A DNA stretch of 51,861 nucleotides from a virus (taxonomy: Duplodnaviria; Caudoviricetes): positions 1 to 51,861 of the IMG/VR virus record IMGVR_UViG_3300030329_004367. The stretch is one strand, 5' to 3'. Below the pieces are notes generated by a model. That model ran no database searches, was not told the origin of the DNA, and worked only from the letters and a program-made list of their open reading frames with translations. Shown here in pieces: positions 1-51,861 of this stretch. A program made the translations under genes and the position numbers. Position 1 is the first letter of the stretch. Each line of letters begins with the position of its first letter.

Positions 1-2127
1 ATTTTGAGGCTGTCTAATTGCATCACTAACAGATCGTTCAGCCCATGATTTTAATTGTTCAGGATATCTAGCTTTATCTAATAACTGACCATCAAATTTA
101 ATACTGCTTAACTTTGTCACTAAATCATAAGCCGTATTAGGAGATACATTAAGTATATTAAGTTTATTAGGAGCATTGTTATTATAAGTTTCAATAATCT
201 TTTCAGCTATTAATAAGTTATCATATAATGGGGCAGTTTCTTCTGGTGTTAAAGCGCCACTCTTAATAAGCTCTTGGATTTTTTTAGCAAATGCTATTTT
301 AAAGTCAGCACCACCTTCTTCAGCTTTTCCTTCAAGAGGGGAGAGTATTTGCTTTACTTCATTTAATTCAGGAGATTTATCAATAGCTCTTCTAATAGCA
401 TTCTCCCCAGCTTCTTGCTGATAATCTGTTAAAGACCTTTGGTCATATTTACTTACTACTCCCATTAATGCATCTCTATCAACTCCAAAAGTATTTAAGC
501 CTCCAAGCATTTTTCTTAGCTTAGATTGTTTCCCTCCATAATATTCTTGAACCTTTCCTGTTTGAAATACATTATTAAAAGTAGCAGAAGTTGTTTCAGT
601 ATGAAAGCTATGAGGCTTCTTTGTAAAATACATTGCAGTAAATATATTAGCAGCTATTTCTGGCCCACTATTTCCCATAGCATTTTGAAAAGATTCAGTG
701 CTAAAGCCATCTCTGTTAAATGCCATTATCATTTGCGGAGTATGCATAGCAAGAACGCCTGTAGCCATTCTTGGTAATGAATAAAATACATCTTGAGAAA
801 ATTCTTTTGCCCAATAATATGGAGCTTTTGTTAAATATTCTTTTCTTATCTGTCCGAGATATTTCCTCATTAATTTAGTATCTGTATCAGTAGTAGCATC
901 TCTCCACCATTTAACGCCTAATTTTTCAAATTCTTTACCTCTTCCTAAGCTTAAATATCCTCCAGCTATTTCATCCATAGCTGTTAATTGAGCTCTAAGT
1001 TCTTTATTAGTATATTTACTTAAAGGCTTCCAGTAAGATTTAGCAGCTGCATGTAGTCCATTAACAAGTCTTTTTCCATGACCTCCAACAGTACCACCTC
1101 TTACAAACTGAGCAGCACCCATTGGAGCAAACATTGCAGCATCTAAAAGAGCATTATAAGCCCAATTTTTTCCAACACGAGCAAGATCAAAAGAATAAGG
1201 ATCATCAAGCCTTTTCATGTCACCATATTCATCTGGAGCAACATTCCACATTGAACGTTGAAATTCTTGTATTCCTGTACGCATTGTGCCTAATACACCA
1301 CCAATAATAGCATCATAACCCATTGCGCCAGCTAATAAAGTGGCTTTAGGACTATCCTTGAAATAGGGTAGTTTGCTAATACCTGTTGTTATTAATGAGA
1401 ATGCATCATCAGGATTATTTTTAGTTATGATATCAAAGGTAGATTTTGCAACACCTTCTAATAATTCATCATCAGCTATATTTAAAGTCTTTCCAATATT
1501 GCCCTTTAATCCTTCTATCATAGCCTTTTCATACATATCTGAAGCTAATTTTCCTTCTATTCTTCCAATAGCACCTGCTCCTTGAGATAACTTATAAGCA
1601 TCATCTACGATAGAAGTAGCAACATCATCAGTAACGCTTTTAGATAGATTAATAGTTGCTTGTTTTGTTTTCATCTTGCTTGCTTCTTCTACAAGCTCTT
1701 TAGCAGACTTCTTAACAGACGCTTTAATACCCCACCCAGTAGCCTTTCCAACGCCTTTAATCGCACCTTGAGTGAACATCCCTCCTAGCCAAAAGCTTGG
1801 TATTTGACCTAATGCTGCACCTGCTGCATAGCCTCCTTTGCCCCAATCAGAAAGCTCTTCGTAAGAACCAGTTTCAGCGCCAAGACCTCCAGCAATCATT
1901 TCTTCCCATGTATTAGCAGCATCTCCTTTATATGCTTCACTTATAGCATCAGATACACCTAACATTCCAACAAGGCTTTGATCTGTTAATCCCCATACAA
2001 ATTGACCTACAGCATCCCAAGCGCTTCCTTCATAATTAGAAACATTTGGTTGAAGCTTTTCTCTTTCTTCTTTTAAATATTGTAAAAATTCTTCTCTTTC
2101 GTTATCTATAGGCTCTATTCTATTCAT
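1..2127 (-). CDS. Giant virion/ejection protein, N-terminal 709 codons, runs off the left edge; probably the 5' part of the virion RNA polymerase gene
   Basis: Not in the ORF track because it has no stop in the window. ATG at 2127 overlaps the upstream gene's end and reads MNRIEPIDNEREEFLQYLKEEREK..., with Gly/Ala-rich hydrophobic segments. I translated both ends by hand and they share one frame; the middle was not checked codon by codon. Confidence 0.8.
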   Translation of the reverse strand, partial: MNRIEPIDNEREEFLQYLKEEREKLQPNVSNYEGSAWDAVGQFVWGLTDQSLVGMLGVSDAISEAYKGDAANTWEEMIAGGLGAETGSYEELSDWGKGGYAAGAALGQIPSFWLGGMFTQGAIKGVGKATGWGIKASVKKSAKELVEEASKMKTKQATINLSKSVTDDVATSIVDDAYKLSQGAGAIGRIEGKLASDMYEKAMIEGLKGNIGKTLNIADDELLEGVAKSTFDIITKNNPDDAFSLITTGISKLPYFKDSPKATLLAGAMGYDAIIGGVLGTMRTGIQEFQRSMWNVAPDEYGDMKRLDDPYSFDLARVGKNWAYNALLDAAMFAPMGAAQFVRGGTVGGHGKRLVNGLHAAAKSYWKPLSKYTNKELRAQLTAMDEIAGGYLSLGRGKEFEKLGVKWWRDATTDTDTKLMRKYLGQIRKEYLTKAPYYWAKEFSQDVFYSLPRMATGVLAMHTPQMIMAFNRDGFSTESFQNAMGNSGPEIAANIFTAMYFTKKPHSFHTETTSATFNNVFQTGKVQEYYGGKQSKLRKMLGGLNTFGVDRDALMGVVSKYDQRSLTDYQQEAGENAIRRAIDKSPELNEVKQILSPLEGKAEEGGADFKIAFAKKIQELIKSGALTPEETAPLYDNLLIAEKIIETYNNNAPNKLNILNVSPNTAYDLVTKLSSIKFDGQLLDKARYPEQLKSWAERSVSDAIRQPQN

Positions 2128-3151
2128 TTAATAATCCCTTTAGGGTTTCTATGTCTGTATAATTTAAAGCTTCATCTATAGCTGTTTTTTGAAGCTTTGT
2201 TTCTCTTTCTATAGCTGTATCTAATGATTCTTTTAATTCATCATATTTAGTATCATAGCCTGCCCATTTATCTTTTAAATCCTCTTCATCTCTATAAACA
2301 GCTTTTAATTTTGACTGTTCCCTTCCTATCTCAGGCCCGGGGCCAAATCTTTTATTCTCTGTATCATAAGTTAACAATCTATTTTCAACTTTTTCTAATC
2401 CTTCATCTTGACCTATATCTGCCCAACCTCCCATTAATTGCATTATAGCTTTACTTGCCGTATTAAGTCCCGGAATTATCATAGGGAACCCTTTATTTTC
2501 AATTAAATTGCTAGGACTTAAAGCGCTTAAATGACCAACTCTATCATCAAATTCTTGTCGTAATGTTCTTATATTATCTGTATATGACTTCTTTTGGCTT
2601 TCAATAGGCTTAAATTCAGAATGCTTTAAATCCCCTAATGCTCTAAATGCAGCAGTTCCTTTTACTGTATAGCCTTCAGCTTTACGCCTGTACATATGCC
2701 TTTTACTAGGAGGTATATCTTCCATCCAAGCATTATTATCTTCCATAAAATCAGAATATTTATAAGTGACTGGATTATTTTTATCTGAAGAATCTATAAA
2801 TTCTAAGCCTTTAATTTGTTCTCCAAGCTCAGGAGATATTTGAAAAGAGAAGTTTTCAATATATTCCTTATTTGCATCTTGCAAAGTAATATTTCTTAAT
2901 ATTTCAGAATTAGACATATCTTTAGAAAAGTTAAATTGATTACTTAATGTGTCTCCATGTTCAGACATTATATTAGTAATCATAAAGGCATCTACCTTTG
3001 TTTTCAAATCAGGAGAAAGTTCAAATATCCTATCTTTATATGGATGAGCTTGAATGTAATCATGCTTATCTTCAAATGTTTCATATTGATTAAGTTCTGA
3101 AAAAAACTTCTCTTCTATTTTCTTTAACTTATCCGTCATCATCATCTCCAT
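2120..3151 (-). CDS. Putative internal virion (ejection/cargo) protein
   Basis: 343-aa charged, helical-looking ORF between the nozzle and the giant gene; assigned by position only. Confidence 0.45.
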   Translation of the reverse strand: MEMMMTDKLKKIEEKFFSELNQYETFEDKHDYIQAHPYKDRIFELSPDLKTKVDAFMITNIMSEHGDTLSNQFNFSKDMSNSEILRNITLQDANKEYIENFSFQISPELGEQIKGLEFIDSSDKNNPVTYKYSDFMEDNNAWMEDIPPSKRHMYRRKAEGYTVKGTAAFRALGDLKHSEFKPIESQKKSYTDNIRTLRQEFDDRVGHLSALSPSNLIENKGFPMIIPGLNTASKAIMQLMGGWADIGQDEGLEKVENRLLTYDTENKRFGPGPEIGREQSKLKAVYRDEEDLKDKWAGYDTKYDELKESLDTAIERETKLQKTAIDEALNYTDIETLKGLLNE

Positions 3152-4433
3152 CTAACAAGCTTTCCCAACTATTTGCATCAGTGAAAGTAGAGGATTGCTT
3201 TTGCTCTTCATTTTCATCGTTAATCAAGTTATGGCTAGAATCGTTCTTAGAATTAAATGCTCCCATGATTGTTTTAGAATAGTGATCATTCATATCTTTA
3301 GCAAAACTATTAAGCTGCACACCTTGAGGCATACCAAGGTATTTCATAGCAAGCTTATTTAACTCTCTTGCTTTATCATTATCGCCACTTGATATAGCTG
3401 CTTGATAGTTTTTAGCTGCCTCTTGAATATAATTATTATATAGACTAAATTCACCACTTAGAGTTTTTGTTCTTACTGCTGTTGTAGGAGCTCCTACATC
3501 ATGCATCTCCATATAAGCCATAGATAAGTCAAACACATTTGTATCATTAAGAGGTCTTCCTAAAAGCGTTGCAAATTCCGCACCTATTGTTGCTTTAATC
3601 TTATTTCTTTCTTGCTTATATTCAGCTATCTGCACTTCATTCTCTTCAATATTTTCTAAGTTAGATTGTAAAGCTCCGTAAGCTTTATAGACAGCATAAT
3701 CACTTTGCTTTTCAGCGGAGCTTAAAGCCATTCCAAATACCATATTTGCTTCTTCTCTTGCTTTTTGTGTTCTCCTCTCTTCATTTAAGCCTTTATGATA
3801 TTTAATTTTTTGCCCTGTACTTTCTAAAGCTTTTTCTGTTTTTTGCAAGTTCGCTAATTCTTTCACCATAACACCGGGATTATTTGCAAACATAGCTTCT
3901 ACAGTAGGACTAGCTGTTCCATACATAGCTTCATATGAAACAATCCCTAGATCTCCCAAATCCCAAGCTTCAGTATCTCCTCCACCTTTATGGCCGAATC
4001 CACCTGCCATGATATTTTTAGATCTTTTAATGTCTCCATAGACTAAATCTTCAAGCACGGATATTTTATTTTTTATAGCTTGTGTATTGTCAAGATACAT
4101 ATCCGCCCTAGCTTGATAATTAGTTGCATCTCCTTGATATATTTGTTGTGCAACCTCTAATCCACTTTTTTTATAGCTTTCATCTAAAAGGTCTAATGAC
4201 CCCACAGCTTCTTGATATTTAGTTTCTAATTTAGTTAAATCGGCTTGAGCCTGTTTATGAGCCATAACATTTTCATTATATAAAGATTTAGATGCCTCAA
4301 GTTCAATGCTTTTATTTTTCCAATCTTGTTGCATTTCAAGCTGCAATAATCTAAAAGCCATCTCTTCATCATATCTTCTTTTTGATTCTTTTTCCCGCCT
4401 ATTGCTTGCTAATATCTCTGTTAGTGTCGACAT
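3129..4433 (-). CDS. Putative internal virion (ejection/cargo) protein, coiled-coil rich
   Basis: 434 aa, Q/E/K/A-rich; lies in the ejection-protein block. Confidence 0.5.
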   Translation of the reverse strand: MSTLTEILASNRREKESKRRYDEEMAFRLLQLEMQQDWKNKSIELEASKSLYNENVMAHKQAQADLTKLETKYQEAVGSLDLLDESYKKSGLEVAQQIYQGDATNYQARADMYLDNTQAIKNKISVLEDLVYGDIKRSKNIMAGGFGHKGGGDTEAWDLGDLGIVSYEAMYGTASPTVEAMFANNPGVMVKELANLQKTEKALESTGQKIKYHKGLNEERRTQKAREEANMVFGMALSSAEKQSDYAVYKAYGALQSNLENIEENEVQIAEYKQERNKIKATIGAEFATLLGRPLNDTNVFDLSMAYMEMHDVGAPTTAVRTKTLSGEFSLYNNYIQEAAKNYQAAISSGDNDKARELNKLAMKYLGMPQGVQLNSFAKDMNDHYSKTIMGAFNSKNDSSHNLINDENEEQKQSSTFTDANSWESLLDGDDDDG

Positions 4434-4434
4434 A

Positions 4435-5394
4435 CTATACCCCTACTTTCTCAAAATCTACATCTATCTTTTCATAATTTACCATATCATATTTACCAGC
4501 CTTGAATCTAGCATCATCAGGTACTTCGTCTGACATAGTCCCTTTAAACAAACCATATCCATATTTTTCTGGGTCTTTATATCTAAATGTGTATTTAGTT
4601 ATACCAGATGGAGATTTACCTACCTTTTTAATATCTTTCTTAAGATCTCTATCACTGGCTCCGGGGGGAGCACCAGATACTACTGAAGCTCCAAACTTAA
4701 GACCTTCTACCCCACCTCCTACAATACCACCAGCATAATCCATAAAGCCCATATCAGGATTAGCCGCTATAGTAGATTGATATTCTTTTTCAATTTCACC
4801 TTCTCTTACTTCCCGATTAATTCCAGCTGACTCTAAATTAAGATCTGCTGATCTAGTAGCAAAAGCTCTTGTATCTGTCAGTTTTTGCATATTACTTTTG
4901 TTTTTTGCTAAAACATCTCCCATCATCTGATCTGCAGCATATTGAGCTCCAGCAGATCCTGCAAATCCAGACTTTGCAGCAGATGCACTTTTTCCTGCCA
5001 TTAAATTTTTAACAGCTCTAGTATTTGCCATCCCTCCAACTATAGAGCCTTGAGTGAATGCTACATTTGCTTGATCTGTTGCAATATCATGCTTCTCTTC
5101 ATCTACTGCATATTTTTGATCAGATATAGCTAATTGCTCTCCTTTTAAGGTTGCAGCAGCTCCACGAACCTTCTCATTTTGTTTATCAGCTGAATATGTT
5201 TTGGCAGCGCCTACAACAGCACCTACTCCTGCCGTTATAGCTAAAGCCGTACCAACAGAAACTCCTATGAATGTTCCACCTACTAAAGGCATTAAGTTTA
5301 ATATTTCCTCTATCTCAAGCACATACTGAGATATAGATTCTTGTGCAGTTATATTCCAAAATGAATTTATAACTATATCTTTTAAGTTTATCAT
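4435..5394 (-). CDS. Putative ejection/pilot protein with a C-terminal peptidase S74 (intramolecular chaperone)-like domain
   Basis: Hydrophobic Gly/Ala segments at both ends of a helical core, then SDRDLKKDIKKVG...YTFRY...GTMSDEVP...MVNYEKIDV. Confidence 0.65.
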   Translation of the reverse strand: MINLKDIVINSFWNITAQESISQYVLEIEEILNLMPLVGGTFIGVSVGTALAITAGVGAVVGAAKTYSADKQNEKVRGAAATLKGEQLAISDQKYAVDEEKHDIATDQANVAFTQGSIVGGMANTRAVKNLMAGKSASAAKSGFAGSAGAQYAADQMMGDVLAKNKSNMQKLTDTRAFATRSADLNLESAGINREVREGEIEKEYQSTIAANPDMGFMDYAGGIVGGGVEGLKFGASVVSGAPPGASDRDLKKDIKKVGKSPSGITKYTFRYKDPEKYGYGLFKGTMSDEVPDDARFKAGKYDMVNYEKIDVDFEKVGV

Positions 5395-5999
5395 AATGAC
5401 TCCTCTACTTCTTTTTTAAACGCCTCTATCTCGCTTGAATCAAAGGCTTCAAAGTCTTTAGCTATTACTTGCTCTTCAATTTTATTAATATCAGTTTCTT
5501 CTGTTGCATGTACTGTAATAAATACACAATCTTCGTGGCAGTAAATAATTCTTTTAGTACCTGCTGGGGTTATTCCTTGATGAGGGGCTTTAAATCTTTT
5601 AATACCATCTTCAGTTAATACACTCATCTCTCCTTTCATCAAAAAGAAAGGATGCTTTACTTTATGTATTTTAGTGACAAGTAGTTCCCCTTTTGGATTA
5701 AATACTTCTCTAATATAGCATCCATCTGCAAAACTATGTTTTAGTGGATTCCTTTTCTCAGTTTCCTTGCCTATTAAAGCATCAGGTCTCTTTTCCATAT
5801 TTTCTTGGACTTTCATTATAGAGCTTCTAAACTCTTCTTTAGATTGAGTTAACTGCATTTTTTCTTTTCTTTTCTCTAAAGCTATTTCATATATTTCTTC
5901 AAATGCGAATGTATGCTCCAATCCTAATGTATAAGTCCAAAATTCAAATTGAAATTTAGCATAGGATTTCCAATCTTTATCTGGTATTCCATTTATCAT
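5391..5999 (-). CDS. Cupin-fold protein
   Basis: KHSFADGCYIRE...KIHKVKHPFFLMKG...ITPAGTKRIIYCHEDCVFITVH matches the two-motif cupin barrel seen in phage virion modules. Confidence 0.7.
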   Translation of the reverse strand: MINGIPDKDWKSYAKFQFEFWTYTLGLEHTFAFEEIYEIALEKRKEKMQLTQSKEEFRSSIMKVQENMEKRPDALIGKETEKRNPLKHSFADGCYIREVFNPKGELLVTKIHKVKHPFFLMKGEMSVLTEDGIKRFKAPHQGITPAGTKRIIYCHEDCVFITVHATEETDINKIEEQVIAKDFEAFDSSEIEAFKKEVEESL

Positions 6000-6994
6000 T
6001 AACCTATATCCTCTAAATCACCTTCATTGAAATCCATCATAGGAAATGTTTCAGGTGTATCAAATTTAAAGCCATAATTTTTTAAGCCCTTGTCAAACTG
6101 CTTGTTCTTCATAATTTCGGTTCTTTGCCTATTAAATTCTAACATTTGCATTATATTCGGTTTAGGTAATTTATTCTTTAAATCATATTCTTTACCATTA
6201 TATTTTGATACATTATTGTTTTGCTCTAATTGCTTTTTATGTTGTTGCAATTCAAGATCTGCTTCATGAGCCTGAAGAGCACTTAGTTTTTTCTGAAATG
6301 GATCTGAAACATTAGCTATCCTATTTTTTGTATTTGCATCAAGATTCTTATCTACTGCGTTAGGCCTGCTTATGAAAGTACTTACTGCATCTTCGGTTGG
6401 CGACCATCCTTCAGAAAGTATTTTATCATATTCACTTTGATTTCCTCCTTTGAACATAGTAGCATCTCCTCCCTTAAAAACCATTCCTTCATTGCTTCTT
6501 CCAAATGATATACTCTTGCTATCCATAGTATTTAAAGGAGAAGTAAGATCCTCTGCACTCCATTTAAAATCAATGCCGCTTTTTTGCTTTTCTAACATTT
6601 TCTCTCCATAAGTGCTTTTACCATCAGGAGTAGGCATGCTATATATACCAGTAGTATCTTCACTAATAGTCCTTTTTAAATCACCATATTTCGATATATC
6701 TTCAGCTTGATATAATTTATCTCCAATACGAACCTCTCCTGTAGGAGCTCCTTTTAAATCTTTAAATAAACCTCTTTCCCTAGTTTCTGGATTGTAAGTT
6801 TCACCGGTTACATCTTCATACCCTTGCTCATAAGAATCCCATTCAGCATCTGCAGAAGCTTTTGCACCAGCATAAGCTCCAGCTAAATCTTGAGCATTAT
6901 CCCATAAAGATCCAGCAATCTCCCAATTCTTTTCTACTCTTGCTTTTTTTTGTTTTGCTTGGCCTAAACCCTTATATGCACTTGCTAAACTCAT
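5999..6994 (-). CDS. Putative internal virion protein
   Basis: 331 aa with an AGGAG SD; position after the tail genes; no motif recognised. Confidence 0.4.
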   Translation of the reverse strand: MSLASAYKGLGQAKQKKARVEKNWEIAGSLWDNAQDLAGAYAGAKASADAEWDSYEQGYEDVTGETYNPETRERGLFKDLKGAPTGEVRIGDKLYQAEDISKYGDLKRTISEDTTGIYSMPTPDGKSTYGEKMLEKQKSGIDFKWSAEDLTSPLNTMDSKSISFGRSNEGMVFKGGDATMFKGGNQSEYDKILSEGWSPTEDAVSTFISRPNAVDKNLDANTKNRIANVSDPFQKKLSALQAHEADLELQQHKKQLEQNNNVSKYNGKEYDLKNKLPKPNIMQMLEFNRQRTEIMKNKQFDKGLKNYGFKFDTPETFPMMDFNEGDLEDIG

Positions 6995-7003
6995 ATTATC
7001 TCC

Positions 7004-7519
7004 TTAATTTCCTATTGCTATATAAACAAACTTACCAGCTTGCGTTACGGTAGCCCATTCATCAAATCTAAATGTACAGCCAGTTTTACTTTTTGCAGAG
7101 ATTCCCACCGCACCATCAATATTGGTTGTAGTCTCAAAGCCGGCCAAAACTTTAAAACATTCATTTGGGAACTTTTTTGGAAAAGTTACAGTATGCTCTG
7201 AATCATTAGCCCAATCAGCATCACTTGAACTTTGCTCTCCCCATTGTATAATAATTCCATCATCAAATGCTTTATAGCCATTAGAAGCCTGCCCTCCTTT
7301 AGATGTGGCAGCCTTTTTATCATTTGCTGGCTCTCCAGTAAATACTATCCACTTGTCATCATCTTTAACATAAAACTTTTCTTTACATAAAATCATATCG
7401 CCTAATGTACCTTCCCAATCTTTAGGGATATTATCTTGCTTCTTAATCCTAGCCTGTTTAGCATGACCTAAATTCCTAGCATGTCTGCTCATTGCTGCAG
7501 CTGCACCTATACCCGGCAT
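7004..7519 (-). CDS. Small tail-fibre protein with a gp53-like C-terminal domain
   Basis: NGYKAFDDGIIIQWG...TVTFPKKFPNECF...YIAIGN signature. Confidence 0.7.
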   Translation of the reverse strand: MPGIGAAAAMSRHARNLGHAKQARIKKQDNIPKDWEGTLGDMILCKEKFYVKDDDKWIVFTGEPANDKKAATSKGGQASNGYKAFDDGIIIQWGEQSSSDADWANDSEHTVTFPKKFPNECFKVLAGFETTTNIDGAVGISAKSKTGCTFRFDEWATVTQAGKFVYIAIGN

Positions 7520-10347
7520 TATCTAACTCCTTTCACTCTAAAAATAATAGTAATATCATTTAATTCAAAAGTAGCTCCTGCAGCTCCTTCAAAATGCATT
7601 TGAAAGCTATAACAATTTGAAATTGAAGCAGTTGGCTTTAATTCTGCATGATGCCATTTTGCTGTTGATACATCTGCTAATGGTTTATCAGTATCATTGA
7701 AGGTCGCTAAAGTGCCACTACCATCTAAAGAATACTTTACATCTATTTGATCAGCATCTCCCTTATAAGATAGCCTAATTTTATGAATCTTTTTTCTTAC
7801 AGCAGGCTCCCCCATATCGTAATCTTTAGTTACTATTTTAATAGTACTAGCTACTGAAGTGTCTGTCCATTTTAAAATTTTAGCTTCACTATCTTCATTT
7901 ACAATTAGCAGATCTCCATTTGCAGGGTCATTAATAAAGGGAGTAGATGTATCTGTGTCATTAACAAGATTTGAAATCTTTGTCCACCCTTGAGTAGTCA
8001 TGTCATATACATATCCAGCTACAGCATCTCCTTTTATTATAATCTGTCTTTTAAAAGGATTAAATCCTACCCTCTCCCTACTATTCGTACCTATAAAGCT
8101 AGACCATGTATCAGATTTTATTTTACGTTTTGTTCCTGATTCTAATATATTATGAACCTTTCCACCATCATAAATATAAGCACCCTTAGTATTTGCCCAT
8201 GCAAGACCATAATCAGTCCTGCAACAAGCTCCGGGATTACTTACCCCTTTATGTCTATGTTCAGATTCTAAATATTCAGAAGCTCCAGCTACATTAATAA
8301 TATATAAGCAATTCTTTTTAAATTGCAAAATTCTATCTGCATATTCCATTAAAGCTATAATTTCATCTCCATCATTTATAGCTACATCAATTGTATTAAC
8401 AGTAGGGAATTTATCAAATTGATTTACTTGTGACTTTATCATCCTATCAGGATAGACTGTTGCTGTGTCATCATTATATGATTTCTTTTGGCTAATATTT
8501 CCTAAATAAATTCTTCTATTTGCGAATACTGCACATTTTGCAGATTCTACAGTTATAACGTCATTAGCTGGATGTCCATTTAAAGATTCATATGTTGCAA
8601 CTCTTGGAGGATTTTCATAATATATACCATTAGTACCAGCATGAAAGCCGCTACCCCCAGTTCTAGAATGAGTATGATGATACCAATAGTGTAGCCCATC
8701 TATTCCGGGAGGATTAGTATAATCCTGAAGAGCATATCCTGATCCTTCATCTGTACCATAAGACTTTATACCTTCATCAAACTTCCATTCCATCATGATC
8801 CATTTTTGGTCATAACCATCTTCACTACTTGACCAATAAACTCTAAGTCCAGTTATTCTAGGATTTCCTCCACTTGTCTTTGCAAGTGATGTTGCTGTGT
8901 TGGTATCTAATGCACCAAAATTATAATTCACTGTATCTATATCATCTGTATGTGTAATTGTAGCACCATTCCATTTTATATTTGGAAAAATATTTAAACC
9001 AACCATTTCCCCAGTAGTATTTCCATCAGAATCTGTTGAAGGATTTCCATTTGCAAACTTTATTGAAGCTCTAGCTGCTCCACCATATCTATAGTTTCCA
9101 CCAACCCTATAATCTGTTTGTGTTGTAGTATTTGGAAGAGTATGTACAGCTCCATCTCTATGAACTATAATGTAGTCTGCATCACCAACAGTGTCAATTG
9201 CTCCAATATAACATCCTGAGACTATATCGGTTCCTGTTATTTCTCTACCAACAACTGCATAATATTGAGGAGTCCCTGCTGTTGCGGGAGCAGCAAATGT
9301 TATCTTACCTTGATTACCTCCACTACTATCAGCGCTAGGAGTTCCTGTCCATGCTCCATATCTATAAGTTTCCATGCTTCTATACATTTGAAACAATTGA
9401 GGATTACTTTCTTGGTTATCATCATATATTGTACTACAAAAAAATTGATATGAAACATCTGTTGTAGGCATCCACCCACCTGTATTGCTTTTATTCTCTT
9501 CAAATCCTAAAGCAAATCCCCAATAAATGCCAGATGCAGCAGGTTGTGAAGCTCCAACTTTATCAGCTGGAGATGAAGTAGTAGTAAGATCCAATAAATT
9601 TCTCTCATTAGCAAAAGCCCAAGATGCAGAAGTATTATCATGAGGAAGTCCAACTTCAGCATTCTTGCTACAACATATTAAATTAGCTCCTACCATATCT
9701 TCTATTTTTTCAATTTCATCTGTTAAACTAACTAATGGAAAAGCTCCAGTTCCATGCCATGAAGTAGGTTGTGGTAATGCAGTTGCAAGAGCCCACTGAT
9801 TACTTTTAGATCCTCCACTATTATATATATGTCCTTTTCTAGAAGGATGACTGCCTCCAGCAGTTGAATCAGTTCCATAAAGCTTTCCTAATATATGCCC
9901 TCTCCATTTAGGAGTTCCTTTTGTACCTGTATGAACAGCGTCCCATATTCGTAATACTCCATCAGTATAAACCATAGTAACTTCATCCATATCAGCTATA
10001 GCAAGATCTCCTGTTTCACCATCCTCACCTTTACCTGAAATAGTAGCCCCATCCTGTATAAGATAATATATTTGTCCGGGTGAGGCAGAAGCTCCATCAA
10101 GGAGTCCATCAAAATCTGAAGCTACGGCTATAAAGCCTCTACCGTTACCACCTACAGTAGCAGCTGCTGAAGATCCTAATAAGTCATTTGTATGAGCTGT
10201 TTGTGCATTACCAAGCAAAACAACCTTACCTCGATCTACTGAAATATTTTCTAAAACGTTACATTGATTGTCGCCAATATCTCTAGGGTCACTATTATTA
10301 TTAATACCGCCACTAAAGTCTTTTAATTTATATGTTGTTTTAGGCAT
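7519..10347 (-). CDS. Tail nozzle/stabilisation protein (beta-propeller; P22 gp10- or crAss muzzle-like)
   Basis: 942 aa; N-terminal DFSGGIN...PRDI...LENI; C-terminal TKDYDMGEPAVRKKIHKI. Confidence 0.7.
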   Translation of the reverse strand: MPKTTYKLKDFSGGINNNSDPRDIGDNQCNVLENISVDRGKVVLLGNAQTAHTNDLLGSSAAATVGGNGRGFIAVASDFDGLLDGASASPGQIYYLIQDGATISGKGEDGETGDLAIADMDEVTMVYTDGVLRIWDAVHTGTKGTPKWRGHILGKLYGTDSTAGGSHPSRKGHIYNSGGSKSNQWALATALPQPTSWHGTGAFPLVSLTDEIEKIEDMVGANLICCSKNAEVGLPHDNTSASWAFANERNLLDLTTTSSPADKVGASQPAASGIYWGFALGFEENKSNTGGWMPTTDVSYQFFCSTIYDDNQESNPQLFQMYRSMETYRYGAWTGTPSADSSGGNQGKITFAAPATAGTPQYYAVVGREITGTDIVSGCYIGAIDTVGDADYIIVHRDGAVHTLPNTTTQTDYRVGGNYRYGGAARASIKFANGNPSTDSDGNTTGEMVGLNIFPNIKWNGATITHTDDIDTVNYNFGALDTNTATSLAKTSGGNPRITGLRVYWSSSEDGYDQKWIMMEWKFDEGIKSYGTDEGSGYALQDYTNPPGIDGLHYWYHHTHSRTGGSGFHAGTNGIYYENPPRVATYESLNGHPANDVITVESAKCAVFANRRIYLGNISQKKSYNDDTATVYPDRMIKSQVNQFDKFPTVNTIDVAINDGDEIIALMEYADRILQFKKNCLYIINVAGASEYLESEHRHKGVSNPGACCRTDYGLAWANTKGAYIYDGGKVHNILESGTKRKIKSDTWSSFIGTNSRERVGFNPFKRQIIIKGDAVAGYVYDMTTQGWTKISNLVNDTDTSTPFINDPANGDLLIVNEDSEAKILKWTDTSVASTIKIVTKDYDMGEPAVRKKIHKIRLSYKGDADQIDVKYSLDGSGTLATFNDTDKPLADVSTAKWHHAELKPTASISNCYSFQMHFEGAAGATFELNDITIIFRVKGVR

Positions 10348-10363
10348 TCTTTTCCTTCAATTT

Positions 10364-10452
10364 ATTGGGAGAGGTGTACACTACAGTAAGCGAACCGCAA
10401 GAACATACGAGCCGAGAGAACCAAGGAGGAGCTGTGCACGTCCTCTCCCAAT
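10364..10452 (-). other. Intergenic long-range stem-loop
   Basis: ATTGGGAGAGG (10364-74) and CCTCTCCCAAT (10442-52) form a perfect 11-bp inverted repeat, with an inner 6-bp stem. Confidence 0.75.
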
Positions 10453-10463
10453 TATAATTTAAC

Positions 10464-10652
10464 TTAAGCCTTGTTAATTGCATCTTTTAACACTTCTTCA
10501 ACAGATGAATATAAAGCATCAAGTATCTTGCCTTCAGTCTTTTCAGATATAAAAGGTATATCTACATTATCATTTAAAGCTTTCAATACCTTAGCTTTCA
10601 TGTCATCATTGAATAGATATTGATTCATTAATGCTTTTACTTCTTCGTTCAT
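10464..10652 (-). CDS. Hypothetical protein
   Basis: 62 aa, overlaps the upstream stop, has an SD. Confidence 0.6.
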   Translation of the reverse strand: MNEEVKALMNQYLFNDDMKAKVLKALNDNVDIPFISEKTEGKILDALYSSVEEVLKDAINKA

Positions 10653-10885
10653 TTCTTCTCCTTTATTTTCTTTTTACATTTATTACATGATACGAAATCT
10701 CTCGGTTCATGCGCTATTTCATCTAATGCTTTTATTCTTTGTTTTAATCCAAAGACATCTAATTCTAATTCATCAATTCTTTTATCTGCATCATTGGGTT
10801 CTTCTACATAAGATAAGATTTTATCAAGCTTAAATTGCTTTGCTAACAACTTTACTACTGCATTTACTACCAGTGCTTGAATCAT
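10649..10885 (-). CDS. Hypothetical protein with C-terminal CxxC
   Basis: 78 aa, translationally coupled. Confidence 0.6.
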   Translation of the reverse strand: MIQALVVNAVVKLLAKQFKLDKILSYVEEPNDADKRIDELELDVFGLKQRIKALDEIAHEPRDFVSCNKCKKKIKEKK

Positions 10886-11148
10886 TATTTAACCTTTCCA
10901 ATCAATCTTTCTAATATTCCTACAAGAGATGCATAACTAGCTTTAATCTCTTTCACGTCTATAGTATGCTTTTTAAGGGCGTTAATAAGCCCAATAACGA
11001 TACCTTCCAATCTGCCAAAAGATTCACGCATCTCCCTTTGCAATTCGTTCTGTATGAACTGATTTTGCTTCCATATGAAGTATCCAAATGCCATACACAT
11101 TGCTACTGGTACTCCGACCCTTTCTATTATCTCTACAAATGTATCCAT
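10885..11148 (-). CDS. Holin-like membrane protein (BhlA/YvrJ-like)
   Basis: One N-terminal TM helix (VGVPVAMCMAFGYFIW) followed by a coiled coil. Confidence 0.55.
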   Translation of the reverse strand: MDTFVEIIERVGVPVAMCMAFGYFIWKQNQFIQNELQREMRESFGRLEGIVIGLINALKKHTIDVKEIKASYASLVGILERLIGKVK

Positions 11149-11927
11149 TATCCTTCAATCAATTCACCCCACAAGGAAGTTTTACCATTTATGATTTGTA
11201 TTACATGGACTGTAAACAATCCACCCTTATAAAAATCTACTATTGCAAAAGCATGTGCCCAGTTTATACTCCTATTATCAAGCCAATCATTAGCTTTTGG
11301 ATTCATATCCTTTAAGCAACCAATACTCCATGCTGCTTTTGGGCCGTCCATATGAGTAGCTGTCATATGCTGTAAATCATGCCAATGCCCATACATTATA
11401 TTGCATCCTAGTTTTCTAAGATGATTTGCTGTGTGATACTGACCACCATATTGATGACCGTGATAAAAATAAAGCTTCCCTAATTTAAGGTGCTTTCCAA
11501 ATGGATAGTATTTATAACCTCTATCCTTCAGGTTTACAGCATTGGCAAACTTAAACTTTGGTATATAAGGGTACATCTCAACACACATATTAAGCCAGTT
11601 ATCATGATTACCTTCTGTAAAGTACTTTTCCTTACACTTAACTTTATCAAGAGATTCATCAATCTGATCCATACCTTTATTTACATCTTCTAGATCTTTT
11701 GTAAAATCTACAATTAAATATTCCAATGGGGGTTTGCGTTTTCTTTTAAATCTCCAAGCACTAAACGCATGAAACTCTCCTACATCTCCCAGATCAATAT
11801 ATGCATCTGGTTTTACTATCTCAATGGTTCGCTTTACACAATTAATTGCCTTTTGGTCATGTAATGGAAAATGCTTATCCGGTGTAACTATGACTCTTTT
11901 AACTACTCCTTTATCAGCCTTCGGCAT
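11148..11927 (-). CDS. Calcineurin-like metallophosphoesterase
   Basis: Motifs DKH, LGDV, GNHD, HGH and GHWH. Confidence 0.9.
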   Translation of the reverse strand: MPKADKGVVKRVIVTPDKHFPLHDQKAINCVKRTIEIVKPDAYIDLGDVGEFHAFSAWRFKRKRKPPLEYLIVDFTKDLEDVNKGMDQIDESLDKVKCKEKYFTEGNHDNWLNMCVEMYPYIPKFKFANAVNLKDRGYKYYPFGKHLKLGKLYFYHGHQYGGQYHTANHLRKLGCNIMYGHWHDLQHMTATHMDGPKAAWSIGCLKDMNPKANDWLDNRSINWAHAFAIVDFYKGGLFTVHVIQIINGKTSLWGELIEG

Positions 11928-11937
11928 ATTGCTCTCC

Positions 11938-12090
11938 TTATTCTGTTCTCAATTCCTTCCTTATCTTAATAATAAGATATATAAGTGTAGCTATTCCTAC
12001 ACCTAGTGATACAACCTCTGGAAGCCACCCACTAATAGATAACCACCATCCTCCCATACCTGCTCCTGTTGTCTTTAACGTATCTAACAT
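11938..12090 (-). CDS. Small membrane protein, holin-like (50 aa)
   Basis: Hand-translated MLDTLKTTGAGMGGWWLSISGWLPEVVSLGVGIATLIYLIIKIRKELRTE; hydrophobic with a basic tail. Confidence 0.55.
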   Translation of the reverse strand: MLDTLKTTGAGMGGWWLSISGWLPEVVSLGVGIATLIYLIIKIRKELRTE

Positions 12091-12091
12091 T

Positions 12092-12562
12092 TTAAACCTT
12101 TTCTATATTTATATAGCCACCATATATATAATCATCTGAAGCCGCAGGAGCAACCTTAACTACTATATAGTTTGTAGGGCCTGCTACCATTTCAGTATCA
12201 AAATCATACTCTGTTCCAACGTACCTTATTGGATCGCCAATGCCAGCAGATATCAATCCTATTACAACACATCCTACAACACACGCTTCATAAGCTAACA
12301 CCCTGTTAGTAGTGTCGGATCCGGCAATTTTAATTCCAGTAGCTTTATAGCCTTGAGGAACTACCACATGTGCATATATTTCCATGTCTGGATGTTCGAC
12401 TTTAAATTTATACTCAGATCCTACCGCAATATCTACTGCTGCAATATCACTAGCAGTCCTATCATCATTTTTCAAAAAATCGCTAGGAAGTATCTTAATT
12501 CGAGTCTGAGATCCATGCCATCCTTTTTCAGTTATCGGAGGATTGCTAATAGTTACTGACAT
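12092..12562 (-). CDS. Putative tail/receptor-binding beta-sandwich protein
   Basis: 156 aa, beta-rich, within the tail block. Confidence 0.4.
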   Translation of the reverse strand: MSVTISNPPITEKGWHGSQTRIKILPSDFLKNDDRTASDIAAVDIAVGSEYKFKVEHPDMEIYAHVVVPQGYKATGIKIAGSDTTNRVLAYEACVVGCVVIGLISAGIGDPIRYVGTEYDFDTEMVAGPTNYIVVKVAPAASDDYIYGGYINIEKV

Positions 12563-12945
12563 TAGTTAACTGAACATTCTGTTACTGTTAAGTTTTTATA
12601 GCCAGTTCCTGCATGTATAGCATTTACAACTCCAATCCATGTATTTGATGTGAACGTCCCGCCTTCAGGATTTAACCTTATGCCTTTATTAGCTACTGCA
12701 CTATTTTGTAATGAAAGATATATAACTGTATCGCTATCGTTCACTATTATAGAGCTTCTTCTATCAACATTTAACCCCAATACTGCAGTAGTACTTGTTC
12801 CTACAGTTACACTCTCTGTTGTAGCTATTGCATTAACCTCAGAAATATGATCTTCGACTTGAAGCCTAAGATTGTCACGAACTCGTGCTTTATAAGTCTT
12901 TCCATCTTCCCATACTCCTGCTATTTCTATTTTAGGTTGTGGCAT
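12562..12945 (-). CDS. Putative virion structural protein
   Basis: 127 aa; RRSSIIVNDSDTVIYL...GIRLNPEGG small beta-sandwich pattern. Confidence 0.45.
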   Translation of the reverse strand: MPQPKIEIAGVWEDGKTYKARVRDNLRLQVEDHISEVNAIATTESVTVGTSTTAVLGLNVDRRSSIIVNDSDTVIYLSLQNSAVANKGIRLNPEGGTFTSNTWIGVVNAIHAGTGYKNLTVTECSVN

Positions 12946-13286
12946 TACATGCTCTCCGTTACATTACTATTTCCACTACTATAGTAAGACTCTTTCTCAT
13001 TTAATACCATAGAATCTGTTTGCCCTTGTATAATCTTTTGTTTTGGATTATTTTGAGGTTCAGATGCTAATTCGGATACCTCTCCTGCAAGCATTTTGCT
13101 ATAAAGTTGATCTAAGTGCTTAATTAAAGAATGAGTAAATTTCATTCCTGTAAAGTCATTCGGCACACTAGCTTTAGTTTCTGGCGTATGCTGTGCAGGA
13201 GTAGATGCAGGATGAGGCGGTGCTTCTGCCTTTTTTGCATCTATATCTATCTTATAGTAGAGCTGATCTAGTAAATTAGGTCTCAT
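12945..13286 (-). CDS. Hypothetical protein
   Basis: 113 aa, coupled to its neighbours. Confidence 0.5.
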   Translation of the reverse strand: MRPNLLDQLYYKIDIDAKKAEAPPHPASTPAQHTPETKASVPNDFTGMKFTHSLIKHLDQLYSKMLAGEVSELASEPQNNPKQKIIQGQTDSMVLNEKESYYSSGNSNVTESM

Positions 13287-13430
13287 CTATCTATGCTTTC
13301 TAGGATATGAACGTCCACCTTTACCTGATTTTTTCATAGGTTTTACTCTTTTCATTATAGCCCCAAGTCCAGCAATACCTATACCTACTTGTGATTTGTC
13401 ATTTCCTGTTGAATCGTCTCTATCTGACAT
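13287..13430 (-). CDS. Small basic protein (47 aa)
   Basis: Hand-translated MSDRDDSTGNDKSQVGIGIAGLGAIMKRVKPMKKSGKGGRSYPRKHR; AAGGAG SD. Confidence 0.6.
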   Translation of the reverse strand: MSDRDDSTGNDKSQVGIGIAGLGAIMKRVKPMKKSGKGGRSYPRKHR

Positions 13431-13457
13431 TTTATTCTCCTTTTATTAAGATTGTTT

Positions 13458-13778
13458 TTACTTACCTATATATGCTAAAATATATTCTGTTGTTTCATCC
13501 ATAGTAATTTTATCGAATGCTCCATATACTATATCTCCATCTGATAAATGTACAACAGCACCAGAATAAGCTCCAGTAGTAGATAAATCATCACCTACTA
13601 CAGAATTTGCTTTTAAACCAGCAGTCCCATCTATAGCTTTAAATGCTACCCAATATTCAATGCCTTTATCTGAAGCTAAGACCTCTGATGTACCTTTTAT
13701 TAAATGGAAACCATTCTGGCCCAAGAACAAATTACCTGCTTCTTCGCCAGTCCATTCACGTATTCCTTTATGAGCCAT
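13458..13778 (-). CDS. Putative virion protein, paralog of 13778-14167
   Basis: Shares SVV[GA]DDL and GD[IT][VI]YG[AK]F[DE]K with its neighbour. Confidence 0.6.
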   Translation of the reverse strand: MAHKGIREWTGEEAGNLFLGQNGFHLIKGTSEVLASDKGIEYWVAFKAIDGTAGLKANSVVGDDLSTTGAYSGAVVHLSDGDIVYGAFDKITMDETTEYILAYIGK

Positions 13779-14167
13779 TACTGACCTCCTTTTATTAGTT
13801 TAACTATACTTCTACCTATACTTGGTTCCTCTAAAGAAACCTTTTCAAATTTTCCATAAATAGTATCTCCATAAGCTAATTGAAAATAATCACCTGTTTC
13901 GTTACCATGATTATACACTCCATCAGCTGCTAAAGTTAAATCGTCTGCAACTACAGACTTTGCAATAATTCCTACAGGCGTAGTGCCAGTACCAGTATTT
14001 TTTATTGCTATACAATATCCAGTATCTTTTGTAAAAGTTGCCTCTACATAAGTTGGATCTGTAGTTGAAGGGTCTCCTGTAATGATAAGTAATTCTTGAC
14101 CAGCTCCACATAAAGATAAATTACTACCTTCATCTCCAGCATATTTATAAGTACCTTTTTCAGCCAT
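13778..14167 (-). CDS. Putative virion protein, paralog of 13458-13778
   Basis: Shares the same two motifs with its neighbour. Confidence 0.6.
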   Translation of the reverse strand: MAEKGTYKYAGDEGSNLSLCGAGQELLIITGDPSTTDPTYVEATFTKDTGYCIAIKNTGTGTTPVGIIAKSVVADDLTLAADGVYNHGNETGDYFQLAYGDTIYGKFEKVSLEEPSIGRSIVKLIKGGQ

Positions 14168-14544
14168 TATCTAAACTCCTTAAATCCTTGTACAATATTA
14201 GGCCCTGTTTTATAAGAAGAAGCACTCTTTTCTATTTGCCTTTTAAATTCTCTCATAAAAAATTCTCTTTTATCCATATCTCCTTCATCTTCAGCTATTT
14301 TAGCTTTAACAAAATATACTACAGCATTTGATTGATATCTATTTAAATCAAGCTCAGTCAATTCATCTTGTAGTGCTCCGGATCCGGAAGATGTGCTAGT
14401 ACCTCCTGCCATTATAGTATAATGCAATTCTAATCCAGCAGTAACTGATGTTAATGGACTTTTATATTCTCCATCATCTTCATCTTTTTCAATTATAGCA
14501 ATTTTATTTGCTTCATTATAGTATGCATATTTTTTAGAGGCCAT
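14167..14544 (-). CDS. Head-tail adaptor/ring protein-like (C-terminal half)
   Basis: LELHY...YQSNAVVYFVKAKIAEDEGD...FMREF resembles the C-terminal helices of podovirus adaptors. Confidence 0.45.
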   Translation of the reverse strand: MASKKYAYYNEANKIAIIEKDEDDGEYKSPLTSVTAGLELHYTIMAGGTSTSSGSGALQDELTELDLNRYQSNAVVYFVKAKIAEDEGDMDKREFFMREFKRQIEKSASSYKTGPNIVQGFKEFR

Positions 14545-14545
14545 A

Positions 14546-15430
14546 TTACGCTACCTTTATAATGATTGGGATTACTGTAGTAATAGTTCCGTCACTTACA
14601 GAAAATGACTGAGAATATGAACCTGTACTTAATCCACTTCTGTTTACGGTTAAAGTTATAGAATCTGTTTCATCACTATTTGTACCAGTTAATGCTGAAA
14701 ATGTAACATTAGAAGTCGCACTAGAGTCTATAGTCCAATTATAAGTAGATTCTCCGGAGTTAGAAATAGAAAGAGTTTTTTCAGTTTCTGTTGTCTCAAA
14801 TGTAAATGATAAGGGACTTAGAGTCATTACAGCTGCACCTATTGTCATATTTACAGGTATTGTAGCGCTACCGCCATTACTTGTAATTGAAATAGAGCCT
14901 GTATAGCTTCCTGCTGTGTCAGCTTTGCTATACGTAGCAGTAACAGTATCTACATCTGTCTTAGATTCTCCAGACAAAGGGGAAAGTGTTAGCCATGTGT
15001 CAGTTGTCGAAACATTCCATGTCAATGCTTTATATGCAGCCGCATCTGAGTCAGAGTTAGATATAGTAAATGTTTGAGAAGTTATACCAGCTATAGCTGT
15101 TAAAGAAGATACATTAACAGATAATGTTGGATCTGCTTCATCTATTATTACTGGCTTATAAATACTTCTTGGAACAGATCTTAACAATCCGTCATCATTA
15201 TTATGATCCTTTACCCTAATATCAAGAAGCTTAATAGCTTCTGATGGAATAGCATAATATCTCTGATCTTTAACTAAATCAATTTGAGATGTATTAGTAT
15301 GGGTCTCACTTATTAAAGCCATTTCAGTAAGAGCGTCTTTAATATAAGATAGGGCACGACCTGTTTGAGTCATGCCCACTCTTTCCATTATTTCCTTAAT
15401 TAGCATCAGTTTCGCCTGTAGCTTTAGCAT
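14546..15430 (-). CDS. Adaptor/ring-like N-terminal domain fused to two BACON-like Ig domains (start possibly 15406)
   Basis: N-terminal IDLVKDQRYYAIPSEAIKLLDIRV; two repeats with TISNS..W....[LF]S.L[ST]G......D...T........G.Y. Confidence 0.65.
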   Translation of the reverse strand: MLKLQAKLMLIKEIMERVGMTQTGRALSYIKDALTEMALISETHTNTSQIDLVKDQRYYAIPSEAIKLLDIRVKDHNNDDGLLRSVPRSIYKPVIIDEADPTLSVNVSSLTAIAGITSQTFTISNSDSDAAAYKALTWNVSTTDTWLTLSPLSGESKTDVDTVTATYSKADTAGSYTGSISITSNGGSATIPVNMTIGAAVMTLSPLSFTFETTETEKTLSISNSGESTYNWTIDSSATSNVTFSALTGTNSDETDSITLTVNRSGLSTGSYSQSFSVSDGTITTVIPIIIKVA

Positions 15431-15635
15431 GGAGTTGTTTTAATACTCCTAAAGCTCCAGTTGCCTGAGTTCTTAATTCTCTTGCCCTAACTTCTGCATT
15501 GCTATATTCAGTTAATTGACCTTCCATATCTTTTATAGCTTGCTCTAATTCAGATATAGCTAAACTTGAATTTAGTTTTTCAACGTCTAACTTAGGTGTT
15601 GTGGTTGTTTCTTCTGTTGTTTTTGCTTTCGCCAT
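15396..15635 (-). CDS. Small coiled-coil protein
   Basis: 79 aa, AAGGAG SD, directly after the tail fibre. Confidence 0.55.
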   Translation of the reverse strand: MAKAKTTEETTTTPKLDVEKLNSSLAISELEQAIKDMEGQLTEYSNAEVRARELRTQATGALGVLKQLHAKATGETDAN

Positions 15636-15653
15636 TCTATTCTCCTTGGTTTA

Positions 15654-18600
15654 TTATTTTTTCTCTAGAGCTTCAACTTTTGCTGACAACTCTTGTACTG
15701 CTTTTACTAAATTTGAAAATAAAATCAATGTACCTCTACGACCCCAATTAGTCTGTATAATTTCAACTTCATCGCCTTTTTTATATGTTTTTCCATCATA
15801 ATCTACATTATCTTTTTTGACTGTATGCTTTACAGATTCTAATATATCAGGAAAAACTTCTCCTAATTCTTGTGCTACAAAGCCCATTTGAGTCTTTTTT
15901 TGCCAATCCTTTATTTTATGATTTTGAAAACTTTGATCTAAAAACTCATCTGTATACTTAAATGTTCTTGGTTTTATAGCATTTATTTTAGCCAAAGACC
16001 CAGTAAGGTCAGCAATATCTTTTTTTACTCTTCTATCCGAAGTAGTACCAGCAGCGTTTCCTGTGAACTGTATCCCACCAGAGCCATCTCCTTGAAATTC
16101 ATCAAGTGTAGCATGTGCATCATCAAATTCTAAATAAGCATTGTCTGTTGTAGGATCACCATTATGATTAATCATTAGAGTCATGCATTTTGAATCATTA
16201 TCCCCTGTACTATTCGCTACTTTTAATACATTATTACTAGCTTGGCTGTATTGAATATGAACTGGATGAGCTGGCGCACTTACAGCACTACCCATTCCGA
16301 TTCTACCATCTCTTAATGTCATGTATCTAGCTGAGGTGCCATCTGTTGTAACGTGAAGAGACATAACAGCACTATGTTTAGCTGCTTCAGAATAGTCTTC
16401 TGTCTTACCAACTATTATATTCGCTGAATTTTTTTGACGTGCATCTGCAGACATTCTAATTTTAACTGTATCATCAGTATCATTAGTGCTATTGCTATTT
16501 GTTAACATCAAGCCTGTCATTTCACCATCTACACCCTTATTAATTTCTAATCCATCAGCATCTATATCGGCTGTTCCAATACCAACCTTTCCTCCCCCAA
16601 TGTACATAGTGTCATCATCAGTACCGGCTACAAAAGTTCTAAATATAAGAGCGCCATCTTCACTTCCATCGCTCGCATCTTTTATTCTAGCAAATATATC
16701 AGCATAACTAATCTTCTCAGGAGTACCTGCATCATTATTTCCAACAAAATTTAAATGACCTATATAATCATTGTCTGCTGGGGATGAACTATTCCTATAA
16801 AATCTTAAATCAGGAGCAGTATCTGCACTTGCGGATGTACTTTCTAAAAACAATATAGGATTTGTGTCGCTATCATTATCGTCTTTAAGATGTAGAAGAC
16901 CTTCTGGGTCTGTAGTACCCATACCTATATCACCATTTTCTCTAATACACATCTTGGTTCCCATAGAAGTACTATTATCTTGCTTAGTATCAAAGTCTAT
17001 CCTACCACCATATTTTGTTGCAGTAGTGCCGTCTGTTAAAAACTGTATTCTTGCAGGTTTTCTATGATCAGCATGCTGTTCAGGTAGATATGTAGTAATT
17101 TGCCCAAGAGCAAGATTATCAGCATCATTACTTGGACAATGAAATTCTAATATTCCAGTAGATGTTGCTGTAGCTGATGAAATTCCTGCAAGAGTTAAAA
17201 CAGTATGCTCTCCAGCATAACTTCCAGAATTTGCAGAACTAAGGCCTAAAGCTGTATTTCCTGATTTATCAACTAAAAACTTCATAAGTTGATCTGCATT
17301 CTGAATAGCTAATAAATGTGAATCACATTTTACTTGCCCAAAATCTGTATCATTATCTGGTAATGTTGTAGGATCAGAATCTACTGTAAATTCATTAGTC
17401 CCATTAATAGAATCTATTGTAAATATTTCTTCTGCACCAGACAAGCCTGTAGGCATTCCCACTGAATCTCCTAATAAAAGTCCATGATTATCAGATTGAA
17501 TAATCCTTACAGCTTCTGCTTTACCTCCACTACCATAAGTAGTATAGCCGGAAGAGTCAACGCCATCTAATGAAAAATTGGTAGCATCAATATATGTGAT
17601 TGTTGTAGTCCCAATAGAATTTAATTCAGTCATACCTACAACGCTATTAATATTTACTCTATCACCTGTTGAAAATCCATGTCCCCCACCTCCAGCACCA
17701 ACAGTTATTACACAAGGATTAGCTTTACTTGCTCCAGTTATACTTGCAGTTTGATATCCAGAAGTGGAATCAGAAAGGTTCACGCTTAAATTTCCTCGTA
17801 TTGAAAGATCTCCTAGAGCTGTTCCTGAATGCTTGTCTATTGCAACGTTAGCTGTAAATACAGCTGTACCAGAAGCTATCTTTCCTTCTACTGAAGTTTC
17901 TAAAGCCTGTAAAGCTTGTTTAGTGTTTTGATTATCAGCAATAGTAGAGCCTGTAAATGTTCCTAAATGATCTGAAGCTGCACCTACACCACTTAAAGTT
18001 GTTAAATGATCTATATCGAGATCTGCCTTTGTAGGCATTGCCATAGGAGTAAAAGTGTGAACAGCAGTAGGAGCATTGTAAGATAAAGTAGCTGCAGCGC
18101 CTCCTGCAGAAAATGAAGCTGTACTAGCAGTAGTTACTGATGGAAGTTGGTCTATCCATTTAGAACTTCCCGCATCATACATTAGCATTTCACCATCAGC
18201 AGCACCGGCTATAGTAACATCACCTATATCACCTATTGCGGCTGTTGCTGGAGACTGCCAAGTAGCGTCTCCTCTTAAAAATTTTGCTGTATCGCCAGTA
18301 GTAGGGGCAGGTACCAACCCATGAACACCCGGATCATTTGCTCCACTAGTAACATCCATTTGAGTATTTGCATGCCAACCCTCACCTCTGATTGTTCCGT
18401 CAACATCAAGCTTAACTGTTCCATCTGTTGGAGCTCCGCCACCAACTGAGACTTGATCTCCACCAGTAGTAAGATATACATAGTTAGAACCATGCAATGT
18501 CCAGCCAGCAGCTGAAGACGTTCCGGGTACAGCAGTTAATGTTACCCAAGAACCAGCCTTATAGCCCATAAAATCGCCACCTGCATATTTGATAGCTCCA

Positions 18601-19856
18601 TTTGCTGTAGCTCCAGCACTAGCTTCTGCATCACCAATAACTATTGCACCTGCAACTTCTAATTTTTCATCTGTTGGATCTGCCACACCGATACCAACCC
18701 TACCGGTTTGGGCAAAGGTAACCCTTACATCGCCATCATCTTTCAATAATAATTTATCAGATGCATCACCATCATTATATAATTGCCATTTAGTAGTACC
18801 ATTTTCTACAAGTTTTAATCCTGCTTCAGAATCATTTGCTGAATCTATAGCTATATAGGCATTTCCTGAAGGAGTAGTAACCTCTAATTGATCTGATGGA
18901 GTTGCAGTATTTATACCTACTTTATTATCATAAGATGAAGGGTTTGCAACTAATACGTTTGTATCAACTACTAATTTAAGAGCATTTGCTGTTCCTGTTA
19001 AAGTTGCATCTGTACCTGCATAGTTAGTTACTCCAGAGATTGATCCACCATTTATAGCATTTCCTGAAATTGAATCATTAGGGAATGAAGTAGAGCCTGT
19101 TATAGTCAATCCATTAAATGCTCCTGTAGCTGCAGAATTTGCTCCTATTGGAGTTCCATCAATCGCTCCACCATTTATATCTACTGTTGTTATAGTAGCA
19201 TTTGTAAAGCTTCCTGTTGAAGGGGTTACAGAACCTATTGCTGTGCCATCAATATTACCACCATCAATATTTACCGTATCAGCTTCTAAAGAGTCAACAT
19301 AAGCAGTTCCATCAATATATATATTATTCCACTCTTTTGTAGAAGAGCCTAGATTATATGTACCATCATCATCAGGAATAATACTAGAGTCAATACTAGC
19401 TCCTAATACTAACTTATCAGAGGTAGCATCTCCTATAGTAATTGTTCCGCCATTAAAGGTAGATGTTCCAGTTACAACTAAATTACCACCAACATTTACA
19501 TTTGAAGTGGTAGTTATAACGCCATTAACTGTAACAAGATTTGAAGATAGTTTTATTAAATCTGTATCTGAAGTAGTACCTATAGTTCCAGTTTCAGATA
19601 TGCGAAGTTTTACACATTCGATATCCCCTGCGCTGGATCCAAAAGCTCTAACATCTAAAGATGCATTTGGAGCTACAGATGTACCTGCAATTAGTACTCT
19701 TTCTTTATTAAAAAATATTGGGTAAGGATCTCCTACTCCTGTTGATATACTATAAGGTGCAGCATTATACTCTCCAAGAGTTGAATCGTCTGCATTTACT
19801 CGTAATAAATAAATGTATGTATCTGCTATTGTTTTCCCTGTTAATGACTGTGCCAT
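15654..19856 (-). CDS. Long tail fibre/spike with a C-terminal peptidase S74 chaperone domain
   Basis: 1400 aa, G/T/S-rich; IDGT[AP]IG and [VI]G[IM]GT repeats; TSDRRVKKDI...GFVAQE...LVKAVQELSAKVEALE; internal FCCH-like segment ITGASKANPCVIT...HGFSTGDRV...GMTELN. Confidence 0.88.
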   Translation of the reverse strand: MAQSLTGKTIADTYIYLLRVNADDSTLGEYNAAPYSISTGVGDPYPIFFNKERVLIAGTSVAPNASLDVRAFGSSAGDIECVKLRISETGTIGTTSDTDLIKLSSNLVTVNGVITTTSNVNVGGNLVVTGTSTFNGGTITIGDATSDKLVLGASIDSSIIPDDDGTYNLGSSTKEWNNIYIDGTAYVDSLEADTVNIDGGNIDGTAIGSVTPSTGSFTNATITTVDINGGAIDGTPIGANSAATGAFNGLTITGSTSFPNDSISGNAINGGSISGVTNYAGTDATLTGTANALKLVVDTNVLVANPSSYDNKVGINTATPSDQLEVTTPSGNAYIAIDSANDSEAGLKLVENGTTKWQLYNDGDASDKLLLKDDGDVRVTFAQTGRVGIGVADPTDEKLEVAGAIVIGDAEASAGATANGAIKYAGGDFMGYKAGSWVTLTAVPGTSSAAGWTLHGSNYVYLTTGGDQVSVGGGAPTDGTVKLDVDGTIRGEGWHANTQMDVTSGANDPGVHGLVPAPTTGDTAKFLRGDATWQSPATAAIGDIGDVTIAGAADGEMLMYDAGSSKWIDQLPSVTTASTASFSAGGAAATLSYNAPTAVHTFTPMAMPTKADLDIDHLTTLSGVGAASDHLGTFTGSTIADNQNTKQALQALETSVEGKIASGTAVFTANVAIDKHSGTALGDLSIRGNLSVNLSDSTSGYQTASITGASKANPCVITVGAGGGGHGFSTGDRVNINSVVGMTELNSIGTTTITYIDATNFSLDGVDSSGYTTYGSGGKAEAVRIIQSDNHGLLLGDSVGMPTGLSGAEEIFTIDSINGTNEFTVDSDPTTLPDNDTDFGQVKCDSHLLAIQNADQLMKFLVDKSGNTALGLSSANSGSYAGEHTVLTLAGISSATATSTGILEFHCPSNDADNLALGQITTYLPEQHADHRKPARIQFLTDGTTATKYGGRIDFDTKQDNSTSMGTKMCIRENGDIGMGTTDPEGLLHLKDDNDSDTNPILFLESTSASADTAPDLRFYRNSSSPADNDYIGHLNFVGNNDAGTPEKISYADIFARIKDASDGSEDGALIFRTFVAGTDDDTMYIGGGKVGIGTADIDADGLEINKGVDGEMTGLMLTNSNSTNDTDDTVKIRMSADARQKNSANIIVGKTEDYSEAAKHSAVMSLHVTTDGTSARYMTLRDGRIGMGSAVSAPAHPVHIQYSQASNNVLKVANSTGDNDSKCMTLMINHNGDPTTDNAYLEFDDAHATLDEFQGDGSGGIQFTGNAAGTTSDRRVKKDIADLTGSLAKINAIKPRTFKYTDEFLDQSFQNHKIKDWQKKTQMGFVAQELGEVFPDILESVKHTVKKDNVDYDGKTYKKGDEVEIIQTNWGRRGTLILFSNLVKAVQELSAKVEALEKK

Positions 19857-19872
19857 CTTATCTCCCTAGTAA

Positions 19873-21408
19873 TTAAATAACTTTTGCTGAAGGTCTTGCC
19901 TGTGCAACCTTCTGTTCGTCCATTATTGCTGTTTTAACTGATTGCTCTGGCGTAGTCATAGCAATAAAGTATCCATTATATTCTTGAGCGATTACAGAAT
20001 ACTGCTCTTGTAGCCATTGATATTCAGTTGAAACTTTAGTTACACTATTTCCATAATTTTGAATTTCGGCACTAAATCGTCCCATTTTCATTTGGAAATC
20101 TCCCATTGCAGCTTCTAAAGTTTTAGCTGCATTTGTAATATTTAAATTTGTTGATTGGGTCATCTTCTGTATTGCAGCACCTGTTGATTGAGTCATTTTT
20201 GCCACTGCTGCATTAGTTGCTGCAGTCATCTTAGCAGTAGCTGCTGAAGTTTTACTTGTTACACTTGCTGCTTTAATACTAGCATCATTTGATGCATTTG
20301 CAATACTTGCTTGAGTTGAAAGCTGTGCATCTTGTATTGTTGCCTGCATATTGGCAGAGGCACTTGATACTTCCGCATTAAATGCTGAAATATAAGAATT
20401 AATTTTTCCTAATTGAACTTGCGCTAATTCGCTATCTTCTTCATTTTCTATAATCTTTGATAATGTATCCCACCATGTTCTATAATCTACACTTGTAGTT
20501 CCAAACGTACCAGTTTCAACATCTGTAAGATCAGCACCAGATCCTTCTAGTGAAGGCTTTGTATAATCAGATGCAGTACTAGCAGTTCCGTCTGATGGGG
20601 CTGCGCTTACATCTTCTCCAGTATAGCCATGCAATACATCTGCTTGAGGATCTACAGCAACTCCTATTGCATCTCCTAATGACGCAGCAGAATAAGAAAT
20701 CGTTACAGCATCTGGTGCAGTTGGAACTGCAGGGATAGTCTTTGCACTAACTAAATTCCTAATAACCCTCATAGCTGCATATTTAGCTATTAAATGAGCA
20801 TATTGTATTGGAAATTTCTCCAATCCTTTTGTAGTTTCTATACCATCTTCATAAACTGTTACTGTTTCTGGAGTAAACGTATGTTGAACTATAGGATATT
20901 CTACAAAAGTAACATTCATAGAAGTTCCTCCTGAAGGAGTAGGAGTAGTATTTATCATACCATTTCTCATAAACCATCCAGCATTATATAAAGTTCTATA
21001 TTTTAAACTTTGAGAATTATAAGCTTCATTTGCTTCGTTATGATCAATACGATCACAAGGATAATTAGTTGCTACCCAATTACTATCTATTCCATTCCAT
21101 TCATAATCAGTAGAATCTTCTCCTGCAGAAGGCTTTACATCTTCCCATAATGTAGTTCCTAAACCTAAAGTTACCGACAATATCTCAGTAGATACATCGG
21201 CAACAGGCATTCCAGTAGCTGCAGCTGTAACCTTATTATCAGCAAACTGCATTGCTTTCTCAGGTCTTATTGCTATAATCCTAGAAACTACTTCACGTGC
21301 GCCATCCGTTAAATATTGATTTAGTGCGTCATTTTTAGTAACAGCGACACCAACTAAATCTTCTACTTGTTCTCCAAATGTAAGAGTACTACTTATCCAA
21401 TCAGCCAT
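19873..21408 (-). CDS. Head-tail adaptor-like virion protein with a long Ala-rich helical extension
   Basis: N-terminal LNQYLTDGAREVV, FPIQYAHLIAKYAA; follows the capsid genes. Confidence 0.5.
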   Translation of the reverse strand: MADWISSTLTFGEQVEDLVGVAVTKNDALNQYLTDGAREVVSRIIAIRPEKAMQFADNKVTAAATGMPVADVSTEILSVTLGLGTTLWEDVKPSAGEDSTDYEWNGIDSNWVATNYPCDRIDHNEANEAYNSQSLKYRTLYNAGWFMRNGMINTTPTPSGGTSMNVTFVEYPIVQHTFTPETVTVYEDGIETTKGLEKFPIQYAHLIAKYAAMRVIRNLVSAKTIPAVPTAPDAVTISYSAASLGDAIGVAVDPQADVLHGYTGEDVSAAPSDGTASTASDYTKPSLEGSGADLTDVETGTFGTTSVDYRTWWDTLSKIIENEEDSELAQVQLGKINSYISAFNAEVSSASANMQATIQDAQLSTQASIANASNDASIKAASVTSKTSAATAKMTAATNAAVAKMTQSTGAAIQKMTQSTNLNITNAAKTLEAAMGDFQMKMGRFSAEIQNYGNSVTKVSTEYQWLQEQYSVIAQEYNGYFIAMTTPEQSVKTAIMDEQKVAQARPSAKVI

Positions 21409-21425
21409 TCATTATCCTCTAAGGT

Positions 21426-21473
21426 GCCCACCCTCTCTAGAAGAGACCCCACATCTCAATAGAGAGGGCGAGC
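21426..21473 (-). terminator. Strong hairpin after the capsid and auxiliary capsid genes (terminator or mRNA processing/stabilising site)
   Basis: 14-bp GC-rich stem with two G-U pairs on the minus strand; no U-tract. Confidence 0.55.
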
Positions 21474-21494
21474 GATTTTAGTTATTAGTTGCTA

Positions 21495-22007
21495 TTAAGC
21501 GTCAACGTCAGAGGCTATTGCACTTCCAACACCATCAGCGTCAGAATCGCCTTCAACTATACCACGAACAAACCATTTAGCATCTCCAATACATGTAATT
21601 TCACACCATGTACCGGGGCCACCGCCTGTATTAGCAACGTTGTCATCGAAAGTCAATTTACAGCTATCAGCAGCAAACTGTGCTATTGTATTAACAGCAG
21701 CAGCAGCGCAAAATAAAAGACCTCCAAGAAACATGTCACCAGTAGTATCAGTAGTATCTGCAGTAGTTATAGTTATCGCATCAGTCTCAGCAGCACTCCA
21801 TACAAAAGTGTATGTAACTCCTATATTTGCAGTATTTGCAGCTGGAAGAACAAAATCAACTGCTCCTCCTGATCCAATATGCCATATAGTTCCACTTTCT
21901 TCAGCAGTTAGCGTCTTACTTACAGCTTCTTGAACCCTCACTCCGTTAGGAGCTACTTGATCTAAAGCCTTACCTTGACCATTTTGATTATATTGAGGTA
22001 TCGCCAT
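21495..22007 (-). CDS. Auxiliary capsid/decoration protein
   Basis: Start reassigned to ATG 22007 (AAGGAG SD; MAIPQYNQN); TLTAEESG...FVLPAA...GVTYTF beta-rich pattern; directly after the major capsid gene. Confidence 0.6.
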   Translation of the reverse strand: MAIPQYNQNGQGKALDQVAPNGVRVQEAVSKTLTAEESGTIWHIGSGGAVDFVLPAANTANIGVTYTFVWSAAETDAITITTADTTDTTGDMFLGGLLFCAAAAVNTIAQFAADSCKLTFDDNVANTGGGPGTWCEITCIGDAKWFVRGIVEGDSDADGVGSAIASDVDA

Positions 22008-22018
22008 GATTATTCTCC

Positions 22019-23554
22019 TTATACCCAGAGAGCGTGAGTTTCTGGACAGCACCATTCCATTCCCGCTTCTGTTAAGATTTGATCTACTCTACGATCGACC
22101 CCAGAGTTCTCTAAAGTCTGAACTCCTACGTAGATTCCTGTGTCTCTATTAAGACCATTACCAACTAGTGGACGATAAGCACAATATTTCATATTGATAC
22201 CAATCATTTTAATGTTAGTGCCGTCAAGATGAATATTACGTGCAACATTCATATCGCCATAAATAGTTGATATAGTTGTAATATCTATGCCAAACACTTT
22301 CTTTTTACCAGACATTGCGAAATGCGCTTGAGCATTTCCACCATCATGTCCTGCAACTGGAGTAGCAGTACCACCCGGAACAACCATGCCAATATTATTA
22401 GCAAAATATCCAGATAATTTATGTAACCAGTTATAAACTGCTGTAGAACAGAAGAATACAGTTGAAGTTGCATTATTATATCTTGGATCTAGTAGGTTGG
22501 ACATGTCATCAAGAAATGAATCTTGAGATTTAGTTGTAATGTCTAAAGCAAAAGAATTGCCATATGTTGAAATAAAGTCAACAGCACCTTGAGTTGTATT
22601 AGCAGTACTATTTTGAGATCCAAATAGTAATGATTGCTCAATGTCCCATTTATGTTCAATTAACTTTTCTTTCCAAATACGTGCCCATTCATTGCCTTCG
22701 TATTTTAATACAGTTGCACGGTCAGTATTATTCATAACTGCAGATGTTTTAAAGATCTGAGTTTGACCATGTCCTGTACTATATGGCTGATCTTGCCAAG
22801 TTTCTGGATAACCAGATCCTTGAGCATGAGCAGTACCAACTACGTAGCATTTGTATGGCTCAAGAGCTTCTTGACCTAAAGCTGCTGTACTAGCAGCTAT
22901 AGCACCTGTACCTAAAATTGAATTAGAATCAGGATCCATATATTCAGCAGCTCCACCACCACTAACTGTACGTACACAAGTAGCATTTACTATTGCATAG
23001 TTAGCTTGAGATGCTAAATCAACTGAATTTACTTTCCATAATTCATAATCAGTTGGAGTTCCATTAGTAGTACCAGTATTCATTTTGAATATTTGGCCCG
23101 GAATGAAAAACTTAGGTTGAGTACCAGTTGACCCAGCAGCATACTTTAAAGTTTGACCAACTATATTTTGCAAATTACCTTCGCTATTATAGTCAGTAAA
23201 GAATTTAAAAGTATATACACTAGAGTCTGCTACAGCTGTATGTGTTGCATCATCAGTATCTGTTGTAGGTGCTGAAACTGCTGAAGCACTAAAAGCTAAG
23301 CAATATGCGTACCTTTTTGTGTAAGATGAACGCTTTTCAGTAAATTTAAACTGAGGATCATCTGTCGGTTTCTTTGAAACCATGCTTACGAAACGAAAGA
23401 AAGGATCTTGTGCTAAGCTTAATTCTGATACTTTATCGCCAAAGTTATACTTTCTGCGAAGAGCGCCAGTATTAAGGCTAGTCGTACTCCCACTTCTTCC
23501 ATCCGTATCTTGGCTGGAAAGACTCCCAGTCAAGCCGTTTAGAATATCAGACAT
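22019..23554 (-). CDS. Major capsid protein (HK97 fold, SU10/DUF5309-like)
   Basis: 511 aa after the portal and scaffold; QTQIFKTS, EHKWDIEQSLLFG, DQILTEAGME..PETHA. Confidence 0.85.
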   Translation of the reverse strand: MSDILNGLTGSLSSQDTDGRSGSTTSLNTGALRRKYNFGDKVSELSLAQDPFFRFVSMVSKKPTDDPQFKFTEKRSSYTKRYAYCLAFSASAVSAPTTDTDDATHTAVADSSVYTFKFFTDYNSEGNLQNIVGQTLKYAAGSTGTQPKFFIPGQIFKMNTGTTNGTPTDYELWKVNSVDLASQANYAIVNATCVRTVSGGGAAEYMDPDSNSILGTGAIAASTAALGQEALEPYKCYVVGTAHAQGSGYPETWQDQPYSTGHGQTQIFKTSAVMNNTDRATVLKYEGNEWARIWKEKLIEHKWDIEQSLLFGSQNSTANTTQGAVDFISTYGNSFALDITTKSQDSFLDDMSNLLDPRYNNATSTVFFCSTAVYNWLHKLSGYFANNIGMVVPGGTATPVAGHDGGNAQAHFAMSGKKKVFGIDITTISTIYGDMNVARNIHLDGTNIKMIGINMKYCAYRPLVGNGLNRDTGIYVGVQTLENSGVDRRVDQILTEAGMEWCCPETHALWV

Positions 23555-23604
23555 TTGTCTATCTCCTTAATTAATTAAGTTCGGATAGACTATAAATTTT
23601 TAGC

Positions 23605-24516
23605 CTAACCGAACAGGTTGTCTACACCACCATCAAGGCCTTTTAGAACATCAAACACTTCATCGTCTGCTGTTCTCTCTTTACCTTGACTGTTCGCTCC
23701 CGATGCGGAAGTAGGCATATTTCGGACATTCTTCATTTGATTTAACATTTCTTTTTTAGTCGAATTTGCAACATTTTCATTATTTTGATTTCTATTAATA
23801 ATATAATTAACATCATCAAGAGTCATTATATGTTGTTGCGCTTTTTCTTTAAAGGCTCCAAATTCTTCTTCTGACATATTATGACGAGTCATAAATTCTT
23901 TCTCTTCAGATATTCTGGCTTTTGCATTTTGGATCTCTTGAGCTCTTTTCTTTTCAGCATTAAGCATCTGTCCAACTCTACCTTGAACCATTCTATCAAC
24001 ATGAGCGTTCATTAATTTCGCACTATCAGAATCAGGATCTGTTATATCGTTGGCGTCAAAAACAAAGTTTTCATCAAGACCTAATTGATCTTGAATAGAC
24101 TTTGCAGGTTGCCCACCATTTTTTAAGTAATCCCTAACATGATCTACCAATCCACTATCGTTCTTCATTGCCTCTAGAACTGGTACAAAAGGTTCGACAC
24201 TTTTGTATTGTTCAGACAATCGAACGGCTTCTCTACTTGAGTCTTCATATCTTTTCTTCCAATCCGTGCCGTTATCAGATGGAAGATCCACATTCTCGGA
24301 GCCAACGCTTTGTGTTTCATGGGTTACCTGTTCGGAGCCACTTATTTCTTGTTGGGTTACCTCAGCGGTATCATCTATGATACTACCATTGACTTGATTT
24401 TCTAGCTCATTAAAAAAAGTCTCAGAGCCTTCGACAGCACTTGTCTCTGCAGATTCAAAAGAATCTTCAGCCATGCCGATCTCAGGGTTGCCTTGACTTT
24501 GATTATCTTCTGCCAT
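23605..24516 (-). CDS. Capsid scaffolding protein
   Basis: Acidic disordered N-terminus, DWKKRYEDSSREA coiled coil, located between the portal and major capsid genes. Confidence 0.7.
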   Translation of the reverse strand: MAEDNQSQGNPEIGMAEDSFESAETSAVEGSETFFNELENQVNGSIIDDTAEVTQQEISGSEQVTHETQSVGSENVDLPSDNGTDWKKRYEDSSREAVRLSEQYKSVEPFVPVLEAMKNDSGLVDHVRDYLKNGGQPAKSIQDQLGLDENFVFDANDITDPDSDSAKLMNAHVDRMVQGRVGQMLNAEKKRAQEIQNAKARISEEKEFMTRHNMSEEEFGAFKEKAQQHIMTLDDVNYIINRNQNNENVANSTKKEMLNQMKNVRNMPTSASGANSQGKERTADDEVFDVLKGLDGGVDNLFG

Positions 24517-24554
24517 ATTTTCTCCTTATTTGGGTTTAAGTCAATGTGGATAGC

Positions 24555-26858
24555 TTAAGAATTATTATCTTTAGCATCCAAACTATTTTTTGCAGACTGT
24601 AACATATTGGCCGCTTGCTGCTTCTGAGACTCTAGATTATTAGCCATTACATTCCGCAATAATTTCTGTTTTCCTTCAGTCTCAATATACTGTTTACCCA
24701 TTTGAGACTTAACTTCTTCTTTCTTTTTATTTATTTCTACATCAGCTTGCATTACTTTTTGTTTGATACCAGCTTGTACCAGCTGTCTTTCAAGTGTTTC
24801 AATAGTACCTTCCTTATCCTTAATAGCTTCGGATAATTGTTGTACTTGTCCTTGTAATTGTGAGTAAAGCGATTTTCTTTTGACAATGTTTTCCTTGTTT
24901 TTAATATCTGTTTCTGCTAAGACAGCTATATCATCTACGATTCCAAGCTGCATTAATTGTTTTAATTCTTCAAGATATGCCCATCTATTAACAGGCAAAG
25001 TTGAACCTTGAACTATTCTTACATCATATTTAATAGAAGCAATATCCATAGACTTTCCTATAGCTTCTCCTAAATCATTATAAACTGGAATATTTATTTC
25101 CCGATCAGTTCCCTCCTGTATACTTGAAGGCTGAATTAATCTAAATCTTTTATAGGCGCTATAAGTTGCTTGAGAAAATTGTAAGATAACTTTTCCTAGC
25201 AATCTTAATCCGGGCTCTATAGAGGTATTCATCCATTGTTTTATACGCCTAGTTCCATACTCATCTAAAGCTAACATACCTCTGTACGTCTCTCCCGCTT
25301 GAGAACTATCTCCCATCATAGAGCTATAAATTCCTGCAAGGTATTCCATGTCGCCCTTACCTTCTGAAACTATTTGAAAGAATGCATTAGCTAAAGGAGC
25401 TGGCATAACTGGAGTTGGTCTTTCTACCCCCGGCCTTATTGGCAAGAGAGCGCCCGGACTAGAAGAATATTTCTCCCATAATTCGGCATCAATAGATCCT
25501 TCTTCATACATCCATCTTAATGATGAACCTAGAGAAGCATTGTGAACCATTACTTGATGTGCTTTATTTATTTCTTGTTGCTTACCAACTAAAGGTGATA
25601 CAGCTGACATAGGGAAAGGAGTTCCTGTCCATTTATAATGAAATGGTACTAATGGATACTCTGTTATGCTATCCGGAAGGATAGACTCGTATAGCAGCTT
25701 ATCACCTGCAACGCAAGTTTGCTTTATTCTAGAAGAATAAAACTGAACCTGATCTACTACATTTTTTGCAATTTGAGGATCCTTCATTAAGATATTAAAT
25801 TCTTTTTCAGTGATTATTTTATTTTCAATCTTAGAAGCTTCTGCCTGCAGCTTACTCATACACTCTCTTCTAAATACTTCTAATTGCTGCTGTGATTCTT
25901 CTTGAGCCTTTCTCATTTCAAGTTCAAATCTCTCAGGCAACATATTTCCAGATTGTACAGCTTCTTGCATTTGACGCTGCTTCTCTAAAAGTTCAACCTT
26001 ACTCTCTTCCTGCATTTCTTTTACCATCACATCACATTGTTGCTGTAGTTGTTTTAATGTAGCAGGATCAGGAGGTATTCTATAAAATAAACTAATATAT
26101 GACATTTTAATTTTTTCATATACTTCAAAAAATTCTACTAATTGGTCTAATTCTCCTTTAGGAGATATAGCCAAATTACCATCTTCATTATCATTATATG
26201 TAAATAATTTCTGATCATCATCGCCAGTAGCTCTAACTGAGTAATTAATTTGAGATTGTTCATCACTGCTTGAAGAAGAAATCTTACGTTTATGATCTGG
26301 GAATATTTTCATTAAATGATTCTTAGGCAAGACTTTTCTTATCATTATATATGCTGCATCACGAAATAACATGTCACGAGATTTTGGATCTATATAAATA
26401 TCAAAAGGTTCAGGTTGCTGTATTACAACTTCGCCTAATCCATTATCAGCATCTTTATCTACAGTAACTAGTAGATAGCCTATTCCTTTTGTAACGCAAT
26501 CATTAACAGCATTTGAATATAGCGTAGATCCCTCAGAATTATGCCATACATAATCTGCTAAATCTGAAAATACAGCTGCAACATCTACATCACTACCTTC
26601 TACAGCTATTGCCTGCCATCTTGGATTTTTAGCAGTAGCATAAAAATTCAACATTTCTACAACAGGCAATATCCTATTAATTGTAAATGTAGGCATACCT
26701 TGTTCTTCTAAGGCATCTTTATTTTCACGGCTTAACTGTTCATCATGTGCAAACTCATAGCCCTTTTGATTTATTTTCATCCATTGACGCCTTGTAGCGC
26801 TGTCTGCTAAATGATACAGTTGTCGTATCTGCGTTACTTTTTTGTTTATCTTTGCCAT
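24555..26858 (-). CDS. Portal protein (P22-like)
   Basis: 767 aa; PTFTINRILP, GIGY, YPLVPF, QQEINK; C-terminal coiled-coil barrel; downstream of the large terminase. Confidence 0.88.
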   Translation of the reverse strand: MAKINKKVTQIRQLYHLADSATRRQWMKINQKGYEFAHDEQLSRENKDALEEQGMPTFTINRILPVVEMLNFYATAKNPRWQAIAVEGSDVDVAAVFSDLADYVWHNSEGSTLYSNAVNDCVTKGIGYLLVTVDKDADNGLGEVVIQQPEPFDIYIDPKSRDMLFRDAAYIMIRKVLPKNHLMKIFPDHKRKISSSSSDEQSQINYSVRATGDDDQKLFTYNDNEDGNLAISPKGELDQLVEFFEVYEKIKMSYISLFYRIPPDPATLKQLQQQCDVMVKEMQEESKVELLEKQRQMQEAVQSGNMLPERFELEMRKAQEESQQQLEVFRRECMSKLQAEASKIENKIITEKEFNILMKDPQIAKNVVDQVQFYSSRIKQTCVAGDKLLYESILPDSITEYPLVPFHYKWTGTPFPMSAVSPLVGKQQEINKAHQVMVHNASLGSSLRWMYEEGSIDAELWEKYSSSPGALLPIRPGVERPTPVMPAPLANAFFQIVSEGKGDMEYLAGIYSSMMGDSSQAGETYRGMLALDEYGTRRIKQWMNTSIEPGLRLLGKVILQFSQATYSAYKRFRLIQPSSIQEGTDREINIPVYNDLGEAIGKSMDIASIKYDVRIVQGSTLPVNRWAYLEELKQLMQLGIVDDIAVLAETDIKNKENIVKRKSLYSQLQGQVQQLSEAIKDKEGTIETLERQLVQAGIKQKVMQADVEINKKKEEVKSQMGKQYIETEGKQKLLRNVMANNLESQKQQAANMLQSAKNSLDAKDNNS

Positions 26859-27006
26859 CTTTACAATCCCCTTTCGGTAAGTGAATGTGATCTATATCAC
26901 AAATTTTAGGACAGGCGTAGTTTCCCTGTGGGCAATCATCAGTGATATAATCACCATACTTAACTGTCCCTAAAATTAATAATCCAAATAACATATTCCA
27001 TAACAC
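26755..27006 (-). CDS. Small hydrophobic-leader, Cys-rich protein (start uncertain)
   Basis: LFGLLILG then CP....CP..C..DH.H; the 3' end overlaps the portal gene by about 100 nt. Confidence 0.45.
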   Translation of the reverse strand: MLWNMLFGLLILGTVKYGDYITDDCPQGNYACPKICDIDHIHLPKGDCKDGKDKQKSNADTTTVSFSRQRYKASMDENKSKGL

Positions 27007-27016
27007 AATTCATTGC

Positions 27017-27178
27017 TTATTGCTCCTTGCATGGAATATTAACCTCTCTTTTATTTTCGTGTTCTTCTAAACTTTCTTTTATTTCATCTGATGTGGGCTC
27101 GTCTATAAGTAAACCAAAATCCTTAAATAACCATTCGGTTAATAATTCTGCCATAATTTCCTTAACACTTTTCTTCAT
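27017..27178 (-). CDS. Hypothetical protein (53 aa)
   Basis: Hand-translated MKKSVKEIMAELLTEWLFKDFG...; TGATG coupling to the upstream ORF. Confidence 0.55.
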   Translation of the reverse strand: MKKSVKEIMAELLTEWLFKDFGLLIDEPTSDEIKESLEEHENKREVNIPCKEQ

Positions 27179-27336
27179 CACCTTAAACCACCACCTCCAC
27201 GTTTTCTGCTTCTATTTTGTTTTCCTCTTTTGCGACTAGCATAGATTTCTAATTCCGAAAATTCGGCATTCTGAAATTGTAATTCCAAAAATTCGGGATT
27301 TTGAAACATACTACATAATAATAAAATTTTAATCAT
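27178..27336 (-). CDS. Small protein with an Arg/Gly-rich tail (52 aa) and an internal 10-aa repeat
   Basis: MIKILLLCSMFQNPEFLELQFQNAEFSELEIYASRKRGKQNRSRKRGGGGLR; ATGA overlap with the terminase stop. Confidence 0.55.
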   Translation of the reverse strand: MIKILLLCSMFQNPEFLELQFQNAEFSELEIYASRKRGKQNRSRKRGGGGLR

Positions 27337-28886
27337 GCTGATATCCAATTCTTTGCTTTTGGTTTCTTTTTATACCATCCATCTTTAGATTCATGCATTC
27401 CTTGTGGGGGATGTGCATACTTACATGCATATGCTAAAGCATCAATAGTATCATCATGTGCCATACGTGGGCCAAATGTCATTATCTCTCTATGTAAATC
27501 ATATTGAGTTTTCTTTATATGAACCTGACCTACGGCAAATCTTTGTGCGAGGATCTCTTGTATTCTGTCTCTTTTAGACATTCTATTTCCGGGCTTCTCT
27601 TCTTTGAATGGAATAATAAACTCATTCCTTCTTCTCATTTCAGCCCTTATTGCTTGGAAGATTGGTTTAGACATAGTAGTATCTTCAATTGTAAACAATG
27701 TCGGCTTATAAAATTTAGCATATTCAAACACATAATCTACAATACCTTTTTTTTCCGTTCCCGGAACACCAAGTACTGGTAAAGTCCTATTTCTTATATA
27801 GTCTAATATATAAATATTATTATCTGGAGTAACAGCCACAGCAATAAGAACACTATAATCGGAGTTCCTACGAGCCGAATCTGTTGCAGGATCCACTCCA
27901 ACAAAAATATTGCAAGGCTTAGGATCGTCCCCATCAGGTATAACATATGTAAGCCCGGTTTCTTCATCTTTAACAAATTGACCATCCCAGTATTTAATAT
28001 GATCTCTATTAAAGATTGAATCTTCTTCACTTTGAACCTCCATCATATATTCTTGGTAAAATTTTTGAGGAGTCCCACTATCTGCATAAAACTTTTTCTT
28101 ACGAGCCATTTCTTTATGACCAAACCATGAAGGCCACAATACCTCGCCATCTTCCATTAAAGCTTTATAGGTAATCACTTTCCACGAATAATCTTCCTTT
28201 TCTTTTAAAGAATGCTCATACCCAACAAGTATCTTTTGAATAAAGCTATCATAATGAACAGGAGTTCCATTAATTCTTAGTCGTCCTGTTTTTGGTTCGA
28301 GGGCAGGAAAGACAACAGCGGTAACAAGATTGGATATCTTCGAGCGGCTTTCAGGAGTAATAGTATTGTTTTCATCTTCAAAATCATCCAATACAATAAG
28401 GTCATACCTTTTATGAAGCTTGGCGCCACCACGAATACCACTAAGATTACTCTTTGAAATAAGTTTCGTACCGTTTTTAAGTTCGATATCATCTTCTGTC
28501 CACTTCCTTCCTTTTAAATCTCCAAAATAATATTTTATTTTTTCATTAAACTCTATATGATATTTTATATAATCTAAATTAGGAACAGATATTTTAGAAC
28601 TTGCAGCAACCCATCCATAAAATAAAGGCTCTTTTGAAAATACAAAATCATGTAAAATATTGCATTTAGTAAGTACAGTTTTACCATGCCCTCTAGGCAG
28701 TATAACTGCAAGCTGTCTATGGTCTGGGTCTGCTAAAGCATCTGCTACTTCATAATGAAAAAAGGGAGTTTCTGAACGCATAAAATCGTCTGGTAAAAAT
28801 AATTTACCAAATGCTATGAGGTCTTTATAAGCTAACCTCAATTCTTCTTCAGCGTTTGATACGTTTTGGCTGTTTATATTTGCCAT
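27333..28886 (-). CDS. terL: Terminase large subunit
   Basis: Walker A PRGHGKT, Walker B LIVLDDFE, coupling motif GTP, nuclease VGVDPA...HDDTIDA. Confidence 0.95.
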   Translation of the reverse strand: MANINSQNVSNAEEELRLAYKDLIAFGKLFLPDDFMRSETPFFHYEVADALADPDHRQLAVILPRGHGKTVLTKCNILHDFVFSKEPLFYGWVAASSKISVPNLDYIKYHIEFNEKIKYYFGDLKGRKWTEDDIELKNGTKLISKSNLSGIRGGAKLHKRYDLIVLDDFEDENNTITPESRSKISNLVTAVVFPALEPKTGRLRINGTPVHYDSFIQKILVGYEHSLKEKEDYSWKVITYKALMEDGEVLWPSWFGHKEMARKKKFYADSGTPQKFYQEYMMEVQSEEDSIFNRDHIKYWDGQFVKDEETGLTYVIPDGDDPKPCNIFVGVDPATDSARRNSDYSVLIAVAVTPDNNIYILDYIRNRTLPVLGVPGTEKKGIVDYVFEYAKFYKPTLFTIEDTTMSKPIFQAIRAEMRRRNEFIIPFKEEKPGNRMSKRDRIQEILAQRFAVGQVHIKKTQYDLHREIMTFGPRMAHDDTIDALAYACKYAHPPQGMHESKDGWYKKKPKAKNWISA

Positions 28887-28961
28887 TTCTATTGCTCTCT
28901 AGTACCTTTTTCCAATATTCATTATTAAAGTAATCTCTTATTTTCTGTGCCGGAGTGCGTT

Positions 28962-29354
28962 TCATTTTCTAATTTCAAAGTGAGGAAAGTCATCAAACTT
29001 ATTATCCTGCACTTGGAAATCTTGATCCCAATCTCCACCCCATCTTAAATCAATACCCATTGACTTAGCAATCCCAAGAACAAACCCAGCAAAAAGGGTT
29101 TGACGCTCTCTGTCTTTCCAGTCAACAGGATATGGTGTAACATCAACGGCATTAGAAGGATTACTGTTATGACGACCTTTAGGATATTTAACCTTTGTCT
29201 TTCCTTCTTCATATAACTTATTTTGCCTTTCTTTACTTCTATGTCCTTCTAAAACAGAACAGTCAACATGCTTTATTACTTCATTAAATATTTTCTGCAA
29301 TCTTTCATCACATGTTGCCAATCTCTGTCTTGAACTTCTTCCAAATTTAGGCAT
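28962..29354 (-). CDS. Endolysin, peptidase M15 (L-Ala-D-Glu peptidase-like)
   Basis: EGHRS..RQ..LY, H......AVD, RWGGDW, DFPHFE. Confidence 0.9.
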   Translation of the reverse strand: MPKFGRSSRQRLATCDERLQKIFNEVIKHVDCSVLEGHRSKERQNKLYEEGKTKVKYPKGRHNSNPSNAVDVTPYPVDWKDRERQTLFAGFVLGIAKSMGIDLRWGGDWDQDFQVQDNKFDDFPHFEIRK

Positions 29355-29357
29355 TAC

Positions 29358-30566
29358 TTATTCCTTTATCTCTTTAAATAATTCTTCATTTAAGCCTGCC
29401 CCAATTGGAGCGGCCATCCATAGTTTATCAACCGCATAATCTATACCTTTTTTATCAAAAAACTTACTCTCTGCTGATTTCAAATCTTTTAATAACATTT
29501 TTTCCCCAAATGTTAATTTGGCCTTATTTTGTAAATCCCTTATTTGCGACATTCTAGCTGATATTTCTAAAGGCTGTAAAGCATACTCATCCCAATGCCC
29601 CGGTTTGCCTTTTGGTATTTTTTGGCCAACATTAGGATCGGTTATCTTAAATCCTTTTTTTAGATAAGGCTTTATTTTCTCCATATATCCAAGTTCCCAT
29701 CTACTATCAGCCCCATCAAGCTTATTAACAAGCCATTGCATATCATTCTTATGCACTCCATACTGCTTTGCTATATGATCAAGTTCTGCTCCCGTTCTAT
29801 GGCTAGCAGTCCCTAATTGCCCTATATGTGTTGCTTCGTGAACTGCAGTTGATGTCTGCATTGGTTTATTTAATAGCTTTGGCCGAATCCTAATAGACGG
29901 ATTTCTACCAGTGTTAGCTTGGCCTCGTAGATGCCAATCATCCCATCTTTCAAGTGGAGACATCTTATAAGTTTTTGCCCCAGCTATTCTATTCTTAATG
30001 AGATTTTCCCAAGCTTTATATAAATTCATTTTAGCTTTAGCAGGAGCATTTTTTACTATATCGCCACCTTCTACAGTATCTAAAAATCTATCAAATCCTT
30101 TTAAAGAATGAATGTTTTTTCTGGCAGATTCCCTAGCATAATCTAAAGAAGATTGAATAGATTTAGTAGGCTTTGTATCTGCAAGCCAATCCTTTAATTT
30201 AGTTGGAATCTTCTGCCATACTTTTGATTCTATAGAAGTTTTCCAATTCCTTTTAGATCCGGGAAGTAGTTTAAGAATAGCTTTTAAAGATCCTTTTGTA
30301 GCCGCCATAGGCCCAGAAGCTAAATCGGGCATAGCTCCTCCATGAGCAATTACATTTCCTTCATCATCGAATATTTCTCCTCCGCCACCCTGTAAAAACT
30401 CTATTACCTTCCCAATATCTCTATATGTGTCTTGAAGGTTTTCAGAGGGTAATTTTCCAGTAGGAGGTGTTATATTCTTTTGCTGCCAAGCAGAAGTCTT
30501 GTCAGATCCAGCTACGTAATTAAAGACTAAATCATCTTCTAATGCTCGTATCTTATCTGAGGCCAT
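29358..30566 (-). CDS. Zincin-like metallopeptidase-domain protein
   Basis: TAVHEATHIGQ (HExxH) and a downstream YALQPLEISARMSQIR providing the third-ligand Glu. Confidence 0.7.
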   Translation of the reverse strand: MASDKIRALEDDLVFNYVAGSDKTSAWQQKNITPPTGKLPSENLQDTYRDIGKVIEFLQGGGGEIFDDEGNVIAHGGAMPDLASGPMAATKGSLKAILKLLPGSKRNWKTSIESKVWQKIPTKLKDWLADTKPTKSIQSSLDYARESARKNIHSLKGFDRFLDTVEGGDIVKNAPAKAKMNLYKAWENLIKNRIAGAKTYKMSPLERWDDWHLRGQANTGRNPSIRIRPKLLNKPMQTSTAVHEATHIGQLGTASHRTGAELDHIAKQYGVHKNDMQWLVNKLDGADSRWELGYMEKIKPYLKKGFKITDPNVGQKIPKGKPGHWDEYALQPLEISARMSQIRDLQNKAKLTFGEKMLLKDLKSAESKFFDKKGIDYAVDKLWMAAPIGAGLNEELFKEIKE

Positions 30567-30669
30567 TATATACTCCTTATTATATGTAATATTATACTAC
30601 TATACGCAATAAGCTTCCAAAAAGCAACCTTTTTAGAATCTAAAGCTATAGCCTCTATTAGTATTGATT

Positions 30670-31398
30670 TCATTCTATTTCCTTTGGCCTTTCAGCCGCT
30701 TCTAATTTATCAGGGGTAAAACCTTGAAACATAGCTCCAGTAACTGTGGTAACTTGGGTTTTGTTTTTATCCTCCATGTCTAGGATGTCTGCTAACTTAA
30801 ACAAGGCCTTTAGCTTGGTGTCGTCCTTGGTGCAAGAGTCGATTACCTCCTTAATGTTGGTGAGTACATAGTTTTCATTTAACCCTAAAGCTTCCATATA
30901 TGGTTTTAACTCTTCTTTCATAGCACTCCTTACTCTTGCAGTTTTGATAAGTTGTCCCGCACGTATTCCTGCATAGTGCGGATTATTTGTAGGAAAAGCT
31001 TTGAGATACGCTTTACGAGCATCCATGCCCCCTGCCAAATATTGAACAAATACTTCTTCACGTGTGGATAAACCTTCTCTATCATCCAGTCTCTGATTCC
31101 TTTCAATGTCGCCTCCTATTGAATATATATTAGTTCGTTTAGATGTATCCATCTTTGTCTTGTCTGAAACTATAAAGGTTCCTGTACATGTACCAATATA
31201 GTCCAATTCTCTGACCTTACCTTTAGGTTTAGTCATAGTTCCTTTACGTATAATTTGAATAACACAGCCATCATCTGCTAATACCCAATCTGAGAGGGCG
31301 CACTCCCGCCACTCCCGCAAATAATGTATATCTGTAGGTACCTCATCTTCAGAATCAAATACTGTGTGTTGTACTTTATTAACGATATAATGTCTCAT
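30670..31398 (-). CDS. Putative terminase small subunit
   Basis: EEVFVQY...DARKAYLKAF...AGQLIK HTH-like segment and KLKAL..LADIL; near the head of the packaging operon. Confidence 0.6.
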   Translation of the reverse strand: MRHYIVNKVQHTVFDSEDEVPTDIHYLREWRECALSDWVLADDGCVIQIIRKGTMTKPKGKVRELDYIGTCTGTFIVSDKTKMDTSKRTNIYSIGGDIERNQRLDDREGLSTREEVFVQYLAGGMDARKAYLKAFPTNNPHYAGIRAGQLIKTARVRSAMKEELKPYMEALGLNENYVLTNIKEVIDSCTKDDTKLKALFKLADILDMEDKNKTQVTTVTGAMFQGFTPDKLEAAERPKEIE

Positions 31399-31435
31399 TT
31401 ATTTCTCTCCGGATCCCCCAAGGGATTCGGTTGAT

Positions 31436-31609
31436 TTATGCAATTCCCAGAATATCTGCCTCTTCTAAATAAGGCAATATTTCATCTGGAAGCTCCACAA
31501 CTTCATCTCCAGTATCGAGCCAAACACGATCCATTTCAGTATTTTGAAGAGTGTCTATCTCCTCCGTCTTCTTCTCTTCGTAATCTATAATTAACTTATA
31601 CTTTTTCAT
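31436..31609 (-). CDS. Small acidic hypothetical protein
   Basis: Start reassigned to ATG 31609 (GGAGG SD). Confidence 0.6.
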   Translation of the reverse strand: MKKYKLIIDYEEKKTEEIDTLQNTEMDRVWLDTGDEVVELPDEILPYLEEADILGIA

Positions 31610-31738
31610 ACCAGCCTCCACTTTTAGATAGAGCAAGCCCCTGAGCGCCAGAGGCACTTTTTTGGATCTTTAACTCAAAACTTCACTTAAGACCAGTTAT
31701 TTTCTCCCATATCCTAAGCTTATATTTAAGCAATTTTT

Positions 31739-31854
31739 ATCGACTATTGGGGACAAATCAGTCTACTATTTTGAAGACCTACAACCCAACTTCTGACCCA
31801 CCTAGCAGAACTTACTCAAGTGTACTATTTGGGTGATAGTTTTTAACTGTCGAT
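31739..31854 (-). ncRNA. Candidate structured leader RNA of the late operon
   Basis: Terminal ATCGAC/GTCGAT stem; inner ACTAT/ATAGT and TTCTG/CAGAA hairpins; begins just downstream of a promoter match. Confidence 0.45.
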
Positions 31855-31857
31855 ATG

Positions 31858-31889
31858 CAAATATACTATAATAATAAATTAACAACAAA
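31858..31889 (-). promoter_or_regulatory. Late-arm promoter for host RNA polymerase
   Basis: TTTG-N20-TATATTTG (Bacteroidota-type -33/-7 consensus), also readable as TTGTTG-N17-TATATT. Confidence 0.55.
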
Positions 31890-32072
31890 ACTATTTAGTT
31901 AAATTTGAGACATGGTAAGGAGGTTTTGAAAATTATAGCATTTTAGTGTGTGGTGTTTTATATAATGGGTACCCCTTAACAGGGGATTTTAGTTATCACT
32001 TTTACGTTATTTTTGATTTGATTTTTTTTGTTATTTTTAGAGTTAATTATTAATAATATAAGGAAACAAATT

Positions 32073-32426
32073 ATGTCAACAAGATTGAGCACTGGTAGAG
32101 AATGGAATAATCGTATCAAGGTAGATGGTGGTGAAGAAGCTCCAATGTTAGATCCTAAGCATCCAATACAGGCAGCTGTGATGGGTAGAGTAGTAAGGGA
32201 TATCAACAATGGTAACTTTGATAGCATTGGTAACTTGCAAGTAACAGCTAAAGCATTTAATGTTAAAGGCAATGAAAGCAAGGTAGTTATTGGAAGGGAG
32301 ACTGTAACCTTCATGCAAGATAATAATAAAACTATACATGAAGTTACAGATGCAGATCTAGTTAAAGTATATCTAGATAATGGAATGACGATAATCAAGA
32401 CAGAAACTAGAGATATTATGGGCTGA
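32073..32426 (+). CDS. First early-arm protein, hypothetical
   Basis: Start reassigned to ATG 32073 (AAGGA SD). Confidence 0.7.
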   Translation: MSTRLSTGREWNNRIKVDGGEEAPMLDPKHPIQAAVMGRVVRDINNGNFDSIGNLQVTAKAFNVKGNESKVVIGRETVTFMQDNNKTIHEVTDADLVKVYLDNGMTIIKTETRDIMG

Positions 32427-32436
32427 TAAGGCATAG

Positions 32437-32466
32437 TAAGGAGGGTAGTTTATTCTATCCTCCTTA
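32437..32466 (+). terminator. Hairpin after the first early gene
   Basis: TAAGGAGGGTAG / CTATCCTCCTTA 12-bp stem. Confidence 0.55.
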
Positions 32467-32818
32467 TGTAAATTAAATTAATATATTGATAGGTATTATA
32501 GGCTTACTTAAACCCTAATTATGCCTGACGTACACATAGTATCTTATACCAACTTATACCAAACAATACTTTAAGAAGGACGATGATCCTTCAACGTTTG
32601 TAGCTTGTACGTTATACAATCCTATATGCGAACTGCATAGAACAAGTTAGAAGAGACCTCTACCTGATGAATCCATGAGTACGAGGATATGTCTCTTTGA
32701 AATACTTGCAGTGGTCTATCTTGAATAGTTTGTAAAGAATAGAGACAACCTTCGGGGGAACTATACTTTATCACTGTAGGTATAAATAATTAATTCATAC
32801 TTAATATGGAGGTCAGCA

Positions 32819-33082
32819 ATGACTAAAGAAATAAAGATAATAACTATTAATAGTAAGATATCTGAGCTAGATGATGTTAAGACTGAAATACATAAATTTA
32901 AAGATAGTAAAGAGCATCCTTGGACTAAAGCAGGTAAGATGTCAATAGGTCAGTTTCTTAGACACGGATATAAAATAAGAGCTTTTGGTAGAGCTAAATA
33001 TCGAAGAGTTATTAGAGCTGCAGTATTTAGTGAATTTATTGATTATGATTCAAGAGAGCTAATACTAGATAAAGTATTATAA
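32819..33082 (+). CDS. Hypothetical protein
   Basis: 87 aa, GGAGG SD. Confidence 0.65.
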   Translation: MTKEIKIITINSKISELDDVKTEIHKFKDSKEHPWTKAGKMSIGQFLRHGYKIRAFGRAKYRRVIRAAVFSEFIDYDSRELILDKVL

Positions 33083-33183
33083 TTTTTTGAGAGGGTTAAT
33101 ACCCTACGACCTGATATGGTGGTCTATAGTGGAGTAATGAACCACGTTGTACTTAGTACTGGGCTACCTTATCAAATATACTG

Positions 33184-33261
33184 AGCGGGCGAGTGAAATG
33201 GCTTACACACTTGGCTCATAACCAAGAGATAGTAGGGTTCGACTCCCTATGCCCGCATCCA
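33184..33261 (+). tRNA. tRNA-Met(CAT), initiator-like, with encoded CCA
   Basis: GCGGGC/GCCCGC acceptor stem, CTTGG-CTCATAA-CCAAG anticodon arm, TTCGACT T-loop, 3' CCA, 1:72 mismatch. Confidence 0.88.
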
Positions 33262-33409
33262 ATTAAGATAGTCTTAGTATAGCTCTAATATGAGAATACT
33301 AGTTCGATAACAGGTTAGTAACAATAAGACAATCTCTAGAGGTCTGTGAAAACTGCGAGTTATCTATTAATTATATTAGATCATGTGCAAATCATGACGC
33401 TATCTTATT

Positions 33410-33917
33410 ATAGTTACATAGTTCCATTGTAGGTACGAAATCAAAGCAACAACTTTGTAAGAGGTAAAAATGTAAGGAGAGCAACCTAGTAGTCGGCAGG
33501 CAAATGGAAGTGAACCTTATATGATGCTTAACCTTCCTTCACCTCTACTATGTATAAAATTTCAGTGGGGCGAACCAGCATAGATACTGCAGTAATCTAT
33601 AGATGTTCGATAAAATAGCTAGAGTTAAACTATTCAATTGAAAGAGACAACTGGAATAATACAATATGCTGAACTCTGTTGTATTGTGAAGTATGTCTTG
33701 GCCAATCCTATAGGCTAAATAAAAATGCATACTCAATATGCTACCCCTTCAATTTATGATGTTATAGGCTAAAAATAGTCTGTAATAGCTTGTTGGAGAG
33801 AACCTCAGCTTATTAAATAGCTTGGAGGCGTCCTAGGAGCTGGAACATCGTGTAGAGACTTAGTGGTTGACCCAATGTCATCCCGACCACATAAGTCCTA
33901 GTTGTATGATCACTATT
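33410..33917 (+). ncRNA. Candidate large (about 500 nt) multi-stem ncRNA; ends approximate
   Basis: No credible ORF; at least eight nested stems, several with G-U pairs that work only on the plus strand. Confidence 0.55.
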
Positions 33918-33935
33918 AACATAAGGAGAATAGCA

Positions 33936-34055
33936 ATGACGACTGATATTAAAAGATGGGTAGTTTATGTAAATCTTGCATTACTATCAGCTGCAGCTTG
34001 GTATTGTATAGCTGAAGTGTTTTTATCATTTGTTTGGAAATCAATATGGCATTAA
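33936..34055 (+). CDS. Small single-TM protein (39 aa)
   Basis: TAAGGAG SD; MTTDIKRWVVYVNLALLSAAAWYCIAEVFLSFVWKSIWH. Confidence 0.65.
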   Translation: MTTDIKRWVVYVNLALLSAAAWYCIAEVFLSFVWKSIWH

Positions 34056-34073
34056 TAAAATAAGGAGACATTT

Positions 34074-34232
34074 ATGAACAGTTTGGACATATTACTATAT
34101 ACAATATTGGCAGCTGGTACATTATATGGATTCTGGATTATTTTACATATTGTATGGTTTGCAGTCATAGAGATCTATCATAAGATAGATGATGAAATCA
34201 GATATTATAAAGGACGCAGACGTATTAAATAA
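34074..34232 (+). CDS. Small TM protein (52 aa)
   Basis: TAAGGAG SD; MNSLDILLYTILAAGTLYGFWIILHIVWFAVIEIYHKIDDEIRYYKGRRRIK. Confidence 0.65.
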   Translation: MNSLDILLYTILAAGTLYGFWIILHIVWFAVIEIYHKIDDEIRYYKGRRRIK

Positions 34233-34349
34233 TAATTAAGAGAGTGGTTTGAATTGGGGTCTACCAGCTGACGTGCACTAAAACGCAAGGCGAAGCTATT
34301 AGTAGTCAACGGTGTTGAAGACTGCTCTCTTATCAGACGCAAGCTGTTT

Positions 34350-34730
34350 GGGGCCATAATATGATAGTTGATCACTATTATATTACCCTAATCTAGAAAC
34401 CTGTGAATAGGAGTGGATGAAGACCCTTACAGGTACAAAGATAGACATTGTAGTCGCAGTAGGCAGGGTTAAGAGCTCGCTTAACATTCAAATGAATGGC
34501 TGAAGTGTAATCGACATCAATGGTAGGATCCGATAAAATTAGACAGACTAGTCTTTTCCGATCGCTAAGTATACTCTAATCCATTTCTCATGGTAGTATA
34601 CACTCTCAATTGGCTATGATAGCCTTATACAATGTACTTATAAGTATTAGTATAGTATGACAATATAAAGAGAGGGCGTGATATTATAGAGACGGTACCC
34701 TTGGAGGTAATAGTTAAATCCTCCCTAGAC
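34350..34730 (+). ncRNA. Candidate structured ncRNA of about 380 nt directly upstream of the HNH gene; ends approximate
   Basis: Consecutive stems 34357-85, 34399-434, 34468-85, 34569-601 and 34703-24; no SD-led ORF. Confidence 0.5.
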
Positions 34731-34737
34731 ACACAAT

Positions 34738-34765
34738 ATTTCACCAACAATCATCAACATAAGGA
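34738..34765 (+). repeat. 28-nt direct repeat, copy 1 (copy 2 at 36146-36173)
   Basis: ATTTCACCAACAATCATCAACATAAGGA vs ATTTCACTAACAATCACTAACATAAGGA, 25/28 identical. Confidence 0.8.
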
Positions 34766-34775
34766 AAATAACAAA

Positions 34776-35411
34776 ATGACAATTCAAACATTAATAAATA
34801 AATCTATCTTAAAACCAGATCCTGTTAGAGATAATATGGATGGTACTTATAGTATTAAAATAAAAGCTAATAAAAAGAATGCAGTAAGATCTACTCAATG
34901 GAATAAATATGCCATATCACATTGTGATGTCTGTGGAAATACTTGCCCTAAAAGACTTGACTCTAAGCCATCAAGAACATATTGTACTTTAATATGTCAT
35001 AGTAAAATGCAACGTGAAATGAATAGACGTTCAAAATACCAAGATAATGATGGTTGGAGGACTAAAGACTCATATCATGGATATATGGTAAAAAGAATAT
35101 GGGATAATCCTTTTTTTACACAAGGTGAATGGGCAACTCAACATAGATATAATATGGCAATGCTTTTAGGAAGAAAGTTATTAAAAAGTGAAGTAGTACA
35201 TCATATTGACATGAATAAAAGAAATAATAATATTAATAATTTGTGGTTATGTAATTCTAGTCAACATCAAATAGCCCATATGTCATTTAATATGTTATGT
35301 GCTGAAGCTATGAGCAGGCCAGTTCAATTTAAATTTAATATAGAAACAGGTAAATATTATCTAATCAACAAGGAGAAAAACAATGACAGCAACAAAAAAG
35401 AGACTAGGTAG
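34776..35411 (+). CDS. HNH endonuclease with an N-terminal zinc finger
   Basis: CDVCG...YCTLIC; QHRYNM...EVVHHIDMNKRNNNINNL...H; start reassigned to ATG 34776. Confidence 0.88.
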   Translation: MTIQTLINKSILKPDPVRDNMDGTYSIKIKANKKNAVRSTQWNKYAISHCDVCGNTCPKRLDSKPSRTYCTLICHSKMQREMNRRSKYQDNDGWRTKDSYHGYMVKRIWDNPFFTQGEWATQHRYNMAMLLGRKLLKSEVVHHIDMNKRNNNINNLWLCNSSQHQIAHMSFNMLCAEAMSRPVQFKFNIETGKYYLINKEKNNDSNKKETR

Positions 35412-35676
35412 GCCTCGTAAAACAACTACTACTAAAGTTACTAAACGTGTAACTAAAACAGGAACATATAACAATATGCATGAAATAGCTTCAGATGTAA
35501 ATGTCGTAATAAAATCTTTAATCACACAAGATGGAAGATTTACACCACAAGAAGCTTCTGCTATTAGTAAATTATATGGAAATCAATTATCATTAGCAAA
35601 GCTTGAATTAGATCATGCTAGAATAAGTACCGCTAAAACAACAACTACTAAAGATATATTGTCTTTAGGAAATTAA
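35383..35676 (+). CDS. Basic protein with an AT-hook-like GRPRK motif
   Basis: KKRLGRPRK; AAGGAG SD. Confidence 0.55.
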   Translation: MTATKKRLGRPRKTTTTKVTKRVTKTGTYNNMHEIASDVNVVIKSLITQDGRFTPQEASAISKLYGNQLSLAKLELDHARISTAKTTTTKDILSLGN

Positions 35677-35739
35677 GCTCCTGTTAGTATGAAAAAGGGG
35701 GGAGTATTGTTGGCTTCCCCCTAATATTTAGGAGATATT

Positions 35740-36102
35740 ATGAATAAAAAATGTACTAAATGTAATTCTATTAAAGATATAAATTCTTTTTATAAATGTA
35801 AAAGTAAGAAAGATGGATTTCAATCTAACTGTAAAGAATGTCATAATGCTGCTACAAATAGATGGAGGAGTAATAATCCAGAAAAATATCAAAATTATGA
35901 AAGAACTAGACATTATACTAAGGCTCAAAAAAAGAGAAATCAAAATTATGCTAAAAAAAGACGTGTTAATATGAATGATTCATATATACGTGAATTAATA
36001 GGTAAAAAAGATAATATTAGAAGTAAAGATATAACACAAGAATTAATAAAAGCTTGGAGAATAAATCTTCAACTTAAGAGATTATTGAGAAAGAAATCTT
36101 AA
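35740..36102 (+). CDS. Zinc-ribbon basic protein resembling the N-terminal part of HNH/EndoVII proteins; no nuclease motif seen
   Basis: KKCTKC...F......DG....CKEC. Confidence 0.6.
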   Translation: MNKKCTKCNSIKDINSFYKCKSKKDGFQSNCKECHNAATNRWRSNNPEKYQNYERTRHYTKAQKKRNQNYAKKRRVNMNDSYIRELIGKKDNIRSKDITQELIKAWRINLQLKRLLRKKS

Positions 36103-36145
36103 GTTTTGCCATAACTTACGCATGGTCGACCCTGTTATGGCATAA

Positions 36146-36173
36146 ATTTCACTAACAATCACTAACATAAGGA
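36146..36173 (+). repeat. 28-nt direct repeat, copy 2
   Basis: 25/28 identical to 34738-34765. Confidence 0.8.
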
Positions 36174-36180
36174 GTAAAAA

Positions 36181-36297
36181 ATGACTCTTCCAAAACTTGA
36201 AGATATGTATGTTTCAGAACATACTGAAGAAATGTATGCACAAATAATTGCTGAAGAAGATATAAAGGAGATATATGGAGAGGACGCTATCGTATGA
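36181..36297 (+). CDS. Small acidic protein (38 aa)
   Basis: TAAGGAG SD; MTLPKLEDMYVSEHTEEMYAQIIAEEDIKEIYGEDAIV. Confidence 0.55.
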   Translation: MTLPKLEDMYVSEHTEEMYAQIIAEEDIKEIYGEDAIV

Positions 36298-36472
36298 AAA
36301 AGAATATACACACCCCGGTAACATATATTTTCAGTATGTTGGTGACATAACCGAGGATGGTGCTATGACGCTACAACAAAAAGCTGGGTATCATCCTGCT
36401 GGTTATGGATTTTATGGTTTTATTGTATTAAATGGTATAGCAAGATGGTATTGTAGCAATAATTGTGATTAG
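36275..36472 (+). CDS. Hypothetical protein
   Basis: 65 aa; AAGGAG SD; Q...GYHPAGYGF motif. Confidence 0.6.
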   Translation: MERTLSYEKEYTHPGNIYFQYVGDITEDGAMTLQQKAGYHPAGYGFYGFIVLNGIARWYCSNNCD

Positions 36473-36603
36473 CCTATGAGTTATGCTACTCTAAAAAGCA
36501 GACAAGATCCTACAAGGTTAGGACGATCAGGAAGGGGAAGGTTGGAACACTGGATACCGAGAAACGAAGTGTCTTCCCCTTTTAAATTTTAATAGGAGGT
36601 TAT

Positions 36604-36804
36604 ATGACTATATTAAGTAATTGTTGTACTGCTTTTCCTGAAGGAGAAGTAGAAGAAGTCTTAAATGACATAATAGGTACATGTTCTAATTGTCATGAAG
36701 GTGCAATGTTCATTGAAATGGCCGATCTGTTAGAGAATCTAAATGAAGAAATTGATGATGATATAGAGGCTAAAACTATAGGAACTGAAAATGGGAAAGG
36801 TTAA
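36604..36804 (+). CDS. Small zinc-ribbon protein
   Basis: SNCC...CSNCHE; AGGAGG SD. Confidence 0.65.
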   Translation: MTILSNCCTAFPEGEVEEVLNDIIGTCSNCHEGAMFIEMADLLENLNEEIDDDIEAKTIGTENGKG

Positions 36805-36976
36805 AGAACTGTATTTACAACATAAGTTAGAAAATCCAGAATTATATAATGGACATATGGAAGCAGATATGGAATTATATGATTATTACAAGAAAAATAA
36901 ACTAAGAATGAGAGCATACAAAAAAAGGAAAAAAAATGTCAAAAGAAAGTCAAAAAGAACAAAAACCAGTAGTTAA
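36791..36976 (+). CDS. Hypothetical basic protein
   Basis: 61 aa, overlaps both neighbours. Confidence 0.5.
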   Translation: MGKVKELYLQHKLENPELYNGHMEADMELYDYYKKNKLRMRAYKKRKKNVKRKSKRTKTSS

Positions 36977-37361
36977 GTATACAAAATATCAACAAGGAGA
37001 TGTTGTTATGTATAGATTAGAAGATTCTAATCAATTTGAAAAATATAAATCATATTCAAATTATGCTAAGTATATTGGAAAGACCAATGAAAATGCTATA
37101 CTTGCATTTGGAGAAGTAACTGGACATACTCATAGAGTTGAAATGTCTAAAATGTTAGAAAATGCAGGTATTAAACTACATATGGAAAATGGTAGACATG
37201 CAGGAAAAGATGTTCCTAGAGCATTTGAAGTTACAGGGTCAGAAGTTGAATTAGAGCATGAAGAACATGATACTGTTACATTACCTCCGGGTAAATATGT
37301 AGTAAAGATTGTACGTGAATTTAACCATATAACAAGGAGAGCACAATATGTCGCAGATTAA
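36936..37361 (+). CDS. Conserved His-rich 'QGDV' protein, partner of the DUF6745-like protein
   Basis: YQQGDV...LAFGEVTGHTH...HEEHDTVTLPPGKY...RE. Confidence 0.7.
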   Translation: MSKESQKEQKPVVKYTKYQQGDVVMYRLEDSNQFEKYKSYSNYAKYIGKTNENAILAFGEVTGHTHRVEMSKMLENAGIKLHMENGRHAGKDVPRAFEVTGSEVELEHEEHDTVTLPPGKYVVKIVREFNHITRRAQYVAD

Positions 37362-38454
37362 TTTTGATAATTTTTCAAATGATACAATAGATAATAGCCG
37401 TGTTGAATATCTTATAAAACATGGAAAGCCTAAAGATATTGTATTCTTTAAAGGCGAAACAGGTGATAGATATACTATATATTTATTCATCAAAAAGACC
37501 ATAAAACAAACTGATATATATACTGTTTGGAACACATACGCTCATAGTACTGATAAAGGTAATTATGTAGGTAGTATTACATCAGACTTTATTTTACATG
37601 CTACTGGTGAAAAAACTTGGTCTAGTTGGAAAGGAGCTGCTGGAGAACTTGTAAAGCAATTAATGAGACAAGGACTATGTCCTATAAAAGATGATAAAAA
37701 ATTTACAATAAAATTCTGTAGATCATCATATTTTATAAAAACTCATGATAAAAATGAATGTACTCCTTGGCTTGGAATGAAAATAGATCTTAAATCTGGA
37801 TTGTTAGTAAATAAGCCTACTAAAGAAGCTAAACAGATATATAATACAGCTAAAGAACAAGATAAAGCTCAACGTAAACGTAATTATATAGCAAATAAAG
37901 AAAATAAAGCTGCACTTAGAAGGTATAATTTAGCTGGCGGTGATACTCAATTCCAAACTAGAGAATGGATAGATGGAAAAATGGTAGACAAAATAGATCC
38001 TACTATAGAAACAATGGATTGGTCTAAAGTTCCCATAGATGATGTATTCAGACATCGTAATGCTACATTAAGAAGTAATATAATAGAGCATTATGGAATG
38101 AATGCTATACTTGAAACATTAGAGCATGAAGTAATAGATGAAGATACTATTGATGGACGTAAATATAAACTACTTAATGTTACCATTCCTGATTTCTCTA
38201 ATAATTCTCCTGATTCAGATTCATATAAAGGTTTGTATTTAGAAATGATTAATCCTTCTACAGGAGAAAGTCATTTTGAAGGTGTACCTAATGTGCAAAC
38301 TGATGGTGGATGGGGGAATGGCTTTATAACAGAACCTACTGTAAAATGTGCTTTAACTTGGAGAGATAATGATATTTCTGTACAAGTAGAAGGATGGGAT
38401 AGTGCAAAGTTACATAATAGTTCTACTTATGTCAAACCTATAGTTCTTAAATAA
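37348..38454 (+). CDS. DUF6745-like domain protein
   Basis: C-terminal NATLRSNIIEHYG...YLEMINPSTGESHFEGVP...TVKCALTW. Confidence 0.65.
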   Translation: MSQINFDNFSNDTIDNSRVEYLIKHGKPKDIVFFKGETGDRYTIYLFIKKTIKQTDIYTVWNTYAHSTDKGNYVGSITSDFILHATGEKTWSSWKGAAGELVKQLMRQGLCPIKDDKKFTIKFCRSSYFIKTHDKNECTPWLGMKIDLKSGLLVNKPTKEAKQIYNTAKEQDKAQRKRNYIANKENKAALRRYNLAGGDTQFQTREWIDGKMVDKIDPTIETMDWSKVPIDDVFRHRNATLRSNIIEHYGMNAILETLEHEVIDEDTIDGRKYKLLNVTIPDFSNNSPDSDSYKGLYLEMINPSTGESHFEGVPNVQTDGGWGNGFITEPTVKCALTWRDNDISVQVEGWDSAKLHNSSTYVKPIVLK

Positions 38455-38463
38455 GGAGAGTAT

Positions 38464-38622
38464 ATGGCAGAAATAAAAACATATGATGTACTTATATCAT
38501 ATCCAATTAAAGTTGGAGCTGAAAGTGAAGAACATGTTAAGGAAATAATAATGTCTAATGAACTTTTACGTAATGCTTCAGACTTAACACTTCATATAAC
38601 GGAGGTAAAAGATGAAAAATAA
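38464..38622 (+). CDS. Hypothetical protein (52 aa)
   Basis: TAAGGAG SD; MAEIKTYDVLISYPIKVGAESEEHV... Confidence 0.6.
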   Translation: MAEIKTYDVLISYPIKVGAESEEHVKEIIMSNELLRNASDLTLHITEVKDEK

Positions 38623-38830
38623 TCAAACTGATTTCATAGCTGATAGATTTTCAATTATAGACAAAGAATGCGATGAAGGCATTATAGCTGTAAGAGAAAA
38701 AGCATCTGTTCAGGTTGATAGACAGAAAAAAGTAGTTAAAATGCATGACTATTCTTATACCTTTGATGAAATAATAGCTGTTGCAGAGAAACTTAAGAGA
38801 CTGGATTCAACTAATTTGACTTTCAGTTGA
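38612..38830 (+). CDS. Hypothetical protein
   Basis: 72 aa, GGAGG SD. Confidence 0.6.
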   Translation: MKNNQTDFIADRFSIIDKECDEGIIAVREKASVQVDRQKKVVKMHDYSYTFDEIIAVAEKLKRLDSTNLTFS

Positions 38831-38899
38831 TGGAGGAATGTGGGGGAAGTGACTAGAGTATATAGTTTAAGCCTATAGCTTTCTTCCCCCATTTTATCC

Positions 38900-38929
38900 T
38901 TGTAAATGTGACGCAAGACACATTATATT
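38900..38929 (+). promoter_or_regulatory. Sigma70-like promoter heading the replication genes
   Basis: TTGTAA-N18-TATATT immediately after a terminator-like stem. Confidence 0.45.
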
Positions 38930-38934
38930 TACCG

Positions 38935-39096
38935 ATGGTTAGTGAGTCAAGTTTGGAAGATATAGTTATTAAATCTTATCTTGAATTATATTTACGTTCA
39001 TTAAATGAATCACGTTCACATAGGTTTATAACTATTATCAAGAACAGGATGTTAGAGCTTATTAAGCGTAAGCAGCTGAGAAACCAAAACAAATAA
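38935..39096 (+). CDS. Hypothetical protein, possibly leaderless
   Basis: In-frame ATG 5 nt after the -10 element, no SD. Confidence 0.45.
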   Translation: MVSESSLEDIVIKSYLELYLRSLNESRSHRFITIIKNRMLELIKRKQLRNQNK

Positions 39097-39118
39097 AATA
39101 ATAAAATAAGGAGATATT

Positions 39119-39619
39119 ATGGAAGAACCAGTTTCCAATGGGGACACTGCCCCACAAATCGACTCCAATGAACTATGGAAATCTGAAGAAATAGATAAAC
39201 TTGCAAAAGCTTTATCATTAGCTCAAAAAGAAATTAAAGGAGCTGAAAAGAAATCAACTAATCCTTTCTTTAACTCTGGATATGCAGATTTACATACGGT
39301 AATAGAGTCATCTTTTCCACATTTAACCAAATATGGACTATCAGTCATTCAAGGTAATGATGGAAGGCCCGGAGAATTTTATATAACTACAATGTTATTA
39401 CATGAATCTGGTCAATGGATTAAATCTAGATTGAAAATGCCAATAGAAAAAGCTACTGCTCAAGCTATTGGATCTACTATAACATATGGAAGAAGATATG
39501 GTCTTTCAGCTATGGTAGGTATATCACAATATGATGATGATGGTAATGCTGCTTCTAATAGAGGTGGTTTAACACAAAAACATAGTGCAAGTCTTAACAA
39601 TAAACAAGGAGTAAAATAA
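39119..39619 (+). CDS. erf: ERF-family single-strand annealing protein
   Basis: NPFFNSGYADL, TMLLHESGQWI, QAIGSTITYGRRYGLSAMVGI, DDDGN. Confidence 0.9.
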   Translation: MEEPVSNGDTAPQIDSNELWKSEEIDKLAKALSLAQKEIKGAEKKSTNPFFNSGYADLHTVIESSFPHLTKYGLSVIQGNDGRPGEFYITTMLLHESGQWIKSRLKMPIEKATAQAIGSTITYGRRYGLSAMVGISQYDDDGNAASNRGGLTQKHSASLNNKQGVK

Positions 39620-40194
39620 TGGCTGTAAAAACAATGTCTGCTAATAGTGGTGGAGATGGTAAATTTAATGAAGGTTGGCATGAATTAACTATTTCTAAAG
39701 CATCTTATGGAATATATAAAGGTGGTGGTGGTGAAAAAAGATATATAAGTCTTGAATTTGATGGATATCCTGATAATATGGATTTACGTATCTATGAAGT
39801 AAGCAATAAAACTACTGGTGAGGAATTTAAAATTGCTAATTTATTTAAGCATGCAAATGCTGGAATAATTGGAGTTCTTAAAGACCCAACAGGTAAAAAG
39901 CCTGTAATTCAATATGATGATGATGAAAGTGGTTTAATTAATAAAAAAGTTAATGTCCTCTTTTATAAAGAAAGAAAGACTGGTAACGGATATACACGTA
40001 TGTTTGATAGTATTGCGCCTGTTGAGCAAGAAGGAGAACATCTTTCTTATACTGCAGATCAAGTAAAAGCTATACAAACCTCTATAGAGAAAAATTTAAC
40101 AAAAATGTTAGATTCTTCTACTAATAATAGTTTCGGTACTACTACATTAGATGCTGAAACTACAGTTGCTGGAGATGCTACAATTCCTTTCTAA
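39619..40194 (+). CDS. Putative single-stranded DNA-binding protein
   Basis: Follows ERF; EGWHELTI beta-rich core; C-terminal DATIPF tail. Confidence 0.6.
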   Translation: MAVKTMSANSGGDGKFNEGWHELTISKASYGIYKGGGGEKRYISLEFDGYPDNMDLRIYEVSNKTTGEEFKIANLFKHANAGIIGVLKDPTGKKPVIQYDDDESGLINKKVNVLFYKERKTGNGYTRMFDSIAPVEQEGEHLSYTADQVKAIQTSIEKNLTKMLDSSTNNSFGTTTLDAETTVAGDATIPF

Positions 40195-40273
40195 ATAGGA
40201 CAATCTATAAAGGGGGGAGAAAAAGCTTTGTAAGCCTTGGCGAACTCCCTCCTTTAGTAATTTAGGAGATACT

Positions 40274-40447
40274 ATGGCTAAAAAAGTACCTAAAGAAATA
40301 GCTAATGAATTATATAAAGCTATAAATAGACTTGAATATGCTACAGAATTATTGAAAATGTGGGTAGAGTATATGGATAGTGACTTAAGTGAAGCAGAAA
40401 GAGTATTAGTAAATAAATCAAAAGAATTTTTAGGAGATAATACATGA
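40274..40447 (+). CDS. Hypothetical protein (57 aa)
   Basis: AGGAG SD; MAKKVPKEIANELYK... Confidence 0.6.
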   Translation: MAKKVPKEIANELYKAINRLEYATELLKMWVEYMDSDLSEAERVLVNKSKEFLGDNT

Positions 40448-40737
40448 GTTATTATAATACTACTGCAGAAACAGGCAATATATTAGATAATGCTTGGGTT
40501 AAAACTGCAAATCAAGATGAATTAGTTTTATCAATTTTTATTAAGAATAGAACTGTTGTATTCACACCACATGAAATACAAAGTATCCTTCGTGATGATT
40601 ATGAAAAATTATTCCCAATAACGTCTGTTAGAAGGTCTATAAATACATTAACTAAAAGAGAAGCTTTAGAAAAGACTACAACTAAAAGAAAAGGTGGCTG
40701 GGGAAGAAGTAATTATTGTTGGAAATATAAGGAGTAA
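40444..40737 (+). CDS. Winged-helix DNA-binding protein
   Basis: FTPHEIQ...PITSVRRSINTLTKREALEK...G..G....W. Confidence 0.55.
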   Translation: MSYYNTTAETGNILDNAWVKTANQDELVLSIFIKNRTVVFTPHEIQSILRDDYEKLFPITSVRRSINTLTKREALEKTTTKRKGGWGRSNYCWKYKE

Positions 40738-40738
40738 T

Positions 40739-40891
40739 ATGAATATATATGAAATAGTAAATCTATGGTATGAAACACAACATGGACATTATCTTAAATG
40801 TAGAAAAGCTCAAATTAAATTTTCTGAAGAAATGCATAAATTACACGAAGCCATGAATCAACAACAAACTCATGGAGATGAACCTATTTAA
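40739..40891 (+). CDS. Hypothetical protein
   Basis: Start reassigned to ATG 40739 (AAGGAG SD). Confidence 0.5.
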   Translation: MNIYEIVNLWYETQHGHYLKCRKAQIKFSEEMHKLHEAMNQQQTHGDEPI

Positions 40892-40900
40892 GGAGAAAGA

Positions 40901-42634
40901 ATGATAAAAGAATACGCATTTGGGTTATCAAATAGACATCATTTTGGTGATGTTTCTGATGTTGAGAAGTGGACTGGTATGGCGCAAGATACTTTTATGT
41001 CCCTATGGGATTATGATGGTCACGTAGTTGACTATGTTAAAGAAAAGAAAACACTTGCCTCATATGATGGAATGTTATATATGCCAGATGAATTTCTTCT
41101 CGATGTTGATGGTGAGAATCCTGATAGAGCTAAACAAAAAGCTATCGGTCTTACTATATTATTAGATGATTTATGTATACCTTATAGGATCTATTTCTCT
41201 GGAACTGGTTTTCATTTAGGAATACCGGGACAGGCATTTAGATGGAAACCTTCACCTGATTTACATCTTAAAGTTAAAGATGAACTACAGGATAAAGGTA
41301 TATATGAATATGCAGATGTATCTGTATCTGATAAAACAAGATTAATTAGAGTAGTTAATACTTTAAATAGTAAATCTAAACTTTATAAAATACCTTTAGA
41401 GCATGCTGAATTACATAAAACAATAACTGAAATACAATCACTAGCAAAAACGCAAAGATCTACATATAAGTGGACTACATTAGAATGTGAGCCTGTATTT
41501 GATGTATTAAAACGTAAATCTAAAGCAAGTGATAAAGAATTTGAAACCGTAACACTTGGTAGGACTCCAGATCCTATCTGGTATCCATGTATACAAACTA
41601 TGATGAGTGGAACCGGGCAAGGCTCTAGACATCAAATAGCTTTACGTATAGCTGCATTTCTTAGATGGAGATATCCTGAACATATTGTTCGATTAATTAT
41701 GGAAGATTGGAGACAAAGAGTTGATTTGTCTAAACATCCTTTTACTAAATCTGAAATGGATAAAATAGTTACTGATTGTTATGATGGTCATAATGGTAAT
41801 GGTTATAATTATGGATGTACTGATGTTCATATGGACAATCATTGTCAATCAACTTGTAGACTATATAAAGCTAAAAAGTCTCAAAACTTAATGGATGCTA
41901 AATCTATGGAAAAAGAACTTGTTGAATTTCTAACAAGAGATCATGATCCTATAGATATAGGCAAGTTTTATGGACAAACATTTCCTATCTATCCGGGCGA
42001 GGTTGTAATACTACAAGCTCCACCTAAATCTATGAAAACAATGTTATTACAGAATTGGGTTAATAAGCTGAAAAGACCAACATATTTTATAGAAATGGAA
42101 ATGTCTCCACGTCAAATGTGGATGAGATTTGTTATGATGGAAAAAGGTTGGAATGAAGAGGAGCTAAAAGCACATTATAAACAATATGCTAATGGTATAT
42201 CTCAAGATTTTGACTGGCTTACAATAGATTATAATAGTTGTTATGCTCATGAGTTAAATAAACGTATTATGATGCTACCATATAAACCGGAAATAATAGT
42301 AGTAGATCATATGGGATTATTTAGATCTCAAAAGTCTGACAATAATATGAAAGTAGAAGAAGTATCTCAAGCTTTAATGGAGCTTGCAATTCAGAACAAT
42401 GTAGTAGTATTTGCTGTATCTGAAATAACAAAACAAGCTTTTCATGAAGGTATGGACATAACTTCAGCAAAAGGATCATTTAGAATTGGATATAATGCTA
42501 ATAAAGTCCTCTCTCTCACTCCTTATAAGGATGATGATAATCTGATTAAATATTTAAAAATTCAGTGCACAGCTAATAGAGAGAAAGAAGGATTAAATTT
42601 AGAATTAAATGTAAATGGAGCGACAATAGGATGA
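40901..42634 (+). CDS. Archaeo-eukaryotic primase (prim-pol) fused to a Cys-containing C-terminal domain and an SF4/DnaB-like helicase
   Basis: LLDVD, FSGTGFH, D......RLIR; PCI...RH...YGC...HC...C; QAPPKSMKT, FIEMEM, IIVVDH, ANRE. Confidence 0.85.
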   Translation: MIKEYAFGLSNRHHFGDVSDVEKWTGMAQDTFMSLWDYDGHVVDYVKEKKTLASYDGMLYMPDEFLLDVDGENPDRAKQKAIGLTILLDDLCIPYRIYFSGTGFHLGIPGQAFRWKPSPDLHLKVKDELQDKGIYEYADVSVSDKTRLIRVVNTLNSKSKLYKIPLEHAELHKTITEIQSLAKTQRSTYKWTTLECEPVFDVLKRKSKASDKEFETVTLGRTPDPIWYPCIQTMMSGTGQGSRHQIALRIAAFLRWRYPEHIVRLIMEDWRQRVDLSKHPFTKSEMDKIVTDCYDGHNGNGYNYGCTDVHMDNHCQSTCRLYKAKKSQNLMDAKSMEKELVEFLTRDHDPIDIGKFYGQTFPIYPGEVVILQAPPKSMKTMLLQNWVNKLKRPTYFIEMEMSPRQMWMRFVMMEKGWNEEELKAHYKQYANGISQDFDWLTIDYNSCYAHELNKRIMMLPYKPEIIVVDHMGLFRSQKSDNNMKVEEVSQALMELAIQNNVVVFAVSEITKQAFHEGMDITSAKGSFRIGYNANKVLSLTPYKDDDNLIKYLKIQCTANREKEGLNLELNVNGATIG

Positions 42635-42819
42635 AAGAAATACAAATAACTAAATGGCTAGATCCTGAAGATGAAACTTGGTATAACGGTACATATATTA
42701 CTACTTGCGAATGGTTAATGATTGAAAAAGATCGACTTGAAAAAATAACTAAAAAGCGAGTAGTAATACGTACTGATGGCAATGGTGCTAAAGCAATATT
42801 TAGGGAGAAAATTAAATGA
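42631..42819 (+). CDS. Hypothetical protein
   Basis: 62 aa, ATGA coupling. Confidence 0.6.
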   Translation: MKEIQITKWLDPEDETWYNGTYITTCEWLMIEKDRLEKITKKRVVIRTDGNGAKAIFREKIK

Positions 42820-43022
42820 ACTCAAGAAATTATAGTGATAAATTAGCAGATCATGAAGATTGGAAAGATGGTATGAATGCTTTTAGAGAAAAAATATTAA
42901 AAGAAATAACAGAAATCTACCAATCAATAGCAGAAATAAAAAGTTTAGCTTTAAAATTAGCTGAATATGCAGAAATAAATACTGAAATTAGAAAAACGGA
43001 GATGACTAATGACCTTAAATAA
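42816..43022 (+). CDS. Hypothetical protein
   Basis: 68 aa, coupled to the upstream gene. Confidence 0.6.
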   Translation: MNSRNYSDKLADHEDWKDGMNAFREKILKEITEIYQSIAEIKSLALKLAEYAEINTEIRKTEMTNDLK

Positions 43023-43191
43023 TGAAGAAATAATTGCATTAACTAATATTATTAATTATCTAGATGAAGCTGAAATAAAGCATTATGAAGAATGTATTGC
43101 AAGTGGTGAAGAAGCCAGTTGTCATATTTGGCATTCAATTAAAACATTAACACTTAAACTAAAACATGAAAGTATGAAGGAGACCCCATGA
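43009..43191 (+). CDS. Hypothetical protein
   Basis: 60 aa, overlapping its neighbours. Confidence 0.55.
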   Translation: MTLNNEEIIALTNIINYLDEAEIKHYEECIASGEEASCHIWHSIKTLTLKLKHESMKETP

Positions 43192-43967
43192 ACCCTTATT
43201 TACCAATAAGAAAAGTGCCATTAGATTATAATGGTATTCATTCATCTGCATATTCTGTTCAAACTGACAGAGGTGAAGAAGGATGGAAAGAAGCAGGAGT
43301 AGTAGGTAAAAGCTATATGCTATTATCTAATGAAGAAGTAAAGCAAGCAGCAACTCAAGTAGCTGAAGAATGTAATATAGAATTTGTACATGATAAGACT
43401 TTCTTTAATGGAAAGCAATATATATATTCTATGAGATCTCCTAAAGTTCTAGGAGAAGTAGAAAAAGGAGATGATGTTGCTCTTGGTATGCAATTTTGGA
43501 ATAGCTATGATGGTAGTAAATCATTTGGATATTCATTAATGCTTTATAGATTAGTATGTACTAATGGAATGATGAGTAAAGATTTCTTTAATACATATAG
43601 ATTTAAGCATGAGCCTACATCTGAGAATTGGGATGAAAATCTAGAACAAACTGTAGCTAATATTAATAGTATGTCTAATGGTGGTTTAAAAATAGAAGAG
43701 TTTATACATAATCTTAGAGAGCTTAATAAGTTAGAGATTACTATGGATGAACTAGGGAATGTTAGACATAATTATTTACAAGATATTCCTGTAGGACTAT
43801 GGGGACAAATTGTAGATAGATTTACAAAAACAAATAAAGAAGATCATAGTGGTTGGGATCTGCTTAATGCTGGTACAGATATACTCTGGCATAAAGAGAA
43901 TCCAACAGTAGCATCTTACAATCAAAATCAATTAATAGTTGATGGTCTTTGTAAGGCTGTAGCATAA
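43188..43967 (+). CDS. DUF932-family protein
   Basis: VGKSYMLLSNEE, NSYDGS, RLVCTNGM, RFKH, WDLLNAGT. Confidence 0.85.
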   Translation: MNPYLPIRKVPLDYNGIHSSAYSVQTDRGEEGWKEAGVVGKSYMLLSNEEVKQAATQVAEECNIEFVHDKTFFNGKQYIYSMRSPKVLGEVEKGDDVALGMQFWNSYDGSKSFGYSLMLYRLVCTNGMMSKDFFNTYRFKHEPTSENWDENLEQTVANINSMSNGGLKIEEFIHNLRELNKLEITMDELGNVRHNYLQDIPVGLWGQIVDRFTKTNKEDHSGWDLLNAGTDILWHKENPTVASYNQNQLIVDGLCKAVA

Positions 43968-43972
43968 TGAAA

Positions 43973-44130
43973 TTGACTATACAGAGGGAGCATCGTTAAG
44001 ATGGCTTGTGGAGATAACCCCTGATGACTGTAGTACTACAGTGTACTGGTGAAAGATGAGGATGGGATCATCATATCATAGGTTTGTGGTGGACTGGGTT
44101 GAAATGCACCAGTCATGTACGTATAGTCAA
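43973..44130 (+). ncRNA. Candidate 158-nt multibranch ncRNA
   Basis: Perfect terminal stem TTGACTATAC/GTATAGTCAA enclosing four or more hairpins. Confidence 0.5.
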
Positions 44131-44220
44131 CATATTTATAAGGGGGTACGCTTCTATTATGTCTAACCTAATTGATGAGCATAGTGTATTTATCCACACT
44201 AACCACATAGCTACCCCCTT

Positions 44221-44349
44221 ATGAAACAATTACAAGAAATATTAAAAAGAGTATTGAGAGAAAATGTAGAACTCAAGAAACAAATTAAAACTCTTGAGAC
44301 AATTCTACGTAACTATATACCAATAATAGGGAGAAAAAATAAGCGATGA
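44221..44349 (+). CDS. Small coiled-coil protein (42 aa)
   Basis: MKQLQEILKRVLRENVELKKQIKTLETILRNYIPIIGRKNKR; ATGA-coupled to the next gene; no SD. Confidence 0.5.
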   Translation: MKQLQEILKRVLRENVELKKQIKTLETILRNYIPIIGRKNKR

Positions 44350-44513
44350 AAATATGTGTAATTAAAATGGACAAAAGAGGGAGAATGTCTCTTCCTGCTA
44401 GCTTTTTAAGAGCTAATAATCTTAAAAGAGATTCATTTGTTAGTGTATTGCCTGTATCAGGAAGAGCTGATGCAATAAAACTAGAATTTGAATTGGAAGG
44501 AAATAATAAATGA
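44346..44513 (+). CDS. AbrB/MraZ-like (swapped-hairpin) DNA-binding protein (55 aa)
   Basis: Hand-translated IKMDKRGRMSLPASFLRANNL resembles the KvD.kGRi.lP signature. Confidence 0.7.
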   Translation: MKICVIKMDKRGRMSLPASFLRANNLKRDSFVSVLPVSGRADAIKLEFELEGNNK

Positions 44514-44860
44514 AATATGAATGCGCAGATACATACATACAAATGGAACAAAAATATCCTGAAATGATAAGTGAGTTTGAGCATATAACTCATGACATGT
44601 TGCAACTATTTTGCATGAAACAGTCTGATTATGGCCCTAAAAACATAGGAATGGGTGATATAGTGGTAGACACTAACGATAAGGTGAAACGCTCTTTAAC
44701 AGGTCTTTCTGTGCGAATGAACGATAAAATCCAAAGAATGCTTAATTTAATGCTTAACAATAAAGAACCTTTAAATGAAAGTATTGAAGATACATTGATA
44801 GATATAGCTAACTATGCTGTAATGTCTTTAATTGTACAAAGAAAGCTTTGGGGGAAATAA
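44510..44860 (+). CDS. Nucleotide-modification-associated domain 1 (Nmad1/DUF1599) protein
   Basis: KQSDYG, RMNDKIQR, ESIEDTLIDIANYA. Confidence 0.8.
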   Translation: MKYECADTYIQMEQKYPEMISEFEHITHDMLQLFCMKQSDYGPKNIGMGDIVVDTNDKVKRSLTGLSVRMNDKIQRMLNLMLNNKEPLNESIEDTLIDIANYAVMSLIVQRKLWGK

Positions 44861-45090
44861 TGGATACAATTAAAGGATATTGTAAGTATTGCGATAAACC
44901 TAATGGCTTTATAAATAAAAAAGGTAGGAGTAAACATTGGGGAATGGCTTGTACAGGTTGCAGAGGAACTTTAACAAGATGGTTTAATTCTAAAAAACAT
45001 ACTTTGGAAGAGTTGTTATCTGCAAAATATAACAATAAAACTCATAAATGGGATATTCCTAGTGTACGGAGTAAATGCAAAATTATCTAA
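44848..45090 (+). CDS. Small zinc-finger protein
   Basis: CKYC...CTGC. Confidence 0.55.
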   Translation: MGEIMDTIKGYCKYCDKPNGFINKKGRSKHWGMACTGCRGTLTRWFNSKKHTLEELLSAKYNNKTHKWDIPSVRSKCKII

Positions 45091-45301
45091 ACAATATTTT
45101 AAATGTCATATGTGCCATATTGCTAAATTACAAGATGTGTATATATGGGGTAGTTTTGCTATACCTCCTGAACATTCATATGAAGAATATAGAATATGTA
45201 AAAAGTGCGCTATTAGAGAACAAGGTAAGCGTACAAAACTAGAAGATATAATAGATGAAAGGACAGAACAATGGCTGAAAAAACAAAGTCAAAGCAAATA
45301 G
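45062..45301 (+). CDS. Small zinc-finger protein
   Basis: CHMC...ICKKCAIRE. Confidence 0.55.
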   Translation: MYGVNAKLSKQYFKCHMCHIAKLQDVYIWGSFAIPPEHSYEEYRICKKCAIREQGKRTKLEDIIDERTEQWLKKQSQSK

Positions 45302-45468
45302 TAGTAGAAAATCCACCACCTCCTAAAAAGAAACCATCTCAAAAAGATGATGTCAAATATATTGGTAATGAAATGGTTAAGTTAAGTGATAGAATTAATG
45401 AAATTGAATTATCAATGGAGTCTATAAGACAAGATCTTAAAAGAGTAATGAATAGGATGGGCCTATGA
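45271..45468 (+). CDS. Small coiled-coil protein
   Basis: 65 aa ending RMGL. Confidence 0.55.
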   Translation: MAEKTKSKQIVVENPPPPKKKPSQKDDVKYIGNEMVKLSDRINEIELSMESIRQDLKRVMNRMGL

Positions 45469-45746
45469 GTGGTGCTTTATTACAAGAAAACTTTGAGAAA
45501 GCTTTAGAGACTATAAATGCTTTAAGTGAGCAAAATGAAGCATTAATGGATGAAATCCAAAGCTTGAAGTTTAAATTATCTTTATCTAATAATGAAATAA
45601 AACCAATAGAGCTATCACCTGATGATGAAGAGCGATATGCAAGAATAGCTGAAGGTGCTGAAGCTGCAATGAAACGATATAAACAATTCTTAAAAAAGGA
45701 GTTCCCACATGCCAAGTCCAAGCAAAGCAAAAGGCAATCGGTTTGA
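45465..45746 (+). CDS. Hypothetical coiled-coil protein
   Basis: 93 aa, ATGA coupling. Confidence 0.55.
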   Translation: MSGALLQENFEKALETINALSEQNEALMDEIQSLKFKLSLSNNEIKPIELSPDDEERYARIAEGAEAAMKRYKQFLKKEFPHAKSKQSKRQSV

Positions 45747-46035
45747 GAGAGAAATAGTAAATAAAGCAATCCAGTCTGGATTAACAGCAAAAAGAGCATG
45801 GGGGAGCAATGGTGCTGCTCTTGGTATGCATGAAGAAGTCGACCTAGTTATAGGAAAGGATCCTGAAATTAAAGTACAGGCTAAATGTAGAAAAAAACTT
45901 GCTTCATTCTTACAACCATCTGAACATGTAGATGCTGTTATATGCAAACAAGATAGGGGTGAAACATTGGTAATTCTAAGACTTGAAGATTGGTTAGAAT
46001 ATCAATTTATTACTAGAATGGTAGAGGAAAGATAA
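45709..46035 (+). CDS. Holliday-junction resolvase, Hjc-like PD-(D/E)xK nuclease
   Basis: SKAKGNRFEREIV...VDL...VQAK. Confidence 0.8.
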   Translation: MPSPSKAKGNRFEREIVNKAIQSGLTAKRAWGSNGAALGMHEEVDLVIGKDPEIKVQAKCRKKLASFLQPSEHVDAVICKQDRGETLVILRLEDWLEYQFITRMVEER

Positions 46036-46176
46036 ATGGGAGTTCAGCTATATTCTAGAAAAAGTTATAAAAATAAAGAAGAAAATAAATCTGATGAAAT
46101 AAGACAGATTAACTATAAATTAGACTATATTATTAGTTTAATTAACTCTACACTCAGGAAGAGAGGGGGACAATAG
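46036..46176 (+). CDS. Small protein (46 aa), last gene of the early arm
   Basis: GAGG SD; MGVQLYSRKSYKNKEENK... Confidence 0.45.
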   Translation: MGVQLYSRKSYKNKEENKSDEIRQINYKLDYIISLINSTLRKRGGQ

Positions 46177-46185
46177 TCTCCCTTT
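46162..46185. terminator. Hairpin where the two transcription arms converge
   Basis: AGAGGGGGAC-AATA-GTCTCCCTTT. Confidence 0.55.
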
Positions 46186-46189
46186 ATTC

Positions 46190-49100
46190 CTATCCAAGCC
46201 TATCTAAAGCTTTCATTATAGCTCTAGCATCTGATGGAGATGTAGATTGCTTAATGTTTTTCTTTCTACCACGTTTAGGTTCTGAAAGGCCAAGCTTATT
46301 ATCAGCCCATTTACGCCATTCTTTTTGTTCTTGACTAGCAAACAATCCAAGCTCTAACCATACAGCGTCTTTTAACCCAGCTTTATTCCATACTGGCAAT
46401 GTATAAGCTGTAAATCTTGCTAATTGAGAATTAAACATTGATAGTGTTTTGTAAAGATCTTGTTGTTCATCTTTTTTATAAGCCTTTTTTAAAGATGCTT
46501 CATGAGCAAACTGCACCTCTTCATCTTGTAAAGCGCCCATATTAGTATGTGTCATCCATTCATAAAGACTTAACACAATGCCAACATTTGGACCTAAAAA
46601 ATACGTTCCACCTTGTCCATATGTAGCTTGATCTAATTCTGCAAGTTGCTCTGGATCATTTCTATCTGTTGTAAGCCATTTATATGCAATATCTGCTGTA
46701 TCTAAAACATCATTAGGTGCAAGTTTAGTAAAATTAGTTCTAGCTGCAAGTGTACCTGCAAACATCATGGCTTGCACAAAGGCAAATCTTAAAGGCCTCA
46801 TAAATTCTTCACTTCTAAGATCTCCAGCTTTAAGAGAAATACCAGCTTCTTTCGCCCATTTATACATTAAATTAACCATATTAAACCGATAATGTGCAAA
46901 TTGACCAAGTCCCATTTTTGCTAGACCTAAAGCTTTACTATCTTCACTAGTTGCTTTTATAGCCTTAGCTTTATTCCATTTTGCATACTCAAAATGCAAA
47001 TCTAATGCAGAATTATAAGCCATTTGACCAGCTTGATTTTCTACCCAATTATCTATAACTTTTTGAGTTTCTGAGCCATATTTTGCTTGTAAATCATCAT
47101 AGGTTATTTGATAGTTTTTACCTTTTTTTTCTTTAATCTTATTTATATCTTTTTTTAATATCTCTTGTGCCTTAAAGGTATTAGAAGTTGCCATTAAATT
47201 TTGATGTGCTAAAGAAAATCCAATTCTGAATGTTTTAGATCTATTCCAGTCTTCCACTATTTTATGAAGCTTGCCACCTAAAGCTGCAGCTTTTCCAGTT
47301 ATTCTTGCCACTCTTTCAGCAGGTTTTTCTCCTCCCATTATAGCTAACTCTCCATTAGAATCTACATATAAAGTTTTATTTTTCATATGTGCTTCCTCTA
47401 ATGCACCTCTACTAGCTTGACTTATATTTTCATCTTTACCGGTAAGAGCTTCCCAAGCATTTGACCTTCTTGTTGTTCCATCATACCATTGCAAACCAAA
47501 TCTTTTTAACTGCCTATCTAACTTGGTTCGATTATTTTCTGCACCACCTGCCTGTTTATACCATCTTTGAGCCTGTCCTACAAAAGGAGCAGAAGCTCTC
47601 AATCCAAATTCCACCCATTCATATAATCTTTGTGTTGCATTTCTAGCTGCTGACCTTACATTCCCTCCCATTAATCTAAAATAAGTAAGAGAAGTCATAG
47701 CCCTCATCCACTCAGATACATTTTTATCTGCATTAGGATCTACATGCTGTATTTCGCTATAAACATCAAATAGTAATTGTTTCATATCTTCAGCTGTTTC
47801 TGCTAAATCATCTCTACCTTTCTCTTTAGCAGGCTTTAAATGTTCATTAGTAATAGCGTCAATAGCTTTCTTAAAAGTTCCTTTAACATGAGCTTTATAA
47901 TTAAATACACCTACATCATTTGTATATTTCTTTAAAAAGAAATATGGGTCATTATCATAAATAGGATTTATAATTGGAGATCTATTTTTTGCTACATTAA
48001 TAATTGATTCCCAGCTATCTAATTCTGTTTGTATTTTTTTATCTAATGATAGCTTATTGTCATGAATAGAGTTTTCTAATTTTTTAATAGTATCTAGCAA
48101 TCCAAGGCTATATTGAGACATATAATGTTTTGAAAATTTAACATTTCCTTTATTTGAATATCTATCTCCAGACTTAAAGCCTAATTGTATAAAATCTGAT
48201 TCTGATTGGAGATTTTTATAATCTGTTACTACACCATTCTCGTCTATAGTATGCTGAAATTCCATTGCCTTAATCAATCCATTAATACGTTCAACAGTCC
48301 CATCTACATATTGCAATCTCTTACCTTTGGCTAATTTTTTTATTTGCTGTAATCCTCTAATCATGCTAGTTACACCAGCTTTACGTATAAGATTATAATT
48401 TTGCAACATAGAATTAACTCTAGCCTTTTGAGCGTTATCTAAAAGATTACCATTTAAATCACGTAAAGTATCTATGTCTGCTCCTTGTAGAACAGTATTA
48501 ATTAGCTCAAAAGCTTTCCCTGAGCCTGTATTATAAAATTTAATAAGCTCGCCTCTATTAGCACGTAACTTTAGACTTATCGCATCAATTTTCTTTTTAT
48601 CTGTAGAGGATAACCATAGCTTCCTTAATTGTGTATATTCATCTTGAAGCTTTTTAAGACGCCTTTGTCCACCACTGCTTATACCTCTAATATCTGTATA
48701 TTTGGAGCCCATAGCTAATGTGAAAGCTTGAAACTCTTTTAAAAAGTCATTTGTCTGCCTACTAGTTTCGTTAGTATAATCCCTATAGAATGACGTCTCA
48801 TTTACTAATTCTTTTTCAAATCTCATTAATTCAGGGACATTCTGCATTGCAGCTCTAGGCAAATGCCATTTAGATGCAAAATAACCACGTGGATTAGCTA
48901 TCTGCTGATTATAATAATGCAATCCAGCTTCAAATTTTCTTACATCTTTAAAGTTAACAGGAAATTCTGTTGGATTTAATTTCTTTTTTGTATACTTCTC
49001 CCATAACCATTCAAAAGTTTCAAAATTATTCCATTTAGCATCTTTTACATTATTAAACATATTATTATTCAAGCTAGTCCAATTATCAGCTAAAACTTGC

Positions 49101-49192
49101 ATTCTTTTTTGAACTTCTTTTTTATCTTTAGACGACATCTCTTGTTCACGTTTACGCCTAAATGCATGTAATGCACATGTCCAAATACTCAT
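46190..49192 (-). CDS. Large internal virion (ejection) protein
   Basis: 1000 aa, helical, AGGAG SD, hydrophobic segment FAFVQAMMFAGTLAA; last gene of the late arm. Confidence 0.6.
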   Translation of the reverse strand: MSIWTCALHAFRRKREQEMSSKDKKEVQKRMQVLADNWTSLNNNMFNNVKDAKWNNFETFEWLWEKYTKKKLNPTEFPVNFKDVRKFEAGLHYYNQQIANPRGYFASKWHLPRAAMQNVPELMRFEKELVNETSFYRDYTNETSRQTNDFLKEFQAFTLAMGSKYTDIRGISSGGQRRLKKLQDEYTQLRKLWLSSTDKKKIDAISLKLRANRGELIKFYNTGSGKAFELINTVLQGADIDTLRDLNGNLLDNAQKARVNSMLQNYNLIRKAGVTSMIRGLQQIKKLAKGKRLQYVDGTVERINGLIKAMEFQHTIDENGVVTDYKNLQSESDFIQLGFKSGDRYSNKGNVKFSKHYMSQYSLGLLDTIKKLENSIHDNKLSLDKKIQTELDSWESIINVAKNRSPIINPIYDNDPYFFLKKYTNDVGVFNYKAHVKGTFKKAIDAITNEHLKPAKEKGRDDLAETAEDMKQLLFDVYSEIQHVDPNADKNVSEWMRAMTSLTYFRLMGGNVRSAARNATQRLYEWVEFGLRASAPFVGQAQRWYKQAGGAENNRTKLDRQLKRFGLQWYDGTTRRSNAWEALTGKDENISQASRGALEEAHMKNKTLYVDSNGELAIMGGEKPAERVARITGKAAALGGKLHKIVEDWNRSKTFRIGFSLAHQNLMATSNTFKAQEILKKDINKIKEKKGKNYQITYDDLQAKYGSETQKVIDNWVENQAGQMAYNSALDLHFEYAKWNKAKAIKATSEDSKALGLAKMGLGQFAHYRFNMVNLMYKWAKEAGISLKAGDLRSEEFMRPLRFAFVQAMMFAGTLAARTNFTKLAPNDVLDTADIAYKWLTTDRNDPEQLAELDQATYGQGGTYFLGPNVGIVLSLYEWMTHTNMGALQDEEVQFAHEASLKKAYKKDEQQDLYKTLSMFNSQLARFTAYTLPVWNKAGLKDAVWLELGLFASQEQKEWRKWADNKLGLSEPKRGRKKNIKQSTSPSDARAIMKALDRLG

Positions 49193-49195
49193 TTA

Positions 49196-51861
49196 TTAAT
49201 CTCCTAATCCATAACAATCAAAAATATCTCTAACTCTAGCGCTAGCAGTCTCTCCTTGCCCACCACGTTCACCTAAATCTTTTCTAGAAATAGAATCTGC
49301 TTCATTAATTAACCGCTCTTTAACTCCAAAATCTCTAACTACTCCATCATCATCAGCTATCATTCTTCTATTAGCCCATTGTTCATGATAAGGAATATTC
49401 TTTTTAGCCATTTCTTGAGAAGCCTTATATAGTAATACAGGATCCACAATTCCATCGCCTTGAGCATATTTTACCATTACTTCAGCAGCTGTTCTTGTAA
49501 TTTCATCTCCTGAGTTGACCTTATCATAAATATCTTGATTTAAATATTTATCTTTAGTCATATATCCATCTATACTAGCAGGCTCTGTATGCATTCTAGC
49601 TTTAACTAAATTAAAGTCAATATTAGGATTCTCTGTTTGTATTAAAGCTACAGTTTTTAATTGATTGATATCATCTAACATTTCTTTTGCAAATACAGGA
49701 TCGCCTTTATGTTCTCCAGATTGAATCTTTGCTAATAAAGATAAAACATCCTTACTTAATGCATTTTCACTATACATATAATCATAGACTACATTTTTAC
49801 TAGAATGAGTATTTAATGCACGGACAGATACAACTTTATCTGAAACATAAGGAGTTAACATTTGTAAGATTAAAGCTTTTCTATATGAAACATCTTCCGC
49901 AGTTTTTGGATTATTAAATAAAGCATCATATAAAACTCTTTCTTTTTCTAAAACAAAATCAACTATTCCTTCACGTTGTACACCAACTTTTTGAAGCCTC
50001 ATTACTTCACTTACAATAGCATTATAATCTCTAGTAATGTATTCAAATTCTGATTTTTTAATTCTTCTTACATTGCCATCAGCCTCGATAATACTAGGCA
50101 TACCAGAAAAAGCTTGAAATAAAACTCTTAATCCTTTTTGAACTTCACCATCCCCTATCTCAAACCTTCTTCCATTTTCAATAATTTTATCTGATAAGTT
50201 TATAAATCTATCATTCCTACTACCTACACTTATAACTTCTTTTATATTACCACCTTTATCAACAATGACAACAGGTTTAGTTTGATTATTTACATATCGA
50301 GACGGCTTATGCCCTCTATGTGGAATAGTTCTAGGCTGCTCTATAAAATTATCTTTAAACATATATGAAAGAGATTCTTCCATATCTGATCTAAGCCTTG
50401 AAACTCTTTCTAATCTTTGAGTTAAATTAGTTAATTCTTGACTATCATCTACATCTTTAACAAAGGCTTTTTTTCTTTCTATTTCTAATTTTAAATGGTT
50501 TTCTTGTCTTGCTAAATCATTTAATCGTATAATACCACCTTCATCTTTAACATAATGTTTTAATGCTGTGTTAAGTAATTGATTTCGCTTTTCTTGCAAT
50601 GTTTTACCTACTATTTCATCACCATAGCCATCAGAAATATATTTCATTATCACTTTAGCTTCTGTGCTTTCACCACTCATCATTCCAGCTTGTTTTGTAT
50701 GAGTACTTTTTTCATAAATTTCATGTAATCCTTTCATAGCTATATCAAAAGGATTTCTTGAACTAGTAAAATAATCAGCCATAGCTGTCAAGCCTGTAGA
50801 AATATCAACAGTAGGTTTAATACCAAAATTATCAAATTTATTCATAGCTTGGTGTAGCTCTACATATGCATCATGATAGTTACGTATAGTGGCTTTATTT
50901 TCTATTCCAGAACCGGGATCTTCATATATTCCTTTATTATATCTAAGATATCTATTAATAGGATTAATTAGTCTACGATTGATAGTTTCAACAATATCTC
51001 TATACTTAGGGGCAGTTAAATCTACATCCAACACCTTATTGTCACCCTTCGCTGTACCTTCAGTCCAAATTTCAAATATACCATCTTTCCCAAATAATAC
51101 TTCTGTCTTTCTTAACTGAAGCTCATCTGCGTCTAACTTAGATGGTAATTTTTTATAAACATCAATAAATTTTGTAGCTAATCTAGTAATATTATCTACT
51201 GTATTAGCATATTGACTTGAATCTTTAAGCTTTACTGTTAAAGATTTATCCCTTCCTGTCACGTCTGCCATAGCGAATTTTAAAACTTCAGGATGATCTC
51301 TGAATATATTAGATAAATAAGTAACAGTTTGATGCATTTTAACAAATTGACCTCTAGCTTTATTTACTTCATGCAGTAATTGATCATTAGTAATGTCTGC
51401 ACTTAATAGATCGGGAATGGATCTGGCAAAGCCTTCAACCTGCCTATCTGGAGAAAATAACTCATTAAGTTTACCTTCAACGCTTTCAGGAGTAATCTCT
51501 CCAGCTACCCTAGAAGCTTCTTTCCAAAACAAAGCTGGAGCTGCAACATAGTTAAATGATTTATCCATATCAAAATCAGCATCTTGAGGCTTAATAGCAT
51601 CCATATGATTCATTCTACTAACATTACCAGCTGCCTCATCAACATGTGCTTGACCATCGACTATAGCCATTTTACTAATAACTATATCTCCTATCATATT
51701 TCTAGGTTGCCTGCTATTTAGCATTCCAATACTTAAACCTTCTTGCTGTAATACTAAAGCTGCATCTGCTAAGGTAGTATTTGCAGGAATTAAGCCCATT
51801 CCTTTATTGTGTAATTCTTCAGCTTTTTCAAATGCAACCTTATTAACACTATTCTTCTTAC
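49196..51861 (-). CDS. C-terminal part of a giant two-barrel (beta'-like) RNA polymerase, probably virion-packaged; 5' end lies outside the window
   Basis: Frame is open from 51799 to the right edge; MLNSRQP...QDADFDMDK parallels RpoC LLNRAP...NADFDGD. Confidence 0.8.
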   Translation of the reverse strand, partial: KKNSVNKVAFEKAEELHNKGMGLIPANTTLADAALVLQQEGLSIGMLNSRQPRNMIGDIVISKMAIVDGQAHVDEAAGNVSRMNHMDAIKPQDADFDMDKSFNYVAAPALFWKEASRVAGEITPESVEGKLNELFSPDRQVEGFARSIPDLLSADITNDQLLHEVNKARGQFVKMHQTVTYLSNIFRDHPEVLKFAMADVTGRDKSLTVKLKDSSQYANTVDNITRLATKFIDVYKKLPSKLDADELQLRKTEVLFGKDGIFEIWTEGTAKGDNKVLDVDLTAPKYRDIVETINRRLINPINRYLRYNKGIYEDPGSGIENKATIRNYHDAYVELHQAMNKFDNFGIKPTVDISTGLTAMADYFTSSRNPFDIAMKGLHEIYEKSTHTKQAGMMSGESTEAKVIMKYISDGYGDEIVGKTLQEKRNQLLNTALKHYVKDEGGIIRLNDLARQENHLKLEIERKKAFVKDVDDSQELTNLTQRLERVSRLRSDMEESLSYMFKDNFIEQPRTIPHRGHKPSRYVNNQTKPVVIVDKGGNIKEVISVGSRNDRFINLSDKIIENGRRFEIGDGEVQKGLRVLFQAFSGMPSIIEADGNVRRIKKSEFEYITRDYNAIVSEVMRLQKVGVQREGIVDFVLEKERVLYDALFNNPKTAEDVSYRKALILQMLTPYVSDKVVSVRALNTHSSKNVVYDYMYSENALSKDVLSLLAKIQSGEHKGDPVFAKEMLDDINQLKTVALIQTENPNIDFNLVKARMHTEPASIDGYMTKDKYLNQDIYDKVNSGDEITRTAAEVMVKYAQGDGIVDPVLLYKASQEMAKKNIPYHEQWANRRMIADDDGVVRDFGVKERLINEADSISRKDLGERGGQGETASARVRDIFDCYGLGD

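Follow-up and report, generated by a model that had tools for sequence, protein, structure and literature searches.

A tRNA and folded RNAs at the head of the early arm

At the start of its early genes, an uncultured marine phage carries one tRNA and no fewer than five folded non-coding RNAs (Table 1). The island they form (positions 32430-34735 of the window, i.e. of the entire 51,861-nt stretch analysed) had been described in a first-pass annotation as holding only three short ORFs and one tRNA, here with anticodon CAU, within an otherwise wall-to-wall coding genome, and both parts of that description were borne out. With every dominant-strand ORF of at least 38 aa taken as coding, ~94% of the 51.9-kb genome is coding and seven ORF-free gaps of at least 100 nt are left genome-wide. 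The three largest all fall in the island, at 32427-32818 (392 nt), 33083-33866 (784 nt) and 34233-34700 (468 nt), the next in size being the divergent region 31658-32027 (370 nt). About 1.6 kb of 32430-34735 lacks an open frame under any stop-codon reading: TAA, TAG and TGA each occur in all six frames of the three gaps, and thus no alternative genetic code opens the non-ORF remainder of the island, which rules out recoding or hidden ORFs. A GC-richer gap at 43968-44083 had no convincing relative among the loci compared.

Eight stem-closed modules had been proposed for this stretch. Four of them, at 33112-33174, 33264-33407, 34237-34332 and 34350-34730, are real units with borders nearly as proposed (modules B, C, E and F). 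The putative module 33410-33917 turned out to be a composite, albeit one that contains a unit in its own right (D1). For these five (B, C, D1, E and F), related marine phage contigs carry homologues in which the helices are preserved by compensatory changes. For the remaining three modules, upstream of B, the only relative (L010) is 98.9% identical; their plus-strand folding z-scores were −0.85 (32527-32612), −2.06 (32650-32698) and −1.63 (32704-32781). The conserved pieces of D2 have one relative each (L062 and L009), and their hairpins are kept by two-sided changes, with too few sequences for a judgement. D2 and the upstream modules are probably further structured-RNA members of the array.

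As to the short ORFs, the 87-aa protein has no family in Pfam or PHROG, and ESM Atlas look-ups for it and for a 117-aa early protein gave no usable lead (models with pLDDT of about 0.4). Outside the island, module G lies between two small genes; across its 10 sequences, the stem shows two-sided changes and the loop GGAUACCGAGAAACG is nearly invariant, and a 38-aa ORF called at this site is probably spurious.

Table 1 Features of the RNA island and its surroundings (positions in the window)
Feature	Position	Strand	Remarks
Conserved hairpin just 3′ of the first early ORF (32073-32426)	32437-32466	+	Stem kept by two-sided changes; alignment with L062 and L011, three sequences only
Three upstream modules	32527-32781	+	Sole relative L010
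Conserved unpaired C/A-rich motif ATACCAACTTATACCAAAC	32546-32564	+	Nearly invariant in the window, L062 and L011
Basic 87-aa ORF	32819-33082	+
Small conserved hairpin directly 5′ of B	33089-33107	+	Stems changed yet pairing in most alignment rows
Module B, three-way junction RNA	33108-33177	+	9-nt loop with invariant U.AUGA; tRNA-linked
tRNA, anticodon CAU, elongator type (G1-C72), Met or possibly Ile2	33185-33257	+	ARAGORN; Rfam 44.1 bits
Module C, multi-branch RNA of about 144 nt	33264-33407	+	9-bp closing stem; five sequences
Module D1, RNA of about 143 nt	33414-33556	+	Invariant 8-bp closing stem; seven sequences
D2, further non-coding stretch	33561-33937	+	At least two conserved pieces, about 33561-33616 and 33755-33853
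Small membrane-type ORF	33938-34055	+	39 aa from an ATG after a Shine-Dalgarno site
Small membrane-type ORF, 52 aa	34074-34232	+	Protein-level relatives, e.g. in L061
Module E	34237-34332	+	Closing stem, core reading as a kink-turn, variable hairpin; 19 instances
16-nt remnant of module X, fused to the 5′ end of F	34341-34358	+	Homologous 16 nt in relatives
Module F, ornate RNA of about 390 nt	34344-34736	+	19 helices, likely pseudoknot; 13 sequences
Free-standing HNH endonuclease ORF, 211 aa	34776-35411	+	HNH_3 as its only Pfam match; PHROG HNH families
Module G, conserved hairpin RNA	36473-36603	+	Between two small genes, outside the island; 10 sequences

Conserved structure of the modules

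Compared with dinucleotide-shuffled sequences, with module borders that had been chosen to close stems, the plus-strand folding z-scores were modest (−0.85 to −2.36); the plus strand folded better than the minus strand in six of the eight. Strong evidence comes from comparative pairing in B, C, D1 and F, where 94.7-97.6% of cells were paired as against 23-57% with slid partners, percentages that are inflated relative to these controls because pairs were counted on the same alignments that predicted the structures. In the 14 sequences of B, 96.4% of cells were paired (30-46% with slid partners) and seven of 18 pairs were compensatory (0-3 with slid partners). The corresponding values were 97.6% (30-46%) and 10 of 42 (0-1) for C in five sequences, and 94.7% (23-57%) and 9 of 30 (3-5) for D1 in seven. 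Module F, with 104 pairs in 13 sequences, reached 95.5% (34-49%) and 40 compensatory pairs (7-12); none of 500 shuffles attained the observed values, a control that is not to be read as a probability, since the aligned sequences are related. Variable-length peripheral hairpins were seen in B, E and F.

The G-U pairs had been said to work mostly on the plus strand. Indeed, 159 of 1347 cells in F and 48 of 252 in B are G-U, and these become A-C mismatches on the minus strand, which favours the plus strand as the functional one. Likewise, the modules always run in the direction of the early genes: at loci that carry a 368-aa marker gene, all 113 module hits (duplicate contigs counted) match its orientation. 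Sequence identity of the modules equals or exceeds that of neighbouring coding DNA, with 90.5% for B and 80.3% for F (both against L013) and 92.7% for D1 (against L006) as compared to 68-78% for coding stretches.

Module B adjoins tRNA-Met in 14 of 16 non-redundant contigs and is one module away in the other two. Its loop carries AUGA in 14 of 14 sequences. This tetramer is complementary to U33-U36 of a CAU anticodon loop; AUGA and the anticodon never vary, so this B-tRNA complementarity has no covariation behind it. We take the AUGA to resemble a T-box specifier, the only specifier-like feature in B; the T-box model itself had no match in the island (Rfam 15 cmscan, E up to 10). The codon ATA makes up 3.12% of codons in the genome and is the commonest Ile codon.

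Module E, single-copy in the window, is bounded by a closing duplex of at least 8 bp in 18 of its 19 instances. Its C-stem pairs are kept in 19/19 (U.G changing to U-A in three), with tandem G.A in 17/19 and A.G in 19/19. Going by sequence pattern only, the core would fit a kink-turn: a 4-bp canonical stem, a 3-nt bulge (GUU), tandem G.A/A.G and a non-canonical stem leading into the closing helix. This reading, which has no covariation behind it, assigns E to a motif, not to a family. No L7Ae-type protein was found among the window proteins scanned (Pfam, PHROG).

Module F is a conserved unit of about 390-430 nt whose 13 sequences are 61-99% identical. In the window's copy, a different sequence stands in place of the outermost helix's 5′ strand, and this copy may therefore be impaired. 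The 16 nt fused to its 5′ end are the same that begin a 70-100-nt module, X, in L010, L016, L011, L013 and L006; in L014, the match is confined to the 3′ part of X. To us, X looks like an acceptor stem plus T-arm; neither ARAGORN nor the Rfam tRNA model called it as a tRNA. Downstream, the HNH ORF separates F from the gene that in L034 comes immediately after it. An HNH gene beside F is found in the window and absent at the other loci examined, where F is followed by an 81-aa, 61-aa, 76-aa, 107-aa or 224-aa protein (the last read as ParB-like) or, in L044, directly by a tRNA.

The proposed comparison with known families was carried out with cmscan against Rfam 15, which at gathering thresholds returned nothing but the tRNA for the whole window. 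Relaxed scans (32300-34900 at E up to 1, 32400-34800 at E up to 10, together with relatives L061 and L010) added only noise, e.g. manA at 13.5 bits against a threshold of 55.2, and even at E up to 10 the tRNA at 33185-33257 was the sole module called by the tRNA model or ARAGORN. Membership in GOLLD or ROOL was rejected, with no covariance-model match at E up to 10 (nor any for GOLLD in L061 and L010), as were group I and group II introns (no intron-model match at E up to 10, no module flanked by the halves of a split reading frame) and small self-cleaving ribozymes of the hammerhead, twister, pistol, hatchet and HDV-like types (no model match at E up to 10). IscB proteins combine RuvC and HNH domains. 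HEARO, the omega RNA of IscB, was dismissed given the lack of an Rfam match and an adjacent 211-aa protein that matches HNH_3 only and is absent beside F elsewhere.

Cassette order, spread and transcription

Relatives carry the modules and the tRNA in differing orders and combinations, with relative order inverted in five ways (C/tRNA, E/tRNA, F/tRNA, C/E and G/F), and RNA modules abut one another with no ORF between them. This reordering argues that they are separate RNA gene cassettes and not leaders of fixed genes. A riboswitch or other cis-regulatory leader would keep a constant place 5′ of the same gene; across the 10 loci, F is followed by different genes.

Patterns for three modules, F, B and E, served to probe their spread outside the phage clade. 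The F pattern hit 18 loci in IMG/VR, of which 10 are true F by nhmmer profile and eight look like chance. The B pattern gave 11 IMG/VR loci, all in-clade, and zero matches in 185,579 species genomes. For E, six of 14 IMG/VR loci read as true; the species genomes yielded 102 stretches, and none of the first 80 had flanking stems, these 80 looking like chance or coding matches (about 34 expected by calculation). No true copy outside the clade was thus found for F in IMG/VR, or for B and E in IMG/VR and the 185,579 species genomes (E: first 80 of 102 there). Among 50,697 GenBank phage records, neither blastn with the island nor tblastn with the 368-aa protein revealed a cultured relative, and the portal protein had one match, at 26% identity.

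RNA-library contigs from two marine metatranscriptome runs of one study covered 33205-33359, bridging the tRNA and C with one difference, as well as 34453-34608 and 34466-34689 on F with none; two more fell on a relative's E and a relative's F. Only these two runs contained words of the stretch, and no contig lay on the ORFs of 32000-35500. In such Logan contigs, RNA ends, strand and abundance are not readable and an RNA library can hold DNA, so expression is neither ranked nor excluded by them. Consensus scans detected no plus-strand terminator-like site inside 32430-34735, and promoter-like (33 versus 30.1 expected) and terminator-like sites (four versus 2.0 expected) were at chance level. 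The lack of internal terminators and of promoter enrichment, the linkers of a few bases and the contig bridging the tRNA and C all fit excision from one precursor, which is plausible.

Transcription by a virion polymerase, as surmised in the first-pass annotation, gained no support. No RNA polymerase was recognised; for the two large proteins at 46190-51799 Pfam gave no match, nor did PHROG or a PDB sequence comparison for the 1000-aa one. Pfam and PHROG assigned ERF, primase-helicase, HNH, endonuclease VII-like, DUF932, DUF1599, P22-type portal and tail-fibre domains among 24 different window proteins, and no RNA-binding, RNA-processing or polymerase family.

Interpretation and relation to known phage RNAs

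Taken together, the idea of a battery of RNAs stood up in its structural part, i.e. separate, stem-closed plus-strand RNAs beside a tRNA where the rightward (replication, early-type) arm begins. That the modules are genuine structured RNA genes we consider highly probable. On balance, and with some reserve, we favour an array of independent RNA genes in which the tRNA(CAU) and at least five stable plus-strand RNAs are co-transcribed, excised and trans-acting. Every RNA of the array has a closing terminal helix to itself, and a few A/T-rich bases lie between neighbours. The RNAs would be transcribed along with the tRNA from promoters upstream of 32073, presumably in the first transcript after infection, and host tRNA- and RNA-processing enzymes might then release them, with RNase P acting at the tRNA and RNase E-type cuts in the A/U-rich linkers. 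The closing helix could shield the ends such that the RNAs accumulate as stable species acting in trans; the chances of this release from a common precursor into stable trans-acting species seem about even to us. Once free, the RNAs may act in takeover by binding proteins, of host or phage, or tRNA. Such roles would fit the kink-turn-like core of E and the tie of B to the tRNA, with its anticodon-complementary AUGA, but a function as decoy or scaffold is a guess that we hold to be doubtful. The anti-defence and translation-modulator roles suggested in the first-pass annotation are guesses as well.

Few-base linkers, about 850 nt without an ORF from B to D2, the RNA-library contig spanning the tRNA and C, and the consecutive five modules and tRNA of L006 (with X between D1 and E) would also suit one giant composite RNA, whose domains are the modules, whose tRNA lies in a linker as in some GOLLD RNAs, and whose unexcised transcript does the work, possibly as a multimer. 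GOLLD offers a precedent through its linker tRNAs, variable 5′ part and marine Met-tRNA example, as described in a preprint (bioRxiv 10.1101/2024.12.08.627333). However, order and content differ among close relatives, with inversions, which is hard to fit to one folded unit; each module has its own closing helix, small ORFs with ribosome-binding sites interrupt the array, and no GOLLD or ROOL match appeared at E up to 10, making a composite improbable. If the modules instead served in cis as early-mRNA elements for the neighbouring small ORFs (translational operators, riboswitch-like sensors, stabilisers or processing signals), one could understand why a ribosome-binding site and start codon follow the end of F at 25-45 nt in nine of 10 loci (all but L044, with its tRNA), why D2 extends as far as the small ORF at 33938 and 37 nt separate the third upstream module from ORF 32819, and why G keeps a fixed place between two conserved small genes. 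Yet the gene 3′ of F differs in most lineages and is a tRNA in L044, and B, C, D1 and E vary in position and usually abut another module or the tRNA rather than an ORF; a cis role for the array hence appears quite unlikely.

The size of F, its invariant unpaired stretches and its probable pseudoknot would be typical of catalytic RNAs, and the homing-type HNH gene beside it in the window adds to the impression of a ribozyme, or of a remnant of a self-splicing or self-cleaving element, that cuts the early transcript. Against this stand the lack of any intron or small-ribozyme family match in Rfam 15 at E up to 10, the lack of flanking exon frames, the absence of the HNH gene beside F at the other loci examined, and the pairing of F's 5′ and 3′ ends with each other; in group I and group II introns, the two ends are not known to pair together. 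We deem catalysis of this kind, for F above all, very improbable. Finally, an inverted repeat at both ends of every module, positions shuffled among relatives and a recombination scar in the window's F recall MITE-like mobile DNA, or recombination debris, that is functionless as RNA. Transposing elements insert both ways, though, whereas 113/113 hits share one orientation; compensatory changes preserve helices deep inside the modules, well away from their ends, the G-U pairs suit a single strand, and no true copy was met outside the clade (F in IMG/VR only; B and E also in species genomes, for E the first 80 of 102), rendering this account scarcely credible.

Beyond the favoured array of independent RNA genes, a bolder and rather unlikely extension would have the island serve as an RNA-only toolkit of exchangeable cassettes for the first minutes of infection, with distinct jobs centred on tRNA and translation. 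If so, B would bind the anticodon of the CAU tRNA and, working in trans or cis like a pared-down T-box specifier, shield that tRNA or time it; E, through its kink-turn, would serve a host RNA-binding protein as decoy or adaptor; F would found a third class beside GOLLD and ROOL, as a higher-order particle or catalyst; and the shuffling of cassettes would parallel, at the RNA level, the counter-defence islands of protein genes in phages.

Large or numerous structured RNAs without known function are rare in bacteria and phages and have repeatedly yielded new biochemistry. Here, 2.3 kb contribute at least five covariation-supported RNA classes not in Rfam 15, among them a 390-nt RNA with a predicted pseudoknot, a putative kink-turn-type family with 19 instances and a small RNA tied to a tRNA. 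The shuffled cassettes amount to natural presence/absence variants across about 15 related genomes, which suggests that phages trade RNA genes as they trade anti-defence protein genes.

A covariation survey of IMG/VR reported 8,495 unnamed structured-RNA candidates from DNA viruses, some of them tRNA-like (Fremin, Bhatt and Kyrpides 2023, PMC10690425). Those candidates resemble the present modules in source (IMG/VR) and type of evidence (covariation), and some of B to G may already be among them; an array like that of the island is not described in the main text of that article. GOLLD and ROOL, ornate RNAs of phages and prophages, often lie near tRNA islands and form RNA-only cages; GOLLD is given no known function and ROOL no known protein partner. 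GOLLD pairs a conserved 3′ part with a variable 5′ part, sometimes with tRNAs in a linker, and one marine GOLLD lies downstream of a Met-tRNA (bioRxiv 10.1101/2024.12.08.627333). Like GOLLD, the RNAs of this marine phage are phage-borne, elaborately structured and near a tRNA, with modules on both sides of the tRNA(CAU); unlike GOLLD (>800 nt), the largest unit, F, measures about 390-430 nt, and the units reshuffle as separable cassettes. F shares with ROOL the character of a large ornate phage RNA near a tRNA, but its size and helix plan were derived independently, with no detectable homology.

The closest model for how the island may work is phage T4, whose RNAC and RNAD are matured together with tRNAs by host enzymes. 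These two small RNAs come from the T4 tRNA region, and their roles are given as unknown (PMC3014915). The likeness is one of description: T4 has two small RNAs among eight tRNAs, and the island one tRNA among at least five larger RNAs. For the old question of why phages encode stable RNAs beside their tRNA genes, the island thus provides a richer system with clear, synthesisable targets.

An ORF-poor island at the front of the rightward arm

The 51,861-bp contig is complete or near-complete (CheckV 98%). Structural genes occupy its minus strand up to ~31400, among them those for a P22-type portal and for a tail fibre that bears an endosialidase-chaperone domain; replication-type genes (ERF, primase-helicase, small endonucleases) occupy its plus strand from 32073, and GC skew turns at ~31750. 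This gene layout and the skew turn place the RNA-rich island (window 32430-34735) at the front of the rightward arm, which we infer from its gene content to be 'early'. No cultured relative of the phage emerged: among 50,697 GenBank phage records, neither the island nor a conserved 368-aa protein encoded downstream of it had a match, and the portal protein had one (26% identical). Two very large minus-strand proteins (1000 and 867 aa, window 46190-51799) lacked Pfam matches, the 1000-aa one also lacking PHROG or PDB sequence matches.

When every ORF of at least 38 aa on the dominant strand is taken as coding, the genome is 94% coding; of its seven ORF-free gaps of at least 100 nt, the island contains the three largest, at 392, 784 and 468 nt, bearing out the first-pass annotation, which had singled the island out as exceptional in a densely coding genome. 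Its reported content of three short ORFs (one of 87 aa, two membrane-type) and one tRNA, a tRNA(CAU), likewise stood, and in the remainder each of the six frames is interrupted by all of TAA, TAG and TGA. The island gaps are richer in GC (0.34-0.39) than the adjoining early genes (0.26-0.32). Raised GC (0.42) marks just one further ORF-free gap, at window 43968-44083, which folds into several hairpins and had no counterpart among the collected related loci.

Consensus scans revealed no excess of promoter-like sites and, within the island, no plus-strand terminator-like site. The idea that a virion polymerase transcribes it is unsupported, since no RNA polymerase was recognised in the window; nor was any RNA-binding or RNA-processing protein recognised among the window proteins, or a DNA polymerase anywhere in the genome.

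Features of the island, its flanks and related contigs (window coordinates unless a contig is named)
Feature	Position	Strand	Remark
87-aa ORF	32819-33082		inside island
Module B	33108-33177	+	nhmmer homologues
tRNA(CAU)	33185-33257		inside island
Module C	33264-33407	+	nhmmer homologues
Module D1	33414-33556	+	nhmmer homologues
Small membrane-type ORF	33938-34055		inside island
Small membrane-type ORF	34074-34232		inside island
Module E	34237-34332	+	nhmmer homologues
Module X remnant	34341-34358		16-nt piece
Module F	34344-34736	+	nhmmer homologues
HNH endonuclease gene	34776-35411		follows F
Gene following HNH gene	35383-35676		
Module G	36473-36603		conserved hairpin RNA
368-aa gene	37348-38454		anchor for relatives
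Module X, L010	1383-1450		
Module X, L016	6410-6511		

Homologues and compensatory base pairs

Relatives were collected through the 368-aa protein, whose gene lies 2.6 kb downstream of the island; this anchor yielded 12 IMG/VR loci and 80 metagenome loci, many from ocean surveys, and pattern scans contributed a few more. Of the eight stem-closed modules originally drawn, nhmmer recovered plus-strand homologues in the collected loci for five (B, C, D1, E and F). The unit at 33410-33917 proved to be composite, with D1 standing as a separate unit and two pieces further on having one relative each; the three upstream modules (32527-32781) have L010 as sole related contig, which at 98.9% identity there is too close for structure to be judged. 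Identity to contig L013 is 90.5% for B and 80.3% for F, and D1 is 92.7% identical to that of L006; with coding stretches 68-78% identical to those of relatives, the modules equal or exceed neighbouring coding DNA. In loci holding the 368-aa gene, all 113 module matches (duplicates included) share its orientation. An unpaired C/A-rich motif, ATACCAACTTATACCAAAC (window 32546-32564), has hardly changed across three loci that have otherwise diverged, and could be a protein-binding or promoter element.

Judged by single-sequence folding alone, the finding would be weak: the eight original modules beat dinucleotide shuffles only modestly (plus-strand z -0.85 to -2.36), the plus fold surpassing the minus fold in six. 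In the alignments of homologues, compensatory pairs went beyond controls with slid pairing partners in F, B, C and D1. For F (13 distinct sequences, 61-99% identical), the RNAalifold consensus comprises 104 pairs in 19 helices; standard pairs fill 95.5% of cells versus 34-49% with partners slid by 1-3 columns, and none of 500 column shuffles reached the observed values. Here and for the other modules, percentages paired and shuffle counts overstate the case, since each structure was predicted from the very alignment on which it was scored and related sequences were compared. The sturdier figure is the excess of compensatory pairs over slid controls: 40 pairs with two-sided changes versus 7-12 in F, 7 of 18 versus 0-3 in B, 10 of 42 versus 0-1 in C, and 9 of 30 versus 3-5 in D1. 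B, a three-way junction (14 sequences), is 96.4% paired (30-46% slid), C (five sequences) 97.6% (30-46%) and D1 (seven sequences) 94.7% (23-57%), two of 500 shuffles reaching the pair count of D1. Peripheral hairpins of F vary in length through insertions, and its long unpaired stretches show no variation. A stretch further upstream can pair with the loop of the 3'-terminal hairpin, and the replacement of ACUA/UAGU by AGUA/UACU in four sequences suggests that F contains a pseudoknot.

G-U pairs fill 159 of 1347 cells in F, 48 of 252 in B, 22 of 210 in C and 14 of 208 in D1. Read on the minus strand these become A-C mismatches and pairing would fall to 77-88%, in line with the initial argument that they favour the plus strand.

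Across the 19 distinct instances of module E, a 21-85-nt hairpin is flanked by invariant 5' (UUUGAAUUGG) and 3' (ACGGUGUUGAAG) cores, and 18 have a closing duplex of at least 8 bp. By the kink-turn consensus, the cores can be written as a putative kink-turn: a canonical stem of A-U, U.G, U.G and G-C (three instances have U-A in place of both U.G), a GUU bulge of 3 nt, tandem G.A (17/19) and A.G (19/19) pairs, and a non-canonical stem, with U-A, U.G and C-G as alternatives, that leads into the closing helix.

Cassette order and the accompanying tRNA

Among non-redundant loci, the order runs B-tRNA-C-D1-E-F-G in the window, B-tRNA-D1-E-C-E-G in L006, B-C-tRNA-E-F in L009, B-E-tRNA-D1-G-F in L013, F-tRNA-E in L044, E-B-tRNA in L115, B-tRNA-F in L008, B-tRNA-E-G in L010 and B-tRNA-C-E in L014; the tRNA therefore behaves as one cassette among the rest. 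Sixteen non-redundant contigs carry B, with tRNA(CAU) directly next in 14 and one module later in two, and the tRNA occurs without B in L044 alone. The 9-nt loop of B holds an AUGA invariant in 14 of 14 sequences and complementary to U33-C34-A35-U36 of the CAU anticodon loop, without covariation. A G1-C72 pair and the lack of a GGG/CCC anticodon stem mark the tRNA as elongator type. Since Ile is most often encoded by ATA in this phage (3.12% of 11,754 codons and 367 of 716 Ile codons in 26 ORFs), the tRNA may be a lysidine-requiring Ile2 type serving AUA decoding, rather than Met.

Comparison of 10 loci showed differing genes 3' of F. In the window an HNH endonuclease gene stands there; in L034 the position is taken by an 81-aa protein homologous to the product of the gene following HNH in the window, elsewhere by a 61-aa, 76-aa or 107-aa protein or by a 224-aa protein read as ParB-like, and in L044 by a tRNA. 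The HNH ORF overlaps the start of the next gene by 29 nt, and the gene looks like a free-standing insertion. The modules behave as cassettes, not as leaders of a given gene.

Recombination also occurs inside modules, because the window F, which lacks the 5' strand of its outermost helix, is fused instead to 16 nt that open a further module, X (70-100 nt), in L010, L016, L011, L013 and L006; L014 matches the 3' part of X only. X reads as an acceptor stem with a T-arm (UAUGG/CCAUA stem, UGCAAAU loop of 7 nt) and was called by neither ARAGORN nor the Rfam tRNA model. Where the window carries F and HNH, L010 has its own 470-nt ORF-free, GC-richer stretch (2946-3418), of which just the last 90 nt, of module G type, match the window; the clade thus has more RNA classes than the window shows. 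Module G itself lies between two small conserved genes and recurs in at least 10 loci; both strands of its stem change (GGGGAAG/CUUCCCC to GGGGAGAU/AUCUCCCC), and the loop they enclose, GGAUACCGAGAAACG, stays almost constant; a 38-aa ORF called there is probably spurious.

Possible working and relation to known RNAs

The modules are independent plus-strand RNAs, conserved, folded and untranslated, that lie packed together with a tRNA where the rightward arm begins and are swapped as cassettes. The battery of separate RNAs proposed for this position thereby holds for B, C, D1, E and F, by their homologues and compensatory pairs. Short contigs covering parts of the island came from two marine metatranscriptome runs of one study: one (33205-33359) reaches from the tRNA interior into C with one difference, and two (34453-34608 and 34466-34689) lie on F with none. 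F of a relative and E of a relative turned up in the same runs, E with flanks of L010 type. All that follows is that RNA libraries contain the modules, as contigs cannot show the ends, strand or level of the discrete species once anticipated, and the libraries may include DNA.

The RNAs would be co-transcribed with the tRNA and small ORFs and released by host enzymes, RNase P at the tRNA and endonucleases in A/U-rich linkers, with the terminal helix of each presumably protecting its own ends as the acceptor stem does in tRNA. Conceivably, their targets during takeover might be host or phage proteins or tRNA, on which they would act in trans. They are reminiscent of counter-defence gene sets in their early position, accessory-like distribution and fast reshuffling.

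As suspected at the outset, the island fell outside known families: at gathering thresholds the tRNA was the sole Rfam 15 match, and at E up to 10 nothing in the window or two relatives was like GOLLD, ROOL, introns, small ribozymes, T-box, HEARO, tmRNA, RNase P or 6S. The module classes are thus absent from Rfam 15. Across 185,579 prokaryote species (one genome each), B had no match and E 102 pattern matches, the first 80 of which, on inspection, included none with the module stems; in IMG/VR, true pattern matches were confined to this phage clade. Phage structured RNAs beside tRNA genes, their function unassigned, are a kind already known, and in the portions of the topical literature searched we did not find an array of at least five shuffled classes described. 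An IMG/VR screen predicted 8,495 unnamed structured RNA candidates (PMC10690425), and some of these modules may already be in its supplementary list. GOLLD and ROOL are 'often near tRNA islands' and one marine GOLLD sits downstream of a Met-tRNA (bioRxiv 10.1101/2024.12.08.627333), a genomic setting beside tRNA genes that they have in common with the island.
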